Virus record (IMG/VR): IMGVR_UViG_3300005613_000053
Location: 4,156 to 68,155 of that record
Reading direction: 5' to 3' (one strand)
Source: a virus
Length of the DNA stretch: 64,000 bases
How positions within the stretch are numbered: position 1 is the stretch's first letter; the number at the start of each line of letters is the position of its first letter. The position numbers were made by a program, and so were the translations under genes. The notes beneath the pieces were generated by a model that ran no database searches, had not been told where the DNA came from, and saw only the letters and a list, made by a program, of their open reading frames with translations. This document shows, piece after piece, positions 1 to 64,000 of this stretch.

Positions 1-267
1 CTCTGCTTTTTCCTTCTCTATTGCCATTATATCAGCATTCTCAGCCACTTCCTTCTGTCCGGCCCTGGCAAGGTCATCTGTATCCTCAGTCTTTGTCTCA
101 GGCTTCTCCTCAGACTTTTCCTCGGGTTTTTCCTCATCAGACCCCTCACCTTTAGTATGAATATCCAACTTTTCATCAATCGGCTCCGAAACTTTACCCT
201 CCTCCAAGTTCTTAGCCGCCTCATCCATACCTTCCAACGTCTTCTCTGATACCTCATTCTCATTCAT
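1..267 (-). CDS. Acidic hypothetical protein, runs off the window end (MNENEVSEKTLEGMDEAAKNLEEG...)
   Basis: AGGAG SD then ATG at 267; frame stays open to position 1. This is a different frame from the 27..263 track ORF. Confidence 0.75.
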   Translation of the reverse strand, partial: MNENEVSEKTLEGMDEAAKNLEEGKVSEPIDEKLDIHTKGEGSDEEKPEEKSEEKPETKTEDTDDLARAGQKEVAENADIMAIEKEKAE

Positions 268-278
268 CTTATCATCTC

Positions 279-1073
279 CTATGTTATTACCGGGTCCTGC
301 GAGCCGACAGTAGCATCACTCGAGGACTCGAACGTATGACTATACATCCCCAAATCCGTAATCCCGTTAAAAGTATATCCCTCAGCATTCGTCTCTCCCT
401 GCAAAGTAAATGACGATGTTGCTACCCCTATTGTATCATGAGGCTGTACAGCATCATAAGTCGTAACCTGCAATGAATAGGTCACCAAACCAATCTTCAT
501 ATATCTTGGCTCCTGCGGGTCACTCCCACTCGCCTCATTGGAATACACCGGCTGTACATCCTGTGCCATTGATAGAGTCCAATCCCTCACATCAGTATTA
601 CCCGAATACCAATACCCATATGGCTGATGAGAAGCATCCCTCAATATGTAGTTATTTACAACAGCTCCAATGGCCTGTTTTCCAGCAGCAGCAACAGACA
701 ACTGAGCAGTTATCAACCCACCCGGAGCGCCCTGCATCGACAAAGATGTCACATAGCAATCCTGCATAAGATAAGCGTCATCACCATCATTGATACCCAC
801 ATTAAATTTATAATACCTCTTCAGCAACCTAGTAGTCGACAAAATAGCCAAAGCAGCCTGAGTTACATCAAAACCCACACTCCCCGAATACGAAACAGTA
901 CCATCAGCATGGAGCATCCTACTCCTCGGGCTCTCAGAAGGGTCTATATCATAAGCATTTATATAAGACGGAGATACAGCATCATCAAACCCACCAGTCG
1001 ATATCAGAAGCTGGACTCCATCCACCTCAGCAGAACCGCCATAACCTAATGTTTTTGTAATATCAGTTGCCAT
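279..1073 (-). CDS. Tail tube-like structural protein (paralogue 3)
   Basis: LGYGGSAEVDG start and WTLSMAQDV motif shared with 2405..3292 and 3312..4409; beta-rich; tail-module position. Confidence 0.6.
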   Translation of the reverse strand: MATDITKTLGYGGSAEVDGVQLLISTGGFDDAVSPSYINAYDIDPSESPRSRMLHADGTVSYSGSVGFDVTQAALAILSTTRLLKRYYKFNVGINDGDDAYLMQDCYVTSLSMQGAPGGLITAQLSVAAAGKQAIGAVVNNYILRDASHQPYGYWYSGNTDVRDWTLSMAQDVQPVYSNEASGSDPQEPRYMKIGLVTYSLQVTTYDAVQPHDTIGVATSSFTLQGETNAEGYTFNGITDLGMYSHTFESSSDATVGSQDPVIT

Positions 1074-1074
1074 A

Positions 1075-1833
1075 TCAATCCCTTCCTACAACCACACCCC
1101 TACTCTGTCTAACCCTGCCACCAGGACCAGCTATCTTCGTAACCGGCTTTTTACCAGGAGAAGACGATGCTCTCTGAGAATCCATCTCCTTTGCCGACAT
1201 TATCTTCAATCTCAAGAAGTCCTTATACTCCATACTCTCTATCTGCTCTTCCCTAAGCCCGAACTTCTCCCAGAAACTACCCAACTTACAATACTGTCTT
1301 ACCGCTTCACAAGCATCAGCAACACCCCTACTATTCTTCCCAAACAATATAGCCGCCTGCCTGTCTATAAGCCTCTCCTCATCTTTCGTTATCACCATTG
1401 TAGCCTCATACCTATCCAGAATGGCCTCTACAAGTGGTGCCGGCATCTTAGCCACCTTCTCATAACACTCCGGCGTCATCCAACCGAACTCCCTCTCAAC
1501 CTCACACAAGTCCCAGGAGATAAGATTCCTTTTCATCATGAGTCTTCTATACTCTGTCACATCCGTCAACCTATGCTCTTTGCCATCAGGCCTCTCTTCG
1601 GTGTATGATACAGCATCCTCTATGACCCTATTATCCCCCACAGTCATCTTCTTGAACAACGCCTTAACAATTCCTTCAGACCTCTCATCCTCCGGGTCTA
1701 AAGGCATCTTCATGCCATTCCATGACAATAAACCCACCCTGACAGTCACCTTATCAGGGTCATTCATCGCCTCGCACTCACGCCGAGCAATCTCTTCAGC
1801 CGTTAAACTCATAGACTCTATTAGCCTTATCAA
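1075..1833 (-). CDS. Putative tail assembly chaperone
   Basis: Lies among tube-like genes; LISW motif shared with 1796..2287; true start may be near 1812. Confidence 0.45.
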   Translation of the reverse strand: MIRLIESMSLTAEEIARRECEAMNDPDKVTVRVGLLSWNGMKMPLDPEDERSEGIVKALFKKMTVGDNRVIEDAVSYTEERPDGKEHRLTDVTEYRRLMMKRNLISWDLCEVEREFGWMTPECYEKVAKMPAPLVEAILDRYEATMVITKDEERLIDRQAAILFGKNSRGVADACEAVRQYCKLGSFWEKFGLREEQIESMEYKDFLRLKIMSAKEMDSQRASSSPGKKPVTKIAGPGGRVRQSRGVVVGRD

Positions 1834-2287
1834 ATATGTTCGTTATTATATTCGGCTGCAACTTCTTAAAAGCATTCCATGACTCATCTGTTAAAACACC
1901 TTGTAATCTATGCAGCTTCAACCTCGGGTTTTCATCCCCAAAAGTCCACGATATCATCAGCTTCTGAATCTTCAACCTATTCAGAGCATCATTATCAATC
2001 ATATGCATCCTCTTGTTGGCATCATAAGAAGTACACATCTTTCTCATTTCCACCATCTCATCGTAATTCCACATCCTGAACACAATCTTATGATGAACAA
2101 CACCTTTTCCTTTCCCCTCTACAACTACCCACCTGGTTCCACTCTTCTGTATATACACATCAACATCAAATGTGATATCAGGTGTAATCTCATACTCCCC
2201 TGGTTCCATAATTCTCTCATCCACCCTCGGTTCTGTCTTCGCGGGCTTCCTGTCTTTTTTATCATCTCTCGGTTGTACAACCGCCAT
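1796..2287 (-). CDS. Putative tail assembly chaperone
   Basis: GGAGG SD; LMISW motif; position after tube genes. Confidence 0.45.
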   Translation of the reverse strand: MAVVQPRDDKKDRKPAKTEPRVDERIMEPGEYEITPDITFDVDVYIQKSGTRWVVVEGKGKGVVHHKIVFRMWNYDEMVEMRKMCTSYDANKRMHMIDNDALNRLKIQKLMISWTFGDENPRLKLHRLQGVLTDESWNAFKKLQPNIITNIFDKANRVYEFNG

Positions 2288-2301
2288 AACTCACCTCCAA
2301 T

Positions 2302-2354
2302 AAAAAAGCGCAGATTGATACACAGCACCCCTATGGTACTATACAATCTACGCT
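2302..2354 (-). terminator. Long-stem intrinsic terminator
   Basis: GCGUAGAUUG..UAUAGUACC/GGUGCUGUG..CAAUCUGCGC followed by U6. Confidence 0.75.
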
Positions 2355-2404
2355 TCAATCGTCCATATTATCTCTCCATCATATTACCAGGACACTGTCC
2401 CGAA

Positions 2405-3292
2405 CTACCCGCCAAATGCTACCAACTCAATACCATAAGCCGTATAGTCTATATTTAACGGTACCAGCGTCTCCGCCGTCTGTACATCATCACTCTCGGT
2501 CGTCGCCTCGAGGTCAGTCAACTTAAATCCATCATCCCCTATATATATTATAGCATCAGTCAGCGAATCACCTGGAAACTCTGGAGTTGCCAGGAAGTCC
2601 GCCATGTATGAGCCCGTCAAATTTATCGTCATCGGCCCAACAGCCAGATATCTCGGTTCCGCAGGAGTGGCTGAATTCTCGCAAGCAAAGAACTTCACCA
2701 CCTCCTGTGAAAACTCAAGCGACCATGTAATAAACTCGTACTCAGCACCTTCAAGCGTCACCCTAGTATTCCAAAATGGCACTGGATTTTGGTTAAAATC
2801 CGGACTCGGATTAAGCGGTGGAGGAAACGTACCGCTCGGGCATAAAAGCCCCTCACCCTCATCATTGTCTATGTACTTGTCCCCGTATACATACGAGTCC
2901 CGCTCCAAAGCCACAAAACTCAAAGAGCCTTCACATAAACCACCATCACTCGCAGAAAGACTTATAGAGGTGAAGAAGCTGTTTAAAAACTGCTGCTCAC
3001 CAGCCCCCCTTGGAGCGAAGAATACTTCCTTAGCACTCTGCCTGTCAAAAGGCCAACTCTTCAACTCATCAGTGAAGATGTCCTGAGTGATATCGAAATT
3101 TATAGAGCCATCCCAAATTTCCCAATCATAAGCTCTGGGCAGCCCTATTCCTATCTCACTCGACGGAGCATTTATCCTACCACCGTAAGCAGAAGAAGCC
3201 TCAACCTTATTACGATTCCTCGGGACTGATGTTCCAGTCCCAAGGACGTAAGTACTTCCCAACTTTACATGACCTTCGTATCCGAGAGCCAT
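2405..3292 (-). CDS. Tail tube-like structural protein (paralogue 2)
   Basis: MALGYEGHVK start; GSINFD and PVPFW motifs shared with 3312..4409. Confidence 0.6.
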   Translation of the reverse strand: MALGYEGHVKLGSTYVLGTGTSVPRNRNKVEASSAYGGRINAPSSEIGIGLPRAYDWEIWDGSINFDITQDIFTDELKSWPFDRQSAKEVFFAPRGAGEQQFLNSFFTSISLSASDGGLCEGSLSFVALERDSYVYGDKYIDNDEGEGLLCPSGTFPPPLNPSPDFNQNPVPFWNTRVTLEGAEYEFITWSLEFSQEVVKFFACENSATPAEPRYLAVGPMTINLTGSYMADFLATPEFPGDSLTDAIIYIGDDGFKLTDLEATTESDDVQTAETLVPLNIDYTAYGIELVAFGG

Positions 3293-3311
3293 ACTCCACC
3301 TCCCTTAGAGG

Positions 3312-4409
3312 TTACGGAGTAACAAATGCTCCACTACCGTCAGATATAATACACGGAGGCAATGTGGTCGTTCCCGAACACCTACCACCAAGACCCTTAA
3401 CGGAGAAGGACCTGTTTGTAACCGCATCTGCTCCAGTAATACCGTAATCATCACTCTCTACCACAACAGCCGGCAGTTCGATGAAGACATCGTTACTTCC
3501 GTTATTGATAGCAACCCTGAACCAGGTGTTTTCAGCGTACATGTACGGACTTGTCAGCGTACCTGTGCCAGCCGGACCCAGAATCGGGTCAAATACACCC
3601 TGCTCATTGTAAAGAACTACAGTACCGGTAACATCCATCGGACCCTGAAGCAGGGCTGTAGGAAGCCTGTTACCATTACATGTGTAAAGCAGTACGTGGT
3701 TCTGCGTTACATCAACATTCCACTCAACAGTCTCAAGACCAACCTGAGGGACCGCACCACCAGTAAACGGAGCACTGTAAGTACCCGTCAACAGCTGAGC
3801 ATTCGTCCTCCAGAAAGGAATCGGGTCAACGTTATTACCGCTCGGGTTCAACGGATTAGTGTCCGCCAGAACCGTACAATCGCTAGCAATAACACCGAGC
3901 TTCTGGTTGATGTAGCTATAATTTGAATAATCAGTACCACCAGCCGGGTCAACCTCACTCCTGTCCAGAGCTATCGCTCCAGCAGAAACCGTAACGAATG
4001 ACCCCTCTGAAGTAGAGAAGCCTGCGGAAGTATTCCACATTCCGTTCAGGTCGTAGTTTGCCCCATAAGCGCCTGTCGTCCTGTACTGGTACACCCTTGC
4101 GCCGTCAGGCGAGATGTCCACAGACTTCGGGTACGCTCTGTTAGTGATAATCCAGTCCTCCATCAGGTCCCACAGCTGATTACTTGCACCCATCTGAAGC
4201 TCGAAATCAATCGAACCTTCATATCTGATTGCGTTGTCAGCATAGTGAGCCGCACTCGCCGCATTATACCAGCCAGCGCCCCATACAGCACTGGAGTAAA
4301 TCGGCTCCAGAACCAGGTTCACGCTCGAACCGGTAGCCAAAACTACCTGCGGAGTCGTGGCCGGACCTGCAACGTAGAACTTCACGAATCCTTGATATCC
4401 CATTCCCAT
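3312..4409 (-). CDS. Major tail tube-like protein (paralogue 1)
   Basis: MGMGYQGFVK start; strong SD; Gly/Thr-rich beta composition. Confidence 0.6.
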   Translation of the reverse strand: MGMGYQGFVKFYVAGPATTPQVVLATGSSVNLVLEPIYSSAVWGAGWYNAASAAHYADNAIRYEGSIDFELQMGASNQLWDLMEDWIITNRAYPKSVDISPDGARVYQYRTTGAYGANYDLNGMWNTSAGFSTSEGSFVTVSAGAIALDRSEVDPAGGTDYSNYSYINQKLGVIASDCTVLADTNPLNPSGNNVDPIPFWRTNAQLLTGTYSAPFTGGAVPQVGLETVEWNVDVTQNHVLLYTCNGNRLPTALLQGPMDVTGTVVLYNEQGVFDPILGPAGTGTLTSPYMYAENTWFRVAINNGSNDVFIELPAVVVESDDYGITGADAVTNRSFSVKGLGGRCSGTTTLPPCIISDGSGAFVTP

Positions 4410-4441
4410 GACTATTTCCTCCTATCTTACTTGCTTGCCCA

Positions 4442-5239
4442 TTACAACTGAATCTGCCTCTCCTTGAGGTTCTTCACTTTAACCGTATCTCCAACGGTAC
4501 CTGTCGACCCTGCCGGTACAAACCCGGCTCCTATCACGTCCAGGAACCTGTCAGAAGTTCCACCAACATTCACAACAGCTCCCGGGGCCGACCCTCCAGG
4601 TACCGTCACATCAATCGTCGTAGGATTGTCATTAACATCCTTAACCGACAACCTCAAGTCCAGGTCAGTACCGCCCATCGTTACTACCTCAACCTTCAAC
4701 TGGGTAGCAGCAAAATTACTGCCATCCGCCGGATTCGTCACAGCACCGTTGCCGTAATTTATCCCATCAGTAAACTGTACCGACGGTCCTGATACGACCT
4801 CGAGCTCTGCGAACTCGTCGTCCCCTTCAGAGAACACATTGACGGCATGCATATACCTACCAATAACCGCGAAATACAGCTCACCAAAATATTGGCTCAC
4901 CCTCACGTCATTGTCATACAAATATCCGTCCCATCCTCCAACTTGTAAATAATTACCGTTCGCGTCTCTTCTTACAAAATGAGCATCCATGCCACCTATT
5001 ACCCCAGGCAACCTTGTCCCATACTTAGCCGCGAATCCCGGCTCTAAATCATCATCGACCTCTTCGTACACCGGCTCAGTCGGAATCTCAACATCCGGGT
5101 CATCCGTCGCCGTCACAGTATCAAAGTAATAACCCAATCCCTCTTGGCTTATTGCCCCGAAAACCGTCTTCAACTGTCCATACTGGTAAGCTGCTCTATC
5201 AGCCACCCTCAACAGTGTCGCTGTATCAACCAATGGCAT
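4442..5239 (-). CDS. Virion structural protein (hypothetical)
   Basis: Between neck and tail genes; Gly/Val/Thr-rich C-terminal domain. Confidence 0.5.
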   Translation of the reverse strand: MPLVDTATLLRVADRAAYQYGQLKTVFGAISQEGLGYYFDTVTATDDPDVEIPTEPVYEEVDDDLEPGFAAKYGTRLPGVIGGMDAHFVRRDANGNYLQVGGWDGYLYDNDVRVSQYFGELYFAVIGRYMHAVNVFSEGDDEFAELEVVSGPSVQFTDGINYGNGAVTNPADGSNFAATQLKVEVVTMGGTDLDLRLSVKDVNDNPTTIDVTVPGGSAPGAVVNVGGTSDRFLDVIGAGFVPAGSTGTVGDTVKVKNLKERQIQL

Positions 5240-5534
5240 TCAACAGCTCCTTCCTATAAGCCAAAATATCCTTTTTCAAAACTTTCAACTTCCCAGCACC
5301 AGACTTAGCATTTTTTGCAATTATTTTCGCAAATTTTGCCATTTCCTTCTTCGCCAGGTTCAAATCCTCTACCGTCACCTCTCCAGAGGACTCAAGCTGC
5401 ATCTCTATCGCAGCCAATTCAGCCGTTGCTTTCTTAATCACAGCCAAATTCTTGACCACTTCTCCCATCCGCCTGACCGGCTTCATGTCAACGTACACCG
5501 GCAGAGACTCTTCTGACAACCGCATCCGCGACAT
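5226..5534 (-). CDS. Hypothetical helical protein
   Basis: Overlaps neighbours; codon bias matches the genome. Confidence 0.6.
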   Translation of the reverse strand: MSRMRLSEESLPVYVDMKPVRRMGEVVKNLAVIKKATAELAAIEMQLESSGEVTVEDLNLAKKEMAKFAKIIAKNAKSGAGKLKVLKKDILAYRKELLNAIG

Positions 5535-5730
5535 TGGTCAAACCCTCCATCTCCTTAATAAAAACGCCCATAGAAATCAAAATCTTCTTCAGCTCCTTGT
5601 CACCCTTAACACCATTATCCTCTATATCAAGAGCCCTCATGGCCTGCTTATTGGCTTTATAAGGCACTCTACCAGCCCTAACCACCCTGTCAAAGGCCTC
5701 ATTAACAATCTCGCTGTTCCGTTTTGACAT
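5488..5730 (-). CDS. Hypothetical protein (start MSKRNSE)
   Basis: GGAG SD before the ATG at ~5730. Confidence 0.55.
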   Translation of the reverse strand: MSKRNSEIVNEAFDRVVRAGRVPYKANKQAMRALDIEDNGVKGDKELKKILISMGVFIKEMEGLTNVADAVVRRVSAGVR

Positions 5731-5770
5731 CACTCTCTCTCCATAACAATGGCTTTTTATCAAAAAAATA

Positions 5771-6340
5771 TTATTCAACAACAGCCGGTCTGAGTATTGT
5801 AGGCGTCAAAGCACCACCCACCTGCCACTTACTTTCCGGAAATGGCTCGTTAATTTCCACAAACCATGAAAACTCCGCCACCCTCATAGTACCGGACTTC
5901 ACAGCATTATAAGACACATTCTCCACCAGACTATCCAGCATATATGTATCCGACAATCCTCCTGTTGGGTCCCATCTCGTCTCATTCAAAATCCTCAACT
6001 GAAGATTCTCAGGGCTTGTCATTATCTCAGTCAATGCCGTTGCCAGCGTCGACACATATTCAACCCCATATTTCTCATTATCATTGGTCACTGTCAGCAT
6101 ACACTGAAAGTCATACCTCGGCCTCTGCGCCCTGGTAGTTGCCCACCTGTTAGCCCCTGACCCCGGCTCTATCTCAAAAGACGGATATGCACCTATCGGG
6201 AGCACACGCCTTAGCCCCTCAAAGACATTAAGAGCAGTATCCTCACCCTCATACTCAGCCACAACCCTATTTATACCCAGGTTGTTCCTCTCCAACAGGG
6301 CAATCAAAGTCTTAATTATATTACTTGGATTTGTATAAAT
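5771..6340 (-). CDS. Putative tail terminator/neck protein, probably starting at a non-canonical ATT (IYTNPSNIIKTLIALLE...)
   Basis: GAGGTG SD precedes ATT at 6340; YPSFEIEP motif is like tail-completion proteins. Confidence 0.55.
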   Translation of the reverse strand: MYTNPSNIIKTLIALLERNNLGINRVVAEYEGEDTALNVFEGLRRVLPIGAYPSFEIEPGSGANRWATTRAQRPRYDFQCMLTVTNDNEKYGVEYVSTLATALTEIMTSPENLQLRILNETRWDPTGGLSDTYMLDSLVENVSYNAVKSGTMRVAEFSWFVEINEPFPESKWQVGGALTPTILRPAVVE

Positions 6341-6349
6341 AACACACCT

Positions 6350-7015
6350 CTATGCAGCTACAGGCCAATCAGCCTTTCTTGTTTTCTTCCCAAATTTCAT
6401 ATGAAGTCCTTTATGACAATCATAACATAAAGTCACACCATTATCTAAATCAAACCTCTTCTCTGGAAAATCAGCCCAACAATCTCTATGATGAGCCACT
6501 AATTTAACTCCCCTATCACCACAAATCTGACAAGTAAAATCATCCCTCTTATAGATATCCTGTCTCCATTTCTTATATCTTACATCAGTTCTAAACCTCT
6601 CCCTGTTATACTCCCTCTCCTCATCAGTCAAGAACTTATTTGCAAGCCCCGTCTCTCTTACCTTTTCTATTTGCAAACAACCACAAGACCTTGTATGCCC
6701 ACTTATCAAATAACTCCTAAAAACAATCTTCTCACTACCACATTCACATTCACAAACCCACTTTTCAAAACTTCCATTAAACTTTCCAATTACTAATAAT
6801 CTTCCAAATTTCTGTCCTTTAATATCTCTATCAGCATATTTAGAGCATCCACAATGCTTTTTACGACCCTGAATCAGATTACTATGCCATGTCTCAATTT
6901 CTTCCCCACAATCACACTTACATAAATACTTTCCACTCTTCTGTCTCGATAGTATTTTCAACATTCCCACTCTACGTCCTATTAAAGGCTTCTTTTTGGA
7001 TGGATTTGTATACAT
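6350..7015 (-). CDS. HNH homing endonuclease
   Basis: Two G-x-[KR]-[FV]G-x-L...CxCxCG repeats; C-terminal RDDFTCQICG..AHH..NGVTLCYDCH; AT-rich. Confidence 0.9.
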   Translation of the reverse strand: MYTNPSKKKPLIGRRVGMLKILSRQKSGKYLCKCDCGEEIETWHSNLIQGRKKHCGCSKYADRDIKGQKFGRLLVIGKFNGSFEKWVCECECGSEKIVFRSYLISGHTRSCGCLQIEKVRETGLANKFLTDEEREYNRERFRTDVRYKKWRQDIYKRDDFTCQICGDRGVKLVAHHRDCWADFPEKRFDLDNGVTLCYDCHKGLHMKFGKKTRKADWPVAA

Positions 7016-7338
7016 TAGTAATACCTGACCCCTACCGACTCCAAATCATTCCTTTTAGCCAACTTCACAGCCAACTTTTCAAACTCCTTGACTATCGCTT
7101 CCTTGGCCTCATGGTCAGAAAAACCTACACCAATCTCCATCTTATCCTTGGTATCTTTCCGAGTTGTATATACCTCTACCCCCTCATTCTTCCTGATTCT
7201 GTCTGCCATCCTCTGAATCTCAAAGTGGACATTATTATATGTAGAAGAATCAGAATCACTTTCTCTCTTAAAAGTAAGTGACAGGTCTACAGCCAATTCC
7301 TTGGCCAGGATTAGAAGTTCTTCAGCTACCCTCTTCAT
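7015..7338 (-). CDS. Hypothetical protein with N-terminal tag (MKRVAEELLILAKEL)
   Basis: GGAGG SD; shared N-terminal motif. Confidence 0.75.
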   Translation of the reverse strand: MKRVAEELLILAKELAVDLSLTFKRESDSDSSTYNNVHFEIQRMADRIRKNEGVEVYTTRKDTKDKMEIGVGFSDHEAKEAIVKEFEKLAVKLAKRNDLESVGVRYY

Positions 7339-7347
7339 CTCAACCTC

Positions 7348-7833
7348 CTAGAAATCAGGTTCAGGTATTGCCGGAGGCTGCATATTTGGAGGCATTGTAT
7401 GACTATAATGACTCTTTCTCTTCTGCCCCGGTATCCTATGACTAAAACGCTTCATCGCAAAAACAGACCTCCTTGAATCATCAATATGAGTCTGCATCTG
7501 GTCGGTCATATTCTGCTCCAGCTGCTGGAATTCAGTCAACATAAGAAGAGCAGCAGTCCAATACCTGGAATACCTTCTTAAATCTCCCGGGAAAACCCTC
7601 TTAGTGTTCCCATCAGGCTGAACCGCATTCATTCCCCTCATCGGTGTATGATATACGTCCTCAAGTATGGCATCTACCTCACGGTCAACAGTCTCCTGAA
7701 ACCTATTAACCATAGGCTGATTTACCTTGGCCATCTTACCCTCACCTATCTGCATAACTCTCAGCACATCCTGGATATCAGTCCATGAACCTGAATAAAA
7801 TTCCTCAGAAGTAGTAGGAGATATATCTGCCAT
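7348..7833 (-). CDS. Putative head-tail adaptor
   Basis: Helical; EVDAILEDVYHTP resembles adaptor proteins; neck-module position. Confidence 0.5.
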   Translation of the reverse strand: MADISPTTSEEFYSGSWTDIQDVLRVMQIGEGKMAKVNQPMVNRFQETVDREVDAILEDVYHTPMRGMNAVQPDGNTKRVFPGDLRRYSRYWTAALLMLTEFQQLEQNMTDQMQTHIDDSRRSVFAMKRFSHRIPGQKRKSHYSHTMPPNMQPPAIPEPDF

Positions 7834-8645
7834 TATGCTACCCTCCTTTTAGACGAACTTATAAGATTTCCCTTCATACAACCACATGACTTTACCTCAC
7901 CCCGCCTTAACTTAGTTCCTACAACCTTCTTTTCAATTCCACAAATACACCTACACATAAAACTAGCATGGCCATCCTTGGTAGAACCCTCACGCCTTAA
8001 TACTGTAAAATAACCAAAAGTTAGACCTGATATATCCACCTTCTTTTTAACAATCCTCAAAGGCTTATGTCTCCTATTTTTTGAACAATACTCATCCCAT
8101 TGCTTCTTAGTATTCCCCTCTTTCCCATATAAACGATGGAACTCATTATGACACGTTTCACAAGCCGTCACACCATTATCAACATCATACCTACCCTGTT
8201 TACACCAATGGTAAGCATCCTTATGATGAGCTACAAGATTACCACCACGGTCATCTCCACACACCCGACACATATAACCATCTCTTTCATACACATTTCT
8301 ACGCCACTCTGCATTTCTTGGGTCTAAATCACGATTTACAGCAAGCTCTCTATCTTCATCTGTAATGTCTGGATTATATATAATCCCATGCCAAATCTCT
8401 TTATGTAAACAACCACATGAAGATGTACTACCTCGAACTAAGGACTGCCCCAATATATCTTTCTCACTTCCACAATCACAACGACACTTCCATACTGACT
8501 TTCGATATTTAGTTCCCGCACGACTCAACACGACAAGACGACCAAATCTCCTACCGACAAGATTCAAAGCACTACGACGACCCATATCTCTCATATGAGC
8601 CACTCGGTTATATTGCTCTCCAGTTGTAGGACTAATATCAGCCAT
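7833..8645 (-). CDS. HNH homing endonuclease
   Basis: GRRFGRL..CRCDCG repeats; RDGYMCRVCG..AHH..NGVTACETCH. Confidence 0.9.
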   Translation of the reverse strand: MADISPTTGEQYNRVAHMRDMGRRSALNLVGRRFGRLVVLSRAGTKYRKSVWKCRCDCGSEKDILGQSLVRGSTSSCGCLHKEIWHGIIYNPDITDEDRELAVNRDLDPRNAEWRRNVYERDGYMCRVCGDDRGGNLVAHHKDAYHWCKQGRYDVDNGVTACETCHNEFHRLYGKEGNTKKQWDEYCSKNRRHKPLRIVKKKVDISGLTFGYFTVLRREGSTKDGHASFMCRCICGIEKKVVGTKLRRGEVKSCGCMKGNLISSSKRRVA

Positions 8646-8925
8646 TTCTTGAACCCCTTCTAGCCGTCCTAACGCCCAACACGCCTTCGGCTATTTTCTC
8701 AACATCAACATTCTGTACACTACTTCGTATCCTTCTGGCCACACCCTTCAAGTCACTTGAAGCCTCAACCACCACATCATATCCACTGCCACCCTCAACA
8801 TGCCTGCCATCAGTCACCACAAATCCTGACTCGACACACTTCGACACTTCCTTCCTCACGGCCATTATCAAAGCCGCAGAGGTTATCAGACTCCCTATCT
8901 CAGCAATCTCCCTGGATATATCCAT
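8638..8925 (-). CDS. Hypothetical protein (start MDISREIAEIG)
   Basis: AAGGA SD before the ATG just after the stop of the upstream gene. Confidence 0.6.
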   Translation of the reverse strand: MDISREIAEIGSLITSAALIMAVRKEVSKCVESGFVVTDGRHVEGGSGYDVVVEASSDLKGVARRIRSSVQNVDVEKIAEGVLGVRTARRGSRNG

Positions 8926-8926
8926 G

Positions 8927-9121
8927 CTATTCCTTCTCTCCGTCCCAACCCTTATCAACTTCCTCGAAGAATTCATCCTTCTTATCATCCGGAATCTTAT
9001 CAGGACTATCAACATTCCACTTGTCCAGCTTCTTCTGGAAGTACTCCTGATACTCCTTCTTCTTACCAGACTCCGCTAAAACCTTCCTTGCCACACTATT
9101 CGCCATCTTGTCCATTCTCAT
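8927..9121 (-). CDS. Small tagged protein (YQEYFQKKLDKWNVDSP..FFEEVDKGW)
   Basis: AGGAGG SD; tag-like N-terminus. Confidence 0.7.
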   Translation of the reverse strand: MRMDKMANSVARKVLAESGKKKEYQEYFQKKLDKWNVDSPDKIPDDKKDEFFEEVDKGWDGEKE

Positions 9122-9419
9122 CACAAACCTCCTATACAGATATTCCATACCTTTTTAAATGAGCCGTAAACCCGTCTATAATATCCCACGCAACATCATT
9201 AGGGTCCTTGCCACCGGTATCCATATCCTCAACCACATCTACCACTTCCCCTAATAAATCATCCATATCAACATTACTTTTTATAAAATTCGATATAGCC
9301 TTCTTTGAAGCCTTTTCTACCGCAGGATTCACTCTTGCACTCCTACTCCCTGACTCCAACTCTCTAGCAATAAATACCAACTCTTTTGCTATTTTATCCA
9401 TTCTCATCACAAACCTCCT
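9111..9419. repeat. 23-nt direct repeat (9111-9133, 9397-9419) covering SD and first codons of adjacent genes
   Basis: tccattctcatcacaaacctcct occurs at both sites. Confidence 0.85.
9132..9407 (-). CDS. Hypothetical protein with N-terminal tag (MRMDKIAKELVFIAREL)
   Basis: AGGAGG SD; shared motif. Confidence 0.75.
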   Translation of the reverse strand: MRMDKIAKELVFIARELESGSRSARVNPAVEKASKKAISNFIKSNVDMDDLLGEVVDVVEDMDTGGKDPNDVAWDIIDGFTAHLKRYGISV

Positions 9420-9781
9420 CAATCGTCGTATATCCTATAATCCAACTCAACAGCAGCTAAATTTGCCTTCGCATAAGGCGCAGCAATCGCAAGCCTGCCA
9501 ATCCACTTCTCTCCCGGCTTCAATTTCAAGAATGGATAAAAAGTAGAAGCAGGCTTACTTCCTATCTCCAAATAGTTCGTATCATCCAAATTTTCAAATA
9601 TAGAGATACCAGGCGTCGTTACATCTCCAAGACCCAAAGCCTCTTCAGTAGTCCCTATCTCCTGAACACTTCTTACCAACTTCGCAGTTGTCTGGGATGC
9701 TGCAACAGCACCACTCGAGACATTATCAGTCAAGTCTCCATTATTCAGTTGTAATTTAAAGTTATACGAAAACTCCGACAT
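9419..9781 (-). CDS. Hypothetical beta-rich virion protein
   Basis: Good SD; structural-module position. Confidence 0.55.
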   Translation of the reverse strand: MSEFSYNFKLQLNNGDLTDNVSSGAVAASQTTAKLVRSVQEIGTTEEALGLGDVTTPGISIFENLDDTNYLEIGSKPASTFYPFLKLKPGEKWIGRLAIAAPYAKANLAAVELDYRIYDD

Positions 9782-9796
9782 CTCCTACCTCCAATT

Positions 9797-10594
9797 CTAA
9801 TAAGGTCCTTGATTAGGCTTCCATCCCCTAAGCCTTCCAGTCAAAAACGGAATACCATGCGCTCCAGAACTACCGCCCCCACCTCTAATTCCATCAAAAT
9901 AGAACCTTGTCGGCGGAGCAAGATAATTACCGGTCTTGAACTTCTCATTCTGCATAGCATTATCAGCCCTCTGCTCAGCATTGCTCTTCAATGTCTCCAA
10001 CTGACCAACAACATCACCACCGCCACCATCAATCTCATTAGGCCCTATCGCAAATATCAGCCTGTATCTCCACAGGTCATAATCCAAAAGCAATTTCTCC
10101 ATACACATCGCAAAAGCCAGGTCAGTCATCACACCTTCCCAATTTGTCGGAGCACTATTTACTGTATAATCCGTCGGAGGACCAAATGCAGTCGTATTGA
10201 TAATCGACACAGCAGCCGTATAGAACCCCTCCAAAATCTCCGCCCTGAAATAATCAAACCAGTAATCAGCCTCTACTGTATCCCTCGGCCTAGTATCAGC
10301 ACCCGTATCAACAACACCAACCTGAAAAGTACCATTATCATAATCTATATTCGTAACAGTAGCAGACGACACCAAAACACCATTCTTCCTTATTCTTAAA
10401 GGAGCATCAGACAACCAATTACCATATGTCACTCCCCATGTAACCAGGTCATCAGGACTGAGGTTACAAGGCTCATCATGTATGCAAATCTGCCTAAAAG
10501 ACATCAACCTCGGTGTCATTAAGTCATCAATCAAATGATTAAACTTAGCCGAACTTGCTACTCCTGTTGGTATATAAGTGCCTGGAAAAGTCAT
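9797..10594 (-). CDS. Putative neck/head-completion protein
   Basis: Position; beta domain followed by an adaptor-like helical domain. Confidence 0.5.
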   Translation of the reverse strand: MTFPGTYIPTGVASSAKFNHLIDDLMTPRLMSFRQICIHDEPCNLSPDDLVTWGVTYGNWLSDAPLRIRKNGVLVSSATVTNIDYDNGTFQVGVVDTGADTRPRDTVEADYWFDYFRAEILEGFYTAAVSIINTTAFGPPTDYTVNSAPTNWEGVMTDLAFAMCMEKLLLDYDLWRYRLIFAIGPNEIDGGGGDVVGQLETLKSNAEQRADNAMQNEKFKTGNYLAPPTRFYFDGIRGGGGSSGAHGIPFLTGRLRGWKPNQGPY

Positions 10595-11250
10595 AGTTTT
10601 TCTCCCTCATAATACTCAAGATATGCAGCCCCCTTACGTAGAATGTCTGGATTCTTGCCATTACCTATCATCCTATTACATCCATTACACAACAAAGCAC
10701 GAACAGCCCCCGTAGAATGGTCATGGTCAACATTAGCCACCTTAGCTTTGTTCTGGCTTCTCATTTCTATCCTTTCGCTACAAATTGCACACCTACCATC
10801 CTGCTTCTTATACATGGTTCGATAGTTGGAATAAGTAAATCCAATGATACCATACTTCTTCCAGCATCTCTCTTTCTCCGCCTCATAATTTTTAGGGTCA
10901 TCAAGACGCTTCATATCCGATTCTTTCCGAGCTAATACGCAGACCTCACATCTGCACCCATAAATCGAATACCCAGTCAATCCGTGTTCTGGAGGCTCCT
11001 TACCCCTAAGTCCAGCCTTATACTCATCTCTTTTCTGCTTCCGAGCCTCCACACACACATCACACCGACATCCATACACAGAATAGCTTTGAGAAGTTCC
11101 ATGCTCCGGCGGCTCTGTACCTTGCAACCTCTCACGCCTCTTTCTGGATACCTCCCGCTTTGCATCACGACAAATATCACATCTACACCCAGTATTATAG
11201 CCGTATTGCCCATGCTTGACATCTTTCGTTGTTCCCGGGAATACCGCCAT
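10591..11250 (-). CDS. Endonuclease VII-family homing endonuclease with three HG..Y..GCRCxxC repeats
   Basis: QDGRCAIC..VDHDHSTGAVRALLCNGCN. Confidence 0.9.
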   Translation of the reverse strand: MAVFPGTTKDVKHGQYGYNTGCRCDICRDAKREVSRKRRERLQGTEPPEHGTSQSYSVYGCRCDVCVEARKQKRDEYKAGLRGKEPPEHGLTGYSIYGCRCEVCVLARKESDMKRLDDPKNYEAEKERCWKKYGIIGFTYSNYRTMYKKQDGRCAICSERIEMRSQNKAKVANVDHDHSTGAVRALLCNGCNRMIGNGKNPDILRKGAAYLEYYEGEKL

Positions 11251-11252
11251 GA

Positions 11253-11630
11253 TTAATCCTCCAACTCTCGCTTCATAAACTTCACCATCTCATCAGGCGT
11301 CATCTTCATCCCAATCTTAATCAATCCAATAGAACTATCCGGCCAGTTATCAGCCAATTTCACAGAAGCCACCTCATATGTAGCTCCACCCCACTTCTTC
11401 ACAAAACCATTCAGAGACTTTGCCAAATCCTTAAAATCTGCCTTTACCTCTGCCTTATCCTGCTCATTTCCATAAGACAAATAATGAATCCTCGCCTCTA
11501 TAAAATCCTTACCCTTAGATACCGAAATAGTTCTCTCATAGTTATCAGTCTTCTTACTACCCAGACCCATACCAGAACTCAACTCCTTAGCAGCCAAAAC
11601 CAACTCTCTCGCTATGATATCATTCCTCAT
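11253..11630 (-). CDS. Tagged hypothetical protein (MRNDIIARELVLAAKEL)
   Basis: Shared N-terminal motif; ATGA overlap with upstream gene. Confidence 0.75.
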   Translation of the reverse strand: MRNDIIARELVLAAKELSSGMGLGSKKTDNYERTISVSKGKDFIEARIHYLSYGNEQDKAEVKADFKDLAKSLNGFVKKWGGATYEVASVKLADNWPDSSIGLIKIGMKMTPDEMVKFMKRELED

Positions 11631-12337
11631 GTCAAGTCCCTCAATCTCAAAGTTCCCTTTTCATCAGGCCAGTAACCCGGAGTAACTATCTTCTTCTCAC
11701 TCGGACCCCACTCAAAAATATCCAGAAATTCAATCATCCCGCGCGGTCCCTGGCCGCCATAACCAAACGAAAATCCCTTAAATACATGCGACGCCTTAGA
11801 ACCATCGACAGCTCTCTTGAAATAAGCCTTAGTCGTCCACTCAGCTTTACCTCTATCATACTGGAAAGTTCCACCCAGAAGGTCATAACCAGCATCTTTT
11901 ATTCTCCTGGCATTCTCCAGACTATCCCTCGTCGCCCCATCCTTCTTCAACTGTAAAGGCCTTATTACCGTAAAATCACTCTTTACAGCCACCTTATCAC
12001 TGGCAATCCTCTTTATCCTGAAAGCCCCTGTCTTCTCCAGCAACTTCTCCAGCTTGCCATAACTTCCCCTCGACCTCGAAAAAGCATTCCCTACGACCTG
12101 AGGAGCATTCTTCAACCTGAGTTCCATCACACGGTCACGCCACCTGATACTCCTGAAATCCTCACTCTTATGAGGGCCCCTTACGAAAATAGCATCCAAA
12201 TTGTCACTAACCCAGAAATCCTTACCACCAGAATACTTAGGACTGAACTGAACCGCTCCCCTCAACTCATCGAGAGAAACCTTATCAGAAACCAAGTCTC
12301 TTGCGACCTTAACCAGTTCCATGGCAATCCTGTCCAT
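11627..12337 (-). CDS. Tagged two-domain hypothetical protein (MDRIAMELVKVARDL)
   Basis: Shared motif; internal RIAS linker; C-terminal GFSFGYGGQGP. Confidence 0.75.
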   Translation of the reverse strand: MDRIAMELVKVARDLVSDKVSLDELRGAVQFSPKYSGGKDFWVSDNLDAIFVRGPHKSEDFRSIRWRDRVMELRLKNAPQVVGNAFSRSRGSYGKLEKLLEKTGAFRIKRIASDKVAVKSDFTVIRPLQLKKDGATRDSLENARRIKDAGYDLLGGTFQYDRGKAEWTTKAYFKRAVDGSKASHVFKGFSFGYGGQGPRGMIEFLDIFEWGPSEKKIVTPGYWPDEKGTLRLRDLT

Positions 12338-12347
12338 AACATTCTCC

Positions 12348-12737
12348 TTAGCTCACATACGCTGCTAGGTCATACCTATCCCAAGGGTCTTTAACAGAAC
12401 CCGCAGCCATAGCCATTATCACACCATGCAATTTTTTAAATCTTCCATTCTTATCATCAAAATAAACTTCGAACTTCCATTCCTTTGCATTCGGCTCTCC
12501 GGTGTCCCTATCTTTTATATATCTTGCACCCTTAAGTTCCCAGTTTATTACTGCACTATCCATCACCTTCCAAAGCCTATCAACTGCTCCCCATCCAACA
12601 TCCTTAAACAAACCCTTGGAATACTTAGACAGCAAAGAATTAACCCTATTTACAGCAGTCCTCTTACTCAAACCGTCCAAAGAAGTCTCACCCTCGATAT
12701 ATGAAGCAATTTTCTCAGCTATTCTGTCCTGGTCCAT
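12348..12737 (-). CDS. Hypothetical protein, tag variant (MDQDRIAEKIA)
   Basis: SD, codon bias. Confidence 0.7.
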   Translation of the reverse strand: MDQDRIAEKIASYIEGETSLDGLSKRTAVNRVNSLLSKYSKGLFKDVGWGAVDRLWKVMDSAVINWELKGARYIKDRDTGEPNAKEWKFEVYFDDKNGRFKKLHGVIMAMAAGSVKDPWDRYDLAAYVS

Positions 12738-12739
12738 AC

Positions 12740-13126
12740 CTACCTCACATTAAACTTAGCAACCCCATCCTCCGATACACCCTTCAACTTATACTTCGGG
12801 CTGTACCTGGACTGTAAATACTTCAAAAGCTCACTTGCCTTCTTCTCATCCATGTTCGCAACCTGCATCTTTGCAGAGGTAACAAACCTTGAACCTCTAT
12901 ACTGTCCCAGGGATACTTTCAGTCCCTGAACTGAAAGCCCCTTACTCTTTAGGTCTTTTATCAAAGTTTTATGTAAGTGGTCAGAGGCCTCATTTTCCCA
13001 CTGGTCTTTAATGCCCTTGATTTTCTGACGGACATCAAAGAAAACGGCCGAAAACAAATCTTCCGGCCGCTTCTTTGCAGTAAGCACACAAACCGCCACT
13101 CTATCAGCAATGGCGCCTCTTTTCAT
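12740..13126 (-). CDS. Hypothetical protein, tag variant (MKRGAIADRVA)
   Basis: GGAGG SD. Confidence 0.7.
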   Translation of the reverse strand: MKRGAIADRVAVCVLTAKKRPEDLFSAVFFDVRQKIKGIKDQWENEASDHLHKTLIKDLKSKGLSVQGLKVSLGQYRGSRFVTSAKMQVANMDEKKASELLKYLQSRYSPKYKLKGVSEDGVAKFNVR

Positions 13127-13145
13127 TACAACCTCCTACATGACA

Positions 13146-13412
13146 TTATGTGAAGCACATAGCCTTCAACGACCTCAAGTTATCTATAAACTTTCTCGCT
13201 TTGACTGTCCCGTTCCCCCCGAAATATGAGGCCTTTATCTGCCCCAGTTTCCCCTCCGGGATATTAAAAACGAAGACAACCTTTTTCCCGCCATCTGGAG
13301 TCTTCTGCGATTCAGCAGTCTCCAACGGAAAATCGAGAGAGCATAGATAGGCCGAGAAATATATGTCAGATGTCCTATATAACTTTACATCACCCATCCC
13401 GCACCTCCTCAT
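13146..13412 (-). CDS. DUF5659-like small protein
   Basis: YRTSDIYFSAYL..VVFVF pattern; start may be the internal Met. Confidence 0.55.
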   Translation of the reverse strand: MRRCGMGDVKLYRTSDIYFSAYLCSLDFPLETAESQKTPDGGKKVVFVFNIPEGKLGQIKASYFGGNGTVKARKFIDNLRSLKAMCFT

Positions 13413-13699
13413 ACCTCTCTTATGTCACCGTTACCATAGTCATGAGCCACAGTTTTCAAAGGGCCGTCACCGTGTTCTTTCCTCATCCTCTTGCCGGCAT
13501 CCTCATTCCTCTTGGTCATTTCCTTATTGAACGACTCCTTCTTACTTGGCCATCCACCACCTTTTAGTATGAAACTACAGTTATCATACGTCCTTTTAGC
13601 GGTTTCCCCACAGTCACAGGCTACTTCCCGAGGCGCTTTGCCTATCGGGAAGTCCCTGTCAAACTGCCCACACTTTTCGCATTCATAGCCGAACAGCAT
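13409..13699 (-). CDS. FmdB-family zinc-ribbon protein
   Basis: YECEKCG..CDCG..FILKGGGW. Confidence 0.8.
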   Translation of the reverse strand: MLFGYECEKCGQFDRDFPIGKAPREVACDCGETAKRTYDNCSFILKGGGWPSKKESFNKEMTKRNEDAGKRMRKEHGDGPLKTVAHDYGNGDIREV

Positions 13700-13703
13700 G
13701 GCT

Positions 13704-14645
13704 CTACTCCCGCCCTGTAACGGCATCTGCCGTCTTTTCATCAGTCACAGGCACCCTGTCCACACCATCCTGCATCGCGGCCTTTTTAGCCTGCAAAGCA
13801 GCAATCTGAGCATCAATATCAGACTCAGTCTCCTCAGCAACCATCCCCTGCACTGGAGGTGCCTCAGAACTACCCTCAGGAGCCCCAGAATCGCCCTCAG
13901 GAGCCTCATCGGCTACTTTCGGACTCTCTATACCATTAGCCTCTCTGTTGGCCTCTATTTCCTTCCTACGGGCTTCTTTTTCGGCCTCTACCTGCTCAGT
14001 CTTGGCTTCAACAGCCTCACGACTCGGAAGTGGCTGACCAGCATTCATAGCAGCAGCTTTACTTCCACCGCTTATACTACAAGTACCATCATCCTGGACA
14101 ACCTCCATAGTCACCTTTTCCTTGAGCCTGGCCCTCTCAGCAATCGACTTAAGGTCATTCTTGCCCTCGAGTCTGGCCAATCTCTCCCTGACATCCTCAT
14201 CACCACGGATGACTTCCATCTTGCCATCCTTTTCACGGTTTTTGGCTGCCTCCCTGGCTTCTTCCTTGGCCTCGTTATTCCTCTTAGACACCTGAGTATC
14301 ACGTATGTCGATTGACTCCTGCAAATCCTCATCAGAATTCACAATCTCCATGTCACCAACCTTACGGTCCTTCTTAGACTCAGGCAAAACCTTCTCGGTG
14401 TCCATATTCCTTACAGCATCCAAGGTCTCTTCCGAGTAAGGCAGAATCCACGGTTCTTCCGGGTTATTCTCTGCCTGCCTCTTTAGAATGTCCAGGTCTC
14501 TTGTGTCATCGAACTTGCGCCCGTCCACAATAAGCCTTTTATTCGCCTTATCATGCTCTATGACTGCTCCAGCACCAAAAGTCTCCTTTATGTAACCCAG
14601 GTGCAACTCCCTCCTTGTCAGAATGAACTTTTCACTCTCACTCAT
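13704..14645 (-). CDS. Acidic hypothetical protein
   Basis: Strong AGGAGG SD; repeated MExVxxD motifs. Confidence 0.75.
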   Translation of the reverse strand: MSESEKFILTRRELHLGYIKETFGAGAVIEHDKANKRLIVDGRKFDDTRDLDILKRQAENNPEEPWILPYSEETLDAVRNMDTEKVLPESKKDRKVGDMEIVNSDEDLQESIDIRDTQVSKRNNEAKEEAREAAKNREKDGKMEVIRGDEDVRERLARLEGKNDLKSIAERARLKEKVTMEVVQDDGTCSISGGSKAAAMNAGQPLPSREAVEAKTEQVEAEKEARRKEIEANREANGIESPKVADEAPEGDSGAPEGSSEAPPVQGMVAEETESDIDAQIAALQAKKAAMQDGVDRVPVTDEKTADAVTGRE

Positions 14646-14721
14646 TTTCCATCCTCCTTCATCTTGTGTTATATTGCCAGACCTTCATGGCCCGCTTTCT
14701 TCCCCGGCACCATACCGGAAA

Positions 14722-15417
14722 TCATCCAATCATAAACGGTATATTAGACGGCGCTATCTTCTTCGTCTGCTTCCTGCCATCAGGACCCTGCGCCACCACG
14801 GTTATGATATCATTCTCATTCTTTGCAGAACTATTCACCTTCAACTTATAAGTGATATCCTGCTTATTCACAAAAGTCTTCTTGTCATAAACCTTCTTGG
14901 CCGCTTTAACCTGCATCCATACCTCAAGGCGGTCATCCCCTACAAGTTTACCAAGCTCTTTCTGATACCTATTAAGAAAATAAGTCTCAGCAGTAGTATC
15001 ATACATGATAGGCTTCTCAGCAAGAAGTTCCTTCGCAACCTTCACAAGTTCTGAAGCCATCTTTGTCTTCATCATATGATAACCTACCCACTCATCCTCA
15101 ACAGGGCCCAAAACAGCACGACCAAAATGCTCCCACTTGTCAAATAAGTCATTCTTACCATCCCTACTCAACATCTTAACCACATCCTGATATTTACCAG
15201 AAGCTATCTCATAGAAATAAGGAAGTTCTTCCATCCTCTTAATTACTTTCCTACCCGAAGGAAGATTCATCAACTCCTTCTTAACAGCCTTCCAGTTCAC
15301 ATCATCTATACGCCAGATACTATTAAGAATTGTAATCAGGCCACTAATACCTTTATCCCTTGACCTATAAAGCTCCCTATAGAGCTCTCTTAATTCCTTA
15401 TCACTATATCTGGCCAT
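14722..15417 (-). CDS. Two-domain protein with internal tag (KMASELVKVAKEL)
   Basis: ORF; tag motif near 15060. Confidence 0.7.
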   Translation of the reverse strand: MARYSDKELRELYRELYRSRDKGISGLITILNSIWRIDDVNWKAVKKELMNLPSGRKVIKRMEELPYFYEIASGKYQDVVKMLSRDGKNDLFDKWEHFGRAVLGPVEDEWVGYHMMKTKMASELVKVAKELLAEKPIMYDTTAETYFLNRYQKELGKLVGDDRLEVWMQVKAAKKVYDKKTFVNKQDITYKLKVNSSAKNENDIITVVAQGPDGRKQTKKIAPSNIPFMIG

Positions 15418-15425
15418 AACAAACC

Positions 15426-15794
15426 TCAAATCTTTTTAGCAAGTTCAACTATGCTCTGATACTCCTTCGGTTCCCCGAAATCTTCTTCATCCTGTTTCGC
15501 GAACTCCCCAATCCTTTTCTTCATAGCCTTCGCACACTCTTTGTAATACTTCCTCTTAGCAGAATCAAAATCATTAAACAAACTATCATCACCAAGAATA
15601 GAATACATAGCATCATGCGGGTCAGGCTTCTTTACGGTAGGCTCCTCGCCACCCTTCATATTCTTATACATCAATTCTAACAACTTCACATGGAGAGGAC
15701 TCCGAGGCAAGCTCCAAGTACCAGCAGTCATCTCTTTAGCTGCCGTCACCAATTCTCTTGCTACTCTTTGTTTATTCATCTCAATCTCCATCAT
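15426..15794 (-). CDS. Tagged hypothetical protein (MNKQRVARELVTAAKEM)
   Basis: Shared motif. Confidence 0.75.
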   Translation of the reverse strand: MMEIEMNKQRVARELVTAAKEMTAGTWSLPRSPLHVKLLELMYKNMKGGEEPTVKKPDPHDAMYSILGDDSLFNDFDSAKRKYYKECAKAMKKRIGEFAKQDEEDFGEPKEYQSIVELAKKI

Positions 15795-16084
15795 TAAACA
15801 GGCAAGTGCTTCTTAACAACTCTCGTCAATTCAGTCTGTAGGTCTGAAAACAACTCCAGATATCTTCCATCATCAATCAACGGTGTAAGATTGCCCTCAA
15901 AAGGCTTCTTTGATAGCGTCTTCAACTGCTTTATAGCATAATCCCTATCACCAACCAGGTAACGAGCAAAAACATCACCTATAATAGAATAAACGTCTGC
16001 CCTACGCTCCATTGCAGCATCAGCATTCTCAATATCTTTTGCTACCTTAACCAGTTCTTTAGCTACTCTTTTCTCGTCCATCAT
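15794..16084 (-). CDS. Tagged hypothetical protein (MDEKRVAKELVKVAKDI)
   Basis: AGGAGG SD; preceded by a GGGCGGCC-UUCG-GGUCGCCC hairpin. Confidence 0.75.
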   Translation of the reverse strand: MMDEKRVAKELVKVAKDIENADAAMERRADVYSIIGDVFARYLVGDRDYAIKQLKTLSKKPFEGNLTPLIDDGRYLELFSDLQTELTRVVKKHLPV

Positions 16085-16134
16085 AAACCTCCTGAGGAAC
16101 GGGCGACCCGAAGGCCGCCCATACCAAACCATCC

Positions 16135-16548
16135 TTACGGAATGGAAACAGTAGAACCACTGACTCCACCAAACAGCGGGCCTGTTCCATAACGCCTCTC
16201 GCCTGTAGCAGCGATAAGCGTATCAACATAACCCTTCTCTGCGTCAGTCAGAGGAGTTTTATCCAGGTCACGCCCGACAGCACCCAACATCTCAATAAGA
16301 ACATGTGTCGGCTCAGCATCAATATCACCAAGGTAATTTGACGCAGAAGCAGTCACTGAACGCTTATTGAAAGTTGTAGCAAGCCACGACCTTGTACCGG
16401 TCTGTGTCTGCGGATTCCAAATCAGCTTCAAGAAAGTCTTGATAGCTGCGAGTTCAGAACCTGTCGGCTCAGTTATCCTTGCATTCCTGGCAATATTCCA
16501 CACCCAACGTGCATACTGCCACCAACTTGCACTACTTGTTCCGGCCAT
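16135..16548 (-). CDS. Hypothetical protein, probably virion-associated
   Basis: AAGGAGG SD; structured leader. Confidence 0.7.
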   Translation of the reverse strand: MAGTSSASWWQYARWVWNIARNARITEPTGSELAAIKTFLKLIWNPQTQTGTRSWLATTFNKRSVTASASNYLGDIDAEPTHVLIEMLGAVGRDLDKTPLTDAEKGYVDTLIAATGERRYGTGPLFGGVSGSTVSIP

Positions 16549-16652
16549 GATGGGCCTCCTTTCGTTTTTCCGCCCTTAGAGGTCATACAAACGATAACCT
16601 CAACACAGTCGCGTCATTGCTCCGTGCCGACCCATTTGGGCATAGGGTCAAA
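16549..16652 (-). promoter_or_regulatory. Structured 5' leader with two potential pseudoknots
   Basis: GACCC/GGGUC stem with loop UGCC able to pair with the following GGCA; GAGGUUAU/AUGACCUC stem with loop CGUUU able to pair with AAACG next to the SD. Confidence 0.45.
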
Positions 16653-16654
16653 AC

Positions 16655-16939
16655 CTACTTAAGCATCTTATACAACTTGTGAAATAAATCCTGCATCACT
16701 TTCATTTCTGCGACAGTGTTTTCAGACCTCTGTATTGCCTCATCCAGCCTCGCAGTTATTCCCCTCTCATCCGTAATCGACTCTACCTTTTTCTTTACCG
16801 ACTTTAACAATCTCCCCACCTGCTCGGCATTCGTCCTCACATCTATTCTATCAAAACTCCGCAGAAGCCCCGACCCCGACCCAGCAGCCAATAATTTAGC
16901 TATCTCTACCAGCTCTTTTGCTATTTTCTTATTATCCAT
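16655..16939 (-). CDS. Tagged hypothetical protein (MDNKKIAKELVEIAKLL)
   Basis: Shared motif. Confidence 0.75.
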   Translation of the reverse strand: MDNKKIAKELVEIAKLLAAGSGSGLLRSFDRIDVRTNAEQVGRLLKSVKKKVESITDERGITARLDEAIQRSENTVAEMKVMQDLFHKLYKMLK

Positions 16940-16957
16940 TACAAGCCTCCATCAACC

Positions 16958-17332
16958 TCAATATCTTTTCCTCGCACTTTTAAGAGCTGACATAGCAACA
17001 TCCAACATTTTTGGCATAAACTCATTTACCCATAATTCTCCAGTCGGATTGAGCCGGTCATCATCTGAATATTTACCTGCTTGTTTTAACAAATCAGATA
17101 CCATCAAATTAGCCCGTTTTTCAGCATATTGCTCCACCACTTTTTCCCAAAGTTTCTCCCCGGCTTTCTTATCCTTCTTCTTCAGAAAGTCCGGCTTCGG
17201 CTCATTGGTCTTACCGTCGTTGTCCTTATCCTTATTCTTCCACTGCTCCTTGAACTCCGGTGGAACTTTACCCTTGGCCGATATCTCCTTAGCCGCTAAA
17301 ACCAACTCTTTAGCTATTTTCTGTTTATCCAT
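16958..17332 (-). CDS. Tagged hypothetical protein (MDKQKIAKELVLAAKEI)
   Basis: Shared motif; KGKVPPEF motif. Confidence 0.75.
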   Translation of the reverse strand: MDKQKIAKELVLAAKEISAKGKVPPEFKEQWKNKDKDNDGKTNEPKPDFLKKKDKKAGEKLWEKVVEQYAEKRANLMVSDLLKQAGKYSDDDRLNPTGELWVNEFMPKMLDVAMSALKSARKRY

Positions 17333-17341
17333 AATGCTCTC

Positions 17342-17845
17342 CTAAACAATGCCAACCATTTTGCTGTTAATTCTATTCATCAAAGTCGCGACTTCCTTGT
17401 CGTACACTGCCTGTGCCTTGAACATCTTCTCCAGCAAATTGGCTATTAAAAATAAATCTTTGCCTATACTCAGCATCAGTGCCCCATTGGGTTCTCCCAT
17501 TCCGCGATACTGATTGCTTCCGCTGTAAGCCTCTTTGATTTCCTTAGCCAGTCCATAAACCTCACCCATAACACCGTCGGATTGGCGAGTTAAACTTTTT
17601 TTCCCAACAGCGTTCTGAACCGCCCTCGTTAAAACATGCATCTTTTTGGATATTTCCGACAATCGTTCGTCTACCCCTTGTTCGTCAATCAGATTAGCAG
17701 CCTTCTTAACCTTCTTCTTACACTTCACGCAATACTTAGTCTGGTCAAGTACCTTAGAACCGCAATCAGGACACTTAAATGTATCAGCAGCAGCTAAATC
17801 TCTAGCCACAGCTACCAACTCTTTTGCTACCATCTTGTTATTCAT
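17342..17845 (-). CDS. Tagged protein with Zn ribbon (MNNKMVAKELVAVARDL; CPDC..CVKC)
   Basis: Shared motif; two CxxC pairs. Confidence 0.75.
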   Translation of the reverse strand: MNNKMVAKELVAVARDLAAADTFKCPDCGSKVLDQTKYCVKCKKKVKKAANLIDEQGVDERLSEISKKMHVLTRAVQNAVGKKSLTRQSDGVMGEVYGLAKEIKEAYSGSNQYRGMGEPNGALMLSIGKDLFLIANLLEKMFKAQAVYDKEVATLMNRINSKMVGIV

Positions 17846-17855
17846 TTCAATTCTC

Positions 17856-18365
17856 CTACAGAATAGCCTTAGCTACATTGTTCAGCTCAATCGGTCCCAT
17901 ACCATCCAGCTTCTTCACAATCATCTTGCGAATCTTATCCAACGGAGCCTGGGCCTTCTTCAACTGGTCACTGATAAGCTCATTGACGGTATTACCTCCG
18001 CCCTTGGCATTAGTCCACTTGCTCTCAAACGGGAAACCATCCTTTGACTTCCTGTCAGTCGGCTGATGCTTCTTCAAAATGGACTTAATCTTTCCCAGGT
18101 CAGGACTATTCAAAGCCCCTACAGAATACTGAGATACACTGCCCTTATTCCACTTTTGCTCAGAAGCCTCTTTCTCACTATCCTGAACAAGCATCGTCAA
18201 TGACCAGGTCTGAGGACTCAGCATCAACCAAGCCTGTGACATATTAGTAAAACCATCCGAACCATCAGGGCCCCACACACTATGATTAAATCCAATCTGC
18301 CTATCAGCGGAAGTCAACTCCTTAGCTGCCAATATCATCTCTCTTGCTACCATCTCCCTGTCCAT
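17856..18365 (-). CDS. Tagged hypothetical protein (MDREMVAREMILAAKEL)
   Basis: Shared motif. Confidence 0.75.
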   Translation of the reverse strand: MDREMVAREMILAAKELTSADRQIGFNHSVWGPDGSDGFTNMSQAWLMLSPQTWSLTMLVQDSEKEASEQKWNKGSVSQYSVGALNSPDLGKIKSILKKHQPTDRKSKDGFPFESKWTNAKGGGNTVNELISDQLKKAQAPLDKIRKMIVKKLDGMGPIELNNVAKAIL

Positions 18366-18375
18366 GACAGTCCTC

Positions 18376-18840
18376 CTAAAACGCCTTTAACTCCACATCC
18401 ACCAAGTCATCATAACCTTTTCTGACCGCCCTCATGGCTTTATTCTGAAATCCACCAGTCACACTGTTCACCAACTTACTACGCTGAGCAGTCGATTTTG
18501 CTTCCAAAAGTTCCTTCTCCAAATTATCATCAATCATAACCCTCACTTTTGGAAGGTCACTATTGGAGAGACCCCAGTAACTAAGAGACATCGGCATTCC
18601 ACTCTTACCCCAGCCTCCTACTCCCTGATAAGATACTATGAGCTTTTCACCGTCCTTAATATAAATCCTGGCCCAAATCTGCCTCTCATTCCCCATACTA
18701 TCCTTTGTCTTAAGGGAATACTTTAAATACGGCTTTTTCTGGTATTTATTGTACAACTTGAATAATTCCCTGTCCGTTTCTCCCCCGACAAGGTCTTTTG
18801 CTACCTTTAAAAGCTCTTTGGCCACTATTTTGCGATTCAT
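18376..18840 (-). CDS. Tagged hypothetical protein (MNRKIVAKELLKVAKDL)
   Basis: Shared motif; AT-rich promoter-like motif upstream. Confidence 0.75.
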   Translation of the reverse strand: MNRKIVAKELLKVAKDLVGGETDRELFKLYNKYQKKPYLKYSLKTKDSMGNERQIWARIYIKDGEKLIVSYQGVGGWGKSGMPMSLSYWGLSNSDLPKVRVMIDDNLEKELLEAKSTAQRSKLVNSVTGGFQNKAMRAVRKGYDDLVDVELKAF

Positions 18841-18884
18841 AACTTCCTCCTACATATACAAACAATATCAAAAAATCATAAGGA

Positions 18885-19766
18885 CTAATGTCCCCAACCC
18901 ATAGCAGTCTGATATTTTGGCTTCCCATCCCACGGATAAGCCCTGGCATATGACTCTATCTTGATACTACCTCCCGGACTCACCCTTTTGGTCATCTTCG
19001 GCCCACTATACTTGCCAGGTCTTGCCACTACATAATCAGCACCAGCAGAACTCCTAGCTACCTTCTGGTCAACAGGTCTTACTGCTATTGCCTTCTCAGT
19101 TGCCCCTACGACCTCGTAAAAGTCTACATTGGTCTGGTCATAACCCCAGGAAGAATAAAGAATATCTCCCACCTCATAACCATGTCTATACTCCTGACGC
19201 TCCTTTTTGCGCCTCTCCTTATCTTCCAAAATCCTCTGCCTATTCTCAACAGACTTCTTAATCTGCTCATCCCTTTGCTTTTCATTCCTGAACCTGTAAT
19301 GCCAAATAGGTTTAGCAGCCTTTCCCTGGAAGGCTACCCCATACAGTTTCCCTCCCTGCTCATAGGTATAAACCTCCATATCCACACCACGCGGTAACTT
19401 CGCCTTCTCAATACTCTCAGCACCTCTCGCCTGGGTCGGAATAAAACTTGAACGCTCCCACTTTATTCTCGGAAAAGCAGCCAACTCCTTGGCAACCTTT
19501 AAAAGTTCTTCAGCAATCCTATCTCTCATAACATCCTCCTTTATCCTGCCAGCTTCACCCTCTACCACCTTAGCCATCTCTTTCTGGTTGACATCATGTA
19601 AACTCTCCATGTCTTCCAGATACATTCCACCCCAGCTAAGTGTAGTCCTGAGTCTCAGCTTATCGTCCCATATTCCGTCCAGCTCATAATCCGGCCATTC
19701 CGCATCTCGAGCCAATATCTCATGGGACGCTTTTAGCAGCTCTTTAGCTACCCTGCGCCTATCCAT
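18885..19766 (-). CDS. Fusion of two tagged cassettes; C-terminal GDILYSSWGYDQTNVDFYEV domain
   Basis: Tag at the N-terminus and again at an internal ATG (19529) with its own AGGAGG SD. Confidence 0.8.
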   Translation of the reverse strand: MDRRRVAKELLKASHEILARDAEWPDYELDGIWDDKLRLRTTLSWGGMYLEDMESLHDVNQKEMAKVVEGEAGRIKEDVMRDRIAEELLKVAKELAAFPRIKWERSSFIPTQARGAESIEKAKLPRGVDMEVYTYEQGGKLYGVAFQGKAAKPIWHYRFRNEKQRDEQIKKSVENRQRILEDKERRKKERQEYRHGYEVGDILYSSWGYDQTNVDFYEVVGATEKAIAVRPVDQKVARSSAGADYVVARPGKYSGPKMTKRVSPGGSIKIESYARAYPWDGKPKYQTAMGWGH

Positions 19767-19769
19767 GAT

Positions 19770-20009
19770 TTAAGCCTTTCCCTGAAGCTCCTCTACGTTC
19801 AACCCAGGCCTGTCGCCTATAGGCATCACAACGCCATTATTCGAACCAATATTCGAGCCAGCGTTCATGGTCTTCTCGGTACCAGTTTGGGCGCCCTTAG
19901 CCACGACCTTAGTCTTGGCATCATCAAAAACCGGTGCTCCGCCTTCAAAAGCAGCCAGTTCACGCTCGTCCTGGTTCTTATCAGTGACATTCTGTATATA
20001 TGTCGGCAT
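19770..20009 (-). CDS. Small hypothetical protein
   Basis: GGAGG SD. Confidence 0.65.
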   Translation of the reverse strand: MPTYIQNVTDKNQDERELAAFEGGAPVFDDAKTKVVAKGAQTGTEKTMNAGSNIGSNNGVVMPIGDRPGLNVEELQGKA

Positions 20010-20131
20010 CTTCCTACCTCCTATTTACATTAACCCTTATATTTACCTACCAATATCAAAGAAAAAATAAGCCCTTTTCGGACCATTTCCCTATCCATAC
20101 ATGTATAAATATAAAAAAATCCTCACAAAAC

Positions 20132-20167
20132 AAAAAAAGGGCCGTTGAGATTTCTCCCAACAGCCCT
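20132..20167 (-). terminator. Intrinsic terminator after the TROVE gene
   Basis: AGGGCUGUUG..CAACGGCCCU followed by a U tract. Confidence 0.85.
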
Positions 20168-20189
20168 CGAAAATGGCCCGTGCCGGCTT

Positions 20190-21974
20190 TTACACCGAGA
20201 CAGTCCATCCCTCTCTAATCTGGTCCACAGTAGGCAGCGGGTCTCCCTCACCACCCTCAGTACGAGCCAACATCGTGAATACCTTCTCCGAGAATCCCGC
20301 AAGCTGGTTAGTCTGCGAATCCTCATCAACAACGGCATCACCCGACCCGTTCAGGTGAATACAATGAAGCCAGGTCTTCTTAGCCTCCTTAGAAGAGGCA
20401 ACATAAGTCGACCATGTATCACACACAGCCTTTACCTCATCATCATAAGACCTTCCCCAGCCACCCCTACTTCCAGCCATACTGGTGTCATCCCAGCACT
20501 GCATATCCGACAGGATTATCACCCTGTCAGGATAGATACCCTTCTTCTTCAACAGGAGAGGAATCTTCCACGCATTGGTATTATGGCCATTGATACCATT
20601 CTTAGGCATCTTTCCAGCTATACCAAGAACACTCTCATTCTTAGTATAATTGATAACCTTGGTATCAGTAGCGAAACCATACACGTACGGCTTCTCAGCA
20701 GCCTTAGCCACTATTCCACACAGAACACTTGCTGCATCAGCACAACTTACTCTGCTCTTACCAGACACCATCGTCGAAGTCATAGACCCCGAAGCATCTG
20801 CGAACACAGCAGTCACACCAGGCAAATCAATATTCCTACAAGCGAAATCAGCAGCCTGCTCAACAGCACCAGCCAACACATTCCTATGTGCACCATCAAC
20901 ACCAGAGATATCCAGTGACTTCAGCGCACTCAGGAACCTGAATGGAAGCTGCTTAGACCTCTCTACAACCTTCTCATTTGAGATAAAAGCCGCCACCTTA
21001 TCTACATGACTCTCGCTTACCTCCGCCTGAAGAATATTCCTCAGGTTCCTCAGCATAGCCATATAGCCCAGAAGCCTCTCATCAATAAGAAACTCCCATA
21101 CTGCCTTCTTCTCATCCGGGAACTGAGAAAGCAAAACCTCCCAGTTCACCATCGAATCCTTAGCGAGTTTCCTCGCCTTCTCATCGAACTTCGAAAGCTG
21201 CAAAAGCTCCTTCCTGGCAGCGATAATAGGTGTTTTACCTGAGTCAGCCACGTGGCCTGTAATGAAATAATTCGCCACGGCATCGTCCAAAGGCCATCCC
21301 TTCTTACGCTTAATCCAGCAAAGCACATCCTTCCATGAAGGAAACTCAGCTCCCTCATACTTCATAAGACCCCTCTCTCCGAACCTTGAAACCGCATCAC
21401 CCAGGCCCATATCAAGACCATGAGACAGCGACTTCATCCCGAAGAAGAACCTATGAAGCAAGAGCACAGTCTTCACCTCATCAGGACGCTTTATAATACA
21501 AGGTGCATACCTACGTACGAGCGTCTTCGTCGACTCAATCTTTGATGCTATCACCAATATGACCTGCGGAGTAAGACGAATATTCATCTCATTCCTCAGC
21601 CAGTTAGCTATAGCCAGAACATCCTCCGGATTCCCGGAATTAGCCACGTCAACTATCGTCGCCACGACCTCCCTGGCCACATCATTAAGCTCATCACACG
21701 AAGCAAAATCCTTCAGCTTGTCATCAACCAACTGAATCCTCTGGACCAGTTTGCCAAACTTTCCACCGCCTACCCTGCTTGGTATACAGGCATCAGCACT
21801 GTAAAACTTAGGCTCAGCGAAAAATGAACCTCCGGTCATAGTCACCAGCTTGAGAGCCGGGTCATTAACCTCAAAAGCCACTCCACCTGCCCTGTTCACA
21901 GTAGCATTAGGCTGTGAGCTAGGCTTCCTACTAGCCTTCGCCTTCTTCCTTGCCATCTTCTGCATCGTACCCAT
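20190..21974 (-). CDS. rsr: Ro60/Rsr-like TROVE-domain RNA-binding protein with C-terminal vWA domain
   Basis: NRAGGVAF, MAMLRNLRN, SKQLPFRF, DASGSM (MIDAS), ILSDMQ, LAGFSE; AAGGAGG SD before ATG 21974. Confidence 0.92.
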   Translation of the reverse strand: MGTMQKMARKKAKASRKPSSQPNATVNRAGGVAFEVNDPALKLVTMTGGSFFAEPKFYSADACIPSRVGGGKFGKLVQRIQLVDDKLKDFASCDELNDVAREVVATIVDVANSGNPEDVLAIANWLRNEMNIRLTPQVILVIASKIESTKTLVRRYAPCIIKRPDEVKTVLLLHRFFFGMKSLSHGLDMGLGDAVSRFGERGLMKYEGAEFPSWKDVLCWIKRKKGWPLDDAVANYFITGHVADSGKTPIIAARKELLQLSKFDEKARKLAKDSMVNWEVLLSQFPDEKKAVWEFLIDERLLGYMAMLRNLRNILQAEVSESHVDKVAAFISNEKVVERSKQLPFRFLSALKSLDISGVDGAHRNVLAGAVEQAADFACRNIDLPGVTAVFADASGSMTSTMVSGKSRVSCADAASVLCGIVAKAAEKPYVYGFATDTKVINYTKNESVLGIAGKMPKNGINGHNTNAWKIPLLLKKKGIYPDRVIILSDMQCWDDTSMAGSRGGWGRSYDDEVKAVCDTWSTYVASSKEAKKTWLHCIHLNGSGDAVVDEDSQTNQLAGFSEKVFTMLARTEGGEGDPLPTVDQIREGWTVSV

Positions 21975-22052
21975 TCTGCACCTCCTTATTTGAAGCGTAG
22001 CCACACATTGTAGCTACCAATTAATAATCACCGTTTCCACTCAGTCACGGCA

Positions 22053-22085
22053 ATAAAAAAGCCGAATACCCTTAGGTACTCGGCC
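22053..22085 (-). terminator. Intrinsic terminator after the tRNA
   Basis: GCCGAGUACC-UAAG-GGUAUUCGGC followed by U6. Confidence 0.85.
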
Positions 22086-22089
22086 TTCA

Positions 22090-22164
22090 TGGTAGCGGGA
22101 GACGGATTCGAACCGCCGACCTCCAGGTTATGAGCCTAGCGAGCTGCCGCTGCTCCATCCCGCA
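22090..22164 (-). tRNA. tRNA-Met(CAU), initiator-type, CCA encoded
   Basis: UGCGGGAUGGAGCAGCGGCAGCUCG..CUCAUAA..GGUUCGAAUCC..CCCGCUACCA; 1:72 mismatch. Confidence 0.95.
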
Positions 22165-22174
22165 ATCATAAAAA

Positions 22175-22247
22175 GAACCGACACCAATAATCGTCTAAGG
22201 CTTTGTTTCCTATGAAGAAGTATCCCTAGACTGAAGCGTATCAATCC
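22175..22247 (-). ncRNA. Minimal Y RNA-like RNA
   Basis: GGAUUGAUAC/GUGUCGGUUC closing stem; GCUUCA / GAUUAUUG internal loop; GUCUAGGG/CCUUAGAC stem; GAUACUUC motif; next to the TROVE gene. Confidence 0.7.
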
Positions 22248-22254
22248 AAAAAAC

Positions 22255-22350
22255 ATCAGTACCAGTATCAACCTGTCCGTACAAACAAGTCTTGCCAGGT
22301 GTACGCCCGACTGGCCATCGCTTCTGCGACTGTGGCCATCTAGCACCAAC
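22255..22350 (-). ncRNA. Unknown ~95-nt structured RNA
   Basis: 11-bp terminal stem GUUGGUGCUAG/CUGGUACUGAU; two internal arms; U-rich spacers on both sides. Confidence 0.55.
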
Positions 22351-22364
22351 TAAATAATAATAAA

Positions 22365-22690
22365 AAATCTTCAACTCCAATAGTCGCTTGAGGTAACCGG
22401 AGGCGCCTCGGAAGTAGTTAGTTCCGCGCGTGCTCCTTTACAATTCAGTATTACCTGAAAGGTGCTCCCTTTACGCGGTTGCATACGCCCTTGCCATTCC
22501 TGACAGGGAAGTATCTACATAACCCGTAGACGGTCGCCCGAAGGCAATTTGTCATGCTTCAGCACTCTAACCGAAGAGCTCCACACAACGGATTAACGCT
22601 CACAACCGGCCCGCTTTCACGGTCCTGTATAATGCGTTATTACTGTTTTCAGTATAAGAAGTAACCCCTTACTGAAGCGAGTCAAGATTT
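22365..22690 (-). ncRNA. Long (~325 nt) Y RNA-like RNA with a large multi-hairpin insert
   Basis: Same end motifs as 22175..22247 (CGCUUCAGU..GGGUUACUUCUU and CGACUAUUGG); closing stem AAAUCUUGACUC/GAGUUGAAGAUUU. Confidence 0.7.
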
Positions 22691-22741
22691 TTCCATTTCA
22701 AAGAACTATCATAATATACACGCAGTCTCTGGAAAGTTCAA
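22691..22741 (-). promoter_or_regulatory. Sigma70-type promoter plus boxA-like element
   Basis: TTGAAC-17 nt-TATATT, then GTTCTTTGAAATGG. Confidence 0.7.
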
Positions 22742-22751
22742 CAAAAAAGTT

Positions 22752-22994
22752 TCACTTTTTTATTCTGCTATGTACGTACTCTGCAAGACCCCTACCAGTT
22801 AGTGAATTATTTATATCACTTTCCGGTATTCTCAGACCCATATCATCTTCCAGGTCCATTGCCAATTCCACCGCAGTCATCTCGTCCAATCCGAGAGAAT
22901 TAAGTCCGGCTTCCATATCTACTACTTTAGGCTCCATATTCAGAACATAAGCAATAACATCTCTCACCGCCCCAAATACCTCGTCCGCACTCAT
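22752..22994 (-). CDS. Acyl carrier protein-like protein lacking the phosphopantetheine Ser (LGLDEM)
   Basis: 80 aa acidic; VRDVIA..LGLD[E]..VELAMDLED..GLRIP..T...Y matches the ACP pattern. Confidence 0.8.
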   Translation of the reverse strand: MSADEVFGAVRDVIAYVLNMEPKVVDMEAGLNSLGLDEMTAVELAMDLEDDMGLRIPESDINNSLTGRGLAEYVHSRIKK

Positions 22995-23003
22995 ACGACC
23001 TCC

Positions 23004-23936
23004 TGGTTAGTGTGAAAGAGCAGTTACCCAACATGGGTACACTAAGTTGCAGTCCGCAACCTCTGCTCCAGTAAAAGCCCCTCCAGGGCAAAAAGATACG
23101 ATGACGGAGCGACGGAGGAGTCTACATCCTCTTGCCTTTGTTTCCCTCGCTCCTTTCCCTTTCGGGCGCGTTGTCGCGGTTCGGCGTCCGCTTTGGAGTA
23201 GATTATTCCCCGTCATCGAATTGATGGAGTGTATGGGAATCACCCTTCTGCCATCCTTGTTACCGCCTTACAAAATCTAATAAGTTCACCATCAGTATGA
23301 GAATTCCTTGCATAATTCGCTATAACAGCAATGAACCTAACATTACCTTTTACATAACCCTTACTACTATCTATACGGTCTAAACTAGCCCTATGAGACC
23401 ATTCACATTCAGGCCACTTACCCGTCGTACTTATAGGCAACTCCAACTCCCACCCAGTCAAAGGACACAAACCCTCTTGCTTGTCCCATATAAATTTTAA
23501 ATCCTCTAAAGTTAAATCAACCTCTTTATTCCCACGTCTACCTATTGCTCTCAGCAAGAACCAACGGAATGGTGTATACTCATCCCGCCTATTTTTAGAA
23601 CATAGACCCAAATGCCAATAACCCTCAGAAGGTGTATCTATATGCCTCCTTTTACTAGAACAAGATAAACTACAAAAGTGACGCTGGCCTTTCCTTTCGC
23701 TTCTACTATACTCAGAAAAAGTCTTTTGGAACTCTTTTTTACACTGGAAACACTCAACACTAACCATCTTCCTCATGATACCCTCCTCATCATTAAGAAA
23801 GATATTAGATAATTATTGGAGCAATGGTATTGTTTCATTCCGAATACCATCTTTCCACTCAGTCAACACCCCTTGATAAGATAACTCGCCTACTCAACTA
23901 AAGGTACCCGTGCACAGGCTCCTTCAGCCCCAACCA
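23004..23936 (-). ncRNA. Large unknown structured RNA interrupted by an HNH ORF
   Basis: Nested pairings across the ORF: UGGUUGG/CUAACCA, UGAAGGAGC/GCUCUUUCA, GGGUAC/GUACCC, AGUUG/CAACU, UGCUCCA/UGGAGCA; internal GAUGACGGGG/CUCCGUCAUC. Confidence 0.55.
23240..23776 (-). CDS. HNH/His-Me finger endonuclease with N-terminal Zn finger
   Basis: CFQC..FCSLSC; LCPLTG..SLDRIDSSKGYVKGNV..AN. Confidence 0.85.
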   Translation of the reverse strand: MRKMVSVECFQCKKEFQKTFSEYSRSERKGQRHFCSLSCSSKRRHIDTPSEGYWHLGLCSKNRRDEYTPFRWFLLRAIGRRGNKEVDLTLEDLKFIWDKQEGLCPLTGWELELPISTTGKWPECEWSHRASLDRIDSSKGYVKGNVRFIAVIANYARNSHTDGELIRFCKAVTRMAEG

Positions 23937-23961
23937 TCCTTAAACCTCAACGAGTTAAAAT

Positions 23962-24330
23962 TGGTGGACGTGGGGAGATTTGAACTCCCGTCCTGAACGG
24001 GCTTACCATATGCCTCTACGTGTGTATCTGAATTTACAGTAATCAGAAACTGTTTGTCCGTCTTCCCGAACTGCCATCCCGTCTTTCCGGACTGTCAATG
24101 GTCTTACCCGATTGTCAGAGCTGTCTGTTAGACCTCAAGGCTTACTTGCTCACGCTCGCCTGTTTTGGCTCGGTTGCTTACGCAGCAGCGAGAGCCGGAG
24201 CTCTCTCTGCACCGAAAAGATTGATAACGTTGCCGTTTATCAGTTTGTACCAGATGATTTACGAGGCCAACTGGAATCCTCGACACGCAGCGTATGACTT
24301 GCATCCGACAGTCGAATCCTTGTCACGCCC
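23962..24330 (-). ncRNA. ssrA: tmRNA, tag (A)GNVINLFGAERAPALAAA
   Basis: 5' GGGCGUGACAAGGAUUCGAC; G3-U70 pair; pk1; resume context AUAAAC-GGC; tag ends LAAA*; 3' GUUCAAAUC..UCCACCA. Confidence 0.95.
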
Positions 24331-24339
24331 AAAATTAGG

Positions 24340-24577
24340 CCTGCCTCTCCCCTTTCGGAGGTTTGTGCTCCACGATACATCTTGCGGTCCGGTTTTTCCC
24401 TCGCGGTACTTTGCCGTGTCCGCCTGACCACCAACGCGCAGGCGACGTTGGGGCTTCAAAGCATGGGGACGAATGGTTTCCCTTGCCGGTACTCACACCC
24501 ATCAACTCCACCACCCAGGTCTGGCCCGTTACCTTCCTTCTGCTTGACTACCTGGGACACAGAAGACTTTAGGCAAA
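24340..24577 (-). ncRNA. Unknown ~240-nt RNA with two pseudoknots and two loop-E/GNRA hairpins
   Basis: Closing UUUGCCU/AGGCAGG; CUUCUG/CAGAAG crossed with CCCAGGU/ACCUGGG; CCAACG/CGUUGG crossed with CGCCUG/CAGGCG; AGUACC-GGCAA/GCGA-GGGAAA twice. Confidence 0.6.
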
Positions 24578-24582
24578 TGTTT

Positions 24583-24800
24583 TGGCCGCCGAAACGGCCA
24601 TCCCGGCTTTCAAACAGTCAACAGTGAAATCGCCATTGGTTGTATGAACGATATACTTAAATTAACCACTATCAGTCGGATAAAATATAATGGAGGCTGT
24701 AAGAACGGTAGTCCCGACAATACGCGACTGTATTTTTTCACCTTCTGCCCGGCCTCGCAAAATACTGCGATAACTGCCAAGCACAATCTCCAGTGCTCCA
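24583..24800 (-). ncRNA. Unknown structured RNA or operon leader
   Basis: GGCAGUUA/UGACUGUU, GGUGAAA/UUUCACU, CAGUCG/CGACUG, UCGCA/UGCGA with loop GUAUUU complementary to AAAUAC. Confidence 0.4.
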
Positions 24801-24808
24801 AATCCTTA

Positions 24809-24869
24809 TTCCATTTTCAATGAACATGCCCTAATATCGCGAAACTTCACGTAAAAGGGAATTAAAAAA
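24809..24869 (-). promoter_or_regulatory. ATTCC-N16-CGCGATA promoter-like motif plus boxA-like element
   Basis: Same motif at 28040-28067 and 28863-28891; GTTCATTGAAAATGG downstream. Confidence 0.6.
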
Positions 24870-25250
24870 TCAATCTTTTTTCAACGCCCTCTTCAAGAAC
24901 CCCGGCTTCGTCTTATCAGCCGACTCTTCTTTCCCCTCTAAAACGTCTTTAATAGAGCCCTTCAGTTCAGTACCCTCTATCGACATAACCTCATTACCAG
25001 CCATATCAACTACCTTACCCGGGACTATAATCTCCCCGGCCTTCCGGCGTCTCTCAGTATCTTCCCTGTGTCTCTCAACCTGTTCCCACTTCCTATAAGT
25101 CCTGGCCTCCATCCATCTGCCATCTATCAGCACCACCAGCACCCACTTAACAGGACCCAAGTTCTTGGCAATATTATTGGCCTTCTTTATGGCCTTCTGC
25201 CTGGCCTTCTTCTTCTGTTGTTTTCTAACTTGCGCTTTCGTTCTCGACAT
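24870..25250 (-). CDS. Basic hypothetical protein
   Basis: GGAGG SD; upstream TTTAAC-17-TATAGT promoter-like sequence. Confidence 0.7.
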   Translation of the reverse strand: MSRTKAQVRKQQKKKARQKAIKKANNIAKNLGPVKWVLVVLIDGRWMEARTYRKWEQVERHREDTERRRKAGEIIVPGKVVDMAGNEVMSIEGTELKGSIKDVLEGKEESADKTKPGFLKRALKKD

Positions 25251-25315
25251 AATAACCTCCCAGCATCACAACACTATACACACCGGGGACATAATGTTAA
25301 ACGAAAAAAAATGAA

Positions 25316-25660
25316 TTAGCTTACTCTCATCAGATTCATACGTGTGAGTTCAGTCTCTACATTATCACCACATTCAAGAGTAGCCATTGCAACGGCTTCT
25401 AAATTCCTATCCTTATCAGAGCCTAAAAATGAATTACAAGATATCACCCTACCAGAACTATTTGCAGCTCTCTTACCAAGTTCAGAAGCAGTCTTCCGGG
25501 CCTGCTCTATCAGCGTCTTAACCCTCTCCTTACTGCTCTCAGAAGCACTCAATCTCACCCATATAGAGACAGTGCCATCCTCATTCTTTACCCAGTAAGT
25601 TCTTCTAGGCTTACCGCTCACCATAACACTCGCCATGGCAAACATATCACGCATCCTCAT
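25316..25660 (-). CDS. Hypothetical protein
   Basis: GGAGG SD. Confidence 0.65.
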   Translation of the reverse strand: MRMRDMFAMASVMVSGKPRRTYWVKNEDGTVSIWVRLSASESSKERVKTLIEQARKTASELGKRAANSSGRVISCNSFLGSDKDRNLEAVAMATLECGDNVETELTRMNLMRVS

Positions 25661-25673
25661 TATACCGCCTCCA

Positions 25674-26099
25674 TCAGAGCTGCGACTCGAGCCTCAAATG
25701 CTCAACAAGCTCTCCTTTGAGAGCCTCCGCTCTGACTTTCTTTATTGCAGCTGACAGCTTCTTCATGTCATAAGGAACATTACCATCAAGTTTTATATCC
25801 TCAATCTCAGCTATCGCCTCTTGACTAAAATCATCCATAGGTAATGCATATACCGACAACCTACCCTTTTTATCAAAATGCACATTGATTTCTAGGAAGT
25901 CCTTCTTACTCTCCATCGTCCAGCTATCCCCCAGGGTCGACCTTATAATCATAGGGTCTAATCTATAACCATATTTCCTGGCAATAATTTTCAGGATACT
26001 CCTATCATTAATGACGCTATACTCACCCTCATCAGCCACAATCTCTGTAGCCAAAACATGCGAAAGCGCCACTCTATGAGCTATTTCCGATTCCCTCAT
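25674..26099 (-). CDS. Hypothetical protein, tag variant (MRESEIAHRVA)
   Basis: AGGAGG SD before ATG 26099. Confidence 0.7.
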   Translation of the reverse strand: MRESEIAHRVALSHVLATEIVADEGEYSVINDRSILKIIARKYGYRLDPMIIRSTLGDSWTMESKKDFLEINVHFDKKGRLSVYALPMDDFSQEAIAEIEDIKLDGNVPYDMKKLSAAIKKVRAEALKGELVEHLRLESQL

Positions 26100-26187
26100 C
26101 AAAATCCTCCTAAATTCTGCCACTACCTATGTAAAAAATATCAAAAAAAGTTAAGGTATTAGACCCTTCACATCACCATTATGAATC

Positions 26188-27255
26188 TTATTTCAAAGCC
26201 ATCTTTGTATACTTCTTACACAATTTGATAGTAGCCTCAATATCCTTAGGACTACAAGTCTCTATTGCTGTATGAACATTCCTGACCGGCACCAGAACCA
26301 ACCCAGTTCTTATACCCCTGGCATTTATAAAACCATTGTCAGTATCAAATCTGGAAAGCTCAATCTGATATGGCATATTATTCTTTTCACAAGCAGACTC
26401 CAAGGCCATAAATACATCGTCACTTATACCAAGCCCTCGCCCTATCGCTGGTCCATCATCGAGTCTACACTTGCCATGCTTTTTATACACCTCATATTCA
26501 GCATCATATACAATAGTGTCAGTGGCTGGAAGCACATCTATTGTTATCGAAATATCTGGTTGAGCACTCTTGGCCGTTAATCCGGAAGCTCCTGTACTCC
26601 CCTCTTCTCCTGCGGTTGCTGCCAGTATAACTGTAGGCACTTTGCCACTGCGCAAACTATGAACATATTTACCAATCTCATAAAGGACATAAGCTCCGAG
26701 TCTATCGTCAAGATGAGTAGCCGATATCCTGTCACCGAGCTTGACGAATCTATGCTTCAAAGAAACATAATCCCCTACAGACACAACCCTTTTAGTCTGA
26801 CTCTCACCCTTTGAACCTATGTCTATAGCAATTTCATATCGCTCTTGAAGTATCTCATCATCAGTTCCCTCATCAACCAAATGATAGGGTATAACAGGCA
26901 TGAATTGACCACTGATAGTCTTTCCAGACTTCCTTGAGTAAATTACAACATCAGTCCCAGGCAACATCCTGGGGTCTGCCATTTCATATCCCGTAATATC
27001 TTGCGTAAAAACAAAACCCTGGTCGTCTATGTACTTAACCATAAAACCTATCGTATCCATATGGGCCGTAAACATTATCCTTTTATCAGACCCCCTGCCA
27101 GGAATTTCAGTATAGTGATTTCCTACCCCATCTTTATACTGCTTAACCCTCTCACTGTACTTAGTTAATTTATGGAAGACATCCATAGCTTGACTCTCAT
27201 CCCCAGCAACACCACCAACAGATGTAAGCTCCTCTAATTTTGTCAAGTCAATCAT
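26188..27255 (-). CDS. M42-family (TET-like) metallo-aminopeptidase
   Basis: AHMDTIG, LDDRLG, GEEG, IDV, VHT metal-ligand motifs. Confidence 0.88.
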   Translation of the reverse strand: MIDLTKLEELTSVGGVAGDESQAMDVFHKLTKYSERVKQYKDGVGNHYTEIPGRGSDKRIMFTAHMDTIGFMVKYIDDQGFVFTQDITGYEMADPRMLPGTDVVIYSRKSGKTISGQFMPVIPYHLVDEGTDDEILQERYEIAIDIGSKGESQTKRVVSVGDYVSLKHRFVKLGDRISATHLDDRLGAYVLYEIGKYVHSLRSGKVPTVILAATAGEEGSTGASGLTAKSAQPDISITIDVLPATDTIVYDAEYEVYKKHGKCRLDDGPAIGRGLGISDDVFMALESACEKNNMPYQIELSRFDTDNGFINARGIRTGLVLVPVRNVHTAIETCSPKDIEATIKLCKKYTKMALK

Positions 27256-27325
27256 ATTATCTCCTTGAATACATAAGCAAAAACATTCTCCTATCCCTCA
27301 CCCCCTCTATTAATGTTCAAATATC

Positions 27326-27360
27326 AAAAAAAAGGAGACCCGGAAAAATCCAAGCCTCCT
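27326..27360 (-). terminator. Intrinsic terminator
   Basis: AGGAGGCUUGGA..UCCGGGUCUCCU followed by a U tract. Confidence 0.85.
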
Positions 27361-27375
27361 ATACACTCAAAACCC

Positions 27376-27672
27376 CTAAAGACGGGTATAAAGTCCAGTT
27401 TCAGTCTCAAATATACCCTCTAATTGGTCAGCATAAACACCATTATGTTCAGCAGTTTTCTTCAACTGAGACCCCCTAATCCGCAGAAATTCCACATCAT
27501 AAAGGTCCATCGAATTCAACTTTATCCGACAACAATTAGGTCCTTTTCTATTTGGAAATCTGAACGACAGACTATCCTCAGAACCCACAAAGTTCTTTGC
27601 CCCCGTCATTGTCTTAAACCTATTTCCACCCAACTGAGCCAAAATATTATTTGCAACTCTTAAATCACTCAT
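27376..27672 (-). CDS. Conserved-looking phage hypothetical protein (ILAQLGGNRFKTMTGAK)
   Basis: SD and ATG after the upstream stop. Confidence 0.7.
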   Translation of the reverse strand: MSDLRVANNILAQLGGNRFKTMTGAKNFVGSEDSLSFRFPNRKGPNCCRIKLNSMDLYDVEFLRIRGSQLKKTAEHNGVYADQLEGIFETETGLYTRL

Positions 27673-27673
27673 T

Positions 27674-28009
27674 CTACCACTCCTGTCTGTCATGTAAAGG
27701 CACAGGATATTTTGCAGGAAATCTGCTATCAGAAGTCTTTATATAGCATCCTCCCATCATATGCCCATTCTTCATAATATTACCATCAAAATCAACAGGA
27801 TAAGCCGTTAAATAAGGTTCACCAGGTCCTATCTGTCGCTTCACTATTGCCACACAAGGCACCCTCGGTTCATCCTCAAAAATCTCTGGAATATCCGGAA
27901 AGTCAGGACTTGCCACCAAAATAGCCTCATCACAGAACTCACTCAATCCATGATTTGAACAATTTCCACCACTACTCTTGTAAATATCAACTCTCAAACC
28001 TTTCATCAT
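27674..28009 (-). CDS. Hypothetical protein (MMKGLRVDIY..PVPLHDRQE)
   Basis: AAGGAGG SD; the longer track ORF runs through a terminator. Confidence 0.7.
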   Translation of the reverse strand: MMKGLRVDIYKSSGGNCSNHGLSEFCDEAILVASPDFPDIPEIFEDEPRVPCVAIVKRQIGPGEPYLTAYPVDFDGNIMKNGHMMGGCYIKTSDSRFPAKYPVPLHDRQEW

Positions 28010-28039
28010 TTCCTCCTTTTTGCTCTCTTCACATACTAC

Positions 28040-28093
28040 TATCGCGAGAATGCACAAAAAGAGGAATAAAAAAGCCCGGGTTTTACCCCGGGC
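28040..28093 (-). terminator. Terminator overlapping an ATTCC-N16-CGCGATA promoter-like motif
   Basis: GCCCGGG-GUAAAA-CCCGGGC followed by U6, then the motif. Confidence 0.8.
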
Positions 28094-28112
28094 ATTATCA
28101 CCAAACTCCCTA

Positions 28113-28826
28113 TTACATATCCACACAGACCAGACATGTCCGAACATTGGTCCCACTCTTCGCAAAAGCCTTTTCCGGAAGGTCCTCGAAATAACCACCC
28201 AGGCTTTTAACTCTATCCCTGAACTCCACCGCCTTCTTATTATCACGCCACATCACAGAAGAAGACATAACCGATACAACCCTGCGTTTCGCCATATCCA
28301 TCATATGATTGACATGGTCTATATCCTGCTGCCTTGTAAACGGAGGATTAGCCACTATGACATCATATTCCCCCTCAAAGGCCATAAAATCGTCACCAAC
28401 GACCTTGAACCCATTCTCCTCAAGATAGGCCTTATTAGCCTCATTCAACTCCACACAGTCGCATCCAGGCATCAGAGAGGCTATCCTACCCTTACCAGCA
28501 CTTGGCTCCAGCACCCTCTCTCCCTCATTGATATCAGCCAACTCAACAAGTCTCTCTGCCAACTCCGTAGGTGTCTCGAAGAACTGAAACTCCTTCTTCT
28601 CATCCACATACTCTCCAGTAAGCAGAATCTCATCTATAATATCTGCCGGCGAAGATTCAAACACATGAGCCTTAGCCCCTCTATTCCACTTGCCCTTTAT
28701 AGCCTCCAGGACCTTGTTCACAGCCATATACAGCTTTCTTTCAAGCTGAACATTAGGCAGATACAACTTATTGTCCTCTACCCTTGAATTCGCCAATACA
28801 TTTGCCACCTCGTCACTAATTCTCAT
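28113..28826 (-). CDS. Orphan amino-type (N6-adenine-like) methyltransferase
   Basis: QFFETP, VLEPSAGKG (SAM binding), NPPF motif IV. Confidence 0.88.
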   Translation of the reverse strand: MRISDEVANVLANSRVEDNKLYLPNVQLERKLYMAVNKVLEAIKGKWNRGAKAHVFESSPADIIDEILLTGEYVDEKKEFQFFETPTELAERLVELADINEGERVLEPSAGKGRIASLMPGCDCVELNEANKAYLEENGFKVVGDDFMAFEGEYDVIVANPPFTRQQDIDHVNHMMDMAKRRVVSVMSSSVMWRDNKKAVEFRDRVKSLGGYFEDLPEKAFAKSGTNVRTCLVCVDM

Positions 28827-28862
28827 CTACATCTCCCTTTTGTATTTTACAATTATATACAC

Positions 28863-28927
28863 TATCGCGGGAAACATAGGCAAACGGGAATAAAAAAAGA
28901 CCCCTGGGGTTTAACCCCCAAGGGCCT
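28863..28927 (-). terminator. Capsid-operon terminator followed by an ATTCC-N17-CGCGATA motif
   Basis: GGCCCUUGGGG..CCCCAGGGGUC followed by a U tract. Confidence 0.85.
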
Positions 28928-28955
28928 TTCAGTGGTCTATCCCACCAAACGCGAA

Positions 28956-29816
28956 TTAAACGCGAGTGATGCTCAGAACCTGGAGCGCGAACGGGTTGTA
29001 AGCGCCAATACCAATCTGCTCGAACATGGAGAAACCGATAAGACGGTTCTTCGGGTCGTCAGCAGACAGGACTGTGAGCTCAGTACGCACCGGAATGCGA
29101 CCGAAGAACTCAGCCTCACCACAGCAATATACAGTACCTTCCGGTACGATACGGCTAACGATGAGCTTAGCACCCCACAGACGAGCCATAAGACCAGTCT
29201 TCAGGAGAACTGCCTGGGTTTCGATGTCCAGTGTGTCCCTATCCCACTTACGCAGGTCAGCGTAGTCCTTCGCGTTCAAGAAGACGGTTCCGACACGAAT
29301 GTCAGAGCGCTCAATGTTCGCGAAAGCGTCAGCCAGTGCGTTCGCTGTCAGGTTACCAGTTACCGGGATAGCCGGATTCGGGTTGGTCGCGTCAGCGGAC
29401 AGAGCGTCCATGACGGCGAAGACCTTGCGGTCTTCCTCAGCCTGAATTTCGGACTTACCCAGGTCTACTGAACGCTCAATCAGGTCGAAACGACGCTGCT
29501 TGATTTCAGTCAACTGGATTTCCGGGTTCGATGCAATCTCGAAGAGCGGGAAGAGAACTCTCTTCGGCTTCGCTACTGCAACGATGTTCTCGCCTTCTTC
29601 TCCAACAACATAGGCCGTGATGTTCGGGTCCTTGTCGTAGATAGGAAGTGCGCCGTCAGGCAACGCTTCGACGTAAAACGCCTTACGTCCGACGGAAGTA
29701 TAGTCACGCCTACGGCGCAACGGTTGAATCATACTCACAGCCAGGCGCTGCCTTCCAGCAGCAGTCCTGATGTGCTGAGAGATAATTTCCTGCTTGGTCT
29801 GATTGTCGACAGCCAT
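28956..29816 (-). CDS. Major capsid protein (HK97-like fold inferred)
   Basis: Follows protease, scaffold and decoration genes; high-expression codon bias; strong SD and terminator. Confidence 0.85.
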   Translation of the reverse strand: MAVDNQTKQEIISQHIRTAAGRQRLAVSMIQPLRRRRDYTSVGRKAFYVEALPDGALPIYDKDPNITAYVVGEEGENIVAVAKPKRVLFPLFEIASNPEIQLTEIKQRRFDLIERSVDLGKSEIQAEEDRKVFAVMDALSADATNPNPAIPVTGNLTANALADAFANIERSDIRVGTVFLNAKDYADLRKWDRDTLDIETQAVLLKTGLMARLWGAKLIVSRIVPEGTVYCCGEAEFFGRIPVRTELTVLSADDPKNRLIGFSMFEQIGIGAYNPFALQVLSITRV

Positions 29817-29891
29817 GCTACTACCCTCCTCAGGTATTCAGTTACGCCCTTCTCAGTCGACCTATCGGCCGCCCTGTTCGGGGCAGTTCAG

Positions 29892-30386
29892 TTAAATGCG
29901 CATATCCAGGCCAAGAGTCGGGCTAGAAGTGCTCGGTGCCTTGGTAACTATACCAACCACCGTACCTTCAGAACTCGCCTCATTGGTCAGAAGTCCCTGC
30001 GCCGAGCTATACAGCTTCTCACCGACAGCGTAGGTCAGGTCAGCACTGTCAGCAGCGTTACGAGTTTCGTAAACATCTACTTCGACAGAAGCCTGGCCCT
30101 TCATGACGGCGACCTTACCAGATGCAACAGCCGGGCTGTTTTCGAAAGCGGCGCCAGCAGCGTCGTTGACGAAGAGACCAAGCGGCATCAGGTCAGCAGT
30201 ACAAGGAACAGCAGTGTAATCCAAACCAGCGCTAACGCCAGCAACGGACCCACCAAGGACACCACGCGGGGTGTTGACGCTGAGAGTCGTGTTAGTGTTC
30301 ACGCCATAGTTTGCCTTTGTGTAGCAAGCATCTGACAGAACAGGTATCGAACTCAGCATACCACGAATAAGAATTGCAAGACTCAT
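29892..30386 (-). CDS. Capsid decoration/cement protein
   Basis: Directly upstream of MCP; GEKLY..GLLT..VVGIV pattern. Confidence 0.7.
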   Translation of the reverse strand: MSLAILIRGMLSSIPVLSDACYTKANYGVNTNTTLSVNTPRGVLGGSVAGVSAGLDYTAVPCTADLMPLGLFVNDAAGAAFENSPAVASGKVAVMKGQASVEVDVYETRNAADSADLTYAVGEKLYSSAQGLLTNEASSEGTVVGIVTKAPSTSSPTLGLDMRI

Positions 30387-30418
30387 TTTAAGTCCTCCTT
30401 CAGTTTATGTTTTCCGGC

Positions 30419-31585
30419 TTATTGAAATACTTTACTCACATCCGGGGCCGTATCCCAGATAGAGCCGATGTCAGCCACACCAGCGCCCTGTGACGCTACC
30501 TTCGGCTGCCCACCAAGTTTCTTAATACCAGCCTTTTCAGAACCCTCAGTTTCCTGAGCTTCCTTCTCCGCTGCCTGGATACTTTCATCCTCGAACAACG
30601 AAGCAAGCTGAGCGTCAGATTCAGGGTCGCTCGCGATTTCGTCCACAGAACTCGTAAGCTCGATGTCCATATCGGTAGAACTAACCTTCTCTTCAGCCTT
30701 AACCTCTTCAGCAGCTTCCTTTGACTCCTCATCCTTAGCCTCGTCCTCAGCCTTTACCTCTTCAGACGCCTCTTTGGATTCCTCGTCATCGTCACTGTCA
30801 TCGTCGTCATCCTCGTCGTCATCCTCGTCGTCATCTGCCTTCTTCTCAGCAGAAGCCTCCTTGGAGTCATCTTCCTTCTTCTCTTCCTCAGCAGCTTCCT
30901 TAGACTCTTCTTCCTTCTTCTCGTCTTCAGCAGCTTCCTTGGATTCTTCTTCCTTCTTCTCGTCTTCAGCCTTGACTTCTTCGGCCGCTTCCTTGGACTC
31001 TTCTTCCTTGTCTTCTGCCTTTACTTCCTCAGCAGCTTCCTTGGATTCTTCTTCCTTGGCTTCGTCCTTTTTCTCGTCTTCAGCTTTGACTTCTTCAGCA
31101 GCTTCCTTAGACTCGTCTTCCTTCTTCTCGTCTTCAGCAGCTTCCTTAGACTCGTCAGCAGAAGCCTCAACAGCTTCTTCAGCCTTGTAGAGTTCTTCAC
31201 TCTCTGCAAAACGGCCAAGAGTCCTGTCCATCGCGTCGCCGCTCATAGACATGAAATCGCGTGCCTGGTCTTCGATAACTTCCTCAGCAACCTTTTCGCC
31301 CAGAAGCAGAACAGCCATCTTAACAGCTTTACCAGCTGCAATTCTGACGCTTGCTACAGTCGGCTGGTCACCTTCTTTAGGAAGACCGAAACCAATATCA
31401 TCACGAGGATTGTCCTTCCACTCATGACGCATGTCAGGAAGCGGATGGTTGATTGTTTCTTCGTAATTGTCATACTGGTCATGACGTTTGAACTTCCTAT
31501 CCGGCTGATTTACAGTACCTGGATAAGGAGTATTATCTTCAACAGCGCTTCTATCGCGCGCAGTAAGTCTTACTCTCTTCGACAT
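30419..31585 (-). CDS. Capsid scaffolding protein with acidic tandem repeats
   Basis: Repeated SKEAAEEVKAEDE units; between protease and MCP. Confidence 0.75.
   Translation of the reverse strand: MSKRVRLTARDRSAVEDNTPYPGTVNQPDRKFKRHDQYDNYEETINHPLPDMRHEWKDNPRDDIGFGLPKEGDQPTVASVRIAAGKAVKMAVLLLGEKVAEEVIEDQARDFMSMSGDAMDRTLGRFAESEELYKAEEAVEASADESKEAAEDEKKEDESKEAAEEVKAEDEKKDEAKEEESKEAAEEVKAEDKEEESKEAAEEVKAEDEKKEEESKEAAEDEKKEEESKEAAEEEKKEDDSKEASAEKKADDDEDDDEDDDDDSDDDEESKEASEEVKAEDEAKDEESKEAAEEVKAEEKVSSTDMDIELTSSVDEIASDPESDAQLASLFEDESIQAAEKEAQETEGSEKAGIKKLGGQPKVASQGAGVADIGSIWDTAPDVSKVFQ
30690..31185 (-). repeat. Imperfect in-frame tandem repeats encoding ESKEAA-(EEVKA)-EDEKKEE
   Basis: About 9 copies visible in DNA and protein. 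Confidence 0.9.
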
Positions 31586-31587
31586 GA

Positions 31588-32127
31588 TTATGCCCTCCTC
31601 ATGCTGTTAATACGCTCGTCAACAGCGTCCGCAATCTTGTCGATGCGCAACGCCAAATCTTCGCGGCCTTGCTTCTCCAGATAGCCAGCCACACGGTCCA
31701 GCCTTGCAGAAGCTCTCTTAAGATTAGCAACATATGTGGACCTTGTAGGAGCAACCTTGCCCATACTCGGAGCTGTAGCCAGCTCTTTACCATGTGCAAC
31801 TTCCTCTACGGCATCCAGATAATCCTGAGTAATCTGCTCCTCTACACCGTTCGGGTCTACCTCACTGGCAAACATTCCACAACCATCAACCTGCTCCTCA
31901 AGAAGACCTTCGTCAATGATGTCCGGCTCAACAACAGTATCAACAACTACATCTTCATCCATGTAAGACATATCGTTAACTCCGTCATTAAGGTCGTCCA
32001 TATAAACCATGTCCTCAGTCTCGTCGTCCATATAAGACATACCGAGTCTTTTCTCGAGGTCCTCTATTTCCGCCTTAAGCGACCTACTGGCCGTCCTAGC
32101 GGTAATCCTCTCACGCTTGTTACTCAT
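31588..32127 (-). CDS. Second scaffold/core protein
   Basis: GGAGG SD before MSNKRERITAR; N-terminus like 30419..31585; acidic. Confidence 0.65.
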   Translation of the reverse strand: MSNKRERITARTASRSLKAEIEDLEKRLGMSYMDDETEDMVYMDDLNDGVNDMSYMDEDVVVDTVVEPDIIDEGLLEEQVDGCGMFASEVDPNGVEEQITQDYLDAVEEVAHGKELATAPSMGKVAPTRSTYVANLKRASARLDRVAGYLEKQGREDLALRIDKIADAVDERINSMRRA

Positions 32128-32322
32128 AATGGTTACCTCCAAGTTCATTTTCCGGAAAGCGAACACACCATTGCGCTCACCCTAAATAAAAATATAAAAA
32201 AATAATTACAGATTAGTCCCCTACTGTAACCCCAGTGCCTATAAACAGGCGGAGCCATAAATAAAGCCCTATAAGAAGAATTGTAACGTTATTAACTATT
32301 TGCCCTAAAAACTCTAAAAAAT

Positions 32323-33306
32323 TTACAAGATACTTGTTGCCACTCTATTAACCATATCTTCACGGCGTCTTCTGATAAGTTCCTGCTGTGCTACTCTCAG
32401 AACTATCATTCCCGCGGTATCAGCAACCCTCATCTTGAACAAGTCTTCCACAGTCTCCGCCAGCTTAGCAGTCGGGAATTGAAGAATACTTGCTGCCTTT
32501 GGTACATCACCCACAAAGTGATTCAGTACAGCACCCTTGAAAGCCGGCCTATCAACCCAACTTGCCTCTATAAACTTCACACTCTCCGGGTCGGCTTCTC
32601 CATTCACCAGCATACGCCCACAAAGCTCTGCCACAACCCTTTCAACACCATCCTCATCAACAAAACTCTGCAAAAGCTGACTCTCAATATGCTCGCAGTT
32701 ATCGTCATTATCACCCAAAACCTTGCCACACCTGGAACAAGTCACATAATTGGCCAGACAACCCATCGACATAGCACCCATCTCACCAGACGCTATCTTC
32801 CTCACAAGCCCATCATGCTTTTTATTGGTAGCTACCAGGATATCACAGTAATACACATCAGCTTCCCTGCCCTGTGCATCCTTATACCTGACCGGTCTCA
32901 ACACAGCATCAATAATCTTCCCCTTTGACAGTTCCGGTATCTGTACGTGCTCCAGATAATTCTCTGCTCCCATGAAAGTCCTGAAAGTAGACATCAACAC
33001 CTCATTAGTCCAGGCATTACCATTATTATTCACCAGCTCAGAACATGCCGGCACAATGTGATATCCATTCTTCTCAGTAGCGACAGAAGAAACTATAGTA
33101 CAATGACTGAAAAGATACCTGTCCTGGTTATACTCATTCCAGTCAACCTGCAAATCCCTTGCTACACGGACTCTACCAGAACCATTCGAAAGAGCACCCC
33201 ATTCCCTACGCGGGTTTATAAGAACATTAGCCAAAGGCAAATCCAGCGTAGCAGTTCTAGTAGCCTTCACCAAGCAAGAATCAGATGTACATCTTCTATC
33301 CGTCAT
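32323..33306 (-). CDS. Prohead (capsid maturation) protease
   Basis: NNNGNAW, YLEH, GKIIDA, AMSMGC, CSRCG..CEH, FIEASWVDRPAF. Confidence 0.8.
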   Translation of the reverse strand: MTDRRCTSDSCLVKATRTATLDLPLANVLINPRREWGALSNGSGRVRVARDLQVDWNEYNQDRYLFSHCTIVSSVATEKNGYHIVPACSELVNNNGNAWTNEVLMSTFRTFMGAENYLEHVQIPELSKGKIIDAVLRPVRYKDAQGREADVYYCDILVATNKKHDGLVRKIASGEMGAMSMGCLANYVTCSRCGKVLGDNDDNCEHIESQLLQSFVDEDGVERVVAELCGRMLVNGEADPESVKFIEASWVDRPAFKGAVLNHFVGDVPKAASILQFPTAKLAETVEDLFKMRVADTAGMIVLRVAQQELIRRRREDMVNRVATSIL

Positions 33307-33686
33307 AGCGTCCTCCTTATGACATCTTCAAGACTATCCTTAGCCTTCTTCCACAGTTCTTTCGGGTTTCTATCCCTGGTATAACCGCCCGGAATCCTAA
33401 AATTACTTACCTTTTCAGAAAAGATAGTACCATTCACACTCTCAGACTCTTCGTATCCGAACTCCTTCAATTCCAGAACCAACGGAACAGCCACTACCAA
33501 ATTAGGAACATGCACGAATTTAATCTTATTCCCGGAAACCTTGACACCGAGTATATCCCTATCTGACTTCATAACCGAAGCCACTTCCTTCGCAAAAGCC
33601 TTGGTATTGTCATCTACCCATTCATCACCAGCAGTCAAATCCCTCGCCACCTTTAAAAGTTCTGCTGCTATCATCTTCCTATTCAT
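33303..33686 (-). CDS. Tagged hypothetical protein (MNRKMIAAELLKVARDL)
   Basis: Shared motif. Confidence 0.75.
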   Translation of the reverse strand: MNRKMIAAELLKVARDLTAGDEWVDDNTKAFAKEVASVMKSDRDILGVKVSGNKIKFVHVPNLVVAVPLVLELKEFGYEESESVNGTIFSEKVSNFRIPGGYTRDRNPKELWKKAKDSLEDVIRRTL

Positions 33687-33694
33687 GACATCTC

Positions 33695-34393
33695 CTAAAT
33701 ACCCGGCTGTGACTCTATATGGTCTGAAAGCCTATCTATCATTGTCTTTGCAGTAAGAGCATTCCTTCTGAGATTTGACACCTCTTTCAGAATAACCCTC
33801 ATACTCTGAGTCGCATCCTTCTCCATAGCCCTTAACTGCCTCATGCCATCAGCATCTCCGTAAATTTTCAAGTCATCCCTAAGGTCCTTGGACTCCTCAA
33901 TAATTTTCACGAAAATTTCATTAATTCCAGAAGCAGACTTACGAAGGCGCTTATCAGCCTCCTCCATGTCATTATAACCAGAACCGGTCCAGGCAACACG
34001 GACAGAAGCCCTTTTGCCTTTAACCTTTTTAATGACGCTCTTCATAGCCTTCTCCAAATGCCTCAATGTTATACCGGTACCAGTCTGGTCGACCTCTATG
34101 AAGTCATAAGGCTTACTTTCCAAAGCACCACTTACAACAACACCGTCCTGGTCAAACCCAACAGTAATAAGAACATCACCTACCTGGAGATACCATGTAT
34201 CCATAAGTCCCTCATTATCAGGCGTCGGGTCTATCTTAGCCCCAATCTTCCTGGCCAAAGTTTTCATCGGCCCTACATCATTCAATGCAGGATAATGACG
34301 AGGCTTATGCTTAGCAGACCTATTTTGTTCTCCCTCCAGTTCCCTGGCAAGAGAGATAAGTCTCCCAGCTAAAGTAATCCCTTCATCACGCAC
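33695..34393 (-). CDS. Tagged two-domain hypothetical protein (LAGRLISLAREL)
   Basis: Tag variant; KRASVRVA linker. Confidence 0.7.
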   Translation of the reverse strand: MRDEGITLAGRLISLARELEGEQNRSAKHKPRHYPALNDVGPMKTLARKIGAKIDPTPDNEGLMDTWYLQVGDVLITVGFDQDGVVVSGALESKPYDFIEVDQTGTGITLRHLEKAMKSVIKKVKGKRASVRVAWTGSGYNDMEEADKRLRKSASGINEIFVKIIEESKDLRDDLKIYGDADGMRQLRAMEKDATQSMRVILKEVSNLRRNALTAKTMIDRLSDHIESQPGI

Positions 34394-34446
34394 CGCAACC
34401 TCCTTTGAAGCAGGCCGCCGAAGCGGCCCGTCAACGAAATTGTCAA

Positions 34447-34692
34447 TTACGAGATGTTGTAAGGATTCTCGTTGTAAGCAGCGATTTCCTCGGACTCAGT
34501 ACCAGCCTTACCAATGCCAGGATGGTTCAGGTTGTCCTTCTCAAGAGTCGGCTGCTTCTTGGCACCTACCGGCGTGAAAGCCGTAGTTCTAGTCGGCAGA
34601 GCGACTTTGTTTTCGCCATAGAAACCAATCTGCTCGTCTTCACGAACACGACCAGCTACCACTTCCTGATATGCCTTGCTATATGTACTCAT
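34447..34692 (-). CDS. Small hypothetical protein
   Basis: AAGGAGG SD; followed by a GC-rich UUCG hairpin (34411-34430). Confidence 0.7.
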   Translation of the reverse strand: MSTYSKAYQEVVAGRVREDEQIGFYGENKVALPTRTTAFTPVGAKKQPTLEKDNLNHPGIGKAGTESEEIAAYNENPYNIS

Positions 34693-34765
34693 TTTCCTAT
34701 CCTCCTTAGGTCTTTTCTAAAGACATTCACTAAAATTCCCTGTTCATAATACCGCTAACAAGCGT

Positions 34766-36049
34766 CTACTTTAATCTCTTCTTCAACTCTTTCTTTACAG
34801 CCTTTGCCACATCTCCTCTCCAGGAGCCAGCATTAGCCAGAAAATACGCAACTATCGACTTTCCGCTATCCAGGCCATAATTATCTTTTACATCACCCAG
34901 CGAGAACATAGCCTCCAGATAAGGCTTTGCAGCAAAATTAACTTTCCTGCCCCAATCCTCACTTATAAGACCAGCAATCTGATGCAACTTCATACTCGAG
35001 AGTCTATCTGGCACCTCAACCGCCAATCTACCACGCCTGCAAGAAGCCTCTCTTTCAACCGGTTCCACCTCTACCTCAACAGTCCCATCAGGCTCAATCT
35101 CTACTTCAACCTTGCGCTCCGTCAGGACTTTACTTGATGGTACCTTGAAACCACAACCATCACACATATATAACTTCTCGCTTCTGGTAAACGGAGACCT
35201 CTGCATTTTACCCTTACACTTCGGGCAATCAGCTCCGCCGTCTCCCTGTTCTCTCTTCGTCAGACGGTAAGTGCGACCCTTATCCATCCAATACATCGCC
35301 CTACGGCTACGAAGTTCATCAGAAGCCTTACGCTTCTTATCTTCCTCTATCCCTACAAGAATACCCGTCTCCTTGAAAATTTTATCTGCCACCTTCTCAG
35401 CCTCTTCAACCGTAGGCCAATAATGACGCTTACGTTTCCCATTCTTATAGAACTCTATATAAAAACGACCTTTTCCCTTATCAGCCGCTTCTTTCACTTC
35501 CGGAGCCTTATTCATATCCCCGTCAGGAGCATTCTGGTCCCCACCATCATCATCAATACCTGAATCCTCATCATCAGATACCAAAGGGCCCTTCTCAGAC
35601 TCCTTCAAAGCCTCCTGAGCCAGGTCCTTCTGCAAGTTCTGCATTATACTAAACCCGCCACCTCTCGGCTTATCAAGACCGTGAACCTTCGGACTGCCGG
35701 CAAATTGGTCCGGGTCTCCCGGAACTACCTCATCACCGGCTTCGAAAAAAAAATCGTCTTTTATCCTGGAGCCACGCCTGGTTCTAATAACGACCTCATC
35801 AGAAGCCATCTTCTTAGCAGTCCTCTCGTCGTCATCATAAGGTATCAACTGAACCTCATCCGGGTCATGCTGAGTTACAGCACCCGCACCCCATGCAACA
35901 AGCAGCTTATTCAGCTTTGGCTGAACATCACGCACCACACCTATAAAGCAACCAACGCCCACAGGTCTGACTATATCGCCGGCCTCGAACTGAGCAATCA
36001 TGCCCTCGTCGCCACTGCCCCAGTAATCACTTCCTCGTCTAGTTCTCAT
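34766..36049 (-). CDS. Multi-domain putative head-internal protein with Zn ribbon
   Basis: Modules separated by KMAS/RKAS/REAS; CPKC..CDGC. Confidence 0.7.
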   Translation of the reverse strand: MRTRRGSDYWGSGDEGMIAQFEAGDIVRPVGVGCFIGVVRDVQPKLNKLLVAWGAGAVTQHDPDEVQLIPYDDDERTAKKMASDEVVIRTRRGSRIKDDFFFEAGDEVVPGDPDQFAGSPKVHGLDKPRGGGFSIMQNLQKDLAQEALKESEKGPLVSDDEDSGIDDDGGDQNAPDGDMNKAPEVKEAADKGKGRFYIEFYKNGKRKRHYWPTVEEAEKVADKIFKETGILVGIEEDKKRKASDELRSRRAMYWMDKGRTYRLTKREQGDGGADCPKCKGKMQRSPFTRSEKLYMCDGCGFKVPSSKVLTERKVEVEIEPDGTVEVEVEPVEREASCRRGRLAVEVPDRLSSMKLHQIAGLISEDWGRKVNFAAKPYLEAMFSLGDVKDNYGLDSGKSIVAYFLANAGSWRGDVAKAVKKELKKRLK

Positions 36050-36092
36050 AACATCCCTCCAACCATCGTTAATATATAAAAAAATTGTTACA

Positions 36093-37163
36093 TTATGCTA
36101 TATCCATCCACTTTCTCTTCAACCTCAAACCTTCCTTACTAGGCATCATCCACTCATAAATCTTCCGTGCCCTGTCGGCATAAAAAGCAAACGAGAAAAA
36201 AATCGTCTTGTTTTTCACTACACTAATTTCAGGCTCACGTCCTCCAACAACGCCCATTAGAACACCCCTTATCCAAAGAATGAAATTCACATCAGTACAT
36301 CCAAACTTGATTGAGTATCCATCTCCTGACCTCGAACCATCCCCGTCAAAAAAACCTCTTACAAAATGAGAGACAAGCCTACTTGGAATATTTGGGACTC
36401 CCATTCCTTCATAGCTCTTTCTAGGCCTAACACCTAATTCTCTCCATTGGTTATACACCCATCTACACGAAGTTGTAAGGTGGTGATAGTTTTCACCATT
36501 CTTCTTATAAGAACACACATCAGCTTTCAATCCCATCCTGTCTCTTATATCATCAAGTATTTGTCTATCCTTTGACGTTATACTTGAATTGGGCACTACC
36601 CTATCAGACCTGCCAAGCTCATGTCGCAGATACCTACCAACACTTCCATCCGCAAACATATACCCCAACACATAAGCCAAATCCTCACTCCACTCAAAGA
36701 ATGACTTATTAACAGCCAAGTCTGCATACCTATCCATTCCGATATACAGCCCCTCGTCCCTCAAGAACATCTCTACTACATCCCTACTCAGACCCACATC
36801 ACTCGCAACAGCCTGACAACTCTTAGCCGGATACTCACTTCGTATCATCTCCTGCTGTTCTTTTGTCAAAACCTTTGGCTTCGACCCCCTGCCATCAGGT
36901 AGTCCTTCGATACCTAGCTTCTTAGCCCACCTACGAACAGTACCCTCGGCAAGCCCAAGCTCTCTAGCTGACTCTGCCCATCCCTTATCCTTCAAGTTAT
37001 CCCTGAGAAAAGAGCCTATTCTGTAACGCTTTGCCTTGTCCCACCTCAAGCCCATCATGTGTGCGGATTGCTTGACAGATTCATAAGAAAGCCCCGTTAC
37101 CTCAGCACACCACTTCGGCCCCTTCTCTTCATACCACTTCGCCAAGAACTCTTTGTTTTTCAT
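36093..37163 (-). CDS. LAGLIDADG homing endonuclease with N-terminal HTH repeats
   Basis: AYVLGYMFADGS and HFVRGFFDGDGS motifs; likely start MKNKEFL. Confidence 0.88.
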   Translation of the reverse strand: MKNKEFLAKWYEEKGPKWCAEVTGLSYESVKQSAHMMGLRWDKAKRYRIGSFLRDNLKDKGWAESARELGLAEGTVRRWAKKLGIEGLPDGRGSKPKVLTKEQQEMIRSEYPAKSCQAVASDVGLSRDVVEMFLRDEGLYIGMDRYADLAVNKSFFEWSEDLAYVLGYMFADGSVGRYLRHELGRSDRVVPNSSITSKDRQILDDIRDRMGLKADVCSYKKNGENYHHLTTSCRWVYNQWRELGVRPRKSYEGMGVPNIPSRLVSHFVRGFFDGDGSRSGDGYSIKFGCTDVNFILWIRGVLMGVVGGREPEISVVKNKTIFFSFAFYADRARKIYEWMMPSKEGLRLKRKWMDIA

Positions 37164-37200
37164 TACACCCTCCACACGAGGACGCAATATAAAAGAATTG

Positions 37201-37650
37201 TTACAAAGTGAGAAATCCAAGAAAACCGATAATCCACATCGCTATTTCCACCGGCCACTTCGGTCTGAACTTCCTATCAGTAATGGCCACCTTCCTGATA
37301 TTCTTCAAAACAAAGCCCTTTATATGCCTAGACTCCATATCATAAGCAAAAAGCAGCTTTCTACGTCCTGCCTTCAATTTCCTGTATCTATACGAATAAG
37401 GCGCCACTATATACCTTTTTGACTCCCCAGTAGTCACCTTGACATACCTCAGTACTATCTGCACCTTCCTCAAAGCAGCCTCTCGTATTGCCACTCTCTT
37501 ATTCCTCAATGCATACAAAGTCCCGTACTTAGGCTTCATTCCAACCCTACGAGCACGCCTGCGCGGAGCCTTCTTCTCCTGCTGCTCTATAAAGCCCTCC
37601 CGCAGTCCTTTCAGGTCTTTTTTTAATGCTTCTTCAAATGACAATCCCAT
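37201..37650 (-). CDS. Stand-alone WYL-like domain protein
   Basis: LRY..R.IVAPY..LFAYD..IKGF.L.NI..V pattern. Confidence 0.6.
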   Translation of the reverse strand: MGLSFEEALKKDLKGLREGFIEQQEKKAPRRRARRVGMKPKYGTLYALRNKRVAIREAALRKVQIVLRYVKVTTGESKRYIVAPYSYRYRKLKAGRRKLLFAYDMESRHIKGFVLKNIRKVAITDRKFRPKWPVEIAMWIIGFLGFLTL

Positions 37651-37985
37651 TACGGTCTCCTATAAGTTCCAGTAACAGCACCAGTTATACCGTTCCTGTT
37701 GGCCTCAGAGCCTATACCCTGGATATAAATATACTCTTCCTCATCCAAATCCCTATCATTCACAGTCGTAACCTTCTCTGCCGGGTCATCAGACCATGAA
37801 TTACACTGTCTCCCCATACTCTCATCATTTACCGGCTGCTCTTCAAACCCTCTCGAGTCACCACCCCTCCTGAACCAATACAAAGCCATACAATATGTAG
37901 AATGGACACAAGAACTGCACCCCTGGCCCGGGTCTCTCTTTACAGACCCCATCTCAGGATACGGAAATGAGAAGTCTTCAGTCAT
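37650..37985 (-). CDS. Hypothetical Cys-containing protein
   Basis: CSSCVH..C; TAATG coupling. Confidence 0.65.
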   Translation of the reverse strand: MTEDFSFPYPEMGSVKRDPGQGCSSCVHSTYCMALYWFRRGGDSRGFEEQPVNDESMGRQCNSWSDDPAEKVTTVNDRDLDEEEYIYIQGIGSEANRNGITGAVTGTYRRP

Positions 37986-38737
37986 TACGCCTCCTCTTCC
38001 GAAAGCCCCGCATCTTCCTCCATCTTCGCCAAACGAGTATAATCACATATATTACGAATATGACTCATAAATTCATCCCTAGAATAATCCAACTTCATTC
38101 GATTACACGCCACACAACAAGGAACCACATTATCAAGAGTATATCCTAGAGAGCTATCGACTCTGTCTAATCCGTTATAAACATACTCAGAATGCTCAGA
38201 CTTTGACCTAATAACCGTAGAGGGCTCAACTCCACAATAGTGACACCTCATTTTTGTCATAACTTTAAAGTCATCCAATGAAATATTAAAATCCAGACCC
38301 TTTCTCTTTGCCCTCGCTTTATATCTAAATTTATAAAGAATCGACAACCCTGCCTCTCCTTTTTTTAACCTATATGTCCTTAAGCATCCACAACTTTTTG
38401 TATGCCCACTTAAAAGATAACTCCCAGCAACAACAATATATTTCCCACAATCACACAAACAATCGAACATTGATTTATTAGTAAACTTCGCCACTCCAGA
38501 AACAGTCAGTCTACCAAACTTCTGCCCTATAAGATTCAGCCTTACTTTCCTACCACGCTCCTTATTCAAACACCCACAACTCTTTACCTTGCCCTGAGTC
38601 ACATTTTGTTTTAGAATTTCTTTCTCCGTCCCACAATCACAGACGAACACCCACTTACCATTAGGACCATTCCCAATACCACGAATAGCCTTCAATTTAC
38701 CAAATCTTTGCCCTGTAATATCTATAACAACACCCAT
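37985..38737 (-). CDS. HNH homing endonuclease
   Basis: GQRFGKL..CDCG repeats; CHYCG..NGLDRVDSSLGYTLDNVVPCCVACN. Confidence 0.9.
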   Translation of the reverse strand: MGVVIDITGQRFGKLKAIRGIGNGPNGKWVFVCDCGTEKEILKQNVTQGKVKSCGCLNKERGRKVRLNLIGQKFGRLTVSGVAKFTNKSMFDCLCDCGKYIVVAGSYLLSGHTKSCGCLRTYRLKKGEAGLSILYKFRYKARAKRKGLDFNISLDDFKVMTKMRCHYCGVEPSTVIRSKSEHSEYVYNGLDRVDSSLGYTLDNVVPCCVACNRMKLDYSRDEFMSHIRNICDYTRLAKMEEDAGLSEEEA

Positions 38738-38739
38738 TT

Positions 38740-39231
38740 CTATTCCTCAACAATACTCATAAATTTACTAATTCTATCTTGAGCTTCAACCTCATCCATA
38801 TCTCTTAATAATTCAATAAACTTCTCCATTAACTTTAAAGCTGTATAATACTGAAGAGGAGCTCCTCTTGTCTCTGCCAGATGGTCCAGGGCAATCCTCT
38901 TCGACATCACAGGATTTGAAGTATGTTCCATCTCCACCTCAACACCCATAGCCAATTCAGTCTCGTCAACATCCTCATCAGAGATACCCTTATCATCAGC
39001 CCTGCCATGAAACAGAAAGTCACAAGCCAGCGCAGCCAGCCTGTAAGCAGCAGCCTCAGCAGCATGCTTATCTACACCCTCATCCTCGGCCCAGCCATGA
39101 AAGTCAGCATCACTCGGAGCATGATTATCCTTGAGATACTCAGCGACCCTCTTCATCATCGGGTCCATACCAAGGTCATTCTCAAGAGCAAACCTTGCTG
39201 TAAGCCTCGCAACTATACTTCTTTCATTCAT
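38740..39231 (-). CDS. DUF5661-like protein
   Basis: ELAMGVEVEMEHT..IALDHLAE..YY. Confidence 0.65.
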   Translation of the reverse strand: MNERSIVARLTARFALENDLGMDPMMKRVAEYLKDNHAPSDADFHGWAEDEGVDKHAAEAAAYRLAALACDFLFHGRADDKGISDEDVDETELAMGVEVEMEHTSNPVMSKRIALDHLAETRGAPLQYYTALKLMEKFIELLRDMDEVEAQDRISKFMSIVEE

Positions 39232-39238
39232 AACAACC

Positions 39239-39505
39239 TCAATGCTGTTCGATATAATATTCTACCGGCTTCCCATCAGGCGGAGCACCAATATTATTAA
39301 TCGTAATCGACGTAACCCATTTACCACACTCATCAAGAGCAATTCCTACCGACGAAGCAGCGTTCAACTCATTCAAGGTCGGAGACACAATGTTATTCGT
39401 ATCTACTGTCCCAACAGTCAACGAATCGAAGTCTACGGACACCTGAGCCATAACTGGCATAGCCTCCATCAGCATCATCGCTACTATGTAAATCAGTTTC
39501 TTCAT
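39239..39505 (-). CDS. Small signal-peptide protein
   Basis: MKKLIYIVAMML..VMA-Q. Confidence 0.55.
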   Translation of the reverse strand: MKKLIYIVAMMLMEAMPVMAQVSVDFDSLTVGTVDTNNIVSPTLNELNAASSVGIALDECGKWVTSITINNIGAPPDGKPVEYYIEQH

Positions 39506-39957
39506 TACTCCTCCTGATTAAACCAGTCATCCTGATACATCTCCACGCTCGGCCCGAACACTGTAAAGAACTGCACCCGGTTCGTAGCAGGGACTCCAGC
39601 ATAATCAAGCAAACTCTCATCCAATCTCATAAAACAGAACTTTCCATCATTCCTCTGTCTTACAGGGTAATTCCACTTGGATAACCCATGCTTGTCCGGC
39701 TCCTTTTCTCCTGTCTTTGCGTTCTCTCCAATTATCGGAAGGAAACCCGAAGTATTGATATAATTCAAAGCGTTAGTCGCTGTAGCTCCCTGATTCGCCT
39801 CCCAGACGTAATACTGGCCATTCGTATATGCCGGAGCACCTGACTCTAAAGCCACCACCTCAGCCGACGACGCTTCGGGCTTATCAACAACTTCATTCAC
39901 TACCACCGCACCCGTTATCAGACCGGCAGTCGCTATACCTGCTACTAATTTCTTCAT
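39505..39957 (-). CDS. Signal-peptide/membrane-anchored protein
   Basis: MKKLVAGIATAGLITGAVVV. Confidence 0.65.
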   Translation of the reverse strand: MKKLVAGIATAGLITGAVVVNEVVDKPEASSAEVVALESGAPAYTNGQYYVWEANQGATATNALNYINTSGFLPIIGENAKTGEKEPDKHGLSKWNYPVRQRNDGKFCFMRLDESLLDYAGVPATNRVQFFTVFGPSVEMYQDDWFNQEE

Positions 39958-41405
39958 TTCAACGGCCTTTCTGTTTTGTACGGATGACTAACCGGAAGGT
40001 TAGCTACCAAGTCATATTTCCATGCCAGATACCCCTCTATCTTCTGTCTCACTGCTTCCGTCACAATTCCAACGATAATAGTCTCACAGGTATTACCACC
40101 TATGGTAAGGAACTGCGACCTCGCACCCATGATACGGAAATCCTGCGTAAGCCCCATCTTCACCGTATAAGCATTATTCGTCTGGAATGTTCCATCAATA
40201 TAACCATTAGCCTCGCCAAGACCATTAAAGTCAAAGTTCAGATTGTAAATCGAAGGCCCATTCTTCGCAGTATCGGAGAAGTCAGTAGTTCCTGCCCCAC
40301 CAAGACCTGTCTTGACTATGCGACCCCGGAAATACGACAGGCTATTGGCTGCGAACTGCCAATCAAAGTTCGGGGTGGCATTCATAGAGAACGCACTGGA
40401 TGCTGTATTGTCTACGCCTGTCTCCCACTCCCATACCTGAAATACTGCTATATCCCCACTCGAAGGGACGGAGAACCCAGTCGCCACCATTGAGTCATCC
40501 TCTCCGAAAGCCTGCGTGTACTCTAAAGCGTTCAGGTCGTTTATAGAACGCTTCCACAAATCCGGTGTTCCAATTCCGCTTACAGCATCGTACCCGTTTC
40601 CGCTCTTGTCGTCCATCTGGATAACAGCATCGCCCGCTATTGTCAAAGTCGAGATGTCACTGGCATCCCACCATCCCAGTAGATTAGTTCCCAGCTCAGC
40701 GGGAGTCCACCAGTTGCTGTTGTCTATCAGATTATTCACCGGCCCAGTTACAGTTTTGACCAACTGCTTGCCTCCAACAATGACCCTCTTGCCTCCAACA
40801 CCAACCCTATACGTGATATCATCCGTCTGCGCCTCATTGCCGAATATCTGAATCTCGGTGAGGTGAGGCCCAGAGTTAGTAGTGTTGCTCAAAGGATTTG
40901 TCACCCGCATCCGGAAAGCGTTGTATGCGTTTGTGGCAAGAAAGTCGGAATTGTATGTATCAGAACGCCATTGATAAATTCTGAAATCCGCCCACACCAA
41001 AACAGGCGTACTAAAGGACTGGATTGCGTCCCATGTCCCGTTCGTCCCGTCGGTGGTGTCATTCGAGCCCTCGAACACGAAGTTCGTCCAGTTTCTATAG
41101 GTAGCATCTTGCGGCATTGTCAGAGTAAAGGCAGTAGGAACATAGCGCTTCGGCATGCTATAGAGACCGACCAGCGCCTCTATACCATTTGGGCTGCTAG
41201 ACCCCCATGTTGCCTTTGTACTGGTGTTGTTGTCCCACATGTTAGTGGTGACATGGAAAGGCCCTCCGATGTTGCCGAATGGGGTTCCACCACCCACATC
41301 GAACAGGTCATTGGTATTGTCCAAGGCAGAAGGCCAAACACGCCCCTGCCCGAAAGCACAGGTCGCCATAACCAATAGACATATTGTAAGTATCAGCTTT
41401 TTCAC
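39954..41405 (-). CDS. Signal-peptide protein with discoidin/lectin-like beta domains
   Basis: Sec signal; FEGSND..W..Y.AFRMRV..EIQIFG; GWWDASD..DKSGNG..IEGYLAWKY. Confidence 0.7.
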   Translation of the reverse strand: MKKLILTICLLVMATCAFGQGRVWPSALDNTNDLFDVGGGTPFGNIGGPFHVTTNMWDNNTSTKATWGSSSPNGIEALVGLYSMPKRYVPTAFTLTMPQDATYRNWTNFVFEGSNDTTDGTNGTWDAIQSFSTPVLVWADFRIYQWRSDTYNSDFLATNAYNAFRMRVTNPLSNTTNSGPHLTEIQIFGNEAQTDDITYRVGVGGKRVIVGGKQLVKTVTGPVNNLIDNSNWWTPAELGTNLLGWWDASDISTLTIAGDAVIQMDDKSGNGYDAVSGIGTPDLWKRSINDLNALEYTQAFGEDDSMVATGFSVPSSGDIAVFQVWEWETGVDNTASSAFSMNATPNFDWQFAANSLSYFRGRIVKTGLGGAGTTDFSDTAKNGPSIYNLNFDFNGLGEANGYIDGTFQTNNAYTVKMGLTQDFRIMGARSQFLTIGGNTCETIIVGIVTEAVRQKIEGYLAWKYDLVANLPVSHPYKTERPLK

Positions 41406-42895
41406 TTTTTGTACTCCAGCCAGTTAGACAAATCAACAGTCTGGCCAGAGCTAAATGTGGCACGACCCCACACGGTCTTATTCGTACCATGAAGTGAGAA
41501 TCCGCCATATTCCCCAACCCTACTTATACCAGCATCATCATCCACGTTGCTACTCAGGTCATCCTCGAATGTCAAATCATTAGAATTGATAGACTCTATT
41601 CGAGCATACTCAGTACTATCACCATCGTAAATAACAACCAAGTCATTCGCAGAGAAACTACTTGCATCATCCACAGTTATAGTATTTGTCGGAGCAGTCA
41701 CAGCACCATTGACAAGCACCTGTACCAAACTAACATCTGCTCTCCAAAGAGCATCCTCTCCATGCCTGTCAGACTCGACATACCATGTCACTGTAGCCGT
41801 AGCATCGAAAGGATTATTATTCGTATTAGAAACCCATATCCTTCCCCTTGTAAGAGCAAAGGCATCATGAGCCAGATTAGTATGTGCCCAGTCCTCTGAC
41901 GAACTTGCAGAAAATGCAATCGACTCCTGACTCGTATTAATCACATCTAAAGCAGACTCTGTAGCAATAGTCTCTCCGTCCCACAGAATATCTGAACCAT
42001 CACTGCTCAGCGCAACATCTCCTATAAACAGAGAATTAGTAGAAACCCTAACGGTATGGAAATACCCCGTCCTTACCGGATTAAGAGCACTACCAAAATC
42101 AAAAGCATTGCTTGACGTAGGAGCCCAGTTCCCATCATAAGCCACATTAGCCACACTGATGATATTAGTGCTCGGTAAGTTATCTATATAATTTACCATC
42201 GTCTGCCAGTTGACTATCTCGGTAGCATTAGTAGCATCATGAGAAGTAAATGCCCTAGCCAGAGACGTGTCACCTGTCACAACGTTGATGGCGTAATCTG
42301 CCGTACCGAGACGGACGTCTCTTTCCGTTCCGATACCGCCATAAAGGAATCGTCCTGCACCATATGTACTCTGTGCCAACCAAACTTCCTTTGAATTGTC
42401 TGATTCAGTCTCTTTTGAATAAAGCCCCGTTGCCCCGTTACCCTGTGCTAAATAAGTATTTACAAAAGGCCAGCCAACACCCGCTCGCCTCGCTATAAAC
42501 TCTCCGGCTGCGCCTGTGCCATTTGTCGTTGCAAGTTTGGACTCCCACCTATAATCGCCACTTCCTATCGCCTCAAACAGGACGCCGTCTTGTGTGAACT
42601 TAAGAGTGGTCGTGTTCGTTGCAGGCGGAGTCGTCGGTATTCCAGCCACATAATTCGTCATCGTATTCCAGTTCACTACCTCTGTGCCTGCCGTGGCATC
42701 CGTCACGACATACAAATTTGTAAACCATGCAACCGAATTAGTATTTGCCAATAACACATACCTCAAATCAGCATCTGCAATTTCTTCTCCGGTGCCAACA
42801 TCAACAAGGCCCTTAATCGGACCAGCGAATGTCACAACAGCCGTCACCAAAATCGTAAAAGCGACGACCCAAAATGTATTCTTATGCTTTTTCAC
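41402..42895 (-). CDS. Signal-peptide Thr-Asn-rich fibre-like protein
   Basis: Sec-like signal; duplicated DATxxTE[VI]VNWxTMxNY motif. Confidence 0.65.
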   Translation of the reverse strand: MKKHKNTFWVVAFTILVTAVVTFAGPIKGLVDVGTGEEIADADLRYVLLANTNSVAWFTNLYVVTDATAGTEVVNWNTMTNYVAGIPTTPPATNTTTLKFTQDGVLFEAIGSGDYRWESKLATTNGTGAAGEFIARRAGVGWPFVNTYLAQGNGATGLYSKETESDNSKEVWLAQSTYGAGRFLYGGIGTERDVRLGTADYAINVVTGDTSLARAFTSHDATNATEIVNWQTMVNYIDNLPSTNIISVANVAYDGNWAPTSSNAFDFGSALNPVRTGYFHTVRVSTNSLFIGDVALSSDGSDILWDGETIATESALDVINTSQESIAFSASSSEDWAHTNLAHDAFALTRGRIWVSNTNNNPFDATATVTWYVESDRHGEDALWRADVSLVQVLVNGAVTAPTNTITVDDASSFSANDLVVIYDGDSTEYARIESINSNDLTFEDDLSSNVDDDAGISRVGEYGGFSLHGTNKTVWGRATFSSGQTVDLSNWLEYKK

Positions 42896-42907
42896 GTCAT
42901 CCTCCTT

Positions 42908-43267
42908 TTACCAACTGGTAACAACCACCCATCTAACCCATGTGTCTGTTGCCACGCACCAGTACAAATATGTCCCATCCGTCGCCCAAGTTCCCTGCGT
43001 CCCAGTATCACTAGGACCACTTGGCACCGCAACCGGAGTTGCCGGCACACCACTACCCGTAGATGGGTCCGGCACCGTCCCTGTAAACGACATATAGTTC
43101 AGACTATCAGCCGAACCAAGCCAGTCGTAAAGTGCCTTATTATCATACTCACTACCATTGACAGTAGTAAGAATCTGTCCATCAAACTTGCCAAGAGTAT
43201 CACCAACCTGGAGCGTCTGATTGAGAGGCGTCAGGTCAAACTCACTTGTTACAGTATAAACCTGCAT
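42908..43267 (-). CDS. Small structural protein
   Basis: GTQGTWATDGTYLYWCVATDTWVR, a fibre-associated motif. Confidence 0.6.
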   Translation of the reverse strand: MQVYTVTSEFDLTPLNQTLQVGDTLGKFDGQILTTVNGSEYDNKALYDWLGSADSLNYMSFTGTVPDPSTGSGVPATPVAVPSGPSDTGTQGTWATDGTYLYWCVATDTWVRWVVVTSW

Positions 43268-43270
43268 GAT

Positions 43271-43669
43271 TTATGCCCCCTTGATATTATCGTTTCCAGC
43301 CAGTCTTTCCCTATCAGCCAAGTCATCAGGCTGCTCAGTCTCCTGGACAGTATGCGTACCAGATATATACTCATCTGTTACTGCTTCAACCCTGGTACTT
43401 TCTACAGTCGGAGCCAGGACAACCTGGTCTGAAACCGTATTTCTACCCAGTTTAACAACCCTAGTCCTATTCATCTCTACCGGACCAGCAGCTTCTCCAT
43501 CAAAAGCAGGTGTTCCCTGAGGAATACGACTATCACGCTCCCAGTTCATATCACCTTCCCTTGAAGAAGCCTTACCCGGGTACCACTCACTACGATTAGC
43601 TTGAGCCACAGACTGCTGCTGCGGGTCAAGGTCATTACTTATATATTCAACTCTCTCATTATCGGCCAT
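43271..43669 (-). CDS. Hypothetical protein
   Basis: GGAGG SD before MADNER. Confidence 0.65.
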   Translation of the reverse strand: MADNERVEYISNDLDPQQQSVAQANRSEWYPGKASSREGDMNWERDSRIPQGTPAFDGEAAGPVEMNRTRVVKLGRNTVSDQVVLAPTVESTRVEAVTDEYISGTHTVQETEQPDDLADRERLAGNDNIKGA

Positions 43670-43679
43670 CACACACCTC

Positions 43680-43934
43680 CTATTCAAAAACGTCCATAGC
43701 CTTAGCTATATCGGCCAAATACGGAGCAACAGCCTCATCCAAAAGCGACCTTACTTCGTCTTTTGCCGCTTTCTGCGGGACATTGTCCGTCTCAATCTTA
43801 TCCAGATTGTCATTTATAATCTTCACCGCCGCTATCATAGTATCAATGGCTTGGTCAACCATCTCTAAAGCGGTATCCTCAGTTTCCGTCTCCGCAACCC
43901 TACTAGCCATCGCTGCAATCCTCTCACTATTCAT
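43680..43934 (-). CDS. Hypothetical protein, tag variant (MNSERIAAMASRVA)
   Basis: GGAGG SD. Confidence 0.65.
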   Translation of the reverse strand: MNSERIAAMASRVAETETEDTALEMVDQAIDTMIAAVKIINDNLDKIETDNVPQKAAKDEVRSLLDEAVAPYLADIAKAMDVFE

Positions 43935-43970
43935 AACTTCCTCCATCTATAAAAAAATATTCAAAAATTC

Positions 43971-45446
43971 TCAAACACCCCCGAACTCATCCAATAACAA
44001 CTTTCTCGCCTCGTCCTTCGACATAACCTCTCCCCTGGCAGCATAATCATCCATCTTATCCATCAAAAACTGAACTGCCTCTCCCACCTCCGGCCCAGAC
44101 CCTATACCCAAAATATCCTTTATTTCATTACCATTCAGAGGTGCCTTAACCTCTATAGGTACCTTCCTGGCATCCTCAATCATCTCTCTTAACCTCGGAA
44201 TCTCATTTTCCGGAGGTAAATTCCCCAAAGCATCTGCCTCAGCCAGGTCCAAAACAGCATCGACTGTCTCTTCTCCAACATTTCTTACAAATTTCCTCAG
44301 AGCTTTTTTCCCAACTTCTCCCCTCGATAAGTCATGAGGCCTCATATGGTTTTCTACCATTCGGCGTACTTTTTTCACCGTCGAGCGGTCAAACTTCAAC
44401 CTTCTCATGATAGCCTCTGCTATCTCGCCTCCAACCTTCTCATGCCCTATAAACCTTATTAAATCACCCATAACATTCTGCGTTGCCGGCTTCCCAACAT
44501 CATGAAGAAGTGCAGCCATCTGACTCTCCACACCAGCCTTAGCATTCTTCAACACCAAAAGCGTATGCCTCAATACATCACCCTCCTGGTGAATACCTCT
44601 CGATTTATCCTGCTGTGTCCCAGATAAAGCCTGTATTTCAGGCATTACATACCTCAATAACCCCAAAGCCTTCATAAACCTGACAGCCTTACCCAACTTC
44701 CCCAGCTTCATAATCTTAATCAACTCATCCCTTACACGCTCGGCAGATACTATCTGAATCCTTTTGGAAGTCTTTCTGACATCCTTCATAACCGACATCG
44801 GTACATCCCAGCCATACTTTGCCTGAAACCTTACCAATCTCATCATTCTCAAAGGGTCATCATTCAATATCTTGACAAAATCAACTCCCGGGTGACCCCT
44901 CAAAACACCTTTCTTAATATCCTGAACACTCGTCCCTGTTAAATCCTTTACTTCTCCACTCGTCAGGTCCTTCATCAGCATATTAACAGTGAAGTCTCTT
45001 CTCTCCACATCTTGTCCCAAATCACCATACTCGGTTAGCCTCTGCCTACTCTCCTCATCAGGGAAAGATTCACTCTGAGTATCAGCTACCTCTATCTCTG
45101 CTCCTCTGGTCCCATAATCCTCACCCTCATATGTGATATCTTCCTTAAAAGACACTACCCATATCGGATAATTCCTCATCTGCCTGGGTCTACTCACCTG
45201 CCCCGGGAAAGCCCTATAAATAGCCTTCGTCAACTTCTGGGCCCCATCCCTCATCTCTACCACCATGTCAAGGTCCTTAGCCGGCAATCCCAACACCTCA
45301 TCCCTGACATAACCCCCAGCAGCAAAAACCTTATTAGCAAAAGGCGTCCCCTTCAGGAACGCCCTCATAAGCCTCTCAACTTCCTTCTCCTGCGGAGAAG
45401 AAATCAGCTCCTTCGCTACCCTGATAATCTCAACTGCCAAATCCAT
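43971..45446 (-). CDS. cca: CCA-adding-type tRNA nucleotidyltransferase with HD domain and N-terminal tag
   Basis: AGGYVRD..DLD, RRDFTVN, DDPLRMMRLVRF, SAERVRDE, LLHDVGKP, GHE. Confidence 0.92.
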   Translation of the reverse strand: MDLAVEIIRVAKELISSPQEKEVERLMRAFLKGTPFANKVFAAGGYVRDEVLGLPAKDLDMVVEMRDGAQKLTKAIYRAFPGQVSRPRQMRNYPIWVVSFKEDITYEGEDYGTRGAEIEVADTQSESFPDEESRQRLTEYGDLGQDVERRDFTVNMLMKDLTSGEVKDLTGTSVQDIKKGVLRGHPGVDFVKILNDDPLRMMRLVRFQAKYGWDVPMSVMKDVRKTSKRIQIVSAERVRDELIKIMKLGKLGKAVRFMKALGLLRYVMPEIQALSGTQQDKSRGIHQEGDVLRHTLLVLKNAKAGVESQMAALLHDVGKPATQNVMGDLIRFIGHEKVGGEIAEAIMRRLKFDRSTVKKVRRMVENHMRPHDLSRGEVGKKALRKFVRNVGEETVDAVLDLAEADALGNLPPENEIPRLREMIEDARKVPIEVKAPLNGNEIKDILGIGSGPEVGEAVQFLMDKMDDYAARGEVMSKDEARKLLLDEFGGV

Positions 45447-45447
45447 C

Positions 45448-45666
45448 TCACTCTGAATCCTTCTTTTGGTCCTTAGTGAGCCTTTTATCGCGATAACGCT
45501 CTTTTACGTCATCCCTTGGAGGCTTCTTATGAGGCTCACGGTCACGACCCTTCGATGTTCCACCAGTATCCTGCATAAGGTCCTTATCTTTTCTCTGGAC
45601 CTGTAAACCCCTCTTGGCGACTATCTCAGTCATCGCAACCCTCGAAACTATACCTTCATAATCCAT
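45448..45666 (-). CDS. Small charged protein, tag variant
   Basis: MDYEGIVSRVA. Confidence 0.6.
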   Translation of the reverse strand: MDYEGIVSRVAMTEIVAKRGLQVQRKDKDLMQDTGGTSKGRDREPHKKPPRDDVKERYRDKRLTKDQKKDSE

Positions 45667-46250
45667 TACGCCTCCAATATATCAAGCGCCACCCTGTCAG
45701 CAATCTCCTCTTCAGAAGCCTTCTTCTGTCTGGCCGGCTTAGCATTCACCAGGGTATCAACCATTCCCATCATCTTATCAATCAATCCCATTACCTCAGA
45801 GACCTCAACCTTTCCATCACCCTTGATAACCTCTACCTCTTTAACCAGGCCATCAACAATTCCCTCAAGGCCTTTGCTTTCCTCATCATCAGACATTCCA
45901 TCCTCTACAGCCTCTTCCTTTTCCTCATCCTTCTTCTCAAACTGCGGAGGTATCTTACCCTTCTCAGGCTTTTTAGATTTCTTGTCATCCTTTTCTACAG
46001 CCTCGTCCTTCTCCTCGTCCTTCTTTTCAAACTGAGGAGGAACCTTACCCTTAGCAGGTTTCTTGGACTTCTTATCATCCTTTGTACCCTTGGACTTCTT
46101 GTCGTCTTTCTTATCATCATTTTTCTTGGACTTAACCTTATCCTTCACCTTCTCGACGACTTTCTTCTTATCCTGAGCCGACAACTTTGCAAACCTCTCA
46201 AAGACTCCGTGTGTAACCACAGACGCCACAATCATTCTATTCAAACTCAT
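45666..46250 (-). CDS. Lys/Asp-rich protein with duplicated KGK[VI]PPQFEKK
   Basis: Internal duplication; C-terminal KKASEEEIADRVA. Confidence 0.7.
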   Translation of the reverse strand: MSLNRMIVASVVTHGVFERFAKLSAQDKKKVVEKVKDKVKSKKNDDKKDDKKSKGTKDDKKSKKPAKGKVPPQFEKKDEEKDEAVEKDDKKSKKPEKGKIPPQFEKKDEEKEEAVEDGMSDDEESKGLEGIVDGLVKEVEVIKGDGKVEVSEVMGLIDKMMGMVDTLVNAKPARQKKASEEEIADRVALDILEA

Positions 46251-46253
46251 TTT

Positions 46254-48296
46254 CTATTCCTCCTCATCCATGGCAGAAGACACCTCATCTACCACTTTCT
46301 CTATTTCCTCATCACTGGAACCATCCGGCAGCTTATCAGCTATACTATCAGCCATAGAATCTGCATCAGAATCGCTTAAACTCGCTCCACCCTCATCATT
46401 ACCCTCAGGAGCACTTTCCTGGCTCTCCTCGCCCGATTCTGGCTCTTCCTGGCCACCCTGGTCAGCTCCGCCATCTCCGAAATCAAACGATGAGCCTCCC
46501 TCATCGCCTCCGCCTCCAAATCCATCACCGAATCCGCCTCCGCCAAAACCATCCTCACCCTCTGCTGGAGCAGAATAGTCCAACTTCAGATACTTGGCTA
46601 TCTTCTCGGCTGCATTACTGTTTTCAACAATCTTTCTACCAGACTCTGAGGCTATTTCCTCAATAGTCCTATTGAAGTTTGAATCCTTGACAGTAAACAA
46701 GTCCTCATACAGCTTGACATCAATCTCATCAGCATTGAGATTAAACAGCTCATAAATGATATCAACCGGGATACTACCCTTCTGATACAACTGGAACAGG
46801 CTATCAAATACTTCCGCATTGTCACGGATTGTCAGCCTATTGAAGCCAATCTTCGGATACCAATACTCCTTGACTCCATTAGAATCCTCATCATACCAAC
46901 CCTTTGCTTCACAAATAGGTATAAACAACTGCTTCTCGATATAATTCTTCAAGACTTCCCTGGTCAACAAGAACATTGAGTTCAAAATCTCAACTGTAAT
47001 CTTATTACCACTGAAAGTACCTTCACCAGTCAGAAGTTCTCTTGTAACTCCTAAACCAGCAAAGACCTGATTCTCGATACGCTCATACTCTGAATCCAAC
47101 TGAAGTAACCTATTATCAGCACCTATCTGTTCCCAGGTCACCTCATAGTTAGTTATAATACTGTACTCAGGGTCCAAATAACTCAAGTCGACCTGTGTCC
47201 TCAAATCATTCAGTTCTGCCGGCATAAGCCCAGGCGCCGTGATAAGATTCTTCGGTGTCATGTTCCTACTCGCCAGGCTCAACTGTGTATACCTGAAATG
47301 CTCCTTCTGAAGCATCGGAACAAGAACCCTCTCAAGAACCGAAACACCCAAATCCATATATGGACTACGCCTTCTTGCCACATGATGCACAAAAGAGCCA
47401 GTAGTCGGGTCAGTATCCATAACGATACATCCCTCACTCTTCACCATCTCCTTCAACTCTTTCGGGACATACTCAACAATCTTCGTCTCAATATTGCTCT
47501 TATCACACTTCTCATCCCCAGCAGAATCAGTCACAGCTACATCACCAAGCCCATCACTACCATCAGGCAACTTAGAAGAACCGCCAGCACCACCATCCTT
47601 AATAAGCGATATCAACCTCTCTGGCCTATACTCCACCCTGGAATTATCAGCAAAAGGATACTGGAATACGAAGACCTCTTCCGGTGGAAGCATTACCGCA
47701 CGACTCCACATCTTCTTCTTTTCATCCCATTCATGGAATACATAGACATTCCCTATCATATTCCACTCCCAGAGAATACTCTGGCACAGGTCAAACAGGT
47801 TCAAGACCTCAGCCTGGTAAGTAAAGAAACGGTAAATCTCATCCTTCAGCTTCTTCTTACCTTCCATCTTCGGCATATTCAAAGTCAGTTTTGACATCGG
47901 AAGGTCAGACAGCAACTCCAAAGCCCTGCCTATATAAGCATCACTCCTGGCCCAGTAACGATACCACGAATACTTCTCCCTCAAGGTAACAGGCCAATAC
48001 AGCAATCCACCATTCTGCTCATTCATCTGAGCAAAGTACGTCGGTATATCGTAAGTCCCACTCCTATCTCCCAGCCCGAAAGCATAAGAACTTCTATATG
48101 TATCCATATAAGTTCCGGAAGTATACGGTGCTGTCTGCTGAGTTGTATCAAGCAGCATTCCAGCTTCGCGAGACCTCGGACCCATACCAAACCCACCTGC
48201 ACCAGTAGCTTTTCTCGCTATTCTGGCCTTAGCAGGGTCAGCCTTCCCAGTTGTGACACCCGGGCTTTTGATTCCAGCCTTTACATCATCACTCAT
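46254..48296 (-). CDS. Portal protein with acidic Gly-rich C-tail
   Basis: Size and position near terminase; GNVY, GVSVLERV, GLGV..LL.GEG. Confidence 0.82.
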   Translation of the reverse strand: MSDDVKAGIKSPGVTTGKADPAKARIARKATGAGGFGMGPRSREAGMLLDTTQQTAPYTSGTYMDTYRSSYAFGLGDRSGTYDIPTYFAQMNEQNGGLLYWPVTLREKYSWYRYWARSDAYIGRALELLSDLPMSKLTLNMPKMEGKKKLKDEIYRFFTYQAEVLNLFDLCQSILWEWNMIGNVYVFHEWDEKKKMWSRAVMLPPEEVFVFQYPFADNSRVEYRPERLISLIKDGGAGGSSKLPDGSDGLGDVAVTDSAGDEKCDKSNIETKIVEYVPKELKEMVKSEGCIVMDTDPTTGSFVHHVARRRSPYMDLGVSVLERVLVPMLQKEHFRYTQLSLASRNMTPKNLITAPGLMPAELNDLRTQVDLSYLDPEYSIITNYEVTWEQIGADNRLLQLDSEYERIENQVFAGLGVTRELLTGEGTFSGNKITVEILNSMFLLTREVLKNYIEKQLFIPICEAKGWYDEDSNGVKEYWYPKIGFNRLTIRDNAEVFDSLFQLYQKGSIPVDIIYELFNLNADEIDVKLYEDLFTVKDSNFNRTIEEIASESGRKIVENSNAAEKIAKYLKLDYSAPAEGEDGFGGGGFGDGFGGGGDEGGSSFDFGDGGADQGGQEEPESGEESQESAPEGNDEGGASLSDSDADSMADSIADKLPDGSSDEEIEKVVDEVSSAMDEEE

Positions 48297-48844
48297 TATC
48301 CTACCCTCGCAATCTTACACTCAGAAATTCCCCGCTCTAAAGCGAAAAGAAGCCTCTTCAACTTCAATACTCTCGCCTTGGCGTACGCATCATCTGAGAG
48401 AACCTTTTCTGACTCAGCGACTCTCTCATAAAGCTCCCTTACCGAACCCAATGTCGAATCCATCCCCATATTCAACGATTTAGCAGCTTTCTTACGATTC
48501 TCTTCAGCCTCCAACCTTTGAGCTTCCCTCTCCCTCTTGGCCTTTTCAGCATCTATCTTCTTTGCCTGCCTGACTTCTTTAGCCTTGGACTGCGCATCCT
48601 CGCGCTCATCCTTAGTCTCATACCTCTCCTTAGCCTCAAGCAACATCTTCACAAGAGGATGACCAGGAGGCAGGTCTGAAATATCACCCAGTAACGCCTT
48701 CTGTTTCTCAAGTTCATCCTTGAGCACATGACCATCCGGCACACTATCTTCCAAATGCCTGACTTCTTCCTTGGCCAAAGACTTCTCAGCCTCTTTAATA
48801 CCAGTCAGTAAATTAACATCAACCTTCTTCTTATCCTTGCTCAT
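48296..48844 (-). CDS. Coiled-coil hypothetical protein
   Basis: AAGGAGG SD. Confidence 0.7.
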   Translation of the reverse strand: MSKDKKKVDVNLLTGIKEAEKSLAKEEVRHLEDSVPDGHVLKDELEKQKALLGDISDLPPGHPLVKMLLEAKERYETKDEREDAQSKAKEVRQAKKIDAEKAKREREAQRLEAEENRKKAAKSLNMGMDSTLGSVRELYERVAESEKVLSDDAYAKARVLKLKRLLFALERGISECKIARVG

Positions 48845-48864
48845 ATTGCCCTCCTTATGGAGTA

Positions 48865-49476
48865 TTAACCGACAGCAGCAACCACTATTAAGAAACTACC
48901 CTCGACATCATTATCGCTCCTCGCCACTACATAACCAGTCCATACATGCGAACCTGATTCCTGTTCACTGGTGAACCTTCCCCTATTACTTACATACAAC
49001 TTATCCCCCGGAGTATACGTCAAAGCAGCCCCGCTGCCAGGCGTAGTCCTCTCCGCCAAATTATCCGTCTCAAATACATAAAACTTATGAAAACCCGTCG
49101 GAGGTACAAACATCGTCGCTATTCTCGACCCCAACCTCTGCAACTGCAAGTTATCATCAATCTCAAATCTCGCCGAAGCATCAAAGCAACTCCAATCAGC
49201 CTTTGTGCTTCCGCCATCCCTTTGTCTTGTATCGGTCGTCCACATATCACTGAGAAGCTGAACCGGCTGCGTATGCTGCGGTCCTGTCTTCAAGAACCCC
49301 GCCAGGATTCCCGTTCCATCAGACCTATCAACAGTCGCCAGGGCTCCGGAAAAACTCAAAGCCGTAGATGAATACTTCACCCACGTCCCAGGAAGCCAAC
49401 CCTCAGTAGCCAGTACACCCACCGGCTCAACAGGGACTTCTTCTCCATCTTTCAGTGTATAATGTAAATCACCCAT
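48865..49476 (-). CDS. Decoration-like structural protein
   Basis: FETD..LTYTPGDKLYVS.RG.FT resembles 29892..30386 (YET..LTYAVGEKLYSS.QGLLT). Confidence 0.55.
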   Translation of the reverse strand: MGDLHYTLKDGEEVPVEPVGVLATEGWLPGTWVKYSSTALSFSGALATVDRSDGTGILAGFLKTGPQHTQPVQLLSDMWTTDTRQRDGGSTKADWSCFDASARFEIDDNLQLQRLGSRIATMFVPPTGFHKFYVFETDNLAERTTPGSGAALTYTPGDKLYVSNRGRFTSEQESGSHVWTGYVVARSDNDVEGSFLIVVAAVG

Positions 49477-49746
49477 CTAAAAAGTCCTCGTCACCTCTTC
49501 ATAAACCACTTTTGCTCTATCCAAGGTCGGAATACCCCAAAAAAGTATATCCGGCTCAGGCCTCAGCTGATTCATCCTATATGCAGCAACGACATAAACC
49601 ACCTCTTCATCACTACTCTGCGGAACTTTCTCCGCTAATATTGCGAATAAATCGTCGTCACCACCATTCATCATAAGGACATTCAGCTCCGGATTATAAA
49701 CAGCTATCGCTGTCTTCATAATCTCCTTCGCCATCCTCATTATCAT
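49477..49746 (-). CDS. Hypothetical protein, tag variant (RMAKEIMKTA)
   Basis: AAGGAG SD. Confidence 0.6.
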   Translation of the reverse strand: MIMRMAKEIMKTAIAVYNPELNVLMMNGGDDDLFAILAEKVPQSSDEEVVYVVAAYRMNQLRPEPDILFWGIPTLDRAKVVYEEVTRTF

Positions 49747-49786
49747 CGTAATTCTCCTTACCTACATACTAAATATAAAAAAATAC

Positions 49787-50947
49787 TCAGTCCTGAAGCT
49801 CCTTCGGCATCCCCAACCTATCAGCCACCGCCTGGAAAACCTCCCCATGAGGCTCATCTAAAGGCCCTAAAACCGCATGAATCAGCTCATGAGCTATCAC
49901 ATGCTTATACCTCTCATCATTAAAAGCCTTCGGACTTATAGTCAAAAGACCAAAATCATACTCCTCATTCGGGTGCCTGAATGAACCAATCTTCCCCTCC
50001 GGGATATCCCAATCATTTACCGCTACCCTTACAGACGGAATATCAACACCTATGCCCTTATCGTCACAAACCTCAGCTATCATAGGCAAAACACCCCTCG
50101 CAAACCTCGTTGCGACCTCCTGAAGAGCCAACTCATCCGCCATCCTTGCCCTGGAAAACGATATACTCTCCGAAGCATTCTTCGAATTCTTCACCTTTCC
50201 ACTCTTGACATATGCCTCCTCGACACCCGGGAGCAGATAATGTTGCTTCAATGTCGCCTGCTGATGTCCCACCTTCTCTGCTACAGACTTCAACACTTCC
50301 TTGAACTTCTTCTTCCTCTCATCCGGGTCAGAAGGAGTCTTGGCCGACTTAAGCATCTGCGATACCAGAGTATTTGCAGCATAACCCCTTATATCCTTGG
50401 CAGTTACTCCAAACTCCTTCAAATACCTGTTCACCCTATCAGCCTTTATTTTAAAGCCATCGCTTGTAGTCATCACCGGTGAATTCTTACCATCACACCT
50501 ACCCTTACAATCCTTCAGCATCGAAGCTATACCCTTATCAGTGAAACTCTTCTCCTGCTCGACACCAGACTTCCCTACATACTTCAGCGTTACCTTGTCT
50601 CCACTCACCGATACATGACTGTTCTGGAAACCTGTCACCCCATAATGACCATCTTTCGCAGAACCTTCATTACCCACACGCTCAGCAGTCTTATCCATTA
50701 TTGCCACCACCATAGCCGTAAGCCTGGTCTTCTCATTCTCAGACTTCATATCCTTCGTGACCTTGCTTCTCAACTTATGAATCTGCTGGGCCAGTTTCCT
50801 TACAGACTCCGTCTTTTTCTTCCGCCTGACTTTTTCCTCATCAGTCATCGGCTTGGCCACAATAGAAGATGCCGTCATCAAAGCGCCAATATCATCAGGT
50901 GACACGCGCCTTCTTTTCTTTCCTGTTTTGTCAAATATATCTCTCAT
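49787..50947 (-). CDS. DNA topoisomerase IB catalytic domain fused to a SprT-like zinc metalloprotease
   Basis: Pentad R(ERVGN), K(VGKSG), R(KDIR), H(VGH), Y(QHY); C-terminal HELIH..HG..F. Confidence 0.85.
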   Translation of the reverse strand: MRDIFDKTGKKRRRVSPDDIGALMTASSIVAKPMTDEEKVRRKKKTESVRKLAQQIHKLRSKVTKDMKSENEKTRLTAMVVAIMDKTAERVGNEGSAKDGHYGVTGFQNSHVSVSGDKVTLKYVGKSGVEQEKSFTDKGIASMLKDCKGRCDGKNSPVMTTSDGFKIKADRVNRYLKEFGVTAKDIRGYAANTLVSQMLKSAKTPSDPDERKKKFKEVLKSVAEKVGHQQATLKQHYLLPGVEEAYVKSGKVKNSKNASESISFSRARMADELALQEVATRFARGVLPMIAEVCDDKGIGVDIPSVRVAVNDWDIPEGKIGSFRHPNEEYDFGLLTISPKAFNDERYKHVIAHELIHAVLGPLDEPHGEVFQAVADRLGMPKELQD

Positions 50948-51327
50948 TATAACCCCGTAGATGTTTTCAGGTCCCACGGACCCCAGTGTTCATGTTTAAG
51001 AATCTTCTTTTTAAACTGCTCCGGCGAATACTTATGGATATTATCACCTATCTGCCCCAATGCATAATAGGCCTTCTTTGGCATTTTGATAGTCCGGTCA
51101 TTCGACACATCTATAACACTTCCACCATCCTCAATCCAGCAGTGACCATATCTCACCCCATCTAAAGGTCCCTGACCAGTTACTTCTCCATGAACAATTC
51201 TCATCCCACTCTTCTTGCCCACAAGCAACGCCTCATCCATAAAGAATCTACCATTAGCCTCATAGCAATCTCCCTTGGCTCCCACCACCGAAACAGCAAC
51301 CCTCAATCCTATTTCATCTCTTCTCAT
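50947..51327 (-). CDS. Tagged transglutaminase/papain-like small protein
   Basis: GDC..HCW..ID putative Cys-His-Asp triad; MRRDEIGLRVA. Confidence 0.55.
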   Translation of the reverse strand: MRRDEIGLRVAVSVVGAKGDCYEANGRFFMDEALLVGKKSGMRIVHGEVTGQGPLDGVRYGHCWIEDGGSVIDVSNDRTIKMPKKAYYALGQIGDNIHKYSPEQFKKKILKHEHWGPWDLKTSTGL

Positions 51328-53147
51328 TGGGCCACCGTCCTGGACTTCAGTCCTTTATAGGCTCCCCTTGGATGGTCGCCATGCATCTTCATCTTCTTCA
51401 AATGATAAGACTGCGGAGTTTCCTTTTTAACTTCCTCAGGCCCACGTCTTACACTTCCAGTAACACCTATACTCCCGCCAGCACCAACTGCCATATGAGT
51501 CGCTCTATCTTTATGACCCGAATAACACATCCACACCGCCCTCACAAAAGCATCAGATATATCATCGTGAGCCCCACGCCTGTTCGGCGCCCTCACCAAT
51601 ATCTTCTTCCCAGGCTTCTTATCAGCCTCAAGAGATATCATTTCCGGAACCAGCACTGGATGGTTGTAAATCTCCAGCAGACCCTCAGCATAAAGCCTCT
51701 TAGCCAACTGATAAATCTCACTATTCTTCTTATCAGTGAAATGCTCCATCACTATCGGCTTTATATTCTTAGTCCTAAACAGTTCCGCCAATGCATAACC
51801 ATTACTCTGGTCAAATACTCCTGCCTTTATCGGGAACCACCTAAGAAGTTCCTGCACATCTTTCACCAGGTCTGCCATCTTAAGCAACTCATTCTCAGCA
51901 TACTTCGTACAGTCCTTGTAGATACCGTCATCCTTCTCCCACACATCAGATGAACCCGAGAACCAACAATCAGCATAATCAAGTATAATCTTCCCGCTCT
52001 TCTTATCCCTGTGGACTATTGATATCGCATTACCATCATTCTTAAATCCTATATCAATACCCATAAAGTAATTAGTCTCTCGGTTGCCCCTCCCGGTCGG
52101 CTTGACATCAGTAACACACCTCTTAAACTCTTCTTCATCATCAACCCAAGCCACAATAGAATCACTGAATTCTCCACCATACTCACAAGTAAAACCTACT
52201 CTATCCCTACGCCTGGCAGCCTTTAAAATCTCAGTAGGTATAGTTGGATTCACCATCGCTGAATACATCTTAAACATCAGCGTTATATCACCCTCATCAA
52301 ACGAATCCACATACCTATCATAAAACGAACCAAACTTTGCATATGGAGAAGATATCGAGATAATCTTACCATCCCTACCAAATGAAGAGATAGAAGGCGT
52401 CAGCGCCTTGTAAACCTCACTACCAGAGAACCTTCCATTATTGTCAATAAAGTGAGCCATCTCATCCATAATAACAACAATAGCATTACGCCCACGAAGC
52501 GCATTAGATGAACAACCACCAGCGATTGAAAGCAGACTCGCCTTCGGCCTACCATGTGTCTTCATATCCTTATCAGTCTGGAGGTCAAAATAAGTCATCG
52601 TCTGGTGAAGTGACCTATCCCTCATATACGGACACTGCATAGCCATTGCCTGAATCATATCAAAAACAATACTCGACTGGTCATCAGTCGGAGCAACATT
52701 CAATATTGAAATCTGGGTATTCGGCGGGAAATTATAAAACTTAGACGGGTCACCCCTCTTCACCAACTTGTATAACTCATAATTAGACACACAAGAAGAC
52801 AGCGTCGACTTCGTACCACGACGCCCGATACAGAGAACCAACTCCTGGAAAATCTTACCTTCAGTATTATCTACATTACAGCGTCCCTCTTCATACAACC
52901 ACTTAAGGAATTCCTTCTCTGTAAACTCATAAAGGATATGCTCATTGACGATATCAGGAACCTTGATTATCTTCTCGTAATCCTCAAGTTCCATTCCATA
53001 AAGGCACTTAAGTATAAACCTCTGCCCAGGCAATAACTTAATATTAAGGCCCCACGCTGCTTCTACAAAGGTGATAATATCGACAACCTCTTCAGTATTG
53101 CCACTGATAAACTCCTTTGCAAGTTCCGCAATAAGATTATCAGCCAT
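51324..53147 (-). CDS. terL: Terminase large subunit
   Basis: Walker A GRRGTKS; Walker B VVIMDE; ISSP; nuclease FMGIDIG and HDD. Confidence 0.93.
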   Translation of the reverse strand: MADNLIAELAKEFISGNTEEVVDIITFVEAAWGLNIKLLPGQRFILKCLYGMELEDYEKIIKVPDIVNEHILYEFTEKEFLKWLYEEGRCNVDNTEGKIFQELVLCIGRRGTKSTLSSCVSNYELYKLVKRGDPSKFYNFPPNTQISILNVAPTDDQSSIVFDMIQAMAMQCPYMRDRSLHQTMTYFDLQTDKDMKTHGRPKASLLSIAGGCSSNALRGRNAIVVIMDEMAHFIDNNGRFSGSEVYKALTPSISSFGRDGKIISISSPYAKFGSFYDRYVDSFDEGDITLMFKMYSAMVNPTIPTEILKAARRRDRVGFTCEYGGEFSDSIVAWVDDEEEFKRCVTDVKPTGRGNRETNYFMGIDIGFKNDGNAISIVHRDKKSGKIILDYADCWFSGSSDVWEKDDGIYKDCTKYAENELLKMADLVKDVQELLRWFPIKAGVFDQSNGYALAELFRTKNIKPIVMEHFTDKKNSEIYQLAKRLYAEGLLEIYNHPVLVPEMISLEADKKPGKKILVRAPNRRGAHDDISDAFVRAVWMCYSGHKDRATHMAVGAGGSIGVTGSVRRGPEEVKKETPQSYHLKKMKMHGDHPRGAYKGLKSRTVAQ

Positions 53148-53151
53148 GATA

Positions 53152-53742
53152 CTACCCTGCCTTTCTCAGAGACTCGAACTCCTCCCTCAACTCCTTCTTC
53201 CACTGGTCCATTTCCTCTCCCAGTACACGGAAGAACAGGTCCTTGGCCTCGTCCTCGATTCCCATTCTATCAAGCGCATCCTTCGACTTGGCCATAAAGA
53301 ACCTAAATATTACCATCATGGCCGGCGAATCAATATCGAACCCGCTCTCCCGTTCAAACTCCTTCTTAGCCTGGACAGCCTTAATGGCCTTTTCCAAGAC
53401 CTCTGCCCTCTTGAAGGATATCACCGACGCATCCCGAAGCTCCCCATTCTCAGTCGCTACCAACTCATTTCCTAATAAATGGTCAGTCTCAACTATAACC
53501 TCATCAATCAAGGCCACCAGCAAGGCTTCAGAATTATCCGAACCCAACTTCTTAAGCCTATCTATAAGAGTTGGAGCACCGTCATGATATTGCTCCACAA
53601 GGTTCTTGCGATATTCTACAACACCAGAAGAGCCAGGTTTAGTAGGCAGAGCTTTCTCGTCACTAACAACCTCCGCTTCTATAGCGTCCGGAGGTGTCAG
53701 AGCCATCCCCTCTTCAGCTCCACTCGTCTCTTCGTTGCTCAT
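53152..53742 (-). CDS. Putative terminase small subunit
   Basis: Helical protein immediately upstream of TerL. Confidence 0.45.
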   Translation of the reverse strand: MSNEETSGAEEGMALTPPDAIEAEVVSDEKALPTKPGSSGVVEYRKNLVEQYHDGAPTLIDRLKKLGSDNSEALLVALIDEVIVETDHLLGNELVATENGELRDASVISFKRAEVLEKAIKAVQAKKEFERESGFDIDSPAMMVIFRFFMAKSKDALDRMGIEDEAKDLFFRVLGEEMDQWKKELREEFESLRKAG

Positions 53743-54821
53743 ATTGTCATATCCGGACGGATATCTACTTCCAAATCAGCCTTTGGCTGTCTTATATCAT
53801 CTAATCCTACCTCGTCCGACCCCTCGAATATGCTACCACCAAGCTCCATACCCATGTCCACGTCGATATTACTAAAGTCAGAAGACTCTACCGTCATCTC
53901 CGCAACCTCTGCTTCCAGCTCAATTTGCCCATCGGCCTCTCCAGCAAGCTGAATCTCATTATCAGCCCTCTGAAGCCTATGCTCTGACGCATCTACCTTC
54001 TCGGCATACTTATCCTCACGCTCAGCCTTTCTAGCTTTATAAGCCATCCTGAATACAGCCTTAACCTTCTCTGATGCAGTCTTGTCAGAAGACTCAATCT
54101 TCTCCAGGTCACCCTCAGGCAATCCTGTGACATTCATCAGGTCCATTACATCAGGAGCCATATAAGACTCATCAATATCAGTCTGAGCAGCCAAAGTCGG
54201 CAGCATCGTAGAGCGACAACAAGCCACAGTAGAAGGCTCATACTTATCATCAGAAGCCATGAAGTCATCCATTGAATTACCACTCGTCTCAGCCAGAACC
54301 ATACCTTCCCTGGCATCAGGCATATCAACCGCATCACCACACGAACAACCAATCACAAACCTCAGACTCGACTTGTAAGGTGAATACTGAGCAGCTTCCA
54401 TGGCTTCCTTGCAACTTCCATAACCTCTACCATCAATAGCCACACAGCCTACAAATCCCTGCAACTTCAACTGAGAAGCAAGCTCTTCCTTTTCGGCAGC
54501 CATCGTATGAGCATCAAATCTTTCCTTGAGAGCAGCAACCAACTCTTCTCCCATGACACCCCTGTTCATCATATCCCTTGCAAACATAACTACTTTCGGG
54601 CCCGGAATCTCTTCCGGAACATTGCGCTCAACAACATTCTCATCCTCTATATCTATCTGAGGTCCAGGATTATCCCACTGCACTTCCAACTCAGGTTTTG
54701 AGTTATTCGGCTCATGCATCCTATCCTCAATATCTACCTCAACACCACTTAAACCGGCATCACCATCATACCATGAGTGGTCAACAATCGACGCTTCCTT
54801 CAACATTTCATCAAGGTTCAT
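53739..54821 (-). CDS. Acidic hypothetical protein
   Basis: TAATG coupling; KEAS and KTAS motifs. Confidence 0.7.
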   Translation of the reverse strand: MNLDEMLKEASIVDHSWYDGDAGLSGVEVDIEDRMHEPNNSKPELEVQWDNPGPQIDIEDENVVERNVPEEIPGPKVVMFARDMMNRGVMGEELVAALKERFDAHTMAAEKEELASQLKLQGFVGCVAIDGRGYGSCKEAMEAAQYSPYKSSLRFVIGCSCGDAVDMPDAREGMVLAETSGNSMDDFMASDDKYEPSTVACCRSTMLPTLAAQTDIDESYMAPDVMDLMNVTGLPEGDLEKIESSDKTASEKVKAVFRMAYKARKAEREDKYAEKVDASEHRLQRADNEIQLAGEADGQIELEAEVAEMTVESSDFSNIDVDMGMELGGSIFEGSDEVGLDDIRQPKADLEVDIRPDMTI

Positions 54822-55093
54822 TACGCTTCCTCCATAGCTTCCCTAACCTCATCCTCAGTCAGTACATCACTGCCAAAAACAGGTTGTATACTCTTTTTAT
54901 CCTCAGATATCGACCACAAACACCTTGTAGTCTTATGTATCAGCATAGCATCTCCGGCCTTAATAAACATACTCATGGCCTTCTTTGTGTTCGGCAGCTT
55001 AGTGATAAACCTTCTATCACCACCTGTTACACAATCCATACCGATACAACTGTGCCAGTTAAAATCGTCAAAAATATTCTTAGACATCATCAT
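54821..55093 (-). CDS. Hypothetical protein (LIHKTTRCLWSI)
   Basis: AGGAGG SD. Confidence 0.65.
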   Translation of the reverse strand: MMMSKNIFDDFNWHSCIGMDCVTGGDRRFITKLPNTKKAMSMFIKAGDAMLIHKTTRCLWSISEDKKSIQPVFGSDVLTEDEVREAMEEA

Positions 55094-55131
55094 CCTCCTA
55101 TATCTGTAAAAATATCAAAGAAAAAATAATA

Positions 55132-55716
55132 CTACAGTGGCAGAGGAAGCTCTACCTCATCACCTCCCTTGTCAAATTCGCCATAGACCCTGCGAATTAT
55201 GTTCAAATTAGAACGTATCATGGTAAAAATCTCATAAACACCCCACATTCCCTGCTCCTCCATCTTATCCAAACATTTGTTATAAGCATATCGAACCATC
55301 ACCTGGGAGACCCCCAGGACCTTGGCCGTCATCGTAAAAGACGACGTATAGAACATCAAAGTCAGTATATCCTGCTCTGAATCAGTGAATTCTTCGGTCT
55401 CAGAATTGAGAAAATTTATAAATATATCGAATACCGAGTGTAGGTAGAATATGAATTTCAGCCTCTTACGTATCCTCTTAATATCATAGCACAAAGAAGG
55501 CTGACTCCTTTGGAGCACAGCCTGCACGTCCTTCTGCTTCTTGCATGAGACAAATATAAGATAAAGAATATCCCGGTCCTTGGCATTCAAAAAGCCAAAT
55601 ATCGGCCCAAATGAGCGTACCTCATCTACTGAGAACTTTGGAGCCGTACTCTGCTCAGGACGCCTACACCTTATTGCCTCCACCCTTTTTCCGACGTATC
55701 TTATTGCGTTTGACAA
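55132..55716 (-). CDS. Tandem sigma-region-4-like HTH transcription regulator
   Basis: LNAKDRDILYL..QKDVQAVL..SQP; EQDILTL..TAKVLGVSQ. Confidence 0.6.
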   Translation of the reverse strand: MSNAIRYVGKRVEAIRCRRPEQSTAPKFSVDEVRSFGPIFGFLNAKDRDILYLIFVSCKKQKDVQAVLQRSQPSLCYDIKRIRKRLKFIFYLHSVFDIFINFLNSETEEFTDSEQDILTLMFYTSSFTMTAKVLGVSQVMVRYAYNKCLDKMEEQGMWGVYEIFTMIRSNLNIIRRVYGEFDKGGDEVELPLPL

Positions 55717-56293
55717 CCTTGGACAAAGCCTCCATTATCCCTCCGTCGCCTCCGCTGTAGACATCGCCCGAGCGAATCTTATCGACAGTGACGGGGAACT
55801 TTAAGTGTTTGAAAACATTATCAACGAACTCCATAGAGCGCGCCTCAACCACTTCCTCGAAACCTCTTGTATACATCTTGAATGCAACAGAATATCTGTC
55901 TTCGCCCAATGCCTCGAATATTATGCCATATAAGCCCTTTAACTCTCCATCCTTAATCTTAACCATATCACCCGTTTCAAATTCTCCTCTAATCTCAGAC
56001 TTCTTAGCAGAACTGCCAAAAGCCTCTATTTCATCTTCTGTAAATTCATGGGGACAATCATAAGCCGGCACCACTCTGCATACCGCCGCACTCCCTATCA
56101 GACTATCCATATGAGTGTTGTATTCACTAATCCTTACAAAGCAGTAATACTCACCCGAACTTATCATGGCCTCGTCATCGACGAACTTTATCTCCGCCAG
56201 GTCATTACCGAAGATACTCCTCAGTTCCCCGACCATCACATCTCTGTCCCCATGTCTGAATGAGGAACTTACCATGAGCGCTATCCATTTCAC
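55664..56293 (-). CDS. NusG-family (NGN + KOW) antitermination factor
   Basis: YCFVRI; FETGDMVKIKDGELKGLYGII KOW motif. Confidence 0.75.
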   Translation of the reverse strand: MKWIALMVSSSFRHGDRDVMVGELRSIFGNDLAEIKFVDDEAMISSGEYYCFVRISEYNTHMDSLIGSAAVCRVVPAYDCPHEFTEDEIEAFGSSAKKSEIRGEFETGDMVKIKDGELKGLYGIIFEALGEDRYSVAFKMYTRGFEEVVEARSMEFVDNVFKHLKFPVTVDKIRSGDVYSGGDGGIMEALSKVVKRNKIRRKKGGGNKV

Positions 56294-56740
56294 TCACCAC
56301 CACCTCATTAAAAGGACTCTGCCAAAAGAACTAAAAAGTTCCTTCACTGACTCCCTAAACCTCCACAACCTCGATTGACGCGGGAAACCCTGTAAGAACC
56401 ATATCAAAATAGCAACCTTCGGATACTCATTCCCACACCTTGCAGGAGACTTTAAAATATCATGGAAATCACGCTCTACAGAATTATGAGTATTCCTGCA
56501 TTTGAACTTATTACACTTCTTTGCTCTCTCCTCACCATCACAAACCAAGACACCATTCTTAGTCTTCTTGCATATTTCCGAGTTCTTACATAAACCGACC
56601 ATTCCCTTATCCGGGACCCTCATCCTGGTATTAAACATACAATTTCGAGAGCTCACTGACAAGAATTCTTTTTTTCTCTTCTTCAGCCTATCCACACACA
56701 AAGCATCTAATCTTTCCCGGACTTCCTTCTCTTTCCTCAT
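56294..56740 (-). CDS. Cys-rich hypothetical protein
   Basis: ORF coupled to neighbours. Confidence 0.6.
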   Translation of the reverse strand: MRKEKEVRERLDALCVDRLKKRKKEFLSVSSRNCMFNTRMRVPDKGMVGLCKNSEICKKTKNGVLVCDGEERAKKCNKFKCRNTHNSVERDFHDILKSPARCGNEYPKVAILIWFLQGFPRQSRLWRFRESVKELFSSFGRVLLMRWW

Positions 56741-57312
56741 TTTTTGCCCTCCAAAAAGCTATCCATCTCACTCTTGGACCCGAAATGATTGATTGGCCTA
56801 TCCATATTCAAACCATGCTTTTCACAATCCGCCATATCCGGCTTCCTGCCAAGCCTTCTCCATAACTTCAGATAATCCTCAAGCGACTTCTTAAATGATG
56901 ACATCCTGGCAGTCCATCTCATATTGGCATAAGAGCCCCACAACTTCTTTACCTCATGCATTGATGGTATTACTGTTGGCGCCTCCACACGCGCTTCCTG
57001 ATAGCTTCTCCATGTCCACAAATCAAACTTTATAACACACTTGACCATGTACCTGAGTCTCTTTTCCTCAGTCTCATTCCTGACTCCAAAAGCCTCATTC
57101 ACCGCAACCTGCCAACTCCCAAACTCCTTTTCATAATCAAAAGAATTTGGTTCACCCTTAACACGGCCAGCCCTTAAAGCATCCCTGGTCTTATAGCCTT
57201 TCTCTTTCAAAAACTCCAAGAGCCTCTCCCTTGAGAAGCTCCTCTTGCCTTCGACCGCATAACGGCCACGACTCTTTCCGAGCCGCAGCCTCTTACGCTT
57301 CTGAGCCGGCAT
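56737..57312 (-). CDS. Protein with homing-endonuclease-associated repeats
   Basis: Repeated P....Y...FGSW...  units. Confidence 0.55.
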   Translation of the reverse strand: MPAQKRKRLRLGKSRGRYAVEGKRSFSRERLLEFLKEKGYKTRDALRAGRVKGEPNSFDYEKEFGSWQVAVNEAFGVRNETEEKRLRYMVKCVIKFDLWTWRSYQEARVEAPTVIPSMHEVKKLWGSYANMRWTARMSSFKKSLEDYLKLWRRLGRKPDMADCEKHGLNMDRPINHFGSKSEMDSFLEGKK

Positions 57313-57345
57313 ATTATATATGTCGTCTACTTTCCACATACAATA

Positions 57346-57885
57346 TTACGCTGCCTCCACGGCCTCTTTAGTCACGGGATTCCTCTCGACACCATCATCC
57401 TCTTCATCAGGTATCGCTTCAACACCAGGAACATCTGCCTTTATATCTTCCATTGACCTCTCAAGAGGGTCAGCAGCAGCAGGATTCTCCATCCAGTTAG
57501 GAACTCCACCACACGCAGCATACTCTCTCATGTACATCTTTATCTCCGGCTGCAACTTCTTGCCGTAGTTGTTAGACTGTTCATCGAAAGCACCATCAGG
57601 TACCGCACACATGATATGAAACACTGCAAGATTTCTCTTCTTCTCATCCAGCGTCTTCCACATCTTCTCGAACACCTCCACTATATAGGCCTTATCAAGA
57701 AAGACATCCACCGGATATCCAACCCGAACCAACTTAACAGGCACCTTTGACTTCTTCTTTTTAGTCATAACGAAACCCATTTTAGCAGTATCAAAACCCT
57801 CAAATATCTGAGGGAACTTTTCCAGGAACTTCTCCATAATGTCCTGAATCTCACGTCCCGACGCATAATCAACAAACTTAGCCAT
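57346..57885 (-). CDS. Phage metallopeptidase-like protein (degenerate HExxH)
   Basis: YIVEV..W..L....LAVFHIMCA. Confidence 0.5.
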   Translation of the reverse strand: MAKFVDYASGREIQDIMEKFLEKFPQIFEGFDTAKMGFVMTKKKKSKVPVKLVRVGYPVDVFLDKAYIVEVFEKMWKTLDEKKRNLAVFHIMCAVPDGAFDEQSNNYGKKLQPEIKMYMREYAACGGVPNWMENPAAADPLERSMEDIKADVPGVEAIPDEEDDGVERNPVTKEAVEAA

Positions 57886-57928
57886 TACCTCTCCTCCTCT
57901 TTTTACCTACCGATTCTCACACAACAGC

Positions 57929-58282
57929 TTATCGCTGCTCCAACTTGCCCATAACCTCCACAGTCTCAGGGTCGCTGCTAGTCCTTACTTCCTCATGAGG
58001 ATAATCGAGTTTCAACTCTATCCCCTCTTCTTCCTTCATGATAATCTTGAGATTGATAAGCATGGCATTATAAGGACTCGGACCATGCAGGTTCACTGTC
58101 ACAAGCCTCTCTTCAGCATCCTTCTGCTCTTCCCATAAAGCACGTATTCTGCCACGTATCCTGTTACCCAACTCCTGGATATTCTCAGTTGTAGGAACAT
58201 CCTCCACCTCCAGGATGTAATCATATTCCTCACCAACATGGTCATTTACCTTACTTTCCACACAAATAAACATTGTTTTCAT
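57929..58282 (-). CDS. Hypothetical protein
   Basis: AAGGGG SD before MKTMF. Confidence 0.6.
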   Translation of the reverse strand: MKTMFICVESKVNDHVGEEYDYILEVEDVPTTENIQELGNRIRGRIRALWEEQKDAEERLVTVNLHGPSPYNAMLINLKIIMKEEEGIELKLDYPHEEVRTSSDPETVEVMGKLEQR

Positions 58283-58324
58283 ATTATTCCCCTTTTTTAT
58301 AAAAATTAACGTCACCTATTATAC

Positions 58325-59518
58325 TCATCCAGCAACCGCTTTCTGGTTATCAATTTTTATTACCCTGCCCCATTTATACGGGTAATCATCCTTGTCCATA
58401 TCATTTACCAATACCCACAAAGACGGAATCCTATACCTGGTAGTGATATTCGGAGCTTCAAAATCAGTGAAATATATCAAAGCATCATACTTCTTTTCCA
58501 CCTCTTTAAGAACAGGCTCCAAATCTGTACCACCTCTTCCATGAACTACTCCATCCCACTTACCCTTAAACTTTATCGGAGACCTCTCAGATACCTTGGT
58601 GTCACATTCGAACACCTCAACTATAGCACCATTACGCCAGACCCACCTAATCTCATTCCAGAAAAGCGCCAACTCCTCATCACTGATTGACCCAGAAGTA
58701 TCTACAGCCACAGCCAGTTTCAACACATCACCCTTCCTGGTTCCCGGCCTGGTACCAAATCTCCTGCTCACCCTCTTAACAGTATAATCCAGCACACTCT
58801 CTGAGGCTGAAGCACAGAACATCCTCAACACCTTACCCCACGGCACTATCGGCTTCTTAGTCGCCAAGAGGTCTTCTATCATATCCTTCAAAGCACCAGG
58901 TATATCACCATACTGTCTATTACACAAGTCTTTCGCTTTCCTCACAATATCCTTCGCGAATTCCTTGGCCACGGTATCATCCTTTACATCCTCCCACATA
59001 CCATGACTCGACATCACATGAGACAACACGCCTCCCTCACCAAATTCACCTTCAGCACACTGGCGCTTAAACTCCGGGTTATCCCTAAGATGAGTATAAT
59101 ACCACATTGCTGACTTGTTCTCATCGAATCCGTAATTATCCGGATGAACAAACTTGCCCGGCAGAATATCCTTATCCAACATACTGTTGACAACACAGTC
59201 CTTGGCAACATTCCCCCTCAGCTTATCCTGGAAATCAAGGAACAGATGTCCACAGACCACATGAATAATCTCATGCTCCTGCACACCCATTACATACTTC
59301 CTGCCATCATCTACACCATGCTCTTCAAAGATGTCCCCGAAAAACTTCTCATTGAAGTACAGCTTAATAAATCTTTCGCCAGGAATCCTGCCAACAGCAG
59401 CCGTGTCTACAGGATGACCCTTGCCCACATACACCTTTTCAAACTGCTGCACAATATGACCATAGAACTCTTTCCTTCTGGAAAGATGAACCATGCCCTT
59501 CATCAACTCATTACGCAA
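58325..59518 (-). CDS. HExxH metallopeptidase-like plus vWA protein (DUF2201-like; typical MoxR AAA+ partner)
   Basis: HEIIHV..H; VAVDTSGSI; GRGGTD; IYFTD. Confidence 0.85.
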   Translation of the reverse strand: MRNELMKGMVHLSRRKEFYGHIVQQFEKVYVGKGHPVDTAAVGRIPGERFIKLYFNEKFFGDIFEEHGVDDGRKYVMGVQEHEIIHVVCGHLFLDFQDKLRGNVAKDCVVNSMLDKDILPGKFVHPDNYGFDENKSAMWYYTHLRDNPEFKRQCAEGEFGEGGVLSHVMSSHGMWEDVKDDTVAKEFAKDIVRKAKDLCNRQYGDIPGALKDMIEDLLATKKPIVPWGKVLRMFCASASESVLDYTVKRVSRRFGTRPGTRKGDVLKLAVAVDTSGSISDEELALFWNEIRWVWRNGAIVEVFECDTKVSERSPIKFKGKWDGVVHGRGGTDLEPVLKEVEKKYDALIYFTDFEAPNITTRYRIPSLWVLVNDMDKDDYPYKWGRVIKIDNQKAVAG

Positions 59519-59810
59519 TGAGAATTCCACCCGTCTCCTCCATTCTGTGCTCCTCCAAACGAGCCTCCACAACCTTCCTTACTCTATCATCACCATCAAG
59601 GAAAAGCATAAGGGTCGCATCGTCAATAGGAATCTTCTCAGCAAAGAAAAGTCTCTTGCCTACATCCAGGATATCTTCTTTGAACATATGGTATGCTTGC
59701 TCCGGAGATAAAGCATGTATGCCCACTATCTCCTCAAAATCAGAAGCCGCTCGAGCCTCTTCTCCCGTAAATTCCTGTCCCCTTACATTTGTCCACTGTA
59801 TAGCTGCCAT
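59511..59810 (-). CDS. Hypothetical protein
   Basis: ORF with an upstream promoter-like sequence. Confidence 0.55.
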   Translation of the reverse strand: MAAIQWTNVRGQEFTGEEARAASDFEEIVGIHALSPEQAYHMFKEDILDVGKRLFFAEKIPIDDATLMLFLDGDDRVRKVVEARLEEHRMEETGGILIA

Positions 59811-59860
59811 GTCCTATACTACGCGGGGTCACAGAAAATTTGAACAAAAAAATTAAGAAA

Positions 59861-60589
59861 TTACAGGGAATTGCTCCCTAAAAGGTACTGAATCCTCTGA
59901 GATGACTCACAAAGCGTCTTTATAGCAGTGGCAAGTCCTTCCTCATCATCCAGCTTTTCTCCACAGAAATGCAGGCCTACGATACCCATAACCTGGCCCT
60001 CAAACGTAACACCACATACCAAAGCCGTCTTAACATTCTGCTCATGTAGCGTAAACCTCTCAAAACCATTACTCATCTCATCAACCTGAACCACTATAAG
60101 CCTACGATTACCACCATCACAAGCATTAGCATCAGGGCATGTTGTGCACTCTCTCGATATTCTGACACCATCATCATCAGACTCACCAGTAAGAAGAGTG
60201 CCAACTATCTTTATCATCCTGGAAGCCAATACGGCCTGGTAATCACCCGCACAATACTCTACTCCCTGCTTGGCAAACTCATGGGTACACGTTAATTTCC
60301 ATACAGGATTACTTGGAAGGAATTCTATTCCATTATGAAATCTAAGCACAAAAGACCTATCAGCCGAAGTAAGAGCTCTTATCTCAACAAGTTCGTTATA
60401 AATTTGCTGACTATTTTGCGCATCACTCTTCTGTGGATAATGAACCACACCCACTTTTCTAAGCAACTTTCTCAGCCCTATTACAAGTACCACAGCTACC
60501 ACCATTGCAACAATAGCAAACACAGCACCTAGTAATATTAATTCATGGGCCGCCATCTCGGCCACTCTCGCTTCGACATAATTCATCAA
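59861..60589 (-). CDS. Single-TM protein with GAF-like domain (candidate holin)
   Basis: N-terminal TM helix; ADR..V..FHNG..; MGIVGLHF. Confidence 0.55.
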   Translation of the reverse strand: MMNYVEARVAEMAAHELILLGAVFAIVAMVVAVVLVIGLRKLLRKVGVVHYPQKSDAQNSQQIYNELVEIRALTSADRSFVLRFHNGIEFLPSNPVWKLTCTHEFAKQGVEYCAGDYQAVLASRMIKIVGTLLTGESDDDGVRISRECTTCPDANACDGGNRRLIVVQVDEMSNGFERFTLHEQNVKTALVCGVTFEGQVMGIVGLHFCGEKLDDEEGLATAIKTLCESSQRIQYLLGSNSL

Positions 60590-60653
60590 AATCTCCTAAA
60601 TAAGCCCTCAACTACCCTCTCACTTAAGAAGACTTTATTAAAAAATAATATCA

Positions 60654-62958
60654 TTATCTCCAGAAAGTTCCATACATTCTGGTATCAATTATGTAAATAT
60701 TACCGCCATACGGGTCTCCTGACGGTCTCGTATATCCAAACGGAATCCTATCACCTGTAAGCAAACCATCAGCAGGAAATGTAAAAGTTGTCTTATACTG
60801 AACATCCGCAGTAGCACCCACAGTCACATTATTCGTCATGGCAACCTCGACGTTTGCCCCATCTAAAACCGTTGATGAATCTATCTTACCATAGTAAAAA
60901 ACAATCCCTACATCACCAGTTGTAGTTGAAGATACGGGTGCAAATGTTATTTCAAAACTAAGCTCACGGGATGTATCCAGACCATCAGGAATAGTAACTA
61001 TAGAACCTCGACCATCAGTCGCTGTATTTACAAACTCATTATTCACGAATACATAATCCAATACCGTACCATAATCAACATTCTCTGAAGAAGGAGTGAG
61101 TCCCTGAAGTGGCTTCGTATCCACGAACGATGCTCCAAACAAATCCTCTATCGGCTCAGCAGCACCGAAGTACTCCACAAAACCATCAGCATTGACCTCT
61201 GTTCTATCCACAGAAATCTTCAACTGCTCTATCTGCATAGAGGTAGTAATCGGAGTCACAATCCTCGCACGAGTCCAATAATTCGAGCGTCCCAGTCCAG
61301 CGGGGTCGTTCTTCGCCCAGTCATCCAGCATGGCATTGTCATACCTCATCTGGAATGAGCCGTTGGTATTCATTATCGCATTTCCATGAGACTCATATGG
61401 AGCATTGGCATCGGAACTCATATACCTGAATGGAGACCATGCTCCGTTCCAGTATTCATAAATCACCGACCCTGTACCCATATCAATAGCTGAATCCACT
61501 AATATCTTAAGCCCCACATACGTCATCTTATCCCCGTCCTTCTCAGCATCGGTAGAGATATACAACGCCGTATTCGCATTGGTATTGGCAAAACCGAAAG
61601 TAGAACCAGAAGATGATGCAGCAACATCAGAGATATTGGAATATGTCGAACCATTATATGAATATACCAGCATATCACGAGTATATGAATCACCACCACC
61701 CATCACAGTCTCTTTCGGAGACTCAGGACTTCCTACATGCAGCTCACCCTTTACCAACAACCCCTCATCACCAGCCTGATTGCTCATATGGGCTATGTTA
61801 ATAGTAGAATCAGTATCTAACTCCATTTTGCTCTCATCCAGCAAAAGACCTGAACCAGTTACTGATACGCCACTACCCACAGTTACTATATCCTTCGTAC
61901 AATCCTGAACAGACACCGCAACCAATATAGCATCAGTTGTTCCTGTAAACAAAAGACCAGTCGTACAGTTCTCAATCGTAACCGCCTGAAGATGCATCTC
62001 ATCGGCACCTCTTGTTTCCACACCTACCACTGCACCCTTTATCGCAAGAGCAGACACATCCATGTGAGCGCCATCACACATAATGCCTCCAGAGATTGTA
62101 CCAGCCACACCACCATCAATTCTTCCAGCCGATACCGTCACAGCAGCATTACTGGAAGCCCATACTCCATAACCAAGTAAGGGACTTGCCGAAACTGGAT
62201 TATTAACATCAACCACAGAATTCGAACCTGTAATATACACAAGATAATTTACATCAGACTCAGCCACCACCACAGGGTCTTTAATCGTCGCCTTACCAGC
62301 CGAGATATTAATAACCCTATCAACCGGTATAGTCAGACCAAATCCAGAAAGGTTATCCAAGTCAGCTATCGCACCAGCATTGTCCATCGTAAATCCATAT
62401 TTGCAATCCACAAAACTACAATGCCTGGCAACAGAGATTCCCGAATTAGTCATGCTTATGGCAGACGAATTAGTAGCACCCCAGAAAGATATTCCATAAA
62501 AGAACGTATCCTCAACAGCCTCAAATATCGGCTCATTACCATCCTGTGCCTGAATCCTACAAGAACTTGTATCCCCAACAGCCACAATATTCACATAAGG
62601 CTTACCCGCTATCGGATTATCCTCCACATACACACCAGGAGCAATAAAGAGTCCATACTTATTTGTAATATTCGAGCCACTAATAGTACTCAAGGCATAT
62701 TTTACAGTCTTATATGGATTTCCAAAAGAGCCATCACCAGTACCATCATCTCCTCCAGTATTTACATAGACAGACCACAACAGGTTCACCTTCCACAGTC
62801 GGCGGATTGGTAAAGTTATTATCTCCTGTCCAATCATTGGCTCCACTCAATGTAGGCAATACACCACCAGTCTCTGTCTTGGCTCCATCTGCCAACTGAC
62901 CAAAAAGAGCCGATGCCGTCACAAGCATTACTCCCAAAGTAACCATTATCCTCTTCAT
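60654..62958 (-). pseudogene. Frameshifted signal-peptide beta-helix protein (ORFs 62746..62958 and 60654..62846)
   Basis: The signal-peptide ORF shifts frame near 62780 into SVYVNTGGDDGTGDGSFGNPYKTV..A..PGVY, a beta-helix cap motif. Confidence 0.6.
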
Positions 62959-62968
62959 AACATTCCTC

Positions 62969-63247
62969 CTAATCTCTCTTCATTGACTCACGGTCTTTCC
63001 TACAATCCTTCGCCGCCGCCTGAAACTTTGCTCTTGCCACATTCATAGCATTCAATTTCCCAGGAGTAGGATTATCCAGATAAGCCTGCTTCTTCTTCAG
63101 GTAGTCATCCTTATCCTTATTCTTCGCCTTCTTCTTAGCCTGCCACTGCTCTTTTGTAGGCTTAGCCTTAACACTAACAGGTTCACCAAGAGCCTGTACC
63201 GATAAAGAGCAAACAACCAAGAATATAATTAAAATATACTTCCTCAT
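62969..63247 (-). CDS. Small basic secreted protein
   Basis: MRKYILIIFLVVCSLSVQA signal peptide. Confidence 0.7.
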   Translation of the reverse strand: MRKYILIIFLVVCSLSVQALGEPVSVKAKPTKEQWQAKKKAKNKDKDDYLKKKQAYLDNPTPGKLNAMNVARAKFQAAAKDCRKDRESMKRD

Positions 63248-63256
63248 AACGTCTCC

Positions 63257-64000
63257 TCATCCAGCTCCATCTCTGTGACGCTGACCCTCAATGACCTCAC
63301 CATCCCTAAAACTGCCACGCTGCCAGCAAAACTTACACTGCTCAACCGTAACCTGATTATCGTCCCGGTTACACTGAACCATATGCCTCGTCAAATCACC
63401 CAAATCCAAAGGACGCTCAATCGTATACTCATCCTTGCCAGGCTCAAAATACTTGCATCCCTGCTCACTCATCGGTATCAGCACCGGATGAATCGGGTCA
63501 ATACCACCCTGCCTGAATACCTCAGGATAAACCGTCACCCAGGTGCCATTCTCAGTATCCACCCACCTGACTCCCTCAAGAGCCCAGTTATGCATCATCT
63601 CCTCAGCCTTCACAGCCAAGTCCTTGAACTTACTCCTATCCCACTCCTTCAAAGCCTTATGAATAGCCTCAGCAAGCTCTCCTTCAATATCATCCTTGCC
63701 CCAACCCTTGAAGTCCACTGAGCGCCTCAATAACGGGTCTATATTGTCCTCTGCGGCCTTAACCTGCTCAGGACCAACATCTATGCCCAAATGCTCCACA
63801 ATAGCCTTTATGGGCCGTTCTGAGTGCATATCAGCATACTCTACAACCATTATCCGGTCATCCAACTCTTCATGGTCAGCCAACCACCTCATAAACTGAC
63901 CCATACTCGATACATACCTCTTCGGACTCAAAGGCTGTCCCGCGTTTTCCCAGACATCCTCACCATCCTCATTCTGTCCAGCAACCTCGACACCACCAGC
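63257..64000 (-). CDS. 5'-truncated sulfotransferase-like protein
   Basis: Frame open to the window edge; MVVEYADM..I..I.EHLG..IDP.LRRS pattern. Confidence 0.45.
   Translation of the reverse strand, partial: AGGVEVAGQNEDGEDVWENAGQPLSPKRYVSSMGQFMRWLADHEELDDRIMVVEYADMHSERPIKAIVEHLGIDVGPEQVKAAEDNIDPLLRRSVDFKGWGKDDIEGELAEAIHKALKEWDRSKFKDLAVKAEEMMHNWALEGVRWVDTENGTWVTVYPEVFRQGGIDPIHPVLIPMSEQGCKYFEPGKDEYTIERPLDLGDLTRHMVQCNRDDNQVTVEQCKFCWQRGSFRDGEVIEGQRHRDGAG

Follow-up and report, generated by a model that had tools for sequence, protein, structure and literature searches.

What kind of RNA is the large structured element upstream of a Ro60-like gene in this phage, and does it belong with that gene? 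The window, the whole 64,000-nucleotide stretch analysed here, comes from a viral record with an estimated completeness of 29%, and the phage is therefore probably a large one. The original prediction placed in it a giant Y-like RNA with a multi-hairpin domain instead of a tRNA-like one. Y RNAs are thought to act as Ro60 tethers and gates. To our knowledge, few of their effector modules are known and their bacterial partners are largely unidentified. Comparison of sequences and predicted folds makes us fairly confident that the element is a stable noncoding RNA of the Y-RNA kind in a phage encoding its own Ro60, with a putative Ro-bound end module and a putative effector interior.

Y RNAs have been sought on the same strand as a Ro60/TROVE gene and within 4 kb of it (Chen 2014, PMC4201824), and the characterised ones are 80–130 nt long (PMC4201824). 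Here the unit lies entirely on the minus strand and runs 5′ to 3′ from an acyl-carrier-protein (ACP)-like ORF through a promoter, the large element, a 110-nt spacer, a 73-nt element, a tRNA-Met and a terminator-like hairpin to the TROVE/Ro60 ORF. Most relatives fetched by Ro homology have the layout of a promoter, one or more Y-like RNAs, usually a tRNA-Met and then Ro.

The TROVE/Ro60-like gene (20190..21974, minus strand) encodes 594 aa from an ATG at 21974 preceded by AAGGAGG, and starts about 390 nt downstream of the large RNA on the same strand. It matches Pfam TROVE at 4.6e-22, PHROG 850 'RNA-binding protein' at 2.5e-30 and RO60 at 3e-4. Its closest solved relative is the TROVE protein of Thermus phage phiLo (PDB 9L5Y/9KOP, E 2e-9). 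The relatives that tblastn found with this Ro among phage records were all less than 32% identical, and blastn of the locus against 50,697 phage records matched the tRNA-Met part alone.

Upstream of the large element is a sigma-70-like promoter, TTGAAC - 17 nt - TATATT (22713..22741, minus strand), a consensus match only, and relatives have equivalent promoters in the same place. The word GTTCTTTGAAA is exact at the inferred transcript start (22696..22706, minus strand). It also follows the −10 box in L087, L092, L076, L096 and L102, and with a one-letter change in L077. Likewise, L080 has this word or a one-letter variant directly after its −10 box, and in L087 the word recurs between RNA1 and RNA2.

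By pairing, the large RNA spans about 331 nt between the outer ends of the two S1 strands (22362..22693, minus strand), within about 3 nt of the originally proposed 22365..22690. The S1 5′ strand GAAAAAUCUUGACUC (22679..22693) pairs with 22377-22362 in 15 bp with one bulge. The S1 3′ strand, assigned by the fold (22362..22377), leads into a U-rich run, and a U run follows S1 in most homologues too. The inner 5 bp of S1 covary among the homologues of the big RNA (GACTC/GAGTT, GGTTC/GAATC and GATAC/GTATC).

Inside S1 is an internal loop with GCUUCA (22673..22678) on its 5′ strand and GACUAUUG (22378..22385) on its 3′ strand. The second helix, S2, pairs GUAAGGGG (22665..22672) with CCUCAAGC (22386..22393) and is followed by the junction motif UUACUUC (22658..22664), all on the minus strand. 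S2 is paired at 6/8 positions in the big RNA, with a tandem A.A (two A.A mismatches), and at 8/8 in the small Y-like RNA, which has the same end module and a minimal apical loop (73 nt, 22175..22247, minus strand).

The end motifs of the two elements had been said to match, and they do. The 64-kb window has exactly two copies of the pattern CGCTTCAGTNNNGGGNTACTTCTT, the 24-nt 5′ motif (22656-22679 and 22215-22238), against none in 100 dinucleotide shuffles. The 3′ motifs are CGACTATTG at 22386-22378 in the large element and CGATTATTG at 22193-22185 in the 73-nt one.

Relatives were collected from IMG/VR by Ro homology (8 loci, Ro 47–58% identical), from metagenomes by Ro homology (29 loci, one being the same phage) and from IMG/VR by the 5′ motif (61 loci). 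A script gave 65 candidate elements. Of these, the 38 non-identical ones with a paired S1 and a GAYUNUYG-type 3′ loop were kept (61–315 nt), and the remaining candidates were dropped as probable chance pairings.

All of them have the same module: S1, an asymmetric internal loop (5′ GCUUCA, 3′ GAYUAUUG), an 8-bp S2 and then (U/A)UACUUC. It is common to the large element, its 73-nt neighbour and 36 other phage elements, which bears out the proposed modular build, with a TROVE/Ro60 gene downstream on the same strand. S1 is paired in 100% of cases and the motifs are conserved, partly by construction because S1 pairing and the 3′ loop were selection criteria. The 5′ loop strand reads (N)CUUCA in 35/38 elements and is a one-letter variant in the other 3, (U/A)UACUUC is present in 38/38, both words being part of the search pattern, and the 3′ strand varies around GAYU(A/U)UYG.

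S2 gives the comparative support. Over the 38 elements, canonical pairs make up 93.4% of it, whereas 1000 shuffles of the partners give 72.1% (sd 1.8, maximum 78.9). Its positions 2–5 each show 4–6 standard pair types.

Between the constant ends, the interiors take minimal, tRNA-like, GGAAGAC-hairpin and complex forms, and a T-loop motif is found in 12/40 elements. In a jumbo-phage tRNA array (L046 1414-1555), the window-type ends enclose a core matching Rfam YrlA positions 24–84 (33.9 bits, E 9e-6). Since some relatives have a YrlA-type core between the same ends, a different domain of about 260 nt occupies that position in the window, as proposed. More generally, the same ends enclose other interiors in distant relatives; therefore the scaffold is constant and the cargo swapped.

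Neither ARAGORN nor the Rfam tRNA model calls anything in the big RNA, and it has no T-loop motif, in keeping with the originally noted lack of a T-arm. The YrlA covariance model, which had been expected to hit the termini, failed to do so: RF02553 (gathering score 69 bits) has no match at E≤10 in 21900-24500, termini included. Even the termini escape it, their module being unlike the canonical GNCGAA-type site.

The published Ro-contact motifs on the 5′ strand of Y RNAs are GGUCCGA or GNCGAAN0-1G, the latter that of YrlA (PMC4201824), and in YrlA the stem of the Ro module is followed by a conserved YUAY (PMC4201824; 10.1101/312249). Here the 5′ strand GCUUCA is neither of these motifs and a CGA word is on the 3′ strand instead. 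UUAC directly after S2 (22664-22661) agrees with YUAY, its word being part of the search pattern. Judged from these sequences, the end module takes the place of the YrlA Ro-binding module, yet differs from it.

Elements with the same module are also interspersed in phage tRNA arrays (L046 1255-1555, L063 3791-4313 and L069 7224-7863). Some are minimal, and others have a YrlA-type permuted tRNA-like core scoring below the Rfam gathering threshold. On actinophage loci the YrlA model likewise scores below its gathering score, at 44.1 bits in L104 and 33.8 bits in L105. In L105, which is Streptomyces phage Alone3, a manA RNA match of 47.8 bits (gathering score 55.2) lies at 4389-4621, between tRNA genes near Ro.

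Three relatives whose Ro is 56–58% identical have a first Y-like RNA of 192–217 nt (L001 2931-3127, L003 3509-3725 and L004 3484-3675). A row of four or five short hairpins makes up its interior, their loops being GGAAGA, CAAAGA or GAAAGA. As far as the sequences tell, such a row is a different putative effector domain on the same scaffold. In L088 and L093 (2200-2470 in each), Ro is directly preceded by a tandem of three small Y-like RNAs, and no tRNA gene intervenes. The second Y-like RNA of L080 is followed (~735-815) by a sequence resembling tRNA-Met, which ARAGORN does not call and whose D-arm region is aberrant.

The interior domain of the large element (22394..22657, minus strand, ~264 nt) has about 9 hairpin tips by its fold and by homologous domains. 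All the hairpins originally listed are present, namely UACUG/CAGUA, CCGU/GCGG, UUGCC/GGCGA, GUCUAC/GUAGAU, UUCAG/CUGAA and CGGAA/UUCCG. Six relatives (L102, L087, L096, L076, L077 and L092) have homologous interiors of 245–292 nt and L080 has a 232-nt variant. The Ro proteins of the phages with the homologous large interior are 62–73% identical.

A rival thought is that no single functional RNA exists here, the hairpins being due to chance or the element being a degenerate duplicate of the small RNA with an inserted mobile sequence or intron. The folding energy leaves some room for it, as the 336-nt stretch folds at −110.8 kcal/mol with a modest z-score of −2.86 (1/100 shuffles as stable). Moreover, S2 is imperfect in the window, and a 46-nt hairpin, UAACGC...GCGUUA with the tip CCGU-GAAA-GCGG (22594..22639, minus strand, by predicted fold), is window-specific, being absent from the seven homologues in a MAFFT alignment.

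The interior helices nevertheless covary among the phages with 62–73% identical Ro. P4, an internal loop and hairpin P5 lie at 22551..22589 (minus strand). In alignment A1 (7 sequences, 13 pairs) they are 91.2% paired against 68.7% when shuffled, with 0/500 shuffles as high; 10/13 pairs have changed on both sides, and slid controls give 34–47%. The P9 hairpin, UUCAG-GUAAUA-CUGAA (22444..22459, minus strand), is 97.5% paired in alignment A2 (8 sequences, 5 pairs) against 64.3% when shuffled, and 4/5 pairs have changed on both sides. The covariation for which a test in homologues had been suggested is thus found in these helices.

Additionally, a covariance model of P4, P5, the base of P6 and P7, named R1, was built from 5 homologues with the window excluded. 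It matches the window once, at 22511..22591 (minus strand), over its full length with 54.5 bits and E 1.7e-10, the E-value calibration being rough. Over 100 loci (761,780 bases), R1 finds just its 5 training sequences and L092, which was outside the training set (42.4 bits). P6, P7 and P10 stand at equivalent positions with differing sequences, by eye and by script; as plain MAFFT aligns neither the interior nor the P7 block (A3) correctly, they are listed by script only, and the formal pair counts cover P4, P5 and P9.

Rfam 15 (cmscan, E≤10, 21900-24500) lists nothing inside 22362-22693, and no existing family claims the RNA. No match was obtained at E≤10 in 21900-24500 for ROOL, GOLLD, group I/II introns, RNase P, 6S or cis-regulatory families. 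The independent R1 match and the P4/P5 and P9 covariation largely refute the chance or degenerate origin, against which the lack of intron, ROOL and GOLLD matches also speaks and which we regard as extremely unlikely. Within the reach of 7–8 related sequences, comparison shows the interior to be a conserved, covarying domain with a predicted fold. A fold constrained to the helices with comparative support is just 1 kcal/mol less stable (−109.8 kcal/mol).

The internal loop between P4 and P5 looks K-turn-like, with GGA on its 5′ strand and GCUGAA on its 3′ strand. GGA and, opposite to it, NGNUGAR are kept in 7/7 sequences. A K-turn has a three-nucleotide bulge and then tandem G.A/A.G pairs between two helices, and the loop presumably fits this consensus. 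The P9 loop is GUAAUA or GUAAGA in 6/8 sequences.

Several other ideas on the interior were dropped. One, that the GUAAUA hairpin mimics a domain of rRNA, came from a resemblance only. Another, that UACUUC pairs with a purine-rich word downstream, is inconsistent among the homologues. A coding-peptide reading was set aside as no ORF of ≥60 aa is present within 22365-22690. A search for more homologues of the big RNA with the pattern CTTCAGNNNNGGGNTACTTCN{2,4}ACTGAAA gave 0 in IMG/VR and 0 in GTDB genomes.

Could the element instead act only in cis, as a riboswitch- or attenuator-like leader governing readthrough into the small RNA, the tRNA-Met and Ro? This role would suit its place toward the 5′ end of the inferred transcription unit and the U run after S1, and complex riboswitches are likewise large, conserved and structured. 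However, the same module frames elements of 61–163 nt in tRNA arrays without a downstream gene to control. The interiors are swapped while the ends stay constant, and no cis-regulatory family of Rfam matches. We therefore take a cis-acting leader as very unlikely and keep to a free-standing Y-like RNA.

A pointer to Ro as the partner comes from the Ro mRNA itself. Just 5′ of the ribosome-binding site, its leader has the element AAUUG-[GUAGCUACA..UGUGGCUAC]-GCUUCA (21991..22022, minus strand). There a loop caps S1 and both strands of the internal loop flank it, making a circularly permuted copy of the end module. A looser definition had a background of 24.5% and was uninformative, so the strict one was used. 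Strictly defined, the mimic is present in 18/27 Ro leaders, in 16 distinct covarying sequences, and absent from the other 9, against 0/919 random segments of the same loci.

Besides the window, the mimic is seen in L001, L003, L004, L005, L076-L078, L081-L084, L087, L092, L096, L097, L101 and L103. In one jumbo phage, a single case, the leader and the Y-like RNAs alike have UUUG where the window's clade has AUUG. Operators of the ribosomal-protein type in mRNAs mimic the main RNA target of their RNA-binding protein. Similarly, the Ro leader has the helix and the flanking loop strands of the Y-like RNAs next to its ribosome-binding site. The simplest reading is a candidate autoregulatory operator of Ro, and we infer from the mimic that Ro is the ligand of the module.

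The module might still be recognised by a factor other than Ro, such as a host or phage RNase that excises the RNAs from a polycistronic precursor, in which case the RNA family would be real and Ro a mere neighbor. The 5′ loop is unlike the published Ro-binding motifs. The elements stand in tandem with a tRNA. In jumbo phages they are embedded in tRNA arrays, and signals for processing are to be expected in such arrays. The leader copy might just as well be the place of a cut that frees the Ro mRNA.

Against this, the invariant gene partner is Ro, and, like autoregulatory operators, the leader copy lies immediately beside the ribosome-binding site. The order of 5′ motif, stem and (U/A)UAC parallels that of the YrlA Ro-binding module and YUAY. 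Furthermore, the conserved loops together with S2 and UACUUC exceed the needs of a simple cleavage signal. Recognition by a non-Ro factor thus appears unlikely, and binding by Ro is the reading that we carry further.

The linkage was also followed outward from the motif. TROVE is present in 3/5 other motif-bearing contigs, and the 2 without it are fragments that are 7–9% complete. In GTDB, at least 120 loci match the 5′ pattern, and among the matches listed a Ro homologue is present in L151 alone (tblastn 6e-176), which also bears a clean 66-nt module. The other 119 among the matches listed, with no Ro nearby, were rejected as chance or coding matches by their look. At the Ro loci of L085 and L081, no Y-like RNA was seen nearby.

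Mechanistically, the large RNA would probably be co-transcribed with the small Y-like RNA and the tRNA-Met from the promoter at 22741-22713. A search of sequencing runs turned up no RNA run that contains the sequence, and the 11 runs that it did turn up have only about 4% of the words. The tRNA-Met (CAU) lies 10 nt past the small RNA (22090..22164, minus strand; ARAGORN; Rfam 58.4 bits). In most relatives a tRNA-Met is directly 3′ of the last Y-like RNA, so RNase P, cutting at the tRNA 5′ end, may set the 3′ side of that RNA. The 3′ ends consisting of a stem and a U run would be trimmed or terminated. The terminator-like hairpin, GCCGAGUACC-UAAG-GGUAUUCGGC with U6 (22055..22084, minus strand), was read from the sequence and is absent from the consensus-scan list.

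The phage Ro60 would then bind the S1 and internal-loop module, and the interior would be the effector part that brings a partner or substrate to Ro. If Ro binds the leader copy, translation of Ro would be held down by the free protein, and titration of Ro by the Y-like RNAs would lift that repression.

A wider reading is offered tentatively, at slightly less than even odds. These RNAs may form an undescribed clade of phage Y RNAs, whose new Ro-recognition module (S1 plus the GCUUCA/GAYUAUUG loop) would be a plug-in scaffold for interchangeable effector domains, be they minimal, tRNA-like, arrays of GGAAGA-loop hairpins or a K-turn-containing fold of 230–290 nt. The large domain would fold independently and recruit or mimic a host component of RNA processing or translation for the phage Ro, and Ro would set its own level through the operator copy on its mRNA.

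Y RNAs are modular, and in known cases the second module links Ro to an effector, PNPase and ZBP1 being examples (10.1101/312249, Wang et al. 2018). YrlA (RF02553) resembles the window RNA in adjoining a same-strand Ro60/TROVE gene and in its modular build of paired ends, loop motif, stem and then (U/A)UAC. However, its model has 114 positions against about 331 nt here, where no T or D arm is found and the putative effector part is multi-branched with ~264 nt. The metazoan Y RNAs and Deinococcus radiodurans Yrn1 also have a terminal stem with a presumed Ro site and a second module, but theirs is a loop or a few stem-loops, and the GGUCCGA-type site is absent here.

The small Y-like RNAs Yrl1 and Yrl2 of phage phiLo, chosen by a CGAA motif in a bulge (PMC12135203), are similar as phage Y-like RNAs that lie upstream of a phage Ro60 and are built of stem, internal bulge and stem. 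In contrast to the window RNA, they are not described as having a large folded domain (PMC12135203).

ROOL and GOLLD are comparable as large structured phage RNAs adjoining tRNA and tmRNA genes, but the window RNA is smaller and, at E≤10, matches neither in Rfam. We know of no Ro-linked end module in ROOL or GOLLD. Our literature search, with some reviews and the Chen 2014 supplements (phage YrlA candidates) outside its scope, found no large Y RNA, no such module and no Ro60 operator.

To the study of Y RNAs, this locus offers a much larger, conserved and covarying candidate effector domain, a distinct candidate Ro-recognition motif common to dozens of phage RNAs and, on the Ro mRNA, a candidate autoregulatory operator. 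Taken jointly, the three allow testing of what the phage Ro ribonucleoprotein does during infection. The range of Y RNA size and architecture would grow about threefold. With the end-module consensus, one can look for Y RNAs missed by the Rfam YrlA model.

The spacer between the two Y-like RNAs may itself be an RNA. At 22255-22350 (minus strand), an 11-bp closing stem and three hairpins are predicted to fold at −40.2 kcal/mol (z −3.48, 1/200 shuffles as stable). It may be a third small RNA specific to the window, because the spacers of the relatives have only ~15–50 nt.

As to the tRNA-Met, its 1:72 pair is non-standard in the Rfam alignment, and its identity to the tRNA-Met genes of E. coli is about 82% (median 4 places per genome). 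Its sequence suggests a tRNA of the initiator type.

The neighbourhood upstream of the unit has other recurrent members. A phage tmRNA lies there in the window (23962-24330, minus strand, 116 bits) and in relatives (L004 2994-3405, L005 3117-3524, L084 303-732 and L092 212-585), making a recurring cluster of tmRNA, Y-like RNAs, tRNA-Met and Ro. The ACP-like ORF (22752-22994) has a PP-binding match at 1.1e-8. Farther upstream are an HNH/endonuclease VII-like ORF (23240-23776; PHROG 3322, 1.7e-17) and an M42 peptidase ORF (26188-27255; 1.5e-51), all three on the minus strand.

Follow-up and report, generated by a model that had tools for sequence, protein, structure and literature searches.

A probable homing-type insertion of an endonuclease-like gene in a tRNA-like gene beside the tmRNA gene of a large phage

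The DNA analysed here (the window, 64,000 nt) is a fragment of a large phage. The locus described below is best read, with a probability of roughly 0.6, as a homing-type insertion in a tRNA-like gene; the readings as an intron, as a large RNA and as an RNA-guided complex are rejected. On this view, an endonuclease-like gene that is mobile and free-standing would fill the interior of a tRNA-like gene, which lies 88 nt downstream of a tmRNA gene. The encoded protein might recognise the conserved DNA for the T arm and 3' end of tmRNA and tRNA-like genes, and its targets would be co-infecting relatives without the gene. It would cut or nick the DNA there, and repair off the carrier genome would copy the gene in, which is homing. 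The other parts of the flanks would be separate local modules, including a hairpin after the tmRNA, a leader with a hairpin over the ribosome-binding site of the ORF, and a structured RNA before the acyl carrier protein (ACP) gene.

Layout of the locus

The order on the minus strand is the tmRNA gene, 185 nt, the 178-aa HNH-like ORF, 245 nt, and the ACP gene. The features are as follows.

23962..24330, minus strand: tmRNA gene of the standard one-piece type, CCA end encoded, tag GNVINLFGAERAPALAAA (Rfam RF00023, ARAGORN)
23873..23961, minus strand: spacer 3' of the tmRNA with a local hairpin at 23929-23896 (folding, comparison with L020)
23851..23872, minus strand: 5' piece of the split tRNA-like gene, with the acceptor 5' strand GGGGUGU (23872-23866) and the D-loop-like GAGUGGAAA (match to L020)
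23777..23850, minus strand: lineage-specific 5' leader of the ORF, with hairpins 23851-23823 and 23805-23777 (MFE folds)
23240..23776, minus strand: HNH/endonuclease-VII-like ORF, 178 aa (PHROG matches, alignment A3, 236 viral relatives)
23222..23241, minus strand: 3' piece of the split tRNA-like gene (18 of 20 bases identical to L020 1032-1051)
23100..23217, minus strand: domain A of the 3' flank, several helices meeting in a junction that GAUGAC/GUCAUC closes (RNAalifold with L020)
23073..23089, minus strand: small G+C hairpin followed by UUUU, terminator-like (consensus scan; hairpin and U run kept in L020)
23017..23069, minus strand: domain C of the 3' flank, two hairpins inside GGAGCAG/CUGCUCU (compensatory pairs against L020)
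22752..22994, minus strand: ACP gene, the next one downstream (Pfam PP-binding at 1.1e-8)

The tmRNA gene scored 116.3 bits with RF00023 (gathering score 47) and was also called by ARAGORN. It shares 95.4% identity with positions 418-786 of L020, a close relative that lacks the ORF. In the spacer the identity to L020 is 93%, and 13 of the 14 pairs of the spacer hairpin are kept there, with one double compensatory change (G-U to U-A); the 5' flank on its own folded with z = -3.4. In the MFE fold, the leader hairpin 23805-23777 masks the Shine-Dalgarno sequence GAGGAGG of the ORF. The leader has no alignable counterpart in L020 except short motifs, and no similarity to it was found in the other 80 loci compared. 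The Shine-Dalgarno sequence of the ACP gene (23004-22999) lies directly 3' of domain C, and the ACP shares 88% amino acid identity with its L020 copy. The 3-kb region matched the phage database at tRNA-Met only, and the gathering-score Rfam matches in the whole 64 kb were the tmRNA and tRNA-Met only. The four public DNA runs that were compared yielded short, low-depth contigs of relatives only.

The 178-aa protein

The ORF that the preliminary description had placed between the flanks is real and is full length against its relatives. The protein carries a Cys4 zinc finger at its N terminus and the motif ASLDRID..GY..NVRF..AN at its C terminus. Its PHROG matches are 3322 'endonuclease' (1.7e-17), 1035 'endonuclease VII' (1.3e-13) and 3118 'HNH endonuclease' (8e-8). 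A weaker match (1.8e-7) is to Srd-type proteins, which are not known to be nucleases. The nearest named Atlas clusters are annotated as HNH at 0.86-0.87, which is a lead only. No Pfam nuclease model matched seven family members at E ≤ 10, no NCBIfam nuclease model matched the protein at E ≤ 1, and the PDB sequence search gave no solved endonuclease VII or HNH structure at E ≤ 1.

Alignment of seven members (A3) showed no invariant histidine; R134 and D136, both in ASLDRID, are invariant. By our own reading of the motif, these two residues might stand at the places of the two catalytic histidines of endonuclease VII and F-CphI; the corresponding residues of endonuclease VII are given as D40-H41-D42-H43 (PMC6083498). 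The protein is probably of the HNH/endonuclease-VII kind without the usual catalytic histidines. Its nuclease activity is putative, because no histidine is invariant and R134 and D136 would take the catalytic-histidine places. The family may be homing nucleases whose active site is of a new variant type, or else something different that works with tmRNA.

The allele without the ORF and the split tRNA-like gene

An HNH-less allele, by which the preliminary description had proposed to check its reading, exists in L020, and it contains intact the RNA gene that the ORF interrupts in the window. L020 is 95% identical to the window over 24338-23851 and 86% over 23241-22668. The stretch between them, which begins with the D-stem 3' strand and ends midway through the T loop, measures 134 nt in L020; in its place the window has 609 nt, made up of the 74-nt leader and the ORF. 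The change is a replacement and not a clean insertion; its direction cannot be read from two alleles. The homology to L020 breaks off at 23851, and the match of a short metagenome contig (public run X3, record 23) ends at 23851 likewise.

In intron mode at the default threshold, ARAGORN calls positions 876-1051 of L020 as a gene with acceptor, D and T arms and CCA; it gave no calls on 300 dinucleotide shuffles of L020, and did not call the tRNA-like gene in the window. The L020 gene measures 176 nt and has a D arm, A73, CCA and an acceptor stem of 7 bp that includes G3·U70. G3·U70, A73 and CCA are alanine-identity marks common to tRNA-Ala and the tRNA-like domain of tmRNA. The 3' end (GUGGG-UUCGAGU-CCCAU-ACACUCC-ACCA) forms a canonical T arm with a 5-bp stem and a 7-nt UUCGANU loop, and its last 28 nt are identical to a phage tRNA-Ala (L037). 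A proper anticodon arm is absent from the gene: the anticodon stem drawn by ARAGORN has two G·G mismatches and requires an 85-nt 'intron', and about 100 extra nt at this place form other hairpins. The Rfam tRNA and tmRNA models did not report the gene at E ≤ 1. In its intact form it is represented by this one sequence. A large phage carries an unannotated tRNA-like gene with alanine-identity marks beside its tmRNA.

In the window, the 5' piece of this gene is identical to L020 876-897 at 21 of 22 bases. The 3' piece consists of the 3' part of the T loop and the T-stem 3' strand (GAUUCCCAU), which overlap the stop codon of the ORF, followed by the acceptor 3' strand ACACUCC (23232-23226), A73 (23225) and UCA for CCA (23224-23222); only the 3' half of the T arm is left. 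The acceptor stem GGGGUGU/ACACUCC followed by A is present in both alleles, and the helix is identical in the two, hence without covariation. The tRNA-like gene is most likely inactivated in the window phage, judging from these changes. Moreover, L020 retains GAGGAGGG-AUGA(A/G)G, which resembles the start region of the ORF, and possibly a trace of the ORF 3' end; L020 may for these reasons be a deletion derivative.

A match of the tmRNA_permuted model at 23850-23999 (24.3 bits against a gathering score of 47, E = 0.029) covers the T arm and CCA of the tmRNA and then GGGGUGUUGAC of the second element. This is not a two-piece tmRNA, since the two acceptor strands fail to pair. The 20-mer of the T arm and acceptor matched 29 viral stretches, many of them uncalled; the called ones include tRNA-Arg, tRNA-Ala, tRNA-Gln and permuted tmRNA, and these mixed matches name no donor. 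A 15-mer of the tRNA-like 5' end gave 21 chance matches in viral contigs, none of which extended, and a search of the whole records of five relatives for copies of the flanks gave only T-arm-sized matches.

Pairing across the ORF

The preliminary description had proposed that at least five nested helices close around the ORF. Five such helices can indeed be drawn (23936-30/23010-04, 23926-18/23021-13, 23909-04/23040-35, 23886-79/23029-22 and 23872-66/23232-26). Only the fifth, GGGGUGU/ACACUCC, which is the acceptor stem, has independent support. The number of possible helices is at chance level. The flanks contain 112 cross helices of at least 6 bp, against 95.1 ± 13.4 in shuffles, and 37 of at least 7 bp, against 37.9 ± 7.8. 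The energy gain on joining the flanks was -5.2 kcal/mol, against -10.1 ± 3.3 with a shuffled 5' flank, and 98 of 100 shuffles gained at least as much. The first four helices compete with local hairpins that bear compensatory changes; 11 of their pairs differ in L020, and 3 of the 11 are broken. In the full set of 69 candidate cross helices, 109 pairs are changed, and 56 of them are broken. The acceptor stem thus appears to be the sole genuine pairing across the ORF, as the interior of the gene is replaced, the stop codon overlaps the T loop and UCA stands for CCA.

The flanks behave as non-coding, with 1-base indels between the alleles shifting the frame of the 3'-flank ORFs. The 3' flank is spanned by a 78-aa ORF with an 80-aa counterpart in L020, and the two can be aligned over the first 50 residues only, at 56% identity. 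The motifs noticed earlier in the 3' flank were found as well, with GAUGACGGGG at 23217-23208 pairing with CUCCGUCAUC at 23109-23100, and CCC-GAAA-GGG at 23166-23157. Among the three options first offered, a ncRNA of about 390 nt parasitised in a loop comes closest, in that an RNA gene is interrupted by the ORF. However, the length does not hold: the RNA is a 176-nt tRNA-like gene whose interior is replaced, and most of the 3' flank lies beyond its CCA.

Structured RNA upstream of the ACP gene

Comparison with L020 indicates that the 3' flank is a structured RNA upstream of the ACP gene, separate from the tRNA-like gene. In the RNAalifold consensus of domain A all pairs are kept, and its small CCC-GAAA-GGG hairpin is swapped for a different hairpin in L020. 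The 127-nt stretch containing domain A (23221-23095) is 79% identical to L020. The 3' flank has seven double compensatory pairs, six of them in domain C, and no broken ones; slid controls gave 0-1. Domains B and C together are 72% identical to L020, which is below the value for the third codon positions of the ACP gene. An apparent breakpoint at 23024, where two contigs end, was dismissed, since the 72% identity of these domains falls below the 80% threshold.

The 3' domain is most likely a leader or attenuator of the ACP gene, or else a small RNA released after the tRNA-like element. Conceivably, phage ACP genes have here a regulatory RNA of a new kind. The 3' flank persists in L020, which lacks the protein, and its role there is unchanged. 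In viral contigs a domain A 19-mer had no match. Its 54 matches in genome contigs extend over only 21-31 nt and are chance matches in G+C-rich genomes. Relatives of the ACP were absent from the viral contigs, and the single one among the metagenome contigs was L020 itself.

Association of the protein family with tmRNA genes and introns

The protein has 236 viral relatives, and the loci of the best 80 of these were surveyed. In 76 of the 80, the ORF is abutted either by a tmRNA gene or by a group I intron that adjoins such a gene or lies within it. A same-strand tmRNA lies upstream in 53 loci, ending 0-138 nt from the ORF in 50 and 313-383 nt in three; two of these three have an intervening group I intron above the Rfam threshold, and the third (L096) has intron-like sequence only. 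An antisense tmRNA starts -1 to 31 nt past the stop codon in nine loci, an antisense group I intron abuts the ORF in 13, and a 69-nt mini-tmRNA begins in the stop codon in one (L116; 57.7 bits with the tmRNA model). The remaining four comprise one with a tmRNA 626 nt off and three in which the contig ends. The separate scans gave a similar picture. The tmRNA end lay about 40-70 nt upstream of the ORF in all seven loci scanned first; ARAGORN called a same-strand tmRNA at most 100 nt upstream in 23 loci, and in six it called an antisense tmRNA downstream; and Rfam at gathering score found a tmRNA, an intron or both in 35 of 40 loci scanned. The Intron_gpI model matched 14 related loci with 60.8-96.3 bits. 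Two homologues in crAss-like phages have no adjoining tmRNA by ARAGORN, and one of them has an antisense intron.

Several loci carry traces of tmRNA ends around the ORF. In L093, L094, L098, L103 and L095, the bases just past the stop codon are a second copy of 8-16 nt from the 3' end of the upstream tmRNA. This copy begins within the T loop in L103 and L095, like the fragment in the window. Unlike in these five loci, the fragment 3' of the window stop codon does not repeat the neighbouring tmRNA end. In L116 the ORF is preceded by a tmRNA-like 5' half and followed by a complete mini-tmRNA, and in L114 a tRNA-Ala overlaps the ORF stop codon. In L112 the ORF comes after an intron, the 3' exon and a terminator hairpin, and hence is free-standing there.

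The distribution is also patchy. L015, L016 and L020 have homologous tmRNAs and no ORF, and at this site L012 and L014 have endonuclease genes of other kinds, or remnants; a 435-nt insertion in the tmRNA T loop of L012 had no intron match. The related loci showed no synteny with the window beyond the tmRNA. These comparisons tie the family to tmRNA 3' ends across phages. Mobile elements of several kinds thus share a hot spot in phage tmRNA genes, namely the T loop and 3' end. A widespread phage family, found in Atlas clusters of hundreds of 'hypothetical proteins', is linked near-universally to tmRNA genes and T-loop introns. A full-text literature search listed no earlier report of this link.

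Alternative explanations

Some of the evidence might be explained without any tRNA-like gene, if the pieces were the footprint of repeated insertion and recombination at tmRNA ends. Duplicated or imported fragments of tmRNA or tRNA-Ala ends would then travel with the endonuclease cassette, L020 would be a deletion derivative, and the cross pairing would have no function. The duplicated tmRNA 3' ends around the ORF in five loci, the arrangement in L116, the ribosome-site and AUG motif (perhaps also the 3'-end trace) in L020, and the occurrence of the same T arm and acceptor in unrelated tRNAs and a permuted tmRNA would fit this. However, the acceptor, D and T arms and CCA of L020 are complete and fit each other (0/300 shuffles), and 21 of 22 bases of the 5' piece are identical between the alleles, which makes such an origin unlikely. 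We consider it slightly less likely still that the protein is an accessory tmRNA factor, for example one for RNA binding or processing, instead of a homing nuclease. The neighbourhood in 76 of 80 loci (14 of them with Rfam-confirmed introns), the missing catalytic histidines in all seven aligned members and the Srd-type match (1.8e-7) would suit a factor of that kind; whereas its best profile matches are endonuclease families, its gene occurs on either strand relative to the tmRNA, is surrounded by tmRNA-end repeats, and is patchy in close relatives with near-identical tmRNAs (the window against L020; L015 and L016). Moreover, the linkage to group I introns resembles known cases of collaborative homing (PMC6083498). 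It is also conceivable, at rather long odds, that an acceptor stem with alanine identity and a T arm form a working scaffold around the ORFs of this family, as the tRNA-like domain of tmRNA does around its tag frame. Processing of the tRNA or tmRNA kind (RNase P and trimming of the 3' end, with charging or SmpB binding as further candidates) would then excise, stabilise or deliver the mRNA, and the layout repeated in the window, L116 and L114 would be design and not debris.

The readings offered in the preliminary description are weaker than these. That the flanks are halves of one new structured RNA of about 390-430 nt with the ORF in a loop is improbable. Both flanks are conserved in L020, one double compensatory change falls in helix 23926-18/23021-13, helix 23886-79/23029-22 keeps 8/8 pairs, and the whole 967 nt folds at z = -2.1; yet the joining gain is smaller than in 98 of 100 shuffles, the helix count is at chance, about half of the changed cross pairs are broken, the competing local helices have seven double changes and none broken, the L020 tRNA-like CCA end splits the 3' flank from the rest, and no Rfam family matched the flanks (whole window scanned; 21900-25000 at E ≤ 10). 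A self-splicing intron of group I or another kind, 609 nt long, in the tRNA-like gene is very improbable, and the 'atypical intron' first considered was not upheld. The 3' junction does lie in the T loop with the G of the UGA stop just ahead of the T-loop remainder, ORF relatives adjoin T-loop group I introns in 14 loci, and tmRNA T-loop introns are well documented in the survey of these elements (PMC11915505). Nevertheless, Intron_gpI gave no match at E ≤ 10 in 21900-25000, nor did the model (RF00028) in L020 at E ≤ 1, and an nhmmer profile of 14 tmRNA-linked introns, which detects L157 (205 bits) and L160 (183 bits), was negative at E ≤ 10 for L012, L014, L020 and the window. The part not taken up by the ORF is 74 nt, too short for a ribozyme core, and in L112 the ORF stands beyond the intron. 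Of the L020 gene, the interior is missing from the window pieces, and so are the 3' strand of the D stem and the 5' strand of the T stem; splicing could not rebuild the gene with both of these strands missing. The suggestion that protein and flanking RNA form an RNA-guided or RNA-associated nuclease complex can hardly be maintained. Only the adjacency of the ORF to structured RNA favours it; by blastn the flanks have no similarity beside any of the approximately 90 relatives fetched (L002-L011 and L079-L158), and the 3' flank persists in the allele without the protein. Neither HEARO/OMEGA or another guide RNA nor GOLLD, ROOL, 6S, RNase P or SRP was found in the 64 kb at gathering score, or in 21900-25000 at E ≤ 10. 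The notion of a new large RNA or an RNA-guided HNH complex fails, and the locus is best taken as a homing-type insertion.

Comparison with known systems

Among the closest known parallels is F-CphI of cyanophage S-PM2. Its account (PMC6083498) describes a small free-standing phage gene of the endonuclease type (177 aa, against 178 aa here) with an endonuclease-VII-like C-terminal motif, which has a patchy distribution and adjoins a conserved gene that often holds a group I intron at the presumed target. The neighbour of F-CphI is psbA, whereas here it is a tmRNA/tRNA-like RNA gene. F-CphI has the histidines of a DHHRN motif (PMC6083498), and R134 and D136 would replace them here by our own reading, the activity being putative. 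Moreover, the window ORF is inside the RNA gene, and there is no intron.

The mobE and seg genes of T4-like phages are described as endonuclease genes located between or within conserved genes, patchy in distribution and spread by break repair with co-conversion of flanking DNA (PMC2790892). In comparison with that description, the target here is an RNA gene, part of which is replaced, and the active-site motif is atypical. A further known insertion system also has direct repeats of the tmRNA 3' end around its insert, where the upstream copy completes the gene; here there is no integrase, the insert is one small gene, and the window shows neither the repeats nor a completed RNA gene, which stays split.

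As surveyed in PMC11915505, group I introns of tmRNA T loops occupy the same hot spot, and 14 of the ORF relatives adjoin such introns; the differences are that the window contains no ribozyme and that the hosts here are phages. The endonuclease genes reported in that survey are of the LAGLIDADG kind only, in 36 of 883 introns (PMC11915505). The present ORF is another kind of endonuclease gene, and lies outside the intron where this can be read (L112). The same source describes a mini-tmRNA without CDS in mycobacteriophage DS6A, which has the tRNA-like domain only (PMC11915505). The 69-nt element of L116 is of the same kind, and G3·U70, A73 and CCA are shared by the L020 element as well. The L020 element differs from the DS6A mini-tmRNA as described (PMC11915505) in its length of 176 nt, with about 100 extra internal nt and a tRNA-style D arm; moreover, it is uncalled by the tmRNA model, and a full tmRNA lies 88 nt upstream of it.

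The ORF probably splits a tRNA-like gene that adjoins the tmRNA

The virus record holding the window is 68 kb long with an estimated completeness of 29%, and all sizeable ORFs of the window lie on the minus strand. The 178-aa endonuclease-like ORF is located between a tmRNA and an acyl carrier protein (ACP) gene. In the relatives of the window phage (Ro60 56-59% identical) the order is tmRNA, short gap, tRNA-Met and Ro60, and the ORF is absent.

Features around the ORF
24330-23962, minus: tmRNA (Rfam, 116 bits; ARAGORN)
185 nt, minus: non-coding gap, tmRNA to ORF
23776-23240, minus: ORF, 178 aa
245 nt, minus: non-coding gap, ORF to ACP gene
22994-22752, minus: ACP gene (PP-binding match)
22165-22751, minus: non-coding gap of 587 nt, ACP gene to tRNA-Met
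22164-22090, minus: tRNA-Met
22004-20190, minus: Ro60/TROVE gene

The allele without the ORF that the preliminary description had called for exists in L020, the single contig found by an ACP-protein search of metagenome contigs. L020 is 95% identical to the window over a block that begins upstream of the tmRNA and ends at 23851, and 86% identical from 23241 onward; between these blocks it has 134 nt, versus 609 nt in the window. Public runs contained only short contigs of relatives, and the match of one of them also ends at 23851. An intact tRNA-like gene of 176 nt is located at L020 876-1051. Its acceptor stem has seven pairs, G3·U70 among them; D and T arms are present (T arm GUGGG-UUCGAGU-CCCAU), and A73 is followed by CCA. 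ARAGORN called this unit in intron mode at the default threshold, and gave 0 calls in 300 shuffles of L020. The Rfam tRNA and tmRNA models did not report it; the anticodon arm proposed by ARAGORN is poor, and about 100 additional nt fold as other hairpins. G3·U70 together with A73 gives both tRNA-Ala and tmRNA their alanine identity, and the window's own tmRNA also has the G3·U70 pair. Window homology to the unit stops inside the D arm and restarts in the T loop, which is overlapped by the UGA stop codon of the ORF; the 5' strand of the T stem is missing, and CCA is changed to UCA.

The best reading of the locus is a homing-type event in which an endonuclease-like gene of a tmRNA-associated family was inserted into, or strictly replaced part of, the tRNA-like gene adjoining the tmRNA. 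The difference between the two alleles, its breakpoints, the tRNA-like features and the tie of the protein family to tmRNA genes are established by these comparisons. The protein would then be an active nuclease, probably with tmRNA or tRNA-like genes as its target, the ORF would be mobile, and the L020 arrangement would be the earlier one; a role of the tRNA-like gene itself is putative.

A large RNA, with the two flanks pairing in several nested helices that close round the ORF, had been proposed before. The ORF and the named motifs of the 3' flank are indeed present, and the inner helix is real, being the acceptor stem of the tRNA-like unit in L020; the other nested helices are at chance level in folding energy and helix counts. 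Joining the flanks gained 5.2 kcal/mol. Shuffling the 5' flank first gave 10.1 ± 3.3, and in 98/100 shuffles the gain was no smaller than for the real flanks. Possible inter-flank helices numbered 112 at a length of at least 6 bp (95 ± 13 in shuffles) and 37 at 7 bp or more (38 ± 8). Folded alone, the 5' flank folds well (z = -3.4) and the 3' flank moderately (z = -1.7). No known Rfam family was matched in the flanks. An intron in the tRNA-like gene was also considered but is not supported: the window fragments cannot rebuild the gene, Intron_gpI gave no match at E<=10 in window 21900-25000, and the family-specific intron profile gave no hit in the window.

The 3' flank as a probable separate structured RNA

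The 3' flank lies past the CCA that ends the tRNA-like gene and is therefore outside that gene.

Predicted elements of the 3' flank
23217-23100, minus: multi-helix domain (RNAalifold consensus with L020)
23089-23073, minus: small hairpin and U run
23069-23017, minus: two-hairpin domain, 5' of the ACP ribosome site

All 56 pairs of the RNAalifold consensus are kept between the window and L020, and seven of them changed on both sides, versus 0-1 in slid controls (39-49% pairing). The flank is 79% and 72% identical to L020, lower than the ACP third codon positions (11/81 differ); the kept pairs in more diverged sequence therefore speak for selection on structure, and the domain may have a role of its own. 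This pairing is suggestive but not proof, as the structure was derived from the same two sequences. No further relatives of the flank were found besides L020.

The protein family and its tmRNA context

The ORF protein matched PHROG endonuclease families (1.7e-17, 1.3e-13 and 8e-8); no nuclease model of Pfam or NCBIfam and no solved nuclease structure matched its sequence. In the Atlas it falls among hypothetical proteins, in large clusters of viral origin. Members of the family share an N-terminal Cys4 finger (MYM/FCS kind) and an invariant motif (ASLDRID..GY..NVRF..AN), in which no histidine is invariant. In our reading against the Endo VII/F-CphI motif, as described in PMC6083498, the Asp, Arg and Asn appear to be kept, whereas both histidines are replaced. 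The same paper describes F-CphI as a free-standing Endo-VII-type homing enzyme adjoining an intron-bearing psbA gene.

Relatives at 43-50% identity were found in ten viral loci. In 7/7 scanned loci of these, about 40-70 nt separate the ORF start from a tmRNA gene upstream, and no further gene is common to the loci and the window. An alignment-based search revealed 236 relatives, and the context of the best 80 was surveyed.

Context of the ORF in the best 80 of 236 relatives (profiles built from 26 tmRNAs and 14 introns called by Rfam, drawn partly from the same 80 loci; near-identical contigs counted)
53 loci: same-strand tmRNA upstream
9 loci: antisense tmRNA directly past the stop codon
13 loci: group I intron in antisense, abutting the ORF end or overlapping it
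1 locus (L116): 69-nt mini-tmRNA beginning in the stop codon
1 locus: tmRNA 626 nt away
3 loci: ORF at contig end

The upstream tmRNA is 0-138 nt away in 50 loci and 313-383 nt away in three, where a group I intron (L112, L131) or only intron-like sequence (L096) lies in between. In L112 the order is intron, 3' exon, terminator hairpin, promoter-like site and ORF; the ORF is therefore free-standing there. The independent callers agree with these counts. ARAGORN found a same-strand tmRNA <=100 nt upstream at 23 loci, and at 6 it found a downstream tmRNA in antisense orientation; Rfam at gathering score found tmRNA and/or Intron_gpI in 19/20 and 16/20 scanned loci, including 14 Intron_gpI matches at 60.8-96.3 bits. 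In five loci, 8-16 nt of the upstream tmRNA 3' end are repeated just past the ORF stop codon, and the repeat begins in the T loop in two of the five, as in the window.

PMC11915505 describes tmRNA T loops interrupted by group I introns at four subsites, reports only LAGLIDADG endonuclease genes in these introns (36/883), and mentions a CDS-less mini-tmRNA from phage DS6A. No paper on an HNH-like family encoded next to the tmRNA genes of phages was among those listed by full-text literature searches.

In L116 (1061-1780) the mini-tmRNA is complete and CDS-less (57.7 bits), its 5' strand overlapping the ORF stop codon, and a tmRNA-like 5' half precedes the ORF by about 140 nt. In L114, a tRNA-Ala overlaps the stop codon. 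The crAss-like phage cr6_1 (L160, NC_055894.1) has, at 2036-2292, an antisense group I intron of the kind linked to tmRNA genes (nhmmer, 183 bits), directly past a gene annotated 'endonuclease' and homologous to the window ORF; ARAGORN called no tmRNA at this locus. Three phages carrying the ORF family also have CUA-anticodon tRNAs (amber suppressors, labelled tRNA-Pyl by ARAGORN; L002 6347-6420, L004 4509-4582, L005 5019-5090), which may point to stop-codon recoding.

Other elements at the tmRNA and Ro60 loci

Another endonuclease gene or a remnant of one is found at the tmRNA end in two relatives. In L014 (4446-5460) the tmRNA tail is altered (CCAAAA); next comes a classic HNH ORF of 160 aa in the opposite orientation, and past it a second, perfect copy from the T arm through CCA. 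In L012 (4037-4862) about 435 nt interrupt the T loop of the tmRNA; they carry a LAGLIDADG remnant in the opposite orientation and matched no Rfam intron, and the T-stem/acceptor/CCA end that the tmRNA lacks comes after them. Twister-P5 ribozyme matches were found in the relatives L016 (2185-2273, 48.6 bits) and L012 (3448-3524, 38.0 bits; gathering score 37.6).

The non-coding 540 nt upstream of the tmRNA (24331-24869) are 90% conserved in L020 (2-272) and matched no Rfam family; their predicted structure has almost no informative changes. L020 has an additional 136 nt (273-408) directly before its tmRNA; the inverted repeats TTCGAGGC and GCCTCGAA flank this stretch.

The gap 22165-22751 has a promoter-like site at 22741-22713, carries a CUUCAG....GGGUUACUUC-type motif twice, and ends in UAUUGGUGUCGG immediately 5' of tRNA-Met. 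These modules are kept in four relatives, there too upstream of tRNA-Met and a Ro60 homologue; the Ro60 protein of the phage probably has them as Y-RNA-like partners. Small hairpins based on GG(G/A)AAGAC are repeated inside the window tmRNA at about 24030-24110, and in relatives are found instead inside the Y-like RNAs (blastn; L012 5041-5072, L014 5619-5650, L015 5562-5602); they may be a protein-binding motif common to both RNAs.

Follow-up and report, generated by a model that had tools for sequence, protein, structure and literature searches.

A structured RNA with a covarying pseudoknot core between a 126-aa ORF and the tmRNA gene of a phage

The minus strand of the phage DNA analysed here encodes, at about positions 24331–24600, an RNA that is genuinely structured and has no match among the described Rfam families. 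Positions are those of the window, i.e. the whole stretch of 64,000 nucleotides that was analysed, unless another locus is named. The conserved core of the RNA, at about 24468–24600, consists of the P0 hairpin, the pseudoknot PK-A, the single-stranded UGGUGGAG linker and the 9-bp stem P3. Two rRNA-like hairpins of the bulged-G type are peripheral add-ons that occur in this lineage only and lie outside the conserved core. The RNA constitutes a new family that is known from about three sequences, where the word new refers to the family, apart from its mechanism. An earlier note, made from the letters of this DNA, had proposed a compactly folded RNA at this place, and the covariation described below indicates that a real structured RNA is present, one without a match in Rfam. 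As to the whole explanation, our confidence is evenly balanced: the element would be a new structured RNA with a conserved core and lineage-specific hairpins, made on a transcript shared with the tmRNA and acting in trans as a scaffold.

Locus and conserved core

The source IMG/VR virus record consists of 68,155 bases and is estimated to be 29% complete (CheckV). Because of this low completeness, the phage genome is probably large. On the minus strand, the element separates the 126-aa ORF from the tmRNA gene, and it fills the tmRNA-proximal half of the 539-nt gap 24331–24869; the motifs named in the earlier note are also read on the minus strand. Along this strand the order is the 126-aa ORF, the 539-nt gap, the tmRNA gene, an HNH endonuclease ORF, an acyl-carrier-like ORF, a gap of about 590 nt, the tRNA-Met gene and the gene of a TROVE (Ro60-like) protein. 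The coordinates are listed in Table 1. According to Rfam and ARAGORN, the window contains only one copy of tmRNA. Homologues of the 126-aa ORF were found at 56–75% identity, with a weak match to DUF2188. The order tmRNA, tRNA-Met, TROVE is retained in many related phages, some of which add twister-P5 ribozymes (RF02684) to the RNA cluster, at 5448–5524 in L002 and L003 and at 4185–4273 in L006, while the Rfam search detected no twister in the window or in L022, the homologous locus described next. A second conserved non-coding stretch, 22165–22751, lies nearer to the TROVE gene, and the clusters of the relatives hold further unannotated, structure-rich non-coding stretches.

Table 1. Positions of the element, its parts and the neighbouring genes in the window
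Feature	Position	Strand	Basis or remark
126-aa basic ORF upstream of the element (window and L022)	24870–25250	minus	41% identical to L022 452–862
P0 hairpin, 5–6 bp, 5′ edge of the core	24583–24600	minus	paired in window and L022
Linker J0/1 (…UGCC.AAAG)	24567–24582	minus	11/16 bases identical to L022
PK-A, H-type pseudoknot	24514–24566	minus	covariation, window vs L022
PK-A stem S1	24560–24566/24536–24542	minus	
PK-A stem S2	24550–24556/24514–24520	minus	
PK-A loops	L1 24557–24559, L2 24543–24549, L3 24521–24535	minus	
Single-stranded linker J2/3, UGGUGGAGUU	24504–24513	minus	9/10 bases identical to L022
P3, 9-bp stem with hairpin 1 at its tip	24494–24503/24468–24476, U24495 bulged	minus	pattern shared with L022
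Hairpin 1: AGUA/GAAA internal loop, 2 bp, GGCAA loop	24477–24493	minus	lineage-specific P3 tip
PK-B, second interleaved stem pair (putative)	24421–24451	minus	stem search
PK-B stems	24446–24451/24431–24436 with 24439–24444/24421–24426	minus	
Hairpin 2: lower stems, AGUA/GAAA loop, GCGA tetraloop	24385–24422, motif 24395–24410	minus	absent from L022
3′ tail with a small GAAA-capped hairpin (24349–24360), running into the tmRNA 5′ end	24331–24384	minus	
tmRNA gene	23962–24330	minus	ARAGORN and Rfam RF00023 (116.3 bits); ARAGORN reads a tag peptide
tRNA-Met gene, same cluster	22090–22164	minus	tRNA/Rfam search
TROVE/Ro60-like gene, 604 aa	20190–22004	minus	Pfam TROVE, E 4.6e-22

A search with the TROVE protein yielded 8 IMG/VR loci and 29 metagenome loci. 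The only locus among them with a recognisable element is L022, a 4.8-kb metagenome contig of a related phage whose TROVE protein is 69% identical. The two elements are matched by blastn with 74% identity over 90 nt (E 2.4e-11). In the search of Rfam 15, the gap 24331–24869 gave no match at the gathering score and only chance-level matches at E ≤ 10, and the outcome was alike for the region 860–1160 of L022. Literature searches (listings and abstracts) found no paper describing the RNA. The novelty claimed in the earlier note is thus upheld against Rfam, for the window as well as for L022, even at E ≤ 10.

The fold of the core was examined by comparing the window with L022. The basis of the covariation is two full sequences (the window and L022) and one variant list, with correspondingly thin statistics. 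In the window–L022 alignment the count covers P0, S1 and six pairs of S2, 18 pairs in all; each of the 36 cells is paired, and 9 of the pairs are changed on both sides. An equally good result was obtained with one of 500 shuffles, and controls in which the alignment was slid were 33–61% paired. The strands of S1 are identical at only 1/7 and 2/7 positions between the two sequences; all seven pairs are formed, and five are changed on both sides. The six counted pairs of S2 are all formed, two with changes on both sides. In P0 two pairs are changed on both sides, and another register is possible in L022. The loops of PK-A show complete identity between the window and L022 (3/3 for L1, 7/7 for L2 and 15/15 for L3). 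PK-A thus shows interleaved helices with compensatory changes, as an H-type pseudoknot should. Covarying stems combined with invariant loops are the signature of a functional folded RNA, in which the loops would be under sequence-specific constraint.

The stem P3 has a counterpart in L022 at 1046–1054/1059–1067 with the same 9-pair pattern. Between the two sequences, two G-U pairs are located at matching places, and one A-U pair is changed to G-C. At the tip, where the window has hairpin 1, P3 of L022 carries a GAUA tetraloop instead. The stem is therefore conserved, and hairpin 1 is a tip peculiar to this lineage.

Interleaved stems by themselves are common. At least one interleaved stem pair was found in 336 of 500 dinucleotide shuffles, and at least two were found in 240 of 500; interleaved stems of the size of PK-A and PK-B alone are no more than chance. 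The claim of two H-type pseudoknots in the earlier note is therefore divided by the comparison: both interleaved stem pairs are present in the window, but only PK-A is conserved and backed by covariation, whereas PK-B is absent from L022. The minimum-free-energy z-scores in the window are +1.06 for the whole element, +0.02 for the core and +1.07 for the 3′ part, i.e. none of the three folds better than its shuffles. The region 940–1115 of L022 folds with a z-score of −5.45, and none of 200 shuffles folds as well.

The 3′ extension and the rRNA-like hairpins

The part of the element next to the tmRNA gene (24331–24467), which comprises PK-B, hairpin 2 and the rest of the 3′ side, has no counterpart in L022. 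Another view of this part was provided by contigs of four public runs. A 428-nt contig from the runs X1 and X2, possibly a single data set, matches 24332–24577; it shows 16 differences and 2 one-base gaps within the match and diverges from the window beyond both ends. The 12 substitutions listed for this contig were mapped onto the helices, and 8 of them are located in proposed helices. In the minus sense, seven of the eight preserve a pair, strengthen it or produce a new one. In S1, U-G is changed to U-A; in P3, G-U is changed to A-U and U-G to C-G, and at the base of P3 a deletion together with a U to C change restores pairing. In the lower stem of hairpin 2, G-C is changed to G-U and C-A to U-A. 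The eighth variant breaks a pair of S2, from C-G to C-A (24555/24515). One of the seven is a compatible change from U-A to U-G in PK-B, and this change in a relative of about 93% identity is the sole support for PK-B. The variants are weakly compatible with a 3′ domain that would be folded. The homology of the contig ends 2 nt from the tmRNA 5′ end, and another contig carries a tmRNA that is 95% identical. The table of contig pieces hints that the element may be a separable module.

The two hairpins were found on the minus strand as the earlier note had described them, AGUACC-GCGA-GGGAAA at 24395–24410 and AGUACC-GGCAA-GGGAAA at 24477–24493, the latter with a correction of the end from 24494 to 24493. 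The pattern AGTACC-N4/5-GGGAAA has only these two matches in 64 kb, where 0.01 is expected, and two or more matches occurred in none of 100 shuffles. The shared repeat is 17 nt, direct and 83 nt apart, and no longer duplication is present. Among 71 loci examined, 70 have no match to this pattern, and the exception, L001, is the window's own genome.

The assignment to the loop-E type was also borne out at the level of the sequence. Judged from the letters, AGUA stands opposite GAA(A) with Watson–Crick flanks, the arrangement expected of a loop-E/bulged-G motif. In hairpin 1 the flanks are the G24494–C24476 pair and the CC/GG pairs. In hairpin 2, A-A mismatches adjoin the motif on one side, and a Watson–Crick pair that closes the internal loop is lacking. 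In design, the hairpins would resemble the sarcin-ricin loop. The earlier note had also stated that such a motif occurs in 23S rRNA, and this proved correct: the E. coli rrlB gene carries AGTACCGTGAGGGAAA at nt 457–472 of 23S rRNA, which is identical to hairpin 2 at 15 of 16 bases. In the comparison with rrlB, this 16-nt match is the best (E 0.062), and the others are words of 8–13 nt. The 23S hairpin has a bulged-G/loop-E internal loop and a GNRA cap, and its AGUACC…GGGAAA arms recur in hairpin 1. The likeness to the 23S hairpin is confined to the 16-nt motif; wider rRNA homology was not detected, and the motif is not conserved in the homologue of the element. A fragment or pseudogene of rRNA was rejected as the identity of the element on the grounds that the match is limited to 16 nt and that no LSU rRNA model matches. 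The hairpins, which the homologue lacks but which occur twice, beyond chance, in the lineage of the window, are most plausibly peripheral modules, for instance an added binding site or tertiary contacts.

Homologues, strand and transcription

In L022, the order is the homologue of the 126-aa ORF, the element (about 944–1100), a hairpin with a U-run, two small lipoprotein-like ORFs and the tmRNA (2033–2410); the TROVE gene begins at 3421. In both loci the TROVE gene is located about 2.3–2.6 kb downstream of the element on the same strand. The terminator-like hairpin of L022 consists of 13 bp followed by UUUU and comes directly after P3. The earlier note had placed the RNA directly upstream of the tmRNA. 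This is correct for the window, where the element abuts the gene, but the adjacency is not conserved, as the terminator and the two ORFs lie between the element and the tmRNA in L022. The fusion of the element to the tmRNA is seen only in the window.

The search for further members was extended with the model R1, which scores 117.0 bits for the window and 127.4 bits for L022; the next best score among 37 sources (357 kb in total) is 10.3 bits. In six related TROVE-bearing IMG/VR records, R1 did not detect the element. No homologue was found in IMG/VR with the two-hairpin pattern, and three loop-based patterns across IMG/VR did not find the element either. In the GTDB genomes the first pattern gave nothing, and the second gave 33 matches, all of which score at most 24.5 bits with R1 and match the pattern only. 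Searches by blastn against a phage collection found no homologue, and searches of IMG/VR with the 126-aa ORF protein, first alone and then as a two-sequence alignment, found nothing.

One site, 4768–4832 of L074, is a possible distant relative. It scores 8.4 bits with R1 (E 0.12), and the three-way alignment has 30 invariant columns. At 4800–4832, a UGGUGGAG linker of the J2/3 type is followed by a GAAA-capped hairpin and then by CCCC. The site is located about 100 nt after a twister ribozyme, with a homologue of the 126-aa ORF at a distance of about 1.8 kb. As no consistent pseudoknot could be fitted, L074 is not counted as a member.

The sense of the RNA is indicated by the pairing. In the minus sense the helices of the window contain no mismatch; read from the plus strand, their five G-U pairs would turn into C-A mismatches. 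P3 of L022 adds two G-U pairs that favour the same sense, and the terminator-like hairpin of L022 works only in the sense of the element. According to the G-U pairs and the L022 terminator, the RNA is read in the direction of the ORF, the tmRNA and the TROVE gene.

Signals for transcription were searched around the element. No sigma-70-like or other promoter-like site was found on the minus strand in 24331–24869, and no terminator was found after the core in the window. A sigma-70-like site is located upstream of the 126-aa ORF (25300–25273), and a terminator-like site is located after the tmRNA (23919–23906). In the window, copies of the motif TT[CT]TTTGATAT lie shortly before minus-strand ORFs, and in L004, L005, L019, L022 and L038 the motif directly precedes the tmRNA; between 22705 and 26138 of the window, no copy with up to 2 mismatches was found. 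The tmRNA of the relatives is thus preceded by a promoter-like motif, unlike that of the window. As no promoter-like site is present between the 126-aa ORF and the tmRNA, the RNA of the window is probably made on one transcript with the tmRNA, a reading drawn from the missing promoter-like motifs only. The 5′ end of tmRNA is matured by RNase P, and a cut at 24330/24331 would also free the 3′ end of the element. The element resembles the 5′ leaders of pre-tmRNA in being located immediately 5′ of the mature tmRNA end. It differs from them in that it is structured and about 270 nt long, and in that the core of L022 is away from the tmRNA.

Possible functions

The most likely role of the element is to act in trans, as a putative binding scaffold within the phage RNA cluster. 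As the core of L022 has an intrinsic terminator of its own at its end, it gives the impression of an independent small RNA and not of the leader of one particular gene; a gene-specific leader is also disfavoured by the downstream neighbours, which differ between the window and L022. The invariant loops and the linker would provide a recognition surface for a protein or for another RNA of the cluster (tmRNA, tRNA-Met or TROVE). The presence of invariant single-stranded bases between covarying helices points to such a recognition surface, or possibly to a catalytic core. As the first candidate partner, we tentatively name the phage TROVE protein. A wider proposal is speculative and is given a low probability: within an RNA island of large phages (tmRNA, tRNA-Met, twisters and Ro60), the core may form the catalytic or binding centre of a new class of RNA, either as a ribozyme that processes the multi-RNA transcript or as a non-canonical Ro60 partner that has gained 23S-like hairpins, which would engage the ribosome or rRNA-binding proteins.

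The least unlikely of the rival explanations, though still an unlikely one, is that the element serves the phage Ro60/TROVE protein in the manner of a Y RNA, binding the TROVE ring and tethering it to an effector or to rRNA-like substrates. According to PMC4201824, bacterial and phage YrlA genes are located nearly always within 4 kb of the Ro60 gene on the same strand, the criterion by which they were located there, and YrlA RNAs have the GNCGAAN0-1G motif and a tRNA-like module in addition. The element shares this position (<4 kb, same strand; PMC4201824), as the TROVE gene follows 2.3–2.6 kb downstream of it in the window and in L022 alike. Rfam detected no Y RNA anywhere in the window, which leaves the place of the Ro60 partner open. 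A canonical YrlA or Y RNA was nevertheless rejected. The GNCGAAN0-1G motif, expected near the 5′ end in the Ro-binding stem, is absent from the sense strand of the element in the window and in L022, its sole copy in the window being on the opposite strand at 24468; a tRNA-like module, with T and D arms, was not found in the element by ARAGORN or Rfam; and the 5′ and 3′ ends do not form a terminal stem of the Ro-binding kind. The sequence GGTCCGA occurs six times in the window (3.76 expected), and none of the copies is in the element. Moreover, the non-coding stretch nearer to the TROVE gene is an equally good site for such an RNA, and the six related TROVE-bearing records lack the element.

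The next rival, with a small probability, is a new small self-cleaving or processing ribozyme, whose pseudoknot core would cut the multi-RNA transcript as the twisters do in the relatives. The cores of small ribozymes combine covarying stems with invariant loops, and this is the pattern of PK-A. As in ribozymes and aptamers of small size with a pseudoknot, of which twister-P5 is an example, the element is compact, contains an H-type pseudoknot and is part of a phage RNA cluster. Related phages carry twister-P5 at equivalent places of the same cluster, and the possible relative in L074 also lies close behind a twister. The tmRNA of the window is without its own promoter-like motif, so that processing is needed. 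Against a ribozyme, no Rfam ribozyme or riboswitch family scores at E ≤ 10, L2 of the element is unusually long at 7 nt, RNase P alone would suffice to free the tmRNA, and no cleavage site can be proposed. In addition, the L022 element ends at its terminator, where nothing downstream is left to process.

It is similarly doubtful that the element works in cis, as a riboswitch or attenuator, or as a 3′-UTR structure that stabilizes the message of the 126-aa ORF. The position directly after this ORF in both the window and L022 would suit such a role, and the invariant loops resemble a ligand pocket. In L022 a strong terminator follows directly, and the GCCCC after P3 could pair instead with the GGGGC of the terminator. 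This alternative pairing is, however, 5 bp against the 13-bp terminator, and the core of the window is not followed by a terminator at all. The genes downstream also differ, being the tmRNA in the window and the two small lipoprotein-like ORFs in L022, and in L074 the ORF homologue is distant from the possible relative (about 1.8 kb). The trans-acting scaffold is preferred to a cis element.

A mimic or decoy of rRNA, as suggested in the earlier note, is very improbable. The 23S-like bulged-G hairpins would sequester a ribotoxin or ribosomal protein, and the two copies of the 16–17-nt motif against 0.01 expected, the 15/16 identity to E. coli 23S rRNA, and the lack of a longer duplication, by which the motif may have been selected twice, are in accord with this idea. 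Both hairpins are, however, missing from L022 and from the other 70 loci, so that the conserved function cannot reside in them. The resemblance to rRNA is limited to 16 nt, and no toxin or ribosomal protein gene that could be linked to the hairpins was identified nearby. None of the findings argues specifically for this decoy or for the ribozyme.

Three identities for the region other than this RNA were considered. A 59-aa ORF (24335–24514, minus strand) was rejected, as it has only 11 codons in L022, and in the close relative the frame is shifted on balance by two 1-nt deletions, 38 nt from each other, and the AUG is lost. That the plus strand holds a second or a decayed tmRNA was suggested by the match of 24463–24480 to the start of the L005 tmRNA (17/18, E 1.3) with CTCCACCA nearby, and was also rejected: nhmmer with a profile of five clade tmRNAs gave a best E of 12 in the region, and Rfam gave nothing. 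Over both strands, beyond the window's own tmRNA, the best other hit of the clade profile has an E of 4.9. That the region is no RNA gene has hardly any probability, since the open frame across it is not kept in L022 or in the close relative, the resemblance to the L005 tmRNA 5′ start has no tmRNA profile or Rfam support, and compensatory stem changes with invariant loops are unlike coding DNA or the operator DNA that two direct repeats 83 bp apart, read as protein-binding sites, would imply.

Large phages carry RNAs related to translation, among them tmRNA and tRNAs, and some of these phages carry Ro60 homologues. The element described here is a clear example of a structured RNA outside the described families; its pseudoknot is conserved, and its loops are invariant. 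Its core is a short RNA of about 140 nt and is suited to cleavage, ligand and protein-binding assays. The finding points to a phage "RNA island" that is worth systematic mining with covariance models.

Possible contacts and likenesses of the pseudoknotted RNA element

Within the element, UUGCC in linker J0/1 (24572-24576, minus sense) is complementary by eye to GGCAA at two sites, in the loop of hairpin 1 (24483-24487) and just 5' of hairpin 2 (24411-24415). The changes found in a close relative at 24484 and 24413 would retain G-U pairs with UUGCC. The complementarity is missing in L022, the related phage contig carrying a homologue of the element. UUGCC and GGCAA may form a loop-linker contact.

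In both the window and L022, the tmRNA 3' end (…GUCCACCA) finishes in 7 nt that are complementary to the invariant UGGUGGAG of the element, as observed post hoc. The window plus strand at 24463-24513 resembles a tmRNA 5' start, with 17 of 18 bases identical to the related locus L005, and CTCCACCA is located 30 nt beyond this start. Read in the minus sense, CTCCACCA is the same invariant segment. The tmRNA-like reading of this plus-strand stretch is without statistical support and was rejected.

A stretch of the related locus L074 is similar to the 3' half of the element core (Table), scoring 8.4 bits (E 0.12) with R1, a model of the element, and having 30 invariant columns in a three-way alignment. 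The order is …GGUAGCCGGGCUG…UGGUGGAG, a 7-bp GAAA-capped hairpin and CCCC. Attempts at fitting this stretch gave no consistent pseudoknot.

Table. Features of the RNA gene clusters in the window and related phages
Feature	Location	Strand	Position	Basis
HNH or endonuclease VII-like ORF	window 23240-23776	minus	directly 3' of tmRNA	phrog_3322, E 1.7e-17
Gap, ~590 nt	window 22165-22751	minus sense	between acyl-carrier-like ORF and tRNA-Met	
Core-like stretch	L074 4768-4832 = L002 ~5640-5704		~100 nt after twister ribozyme	R1
Twister-P5 ribozyme	L002/L003 5448-5524; L006 4185-4273		L002: between tRNA-Met and tmRNA	Rfam

Ribozymes, an endonuclease gene and a promoter-like motif

In some related phages, the RNA cluster corresponding to that of the window includes twister-P5 ribozymes, which score 48.6 (L002/L003) and 38 bits (L006), at least the gathering score. 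In L074, about 1.4 kb (2975-4398) located 3' of a homologue of ORF126 (39% identity) contains short ORFs only, many tetraloop-capped hairpins and two copies of the promoter-like motif described below, and may hold several unannotated structured RNAs. The endonuclease ORF of the window may be a homing endonuclease inside the RNA gene cluster.

The motif TT[CT]TTTGATAT recurs just 5' of minus-strand ORFs in the window, with minus-strand copies at 18865, 20053, 26138, 27321, 55112 and 58474. It is also present directly 5' of the tmRNA in L004, L005, L019, L022 and L038, unlike the window tmRNA, which lacks it at that position. The motif is likely a promoter element specific to the clade.

Candidate sites of further RNAs and a Ro60 partner

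According to PMC4201824, the Ro60 contact is a GGUCCGA motif. An RNA-like stretch 5' of the tmRNA in L004 (6140-6395; = L017) begins with …GCUGGUCCGAAG… and is closed by a long-range stem (z -2.04); the Rfam search gave no Y-RNA match in it. A similar ATAGGGAA…GGTCCGAA is located after the TROVE gene of the window, at 20078-20094, adjoining a promoter-like motif.

The gap beside tRNA-Met is alignable with L022 2882-3345. Besides a promoter-like block, the gap contains several blocks conserved between the two, of which CTTCAGT…GGGTTACTTC… is repeated twice in each phage. In Rfam at E<=5, nothing in the gap matched except the tRNA itself. The gap probably contains one or more additional unannotated RNAs, and is a candidate site of the Ro60 partner.
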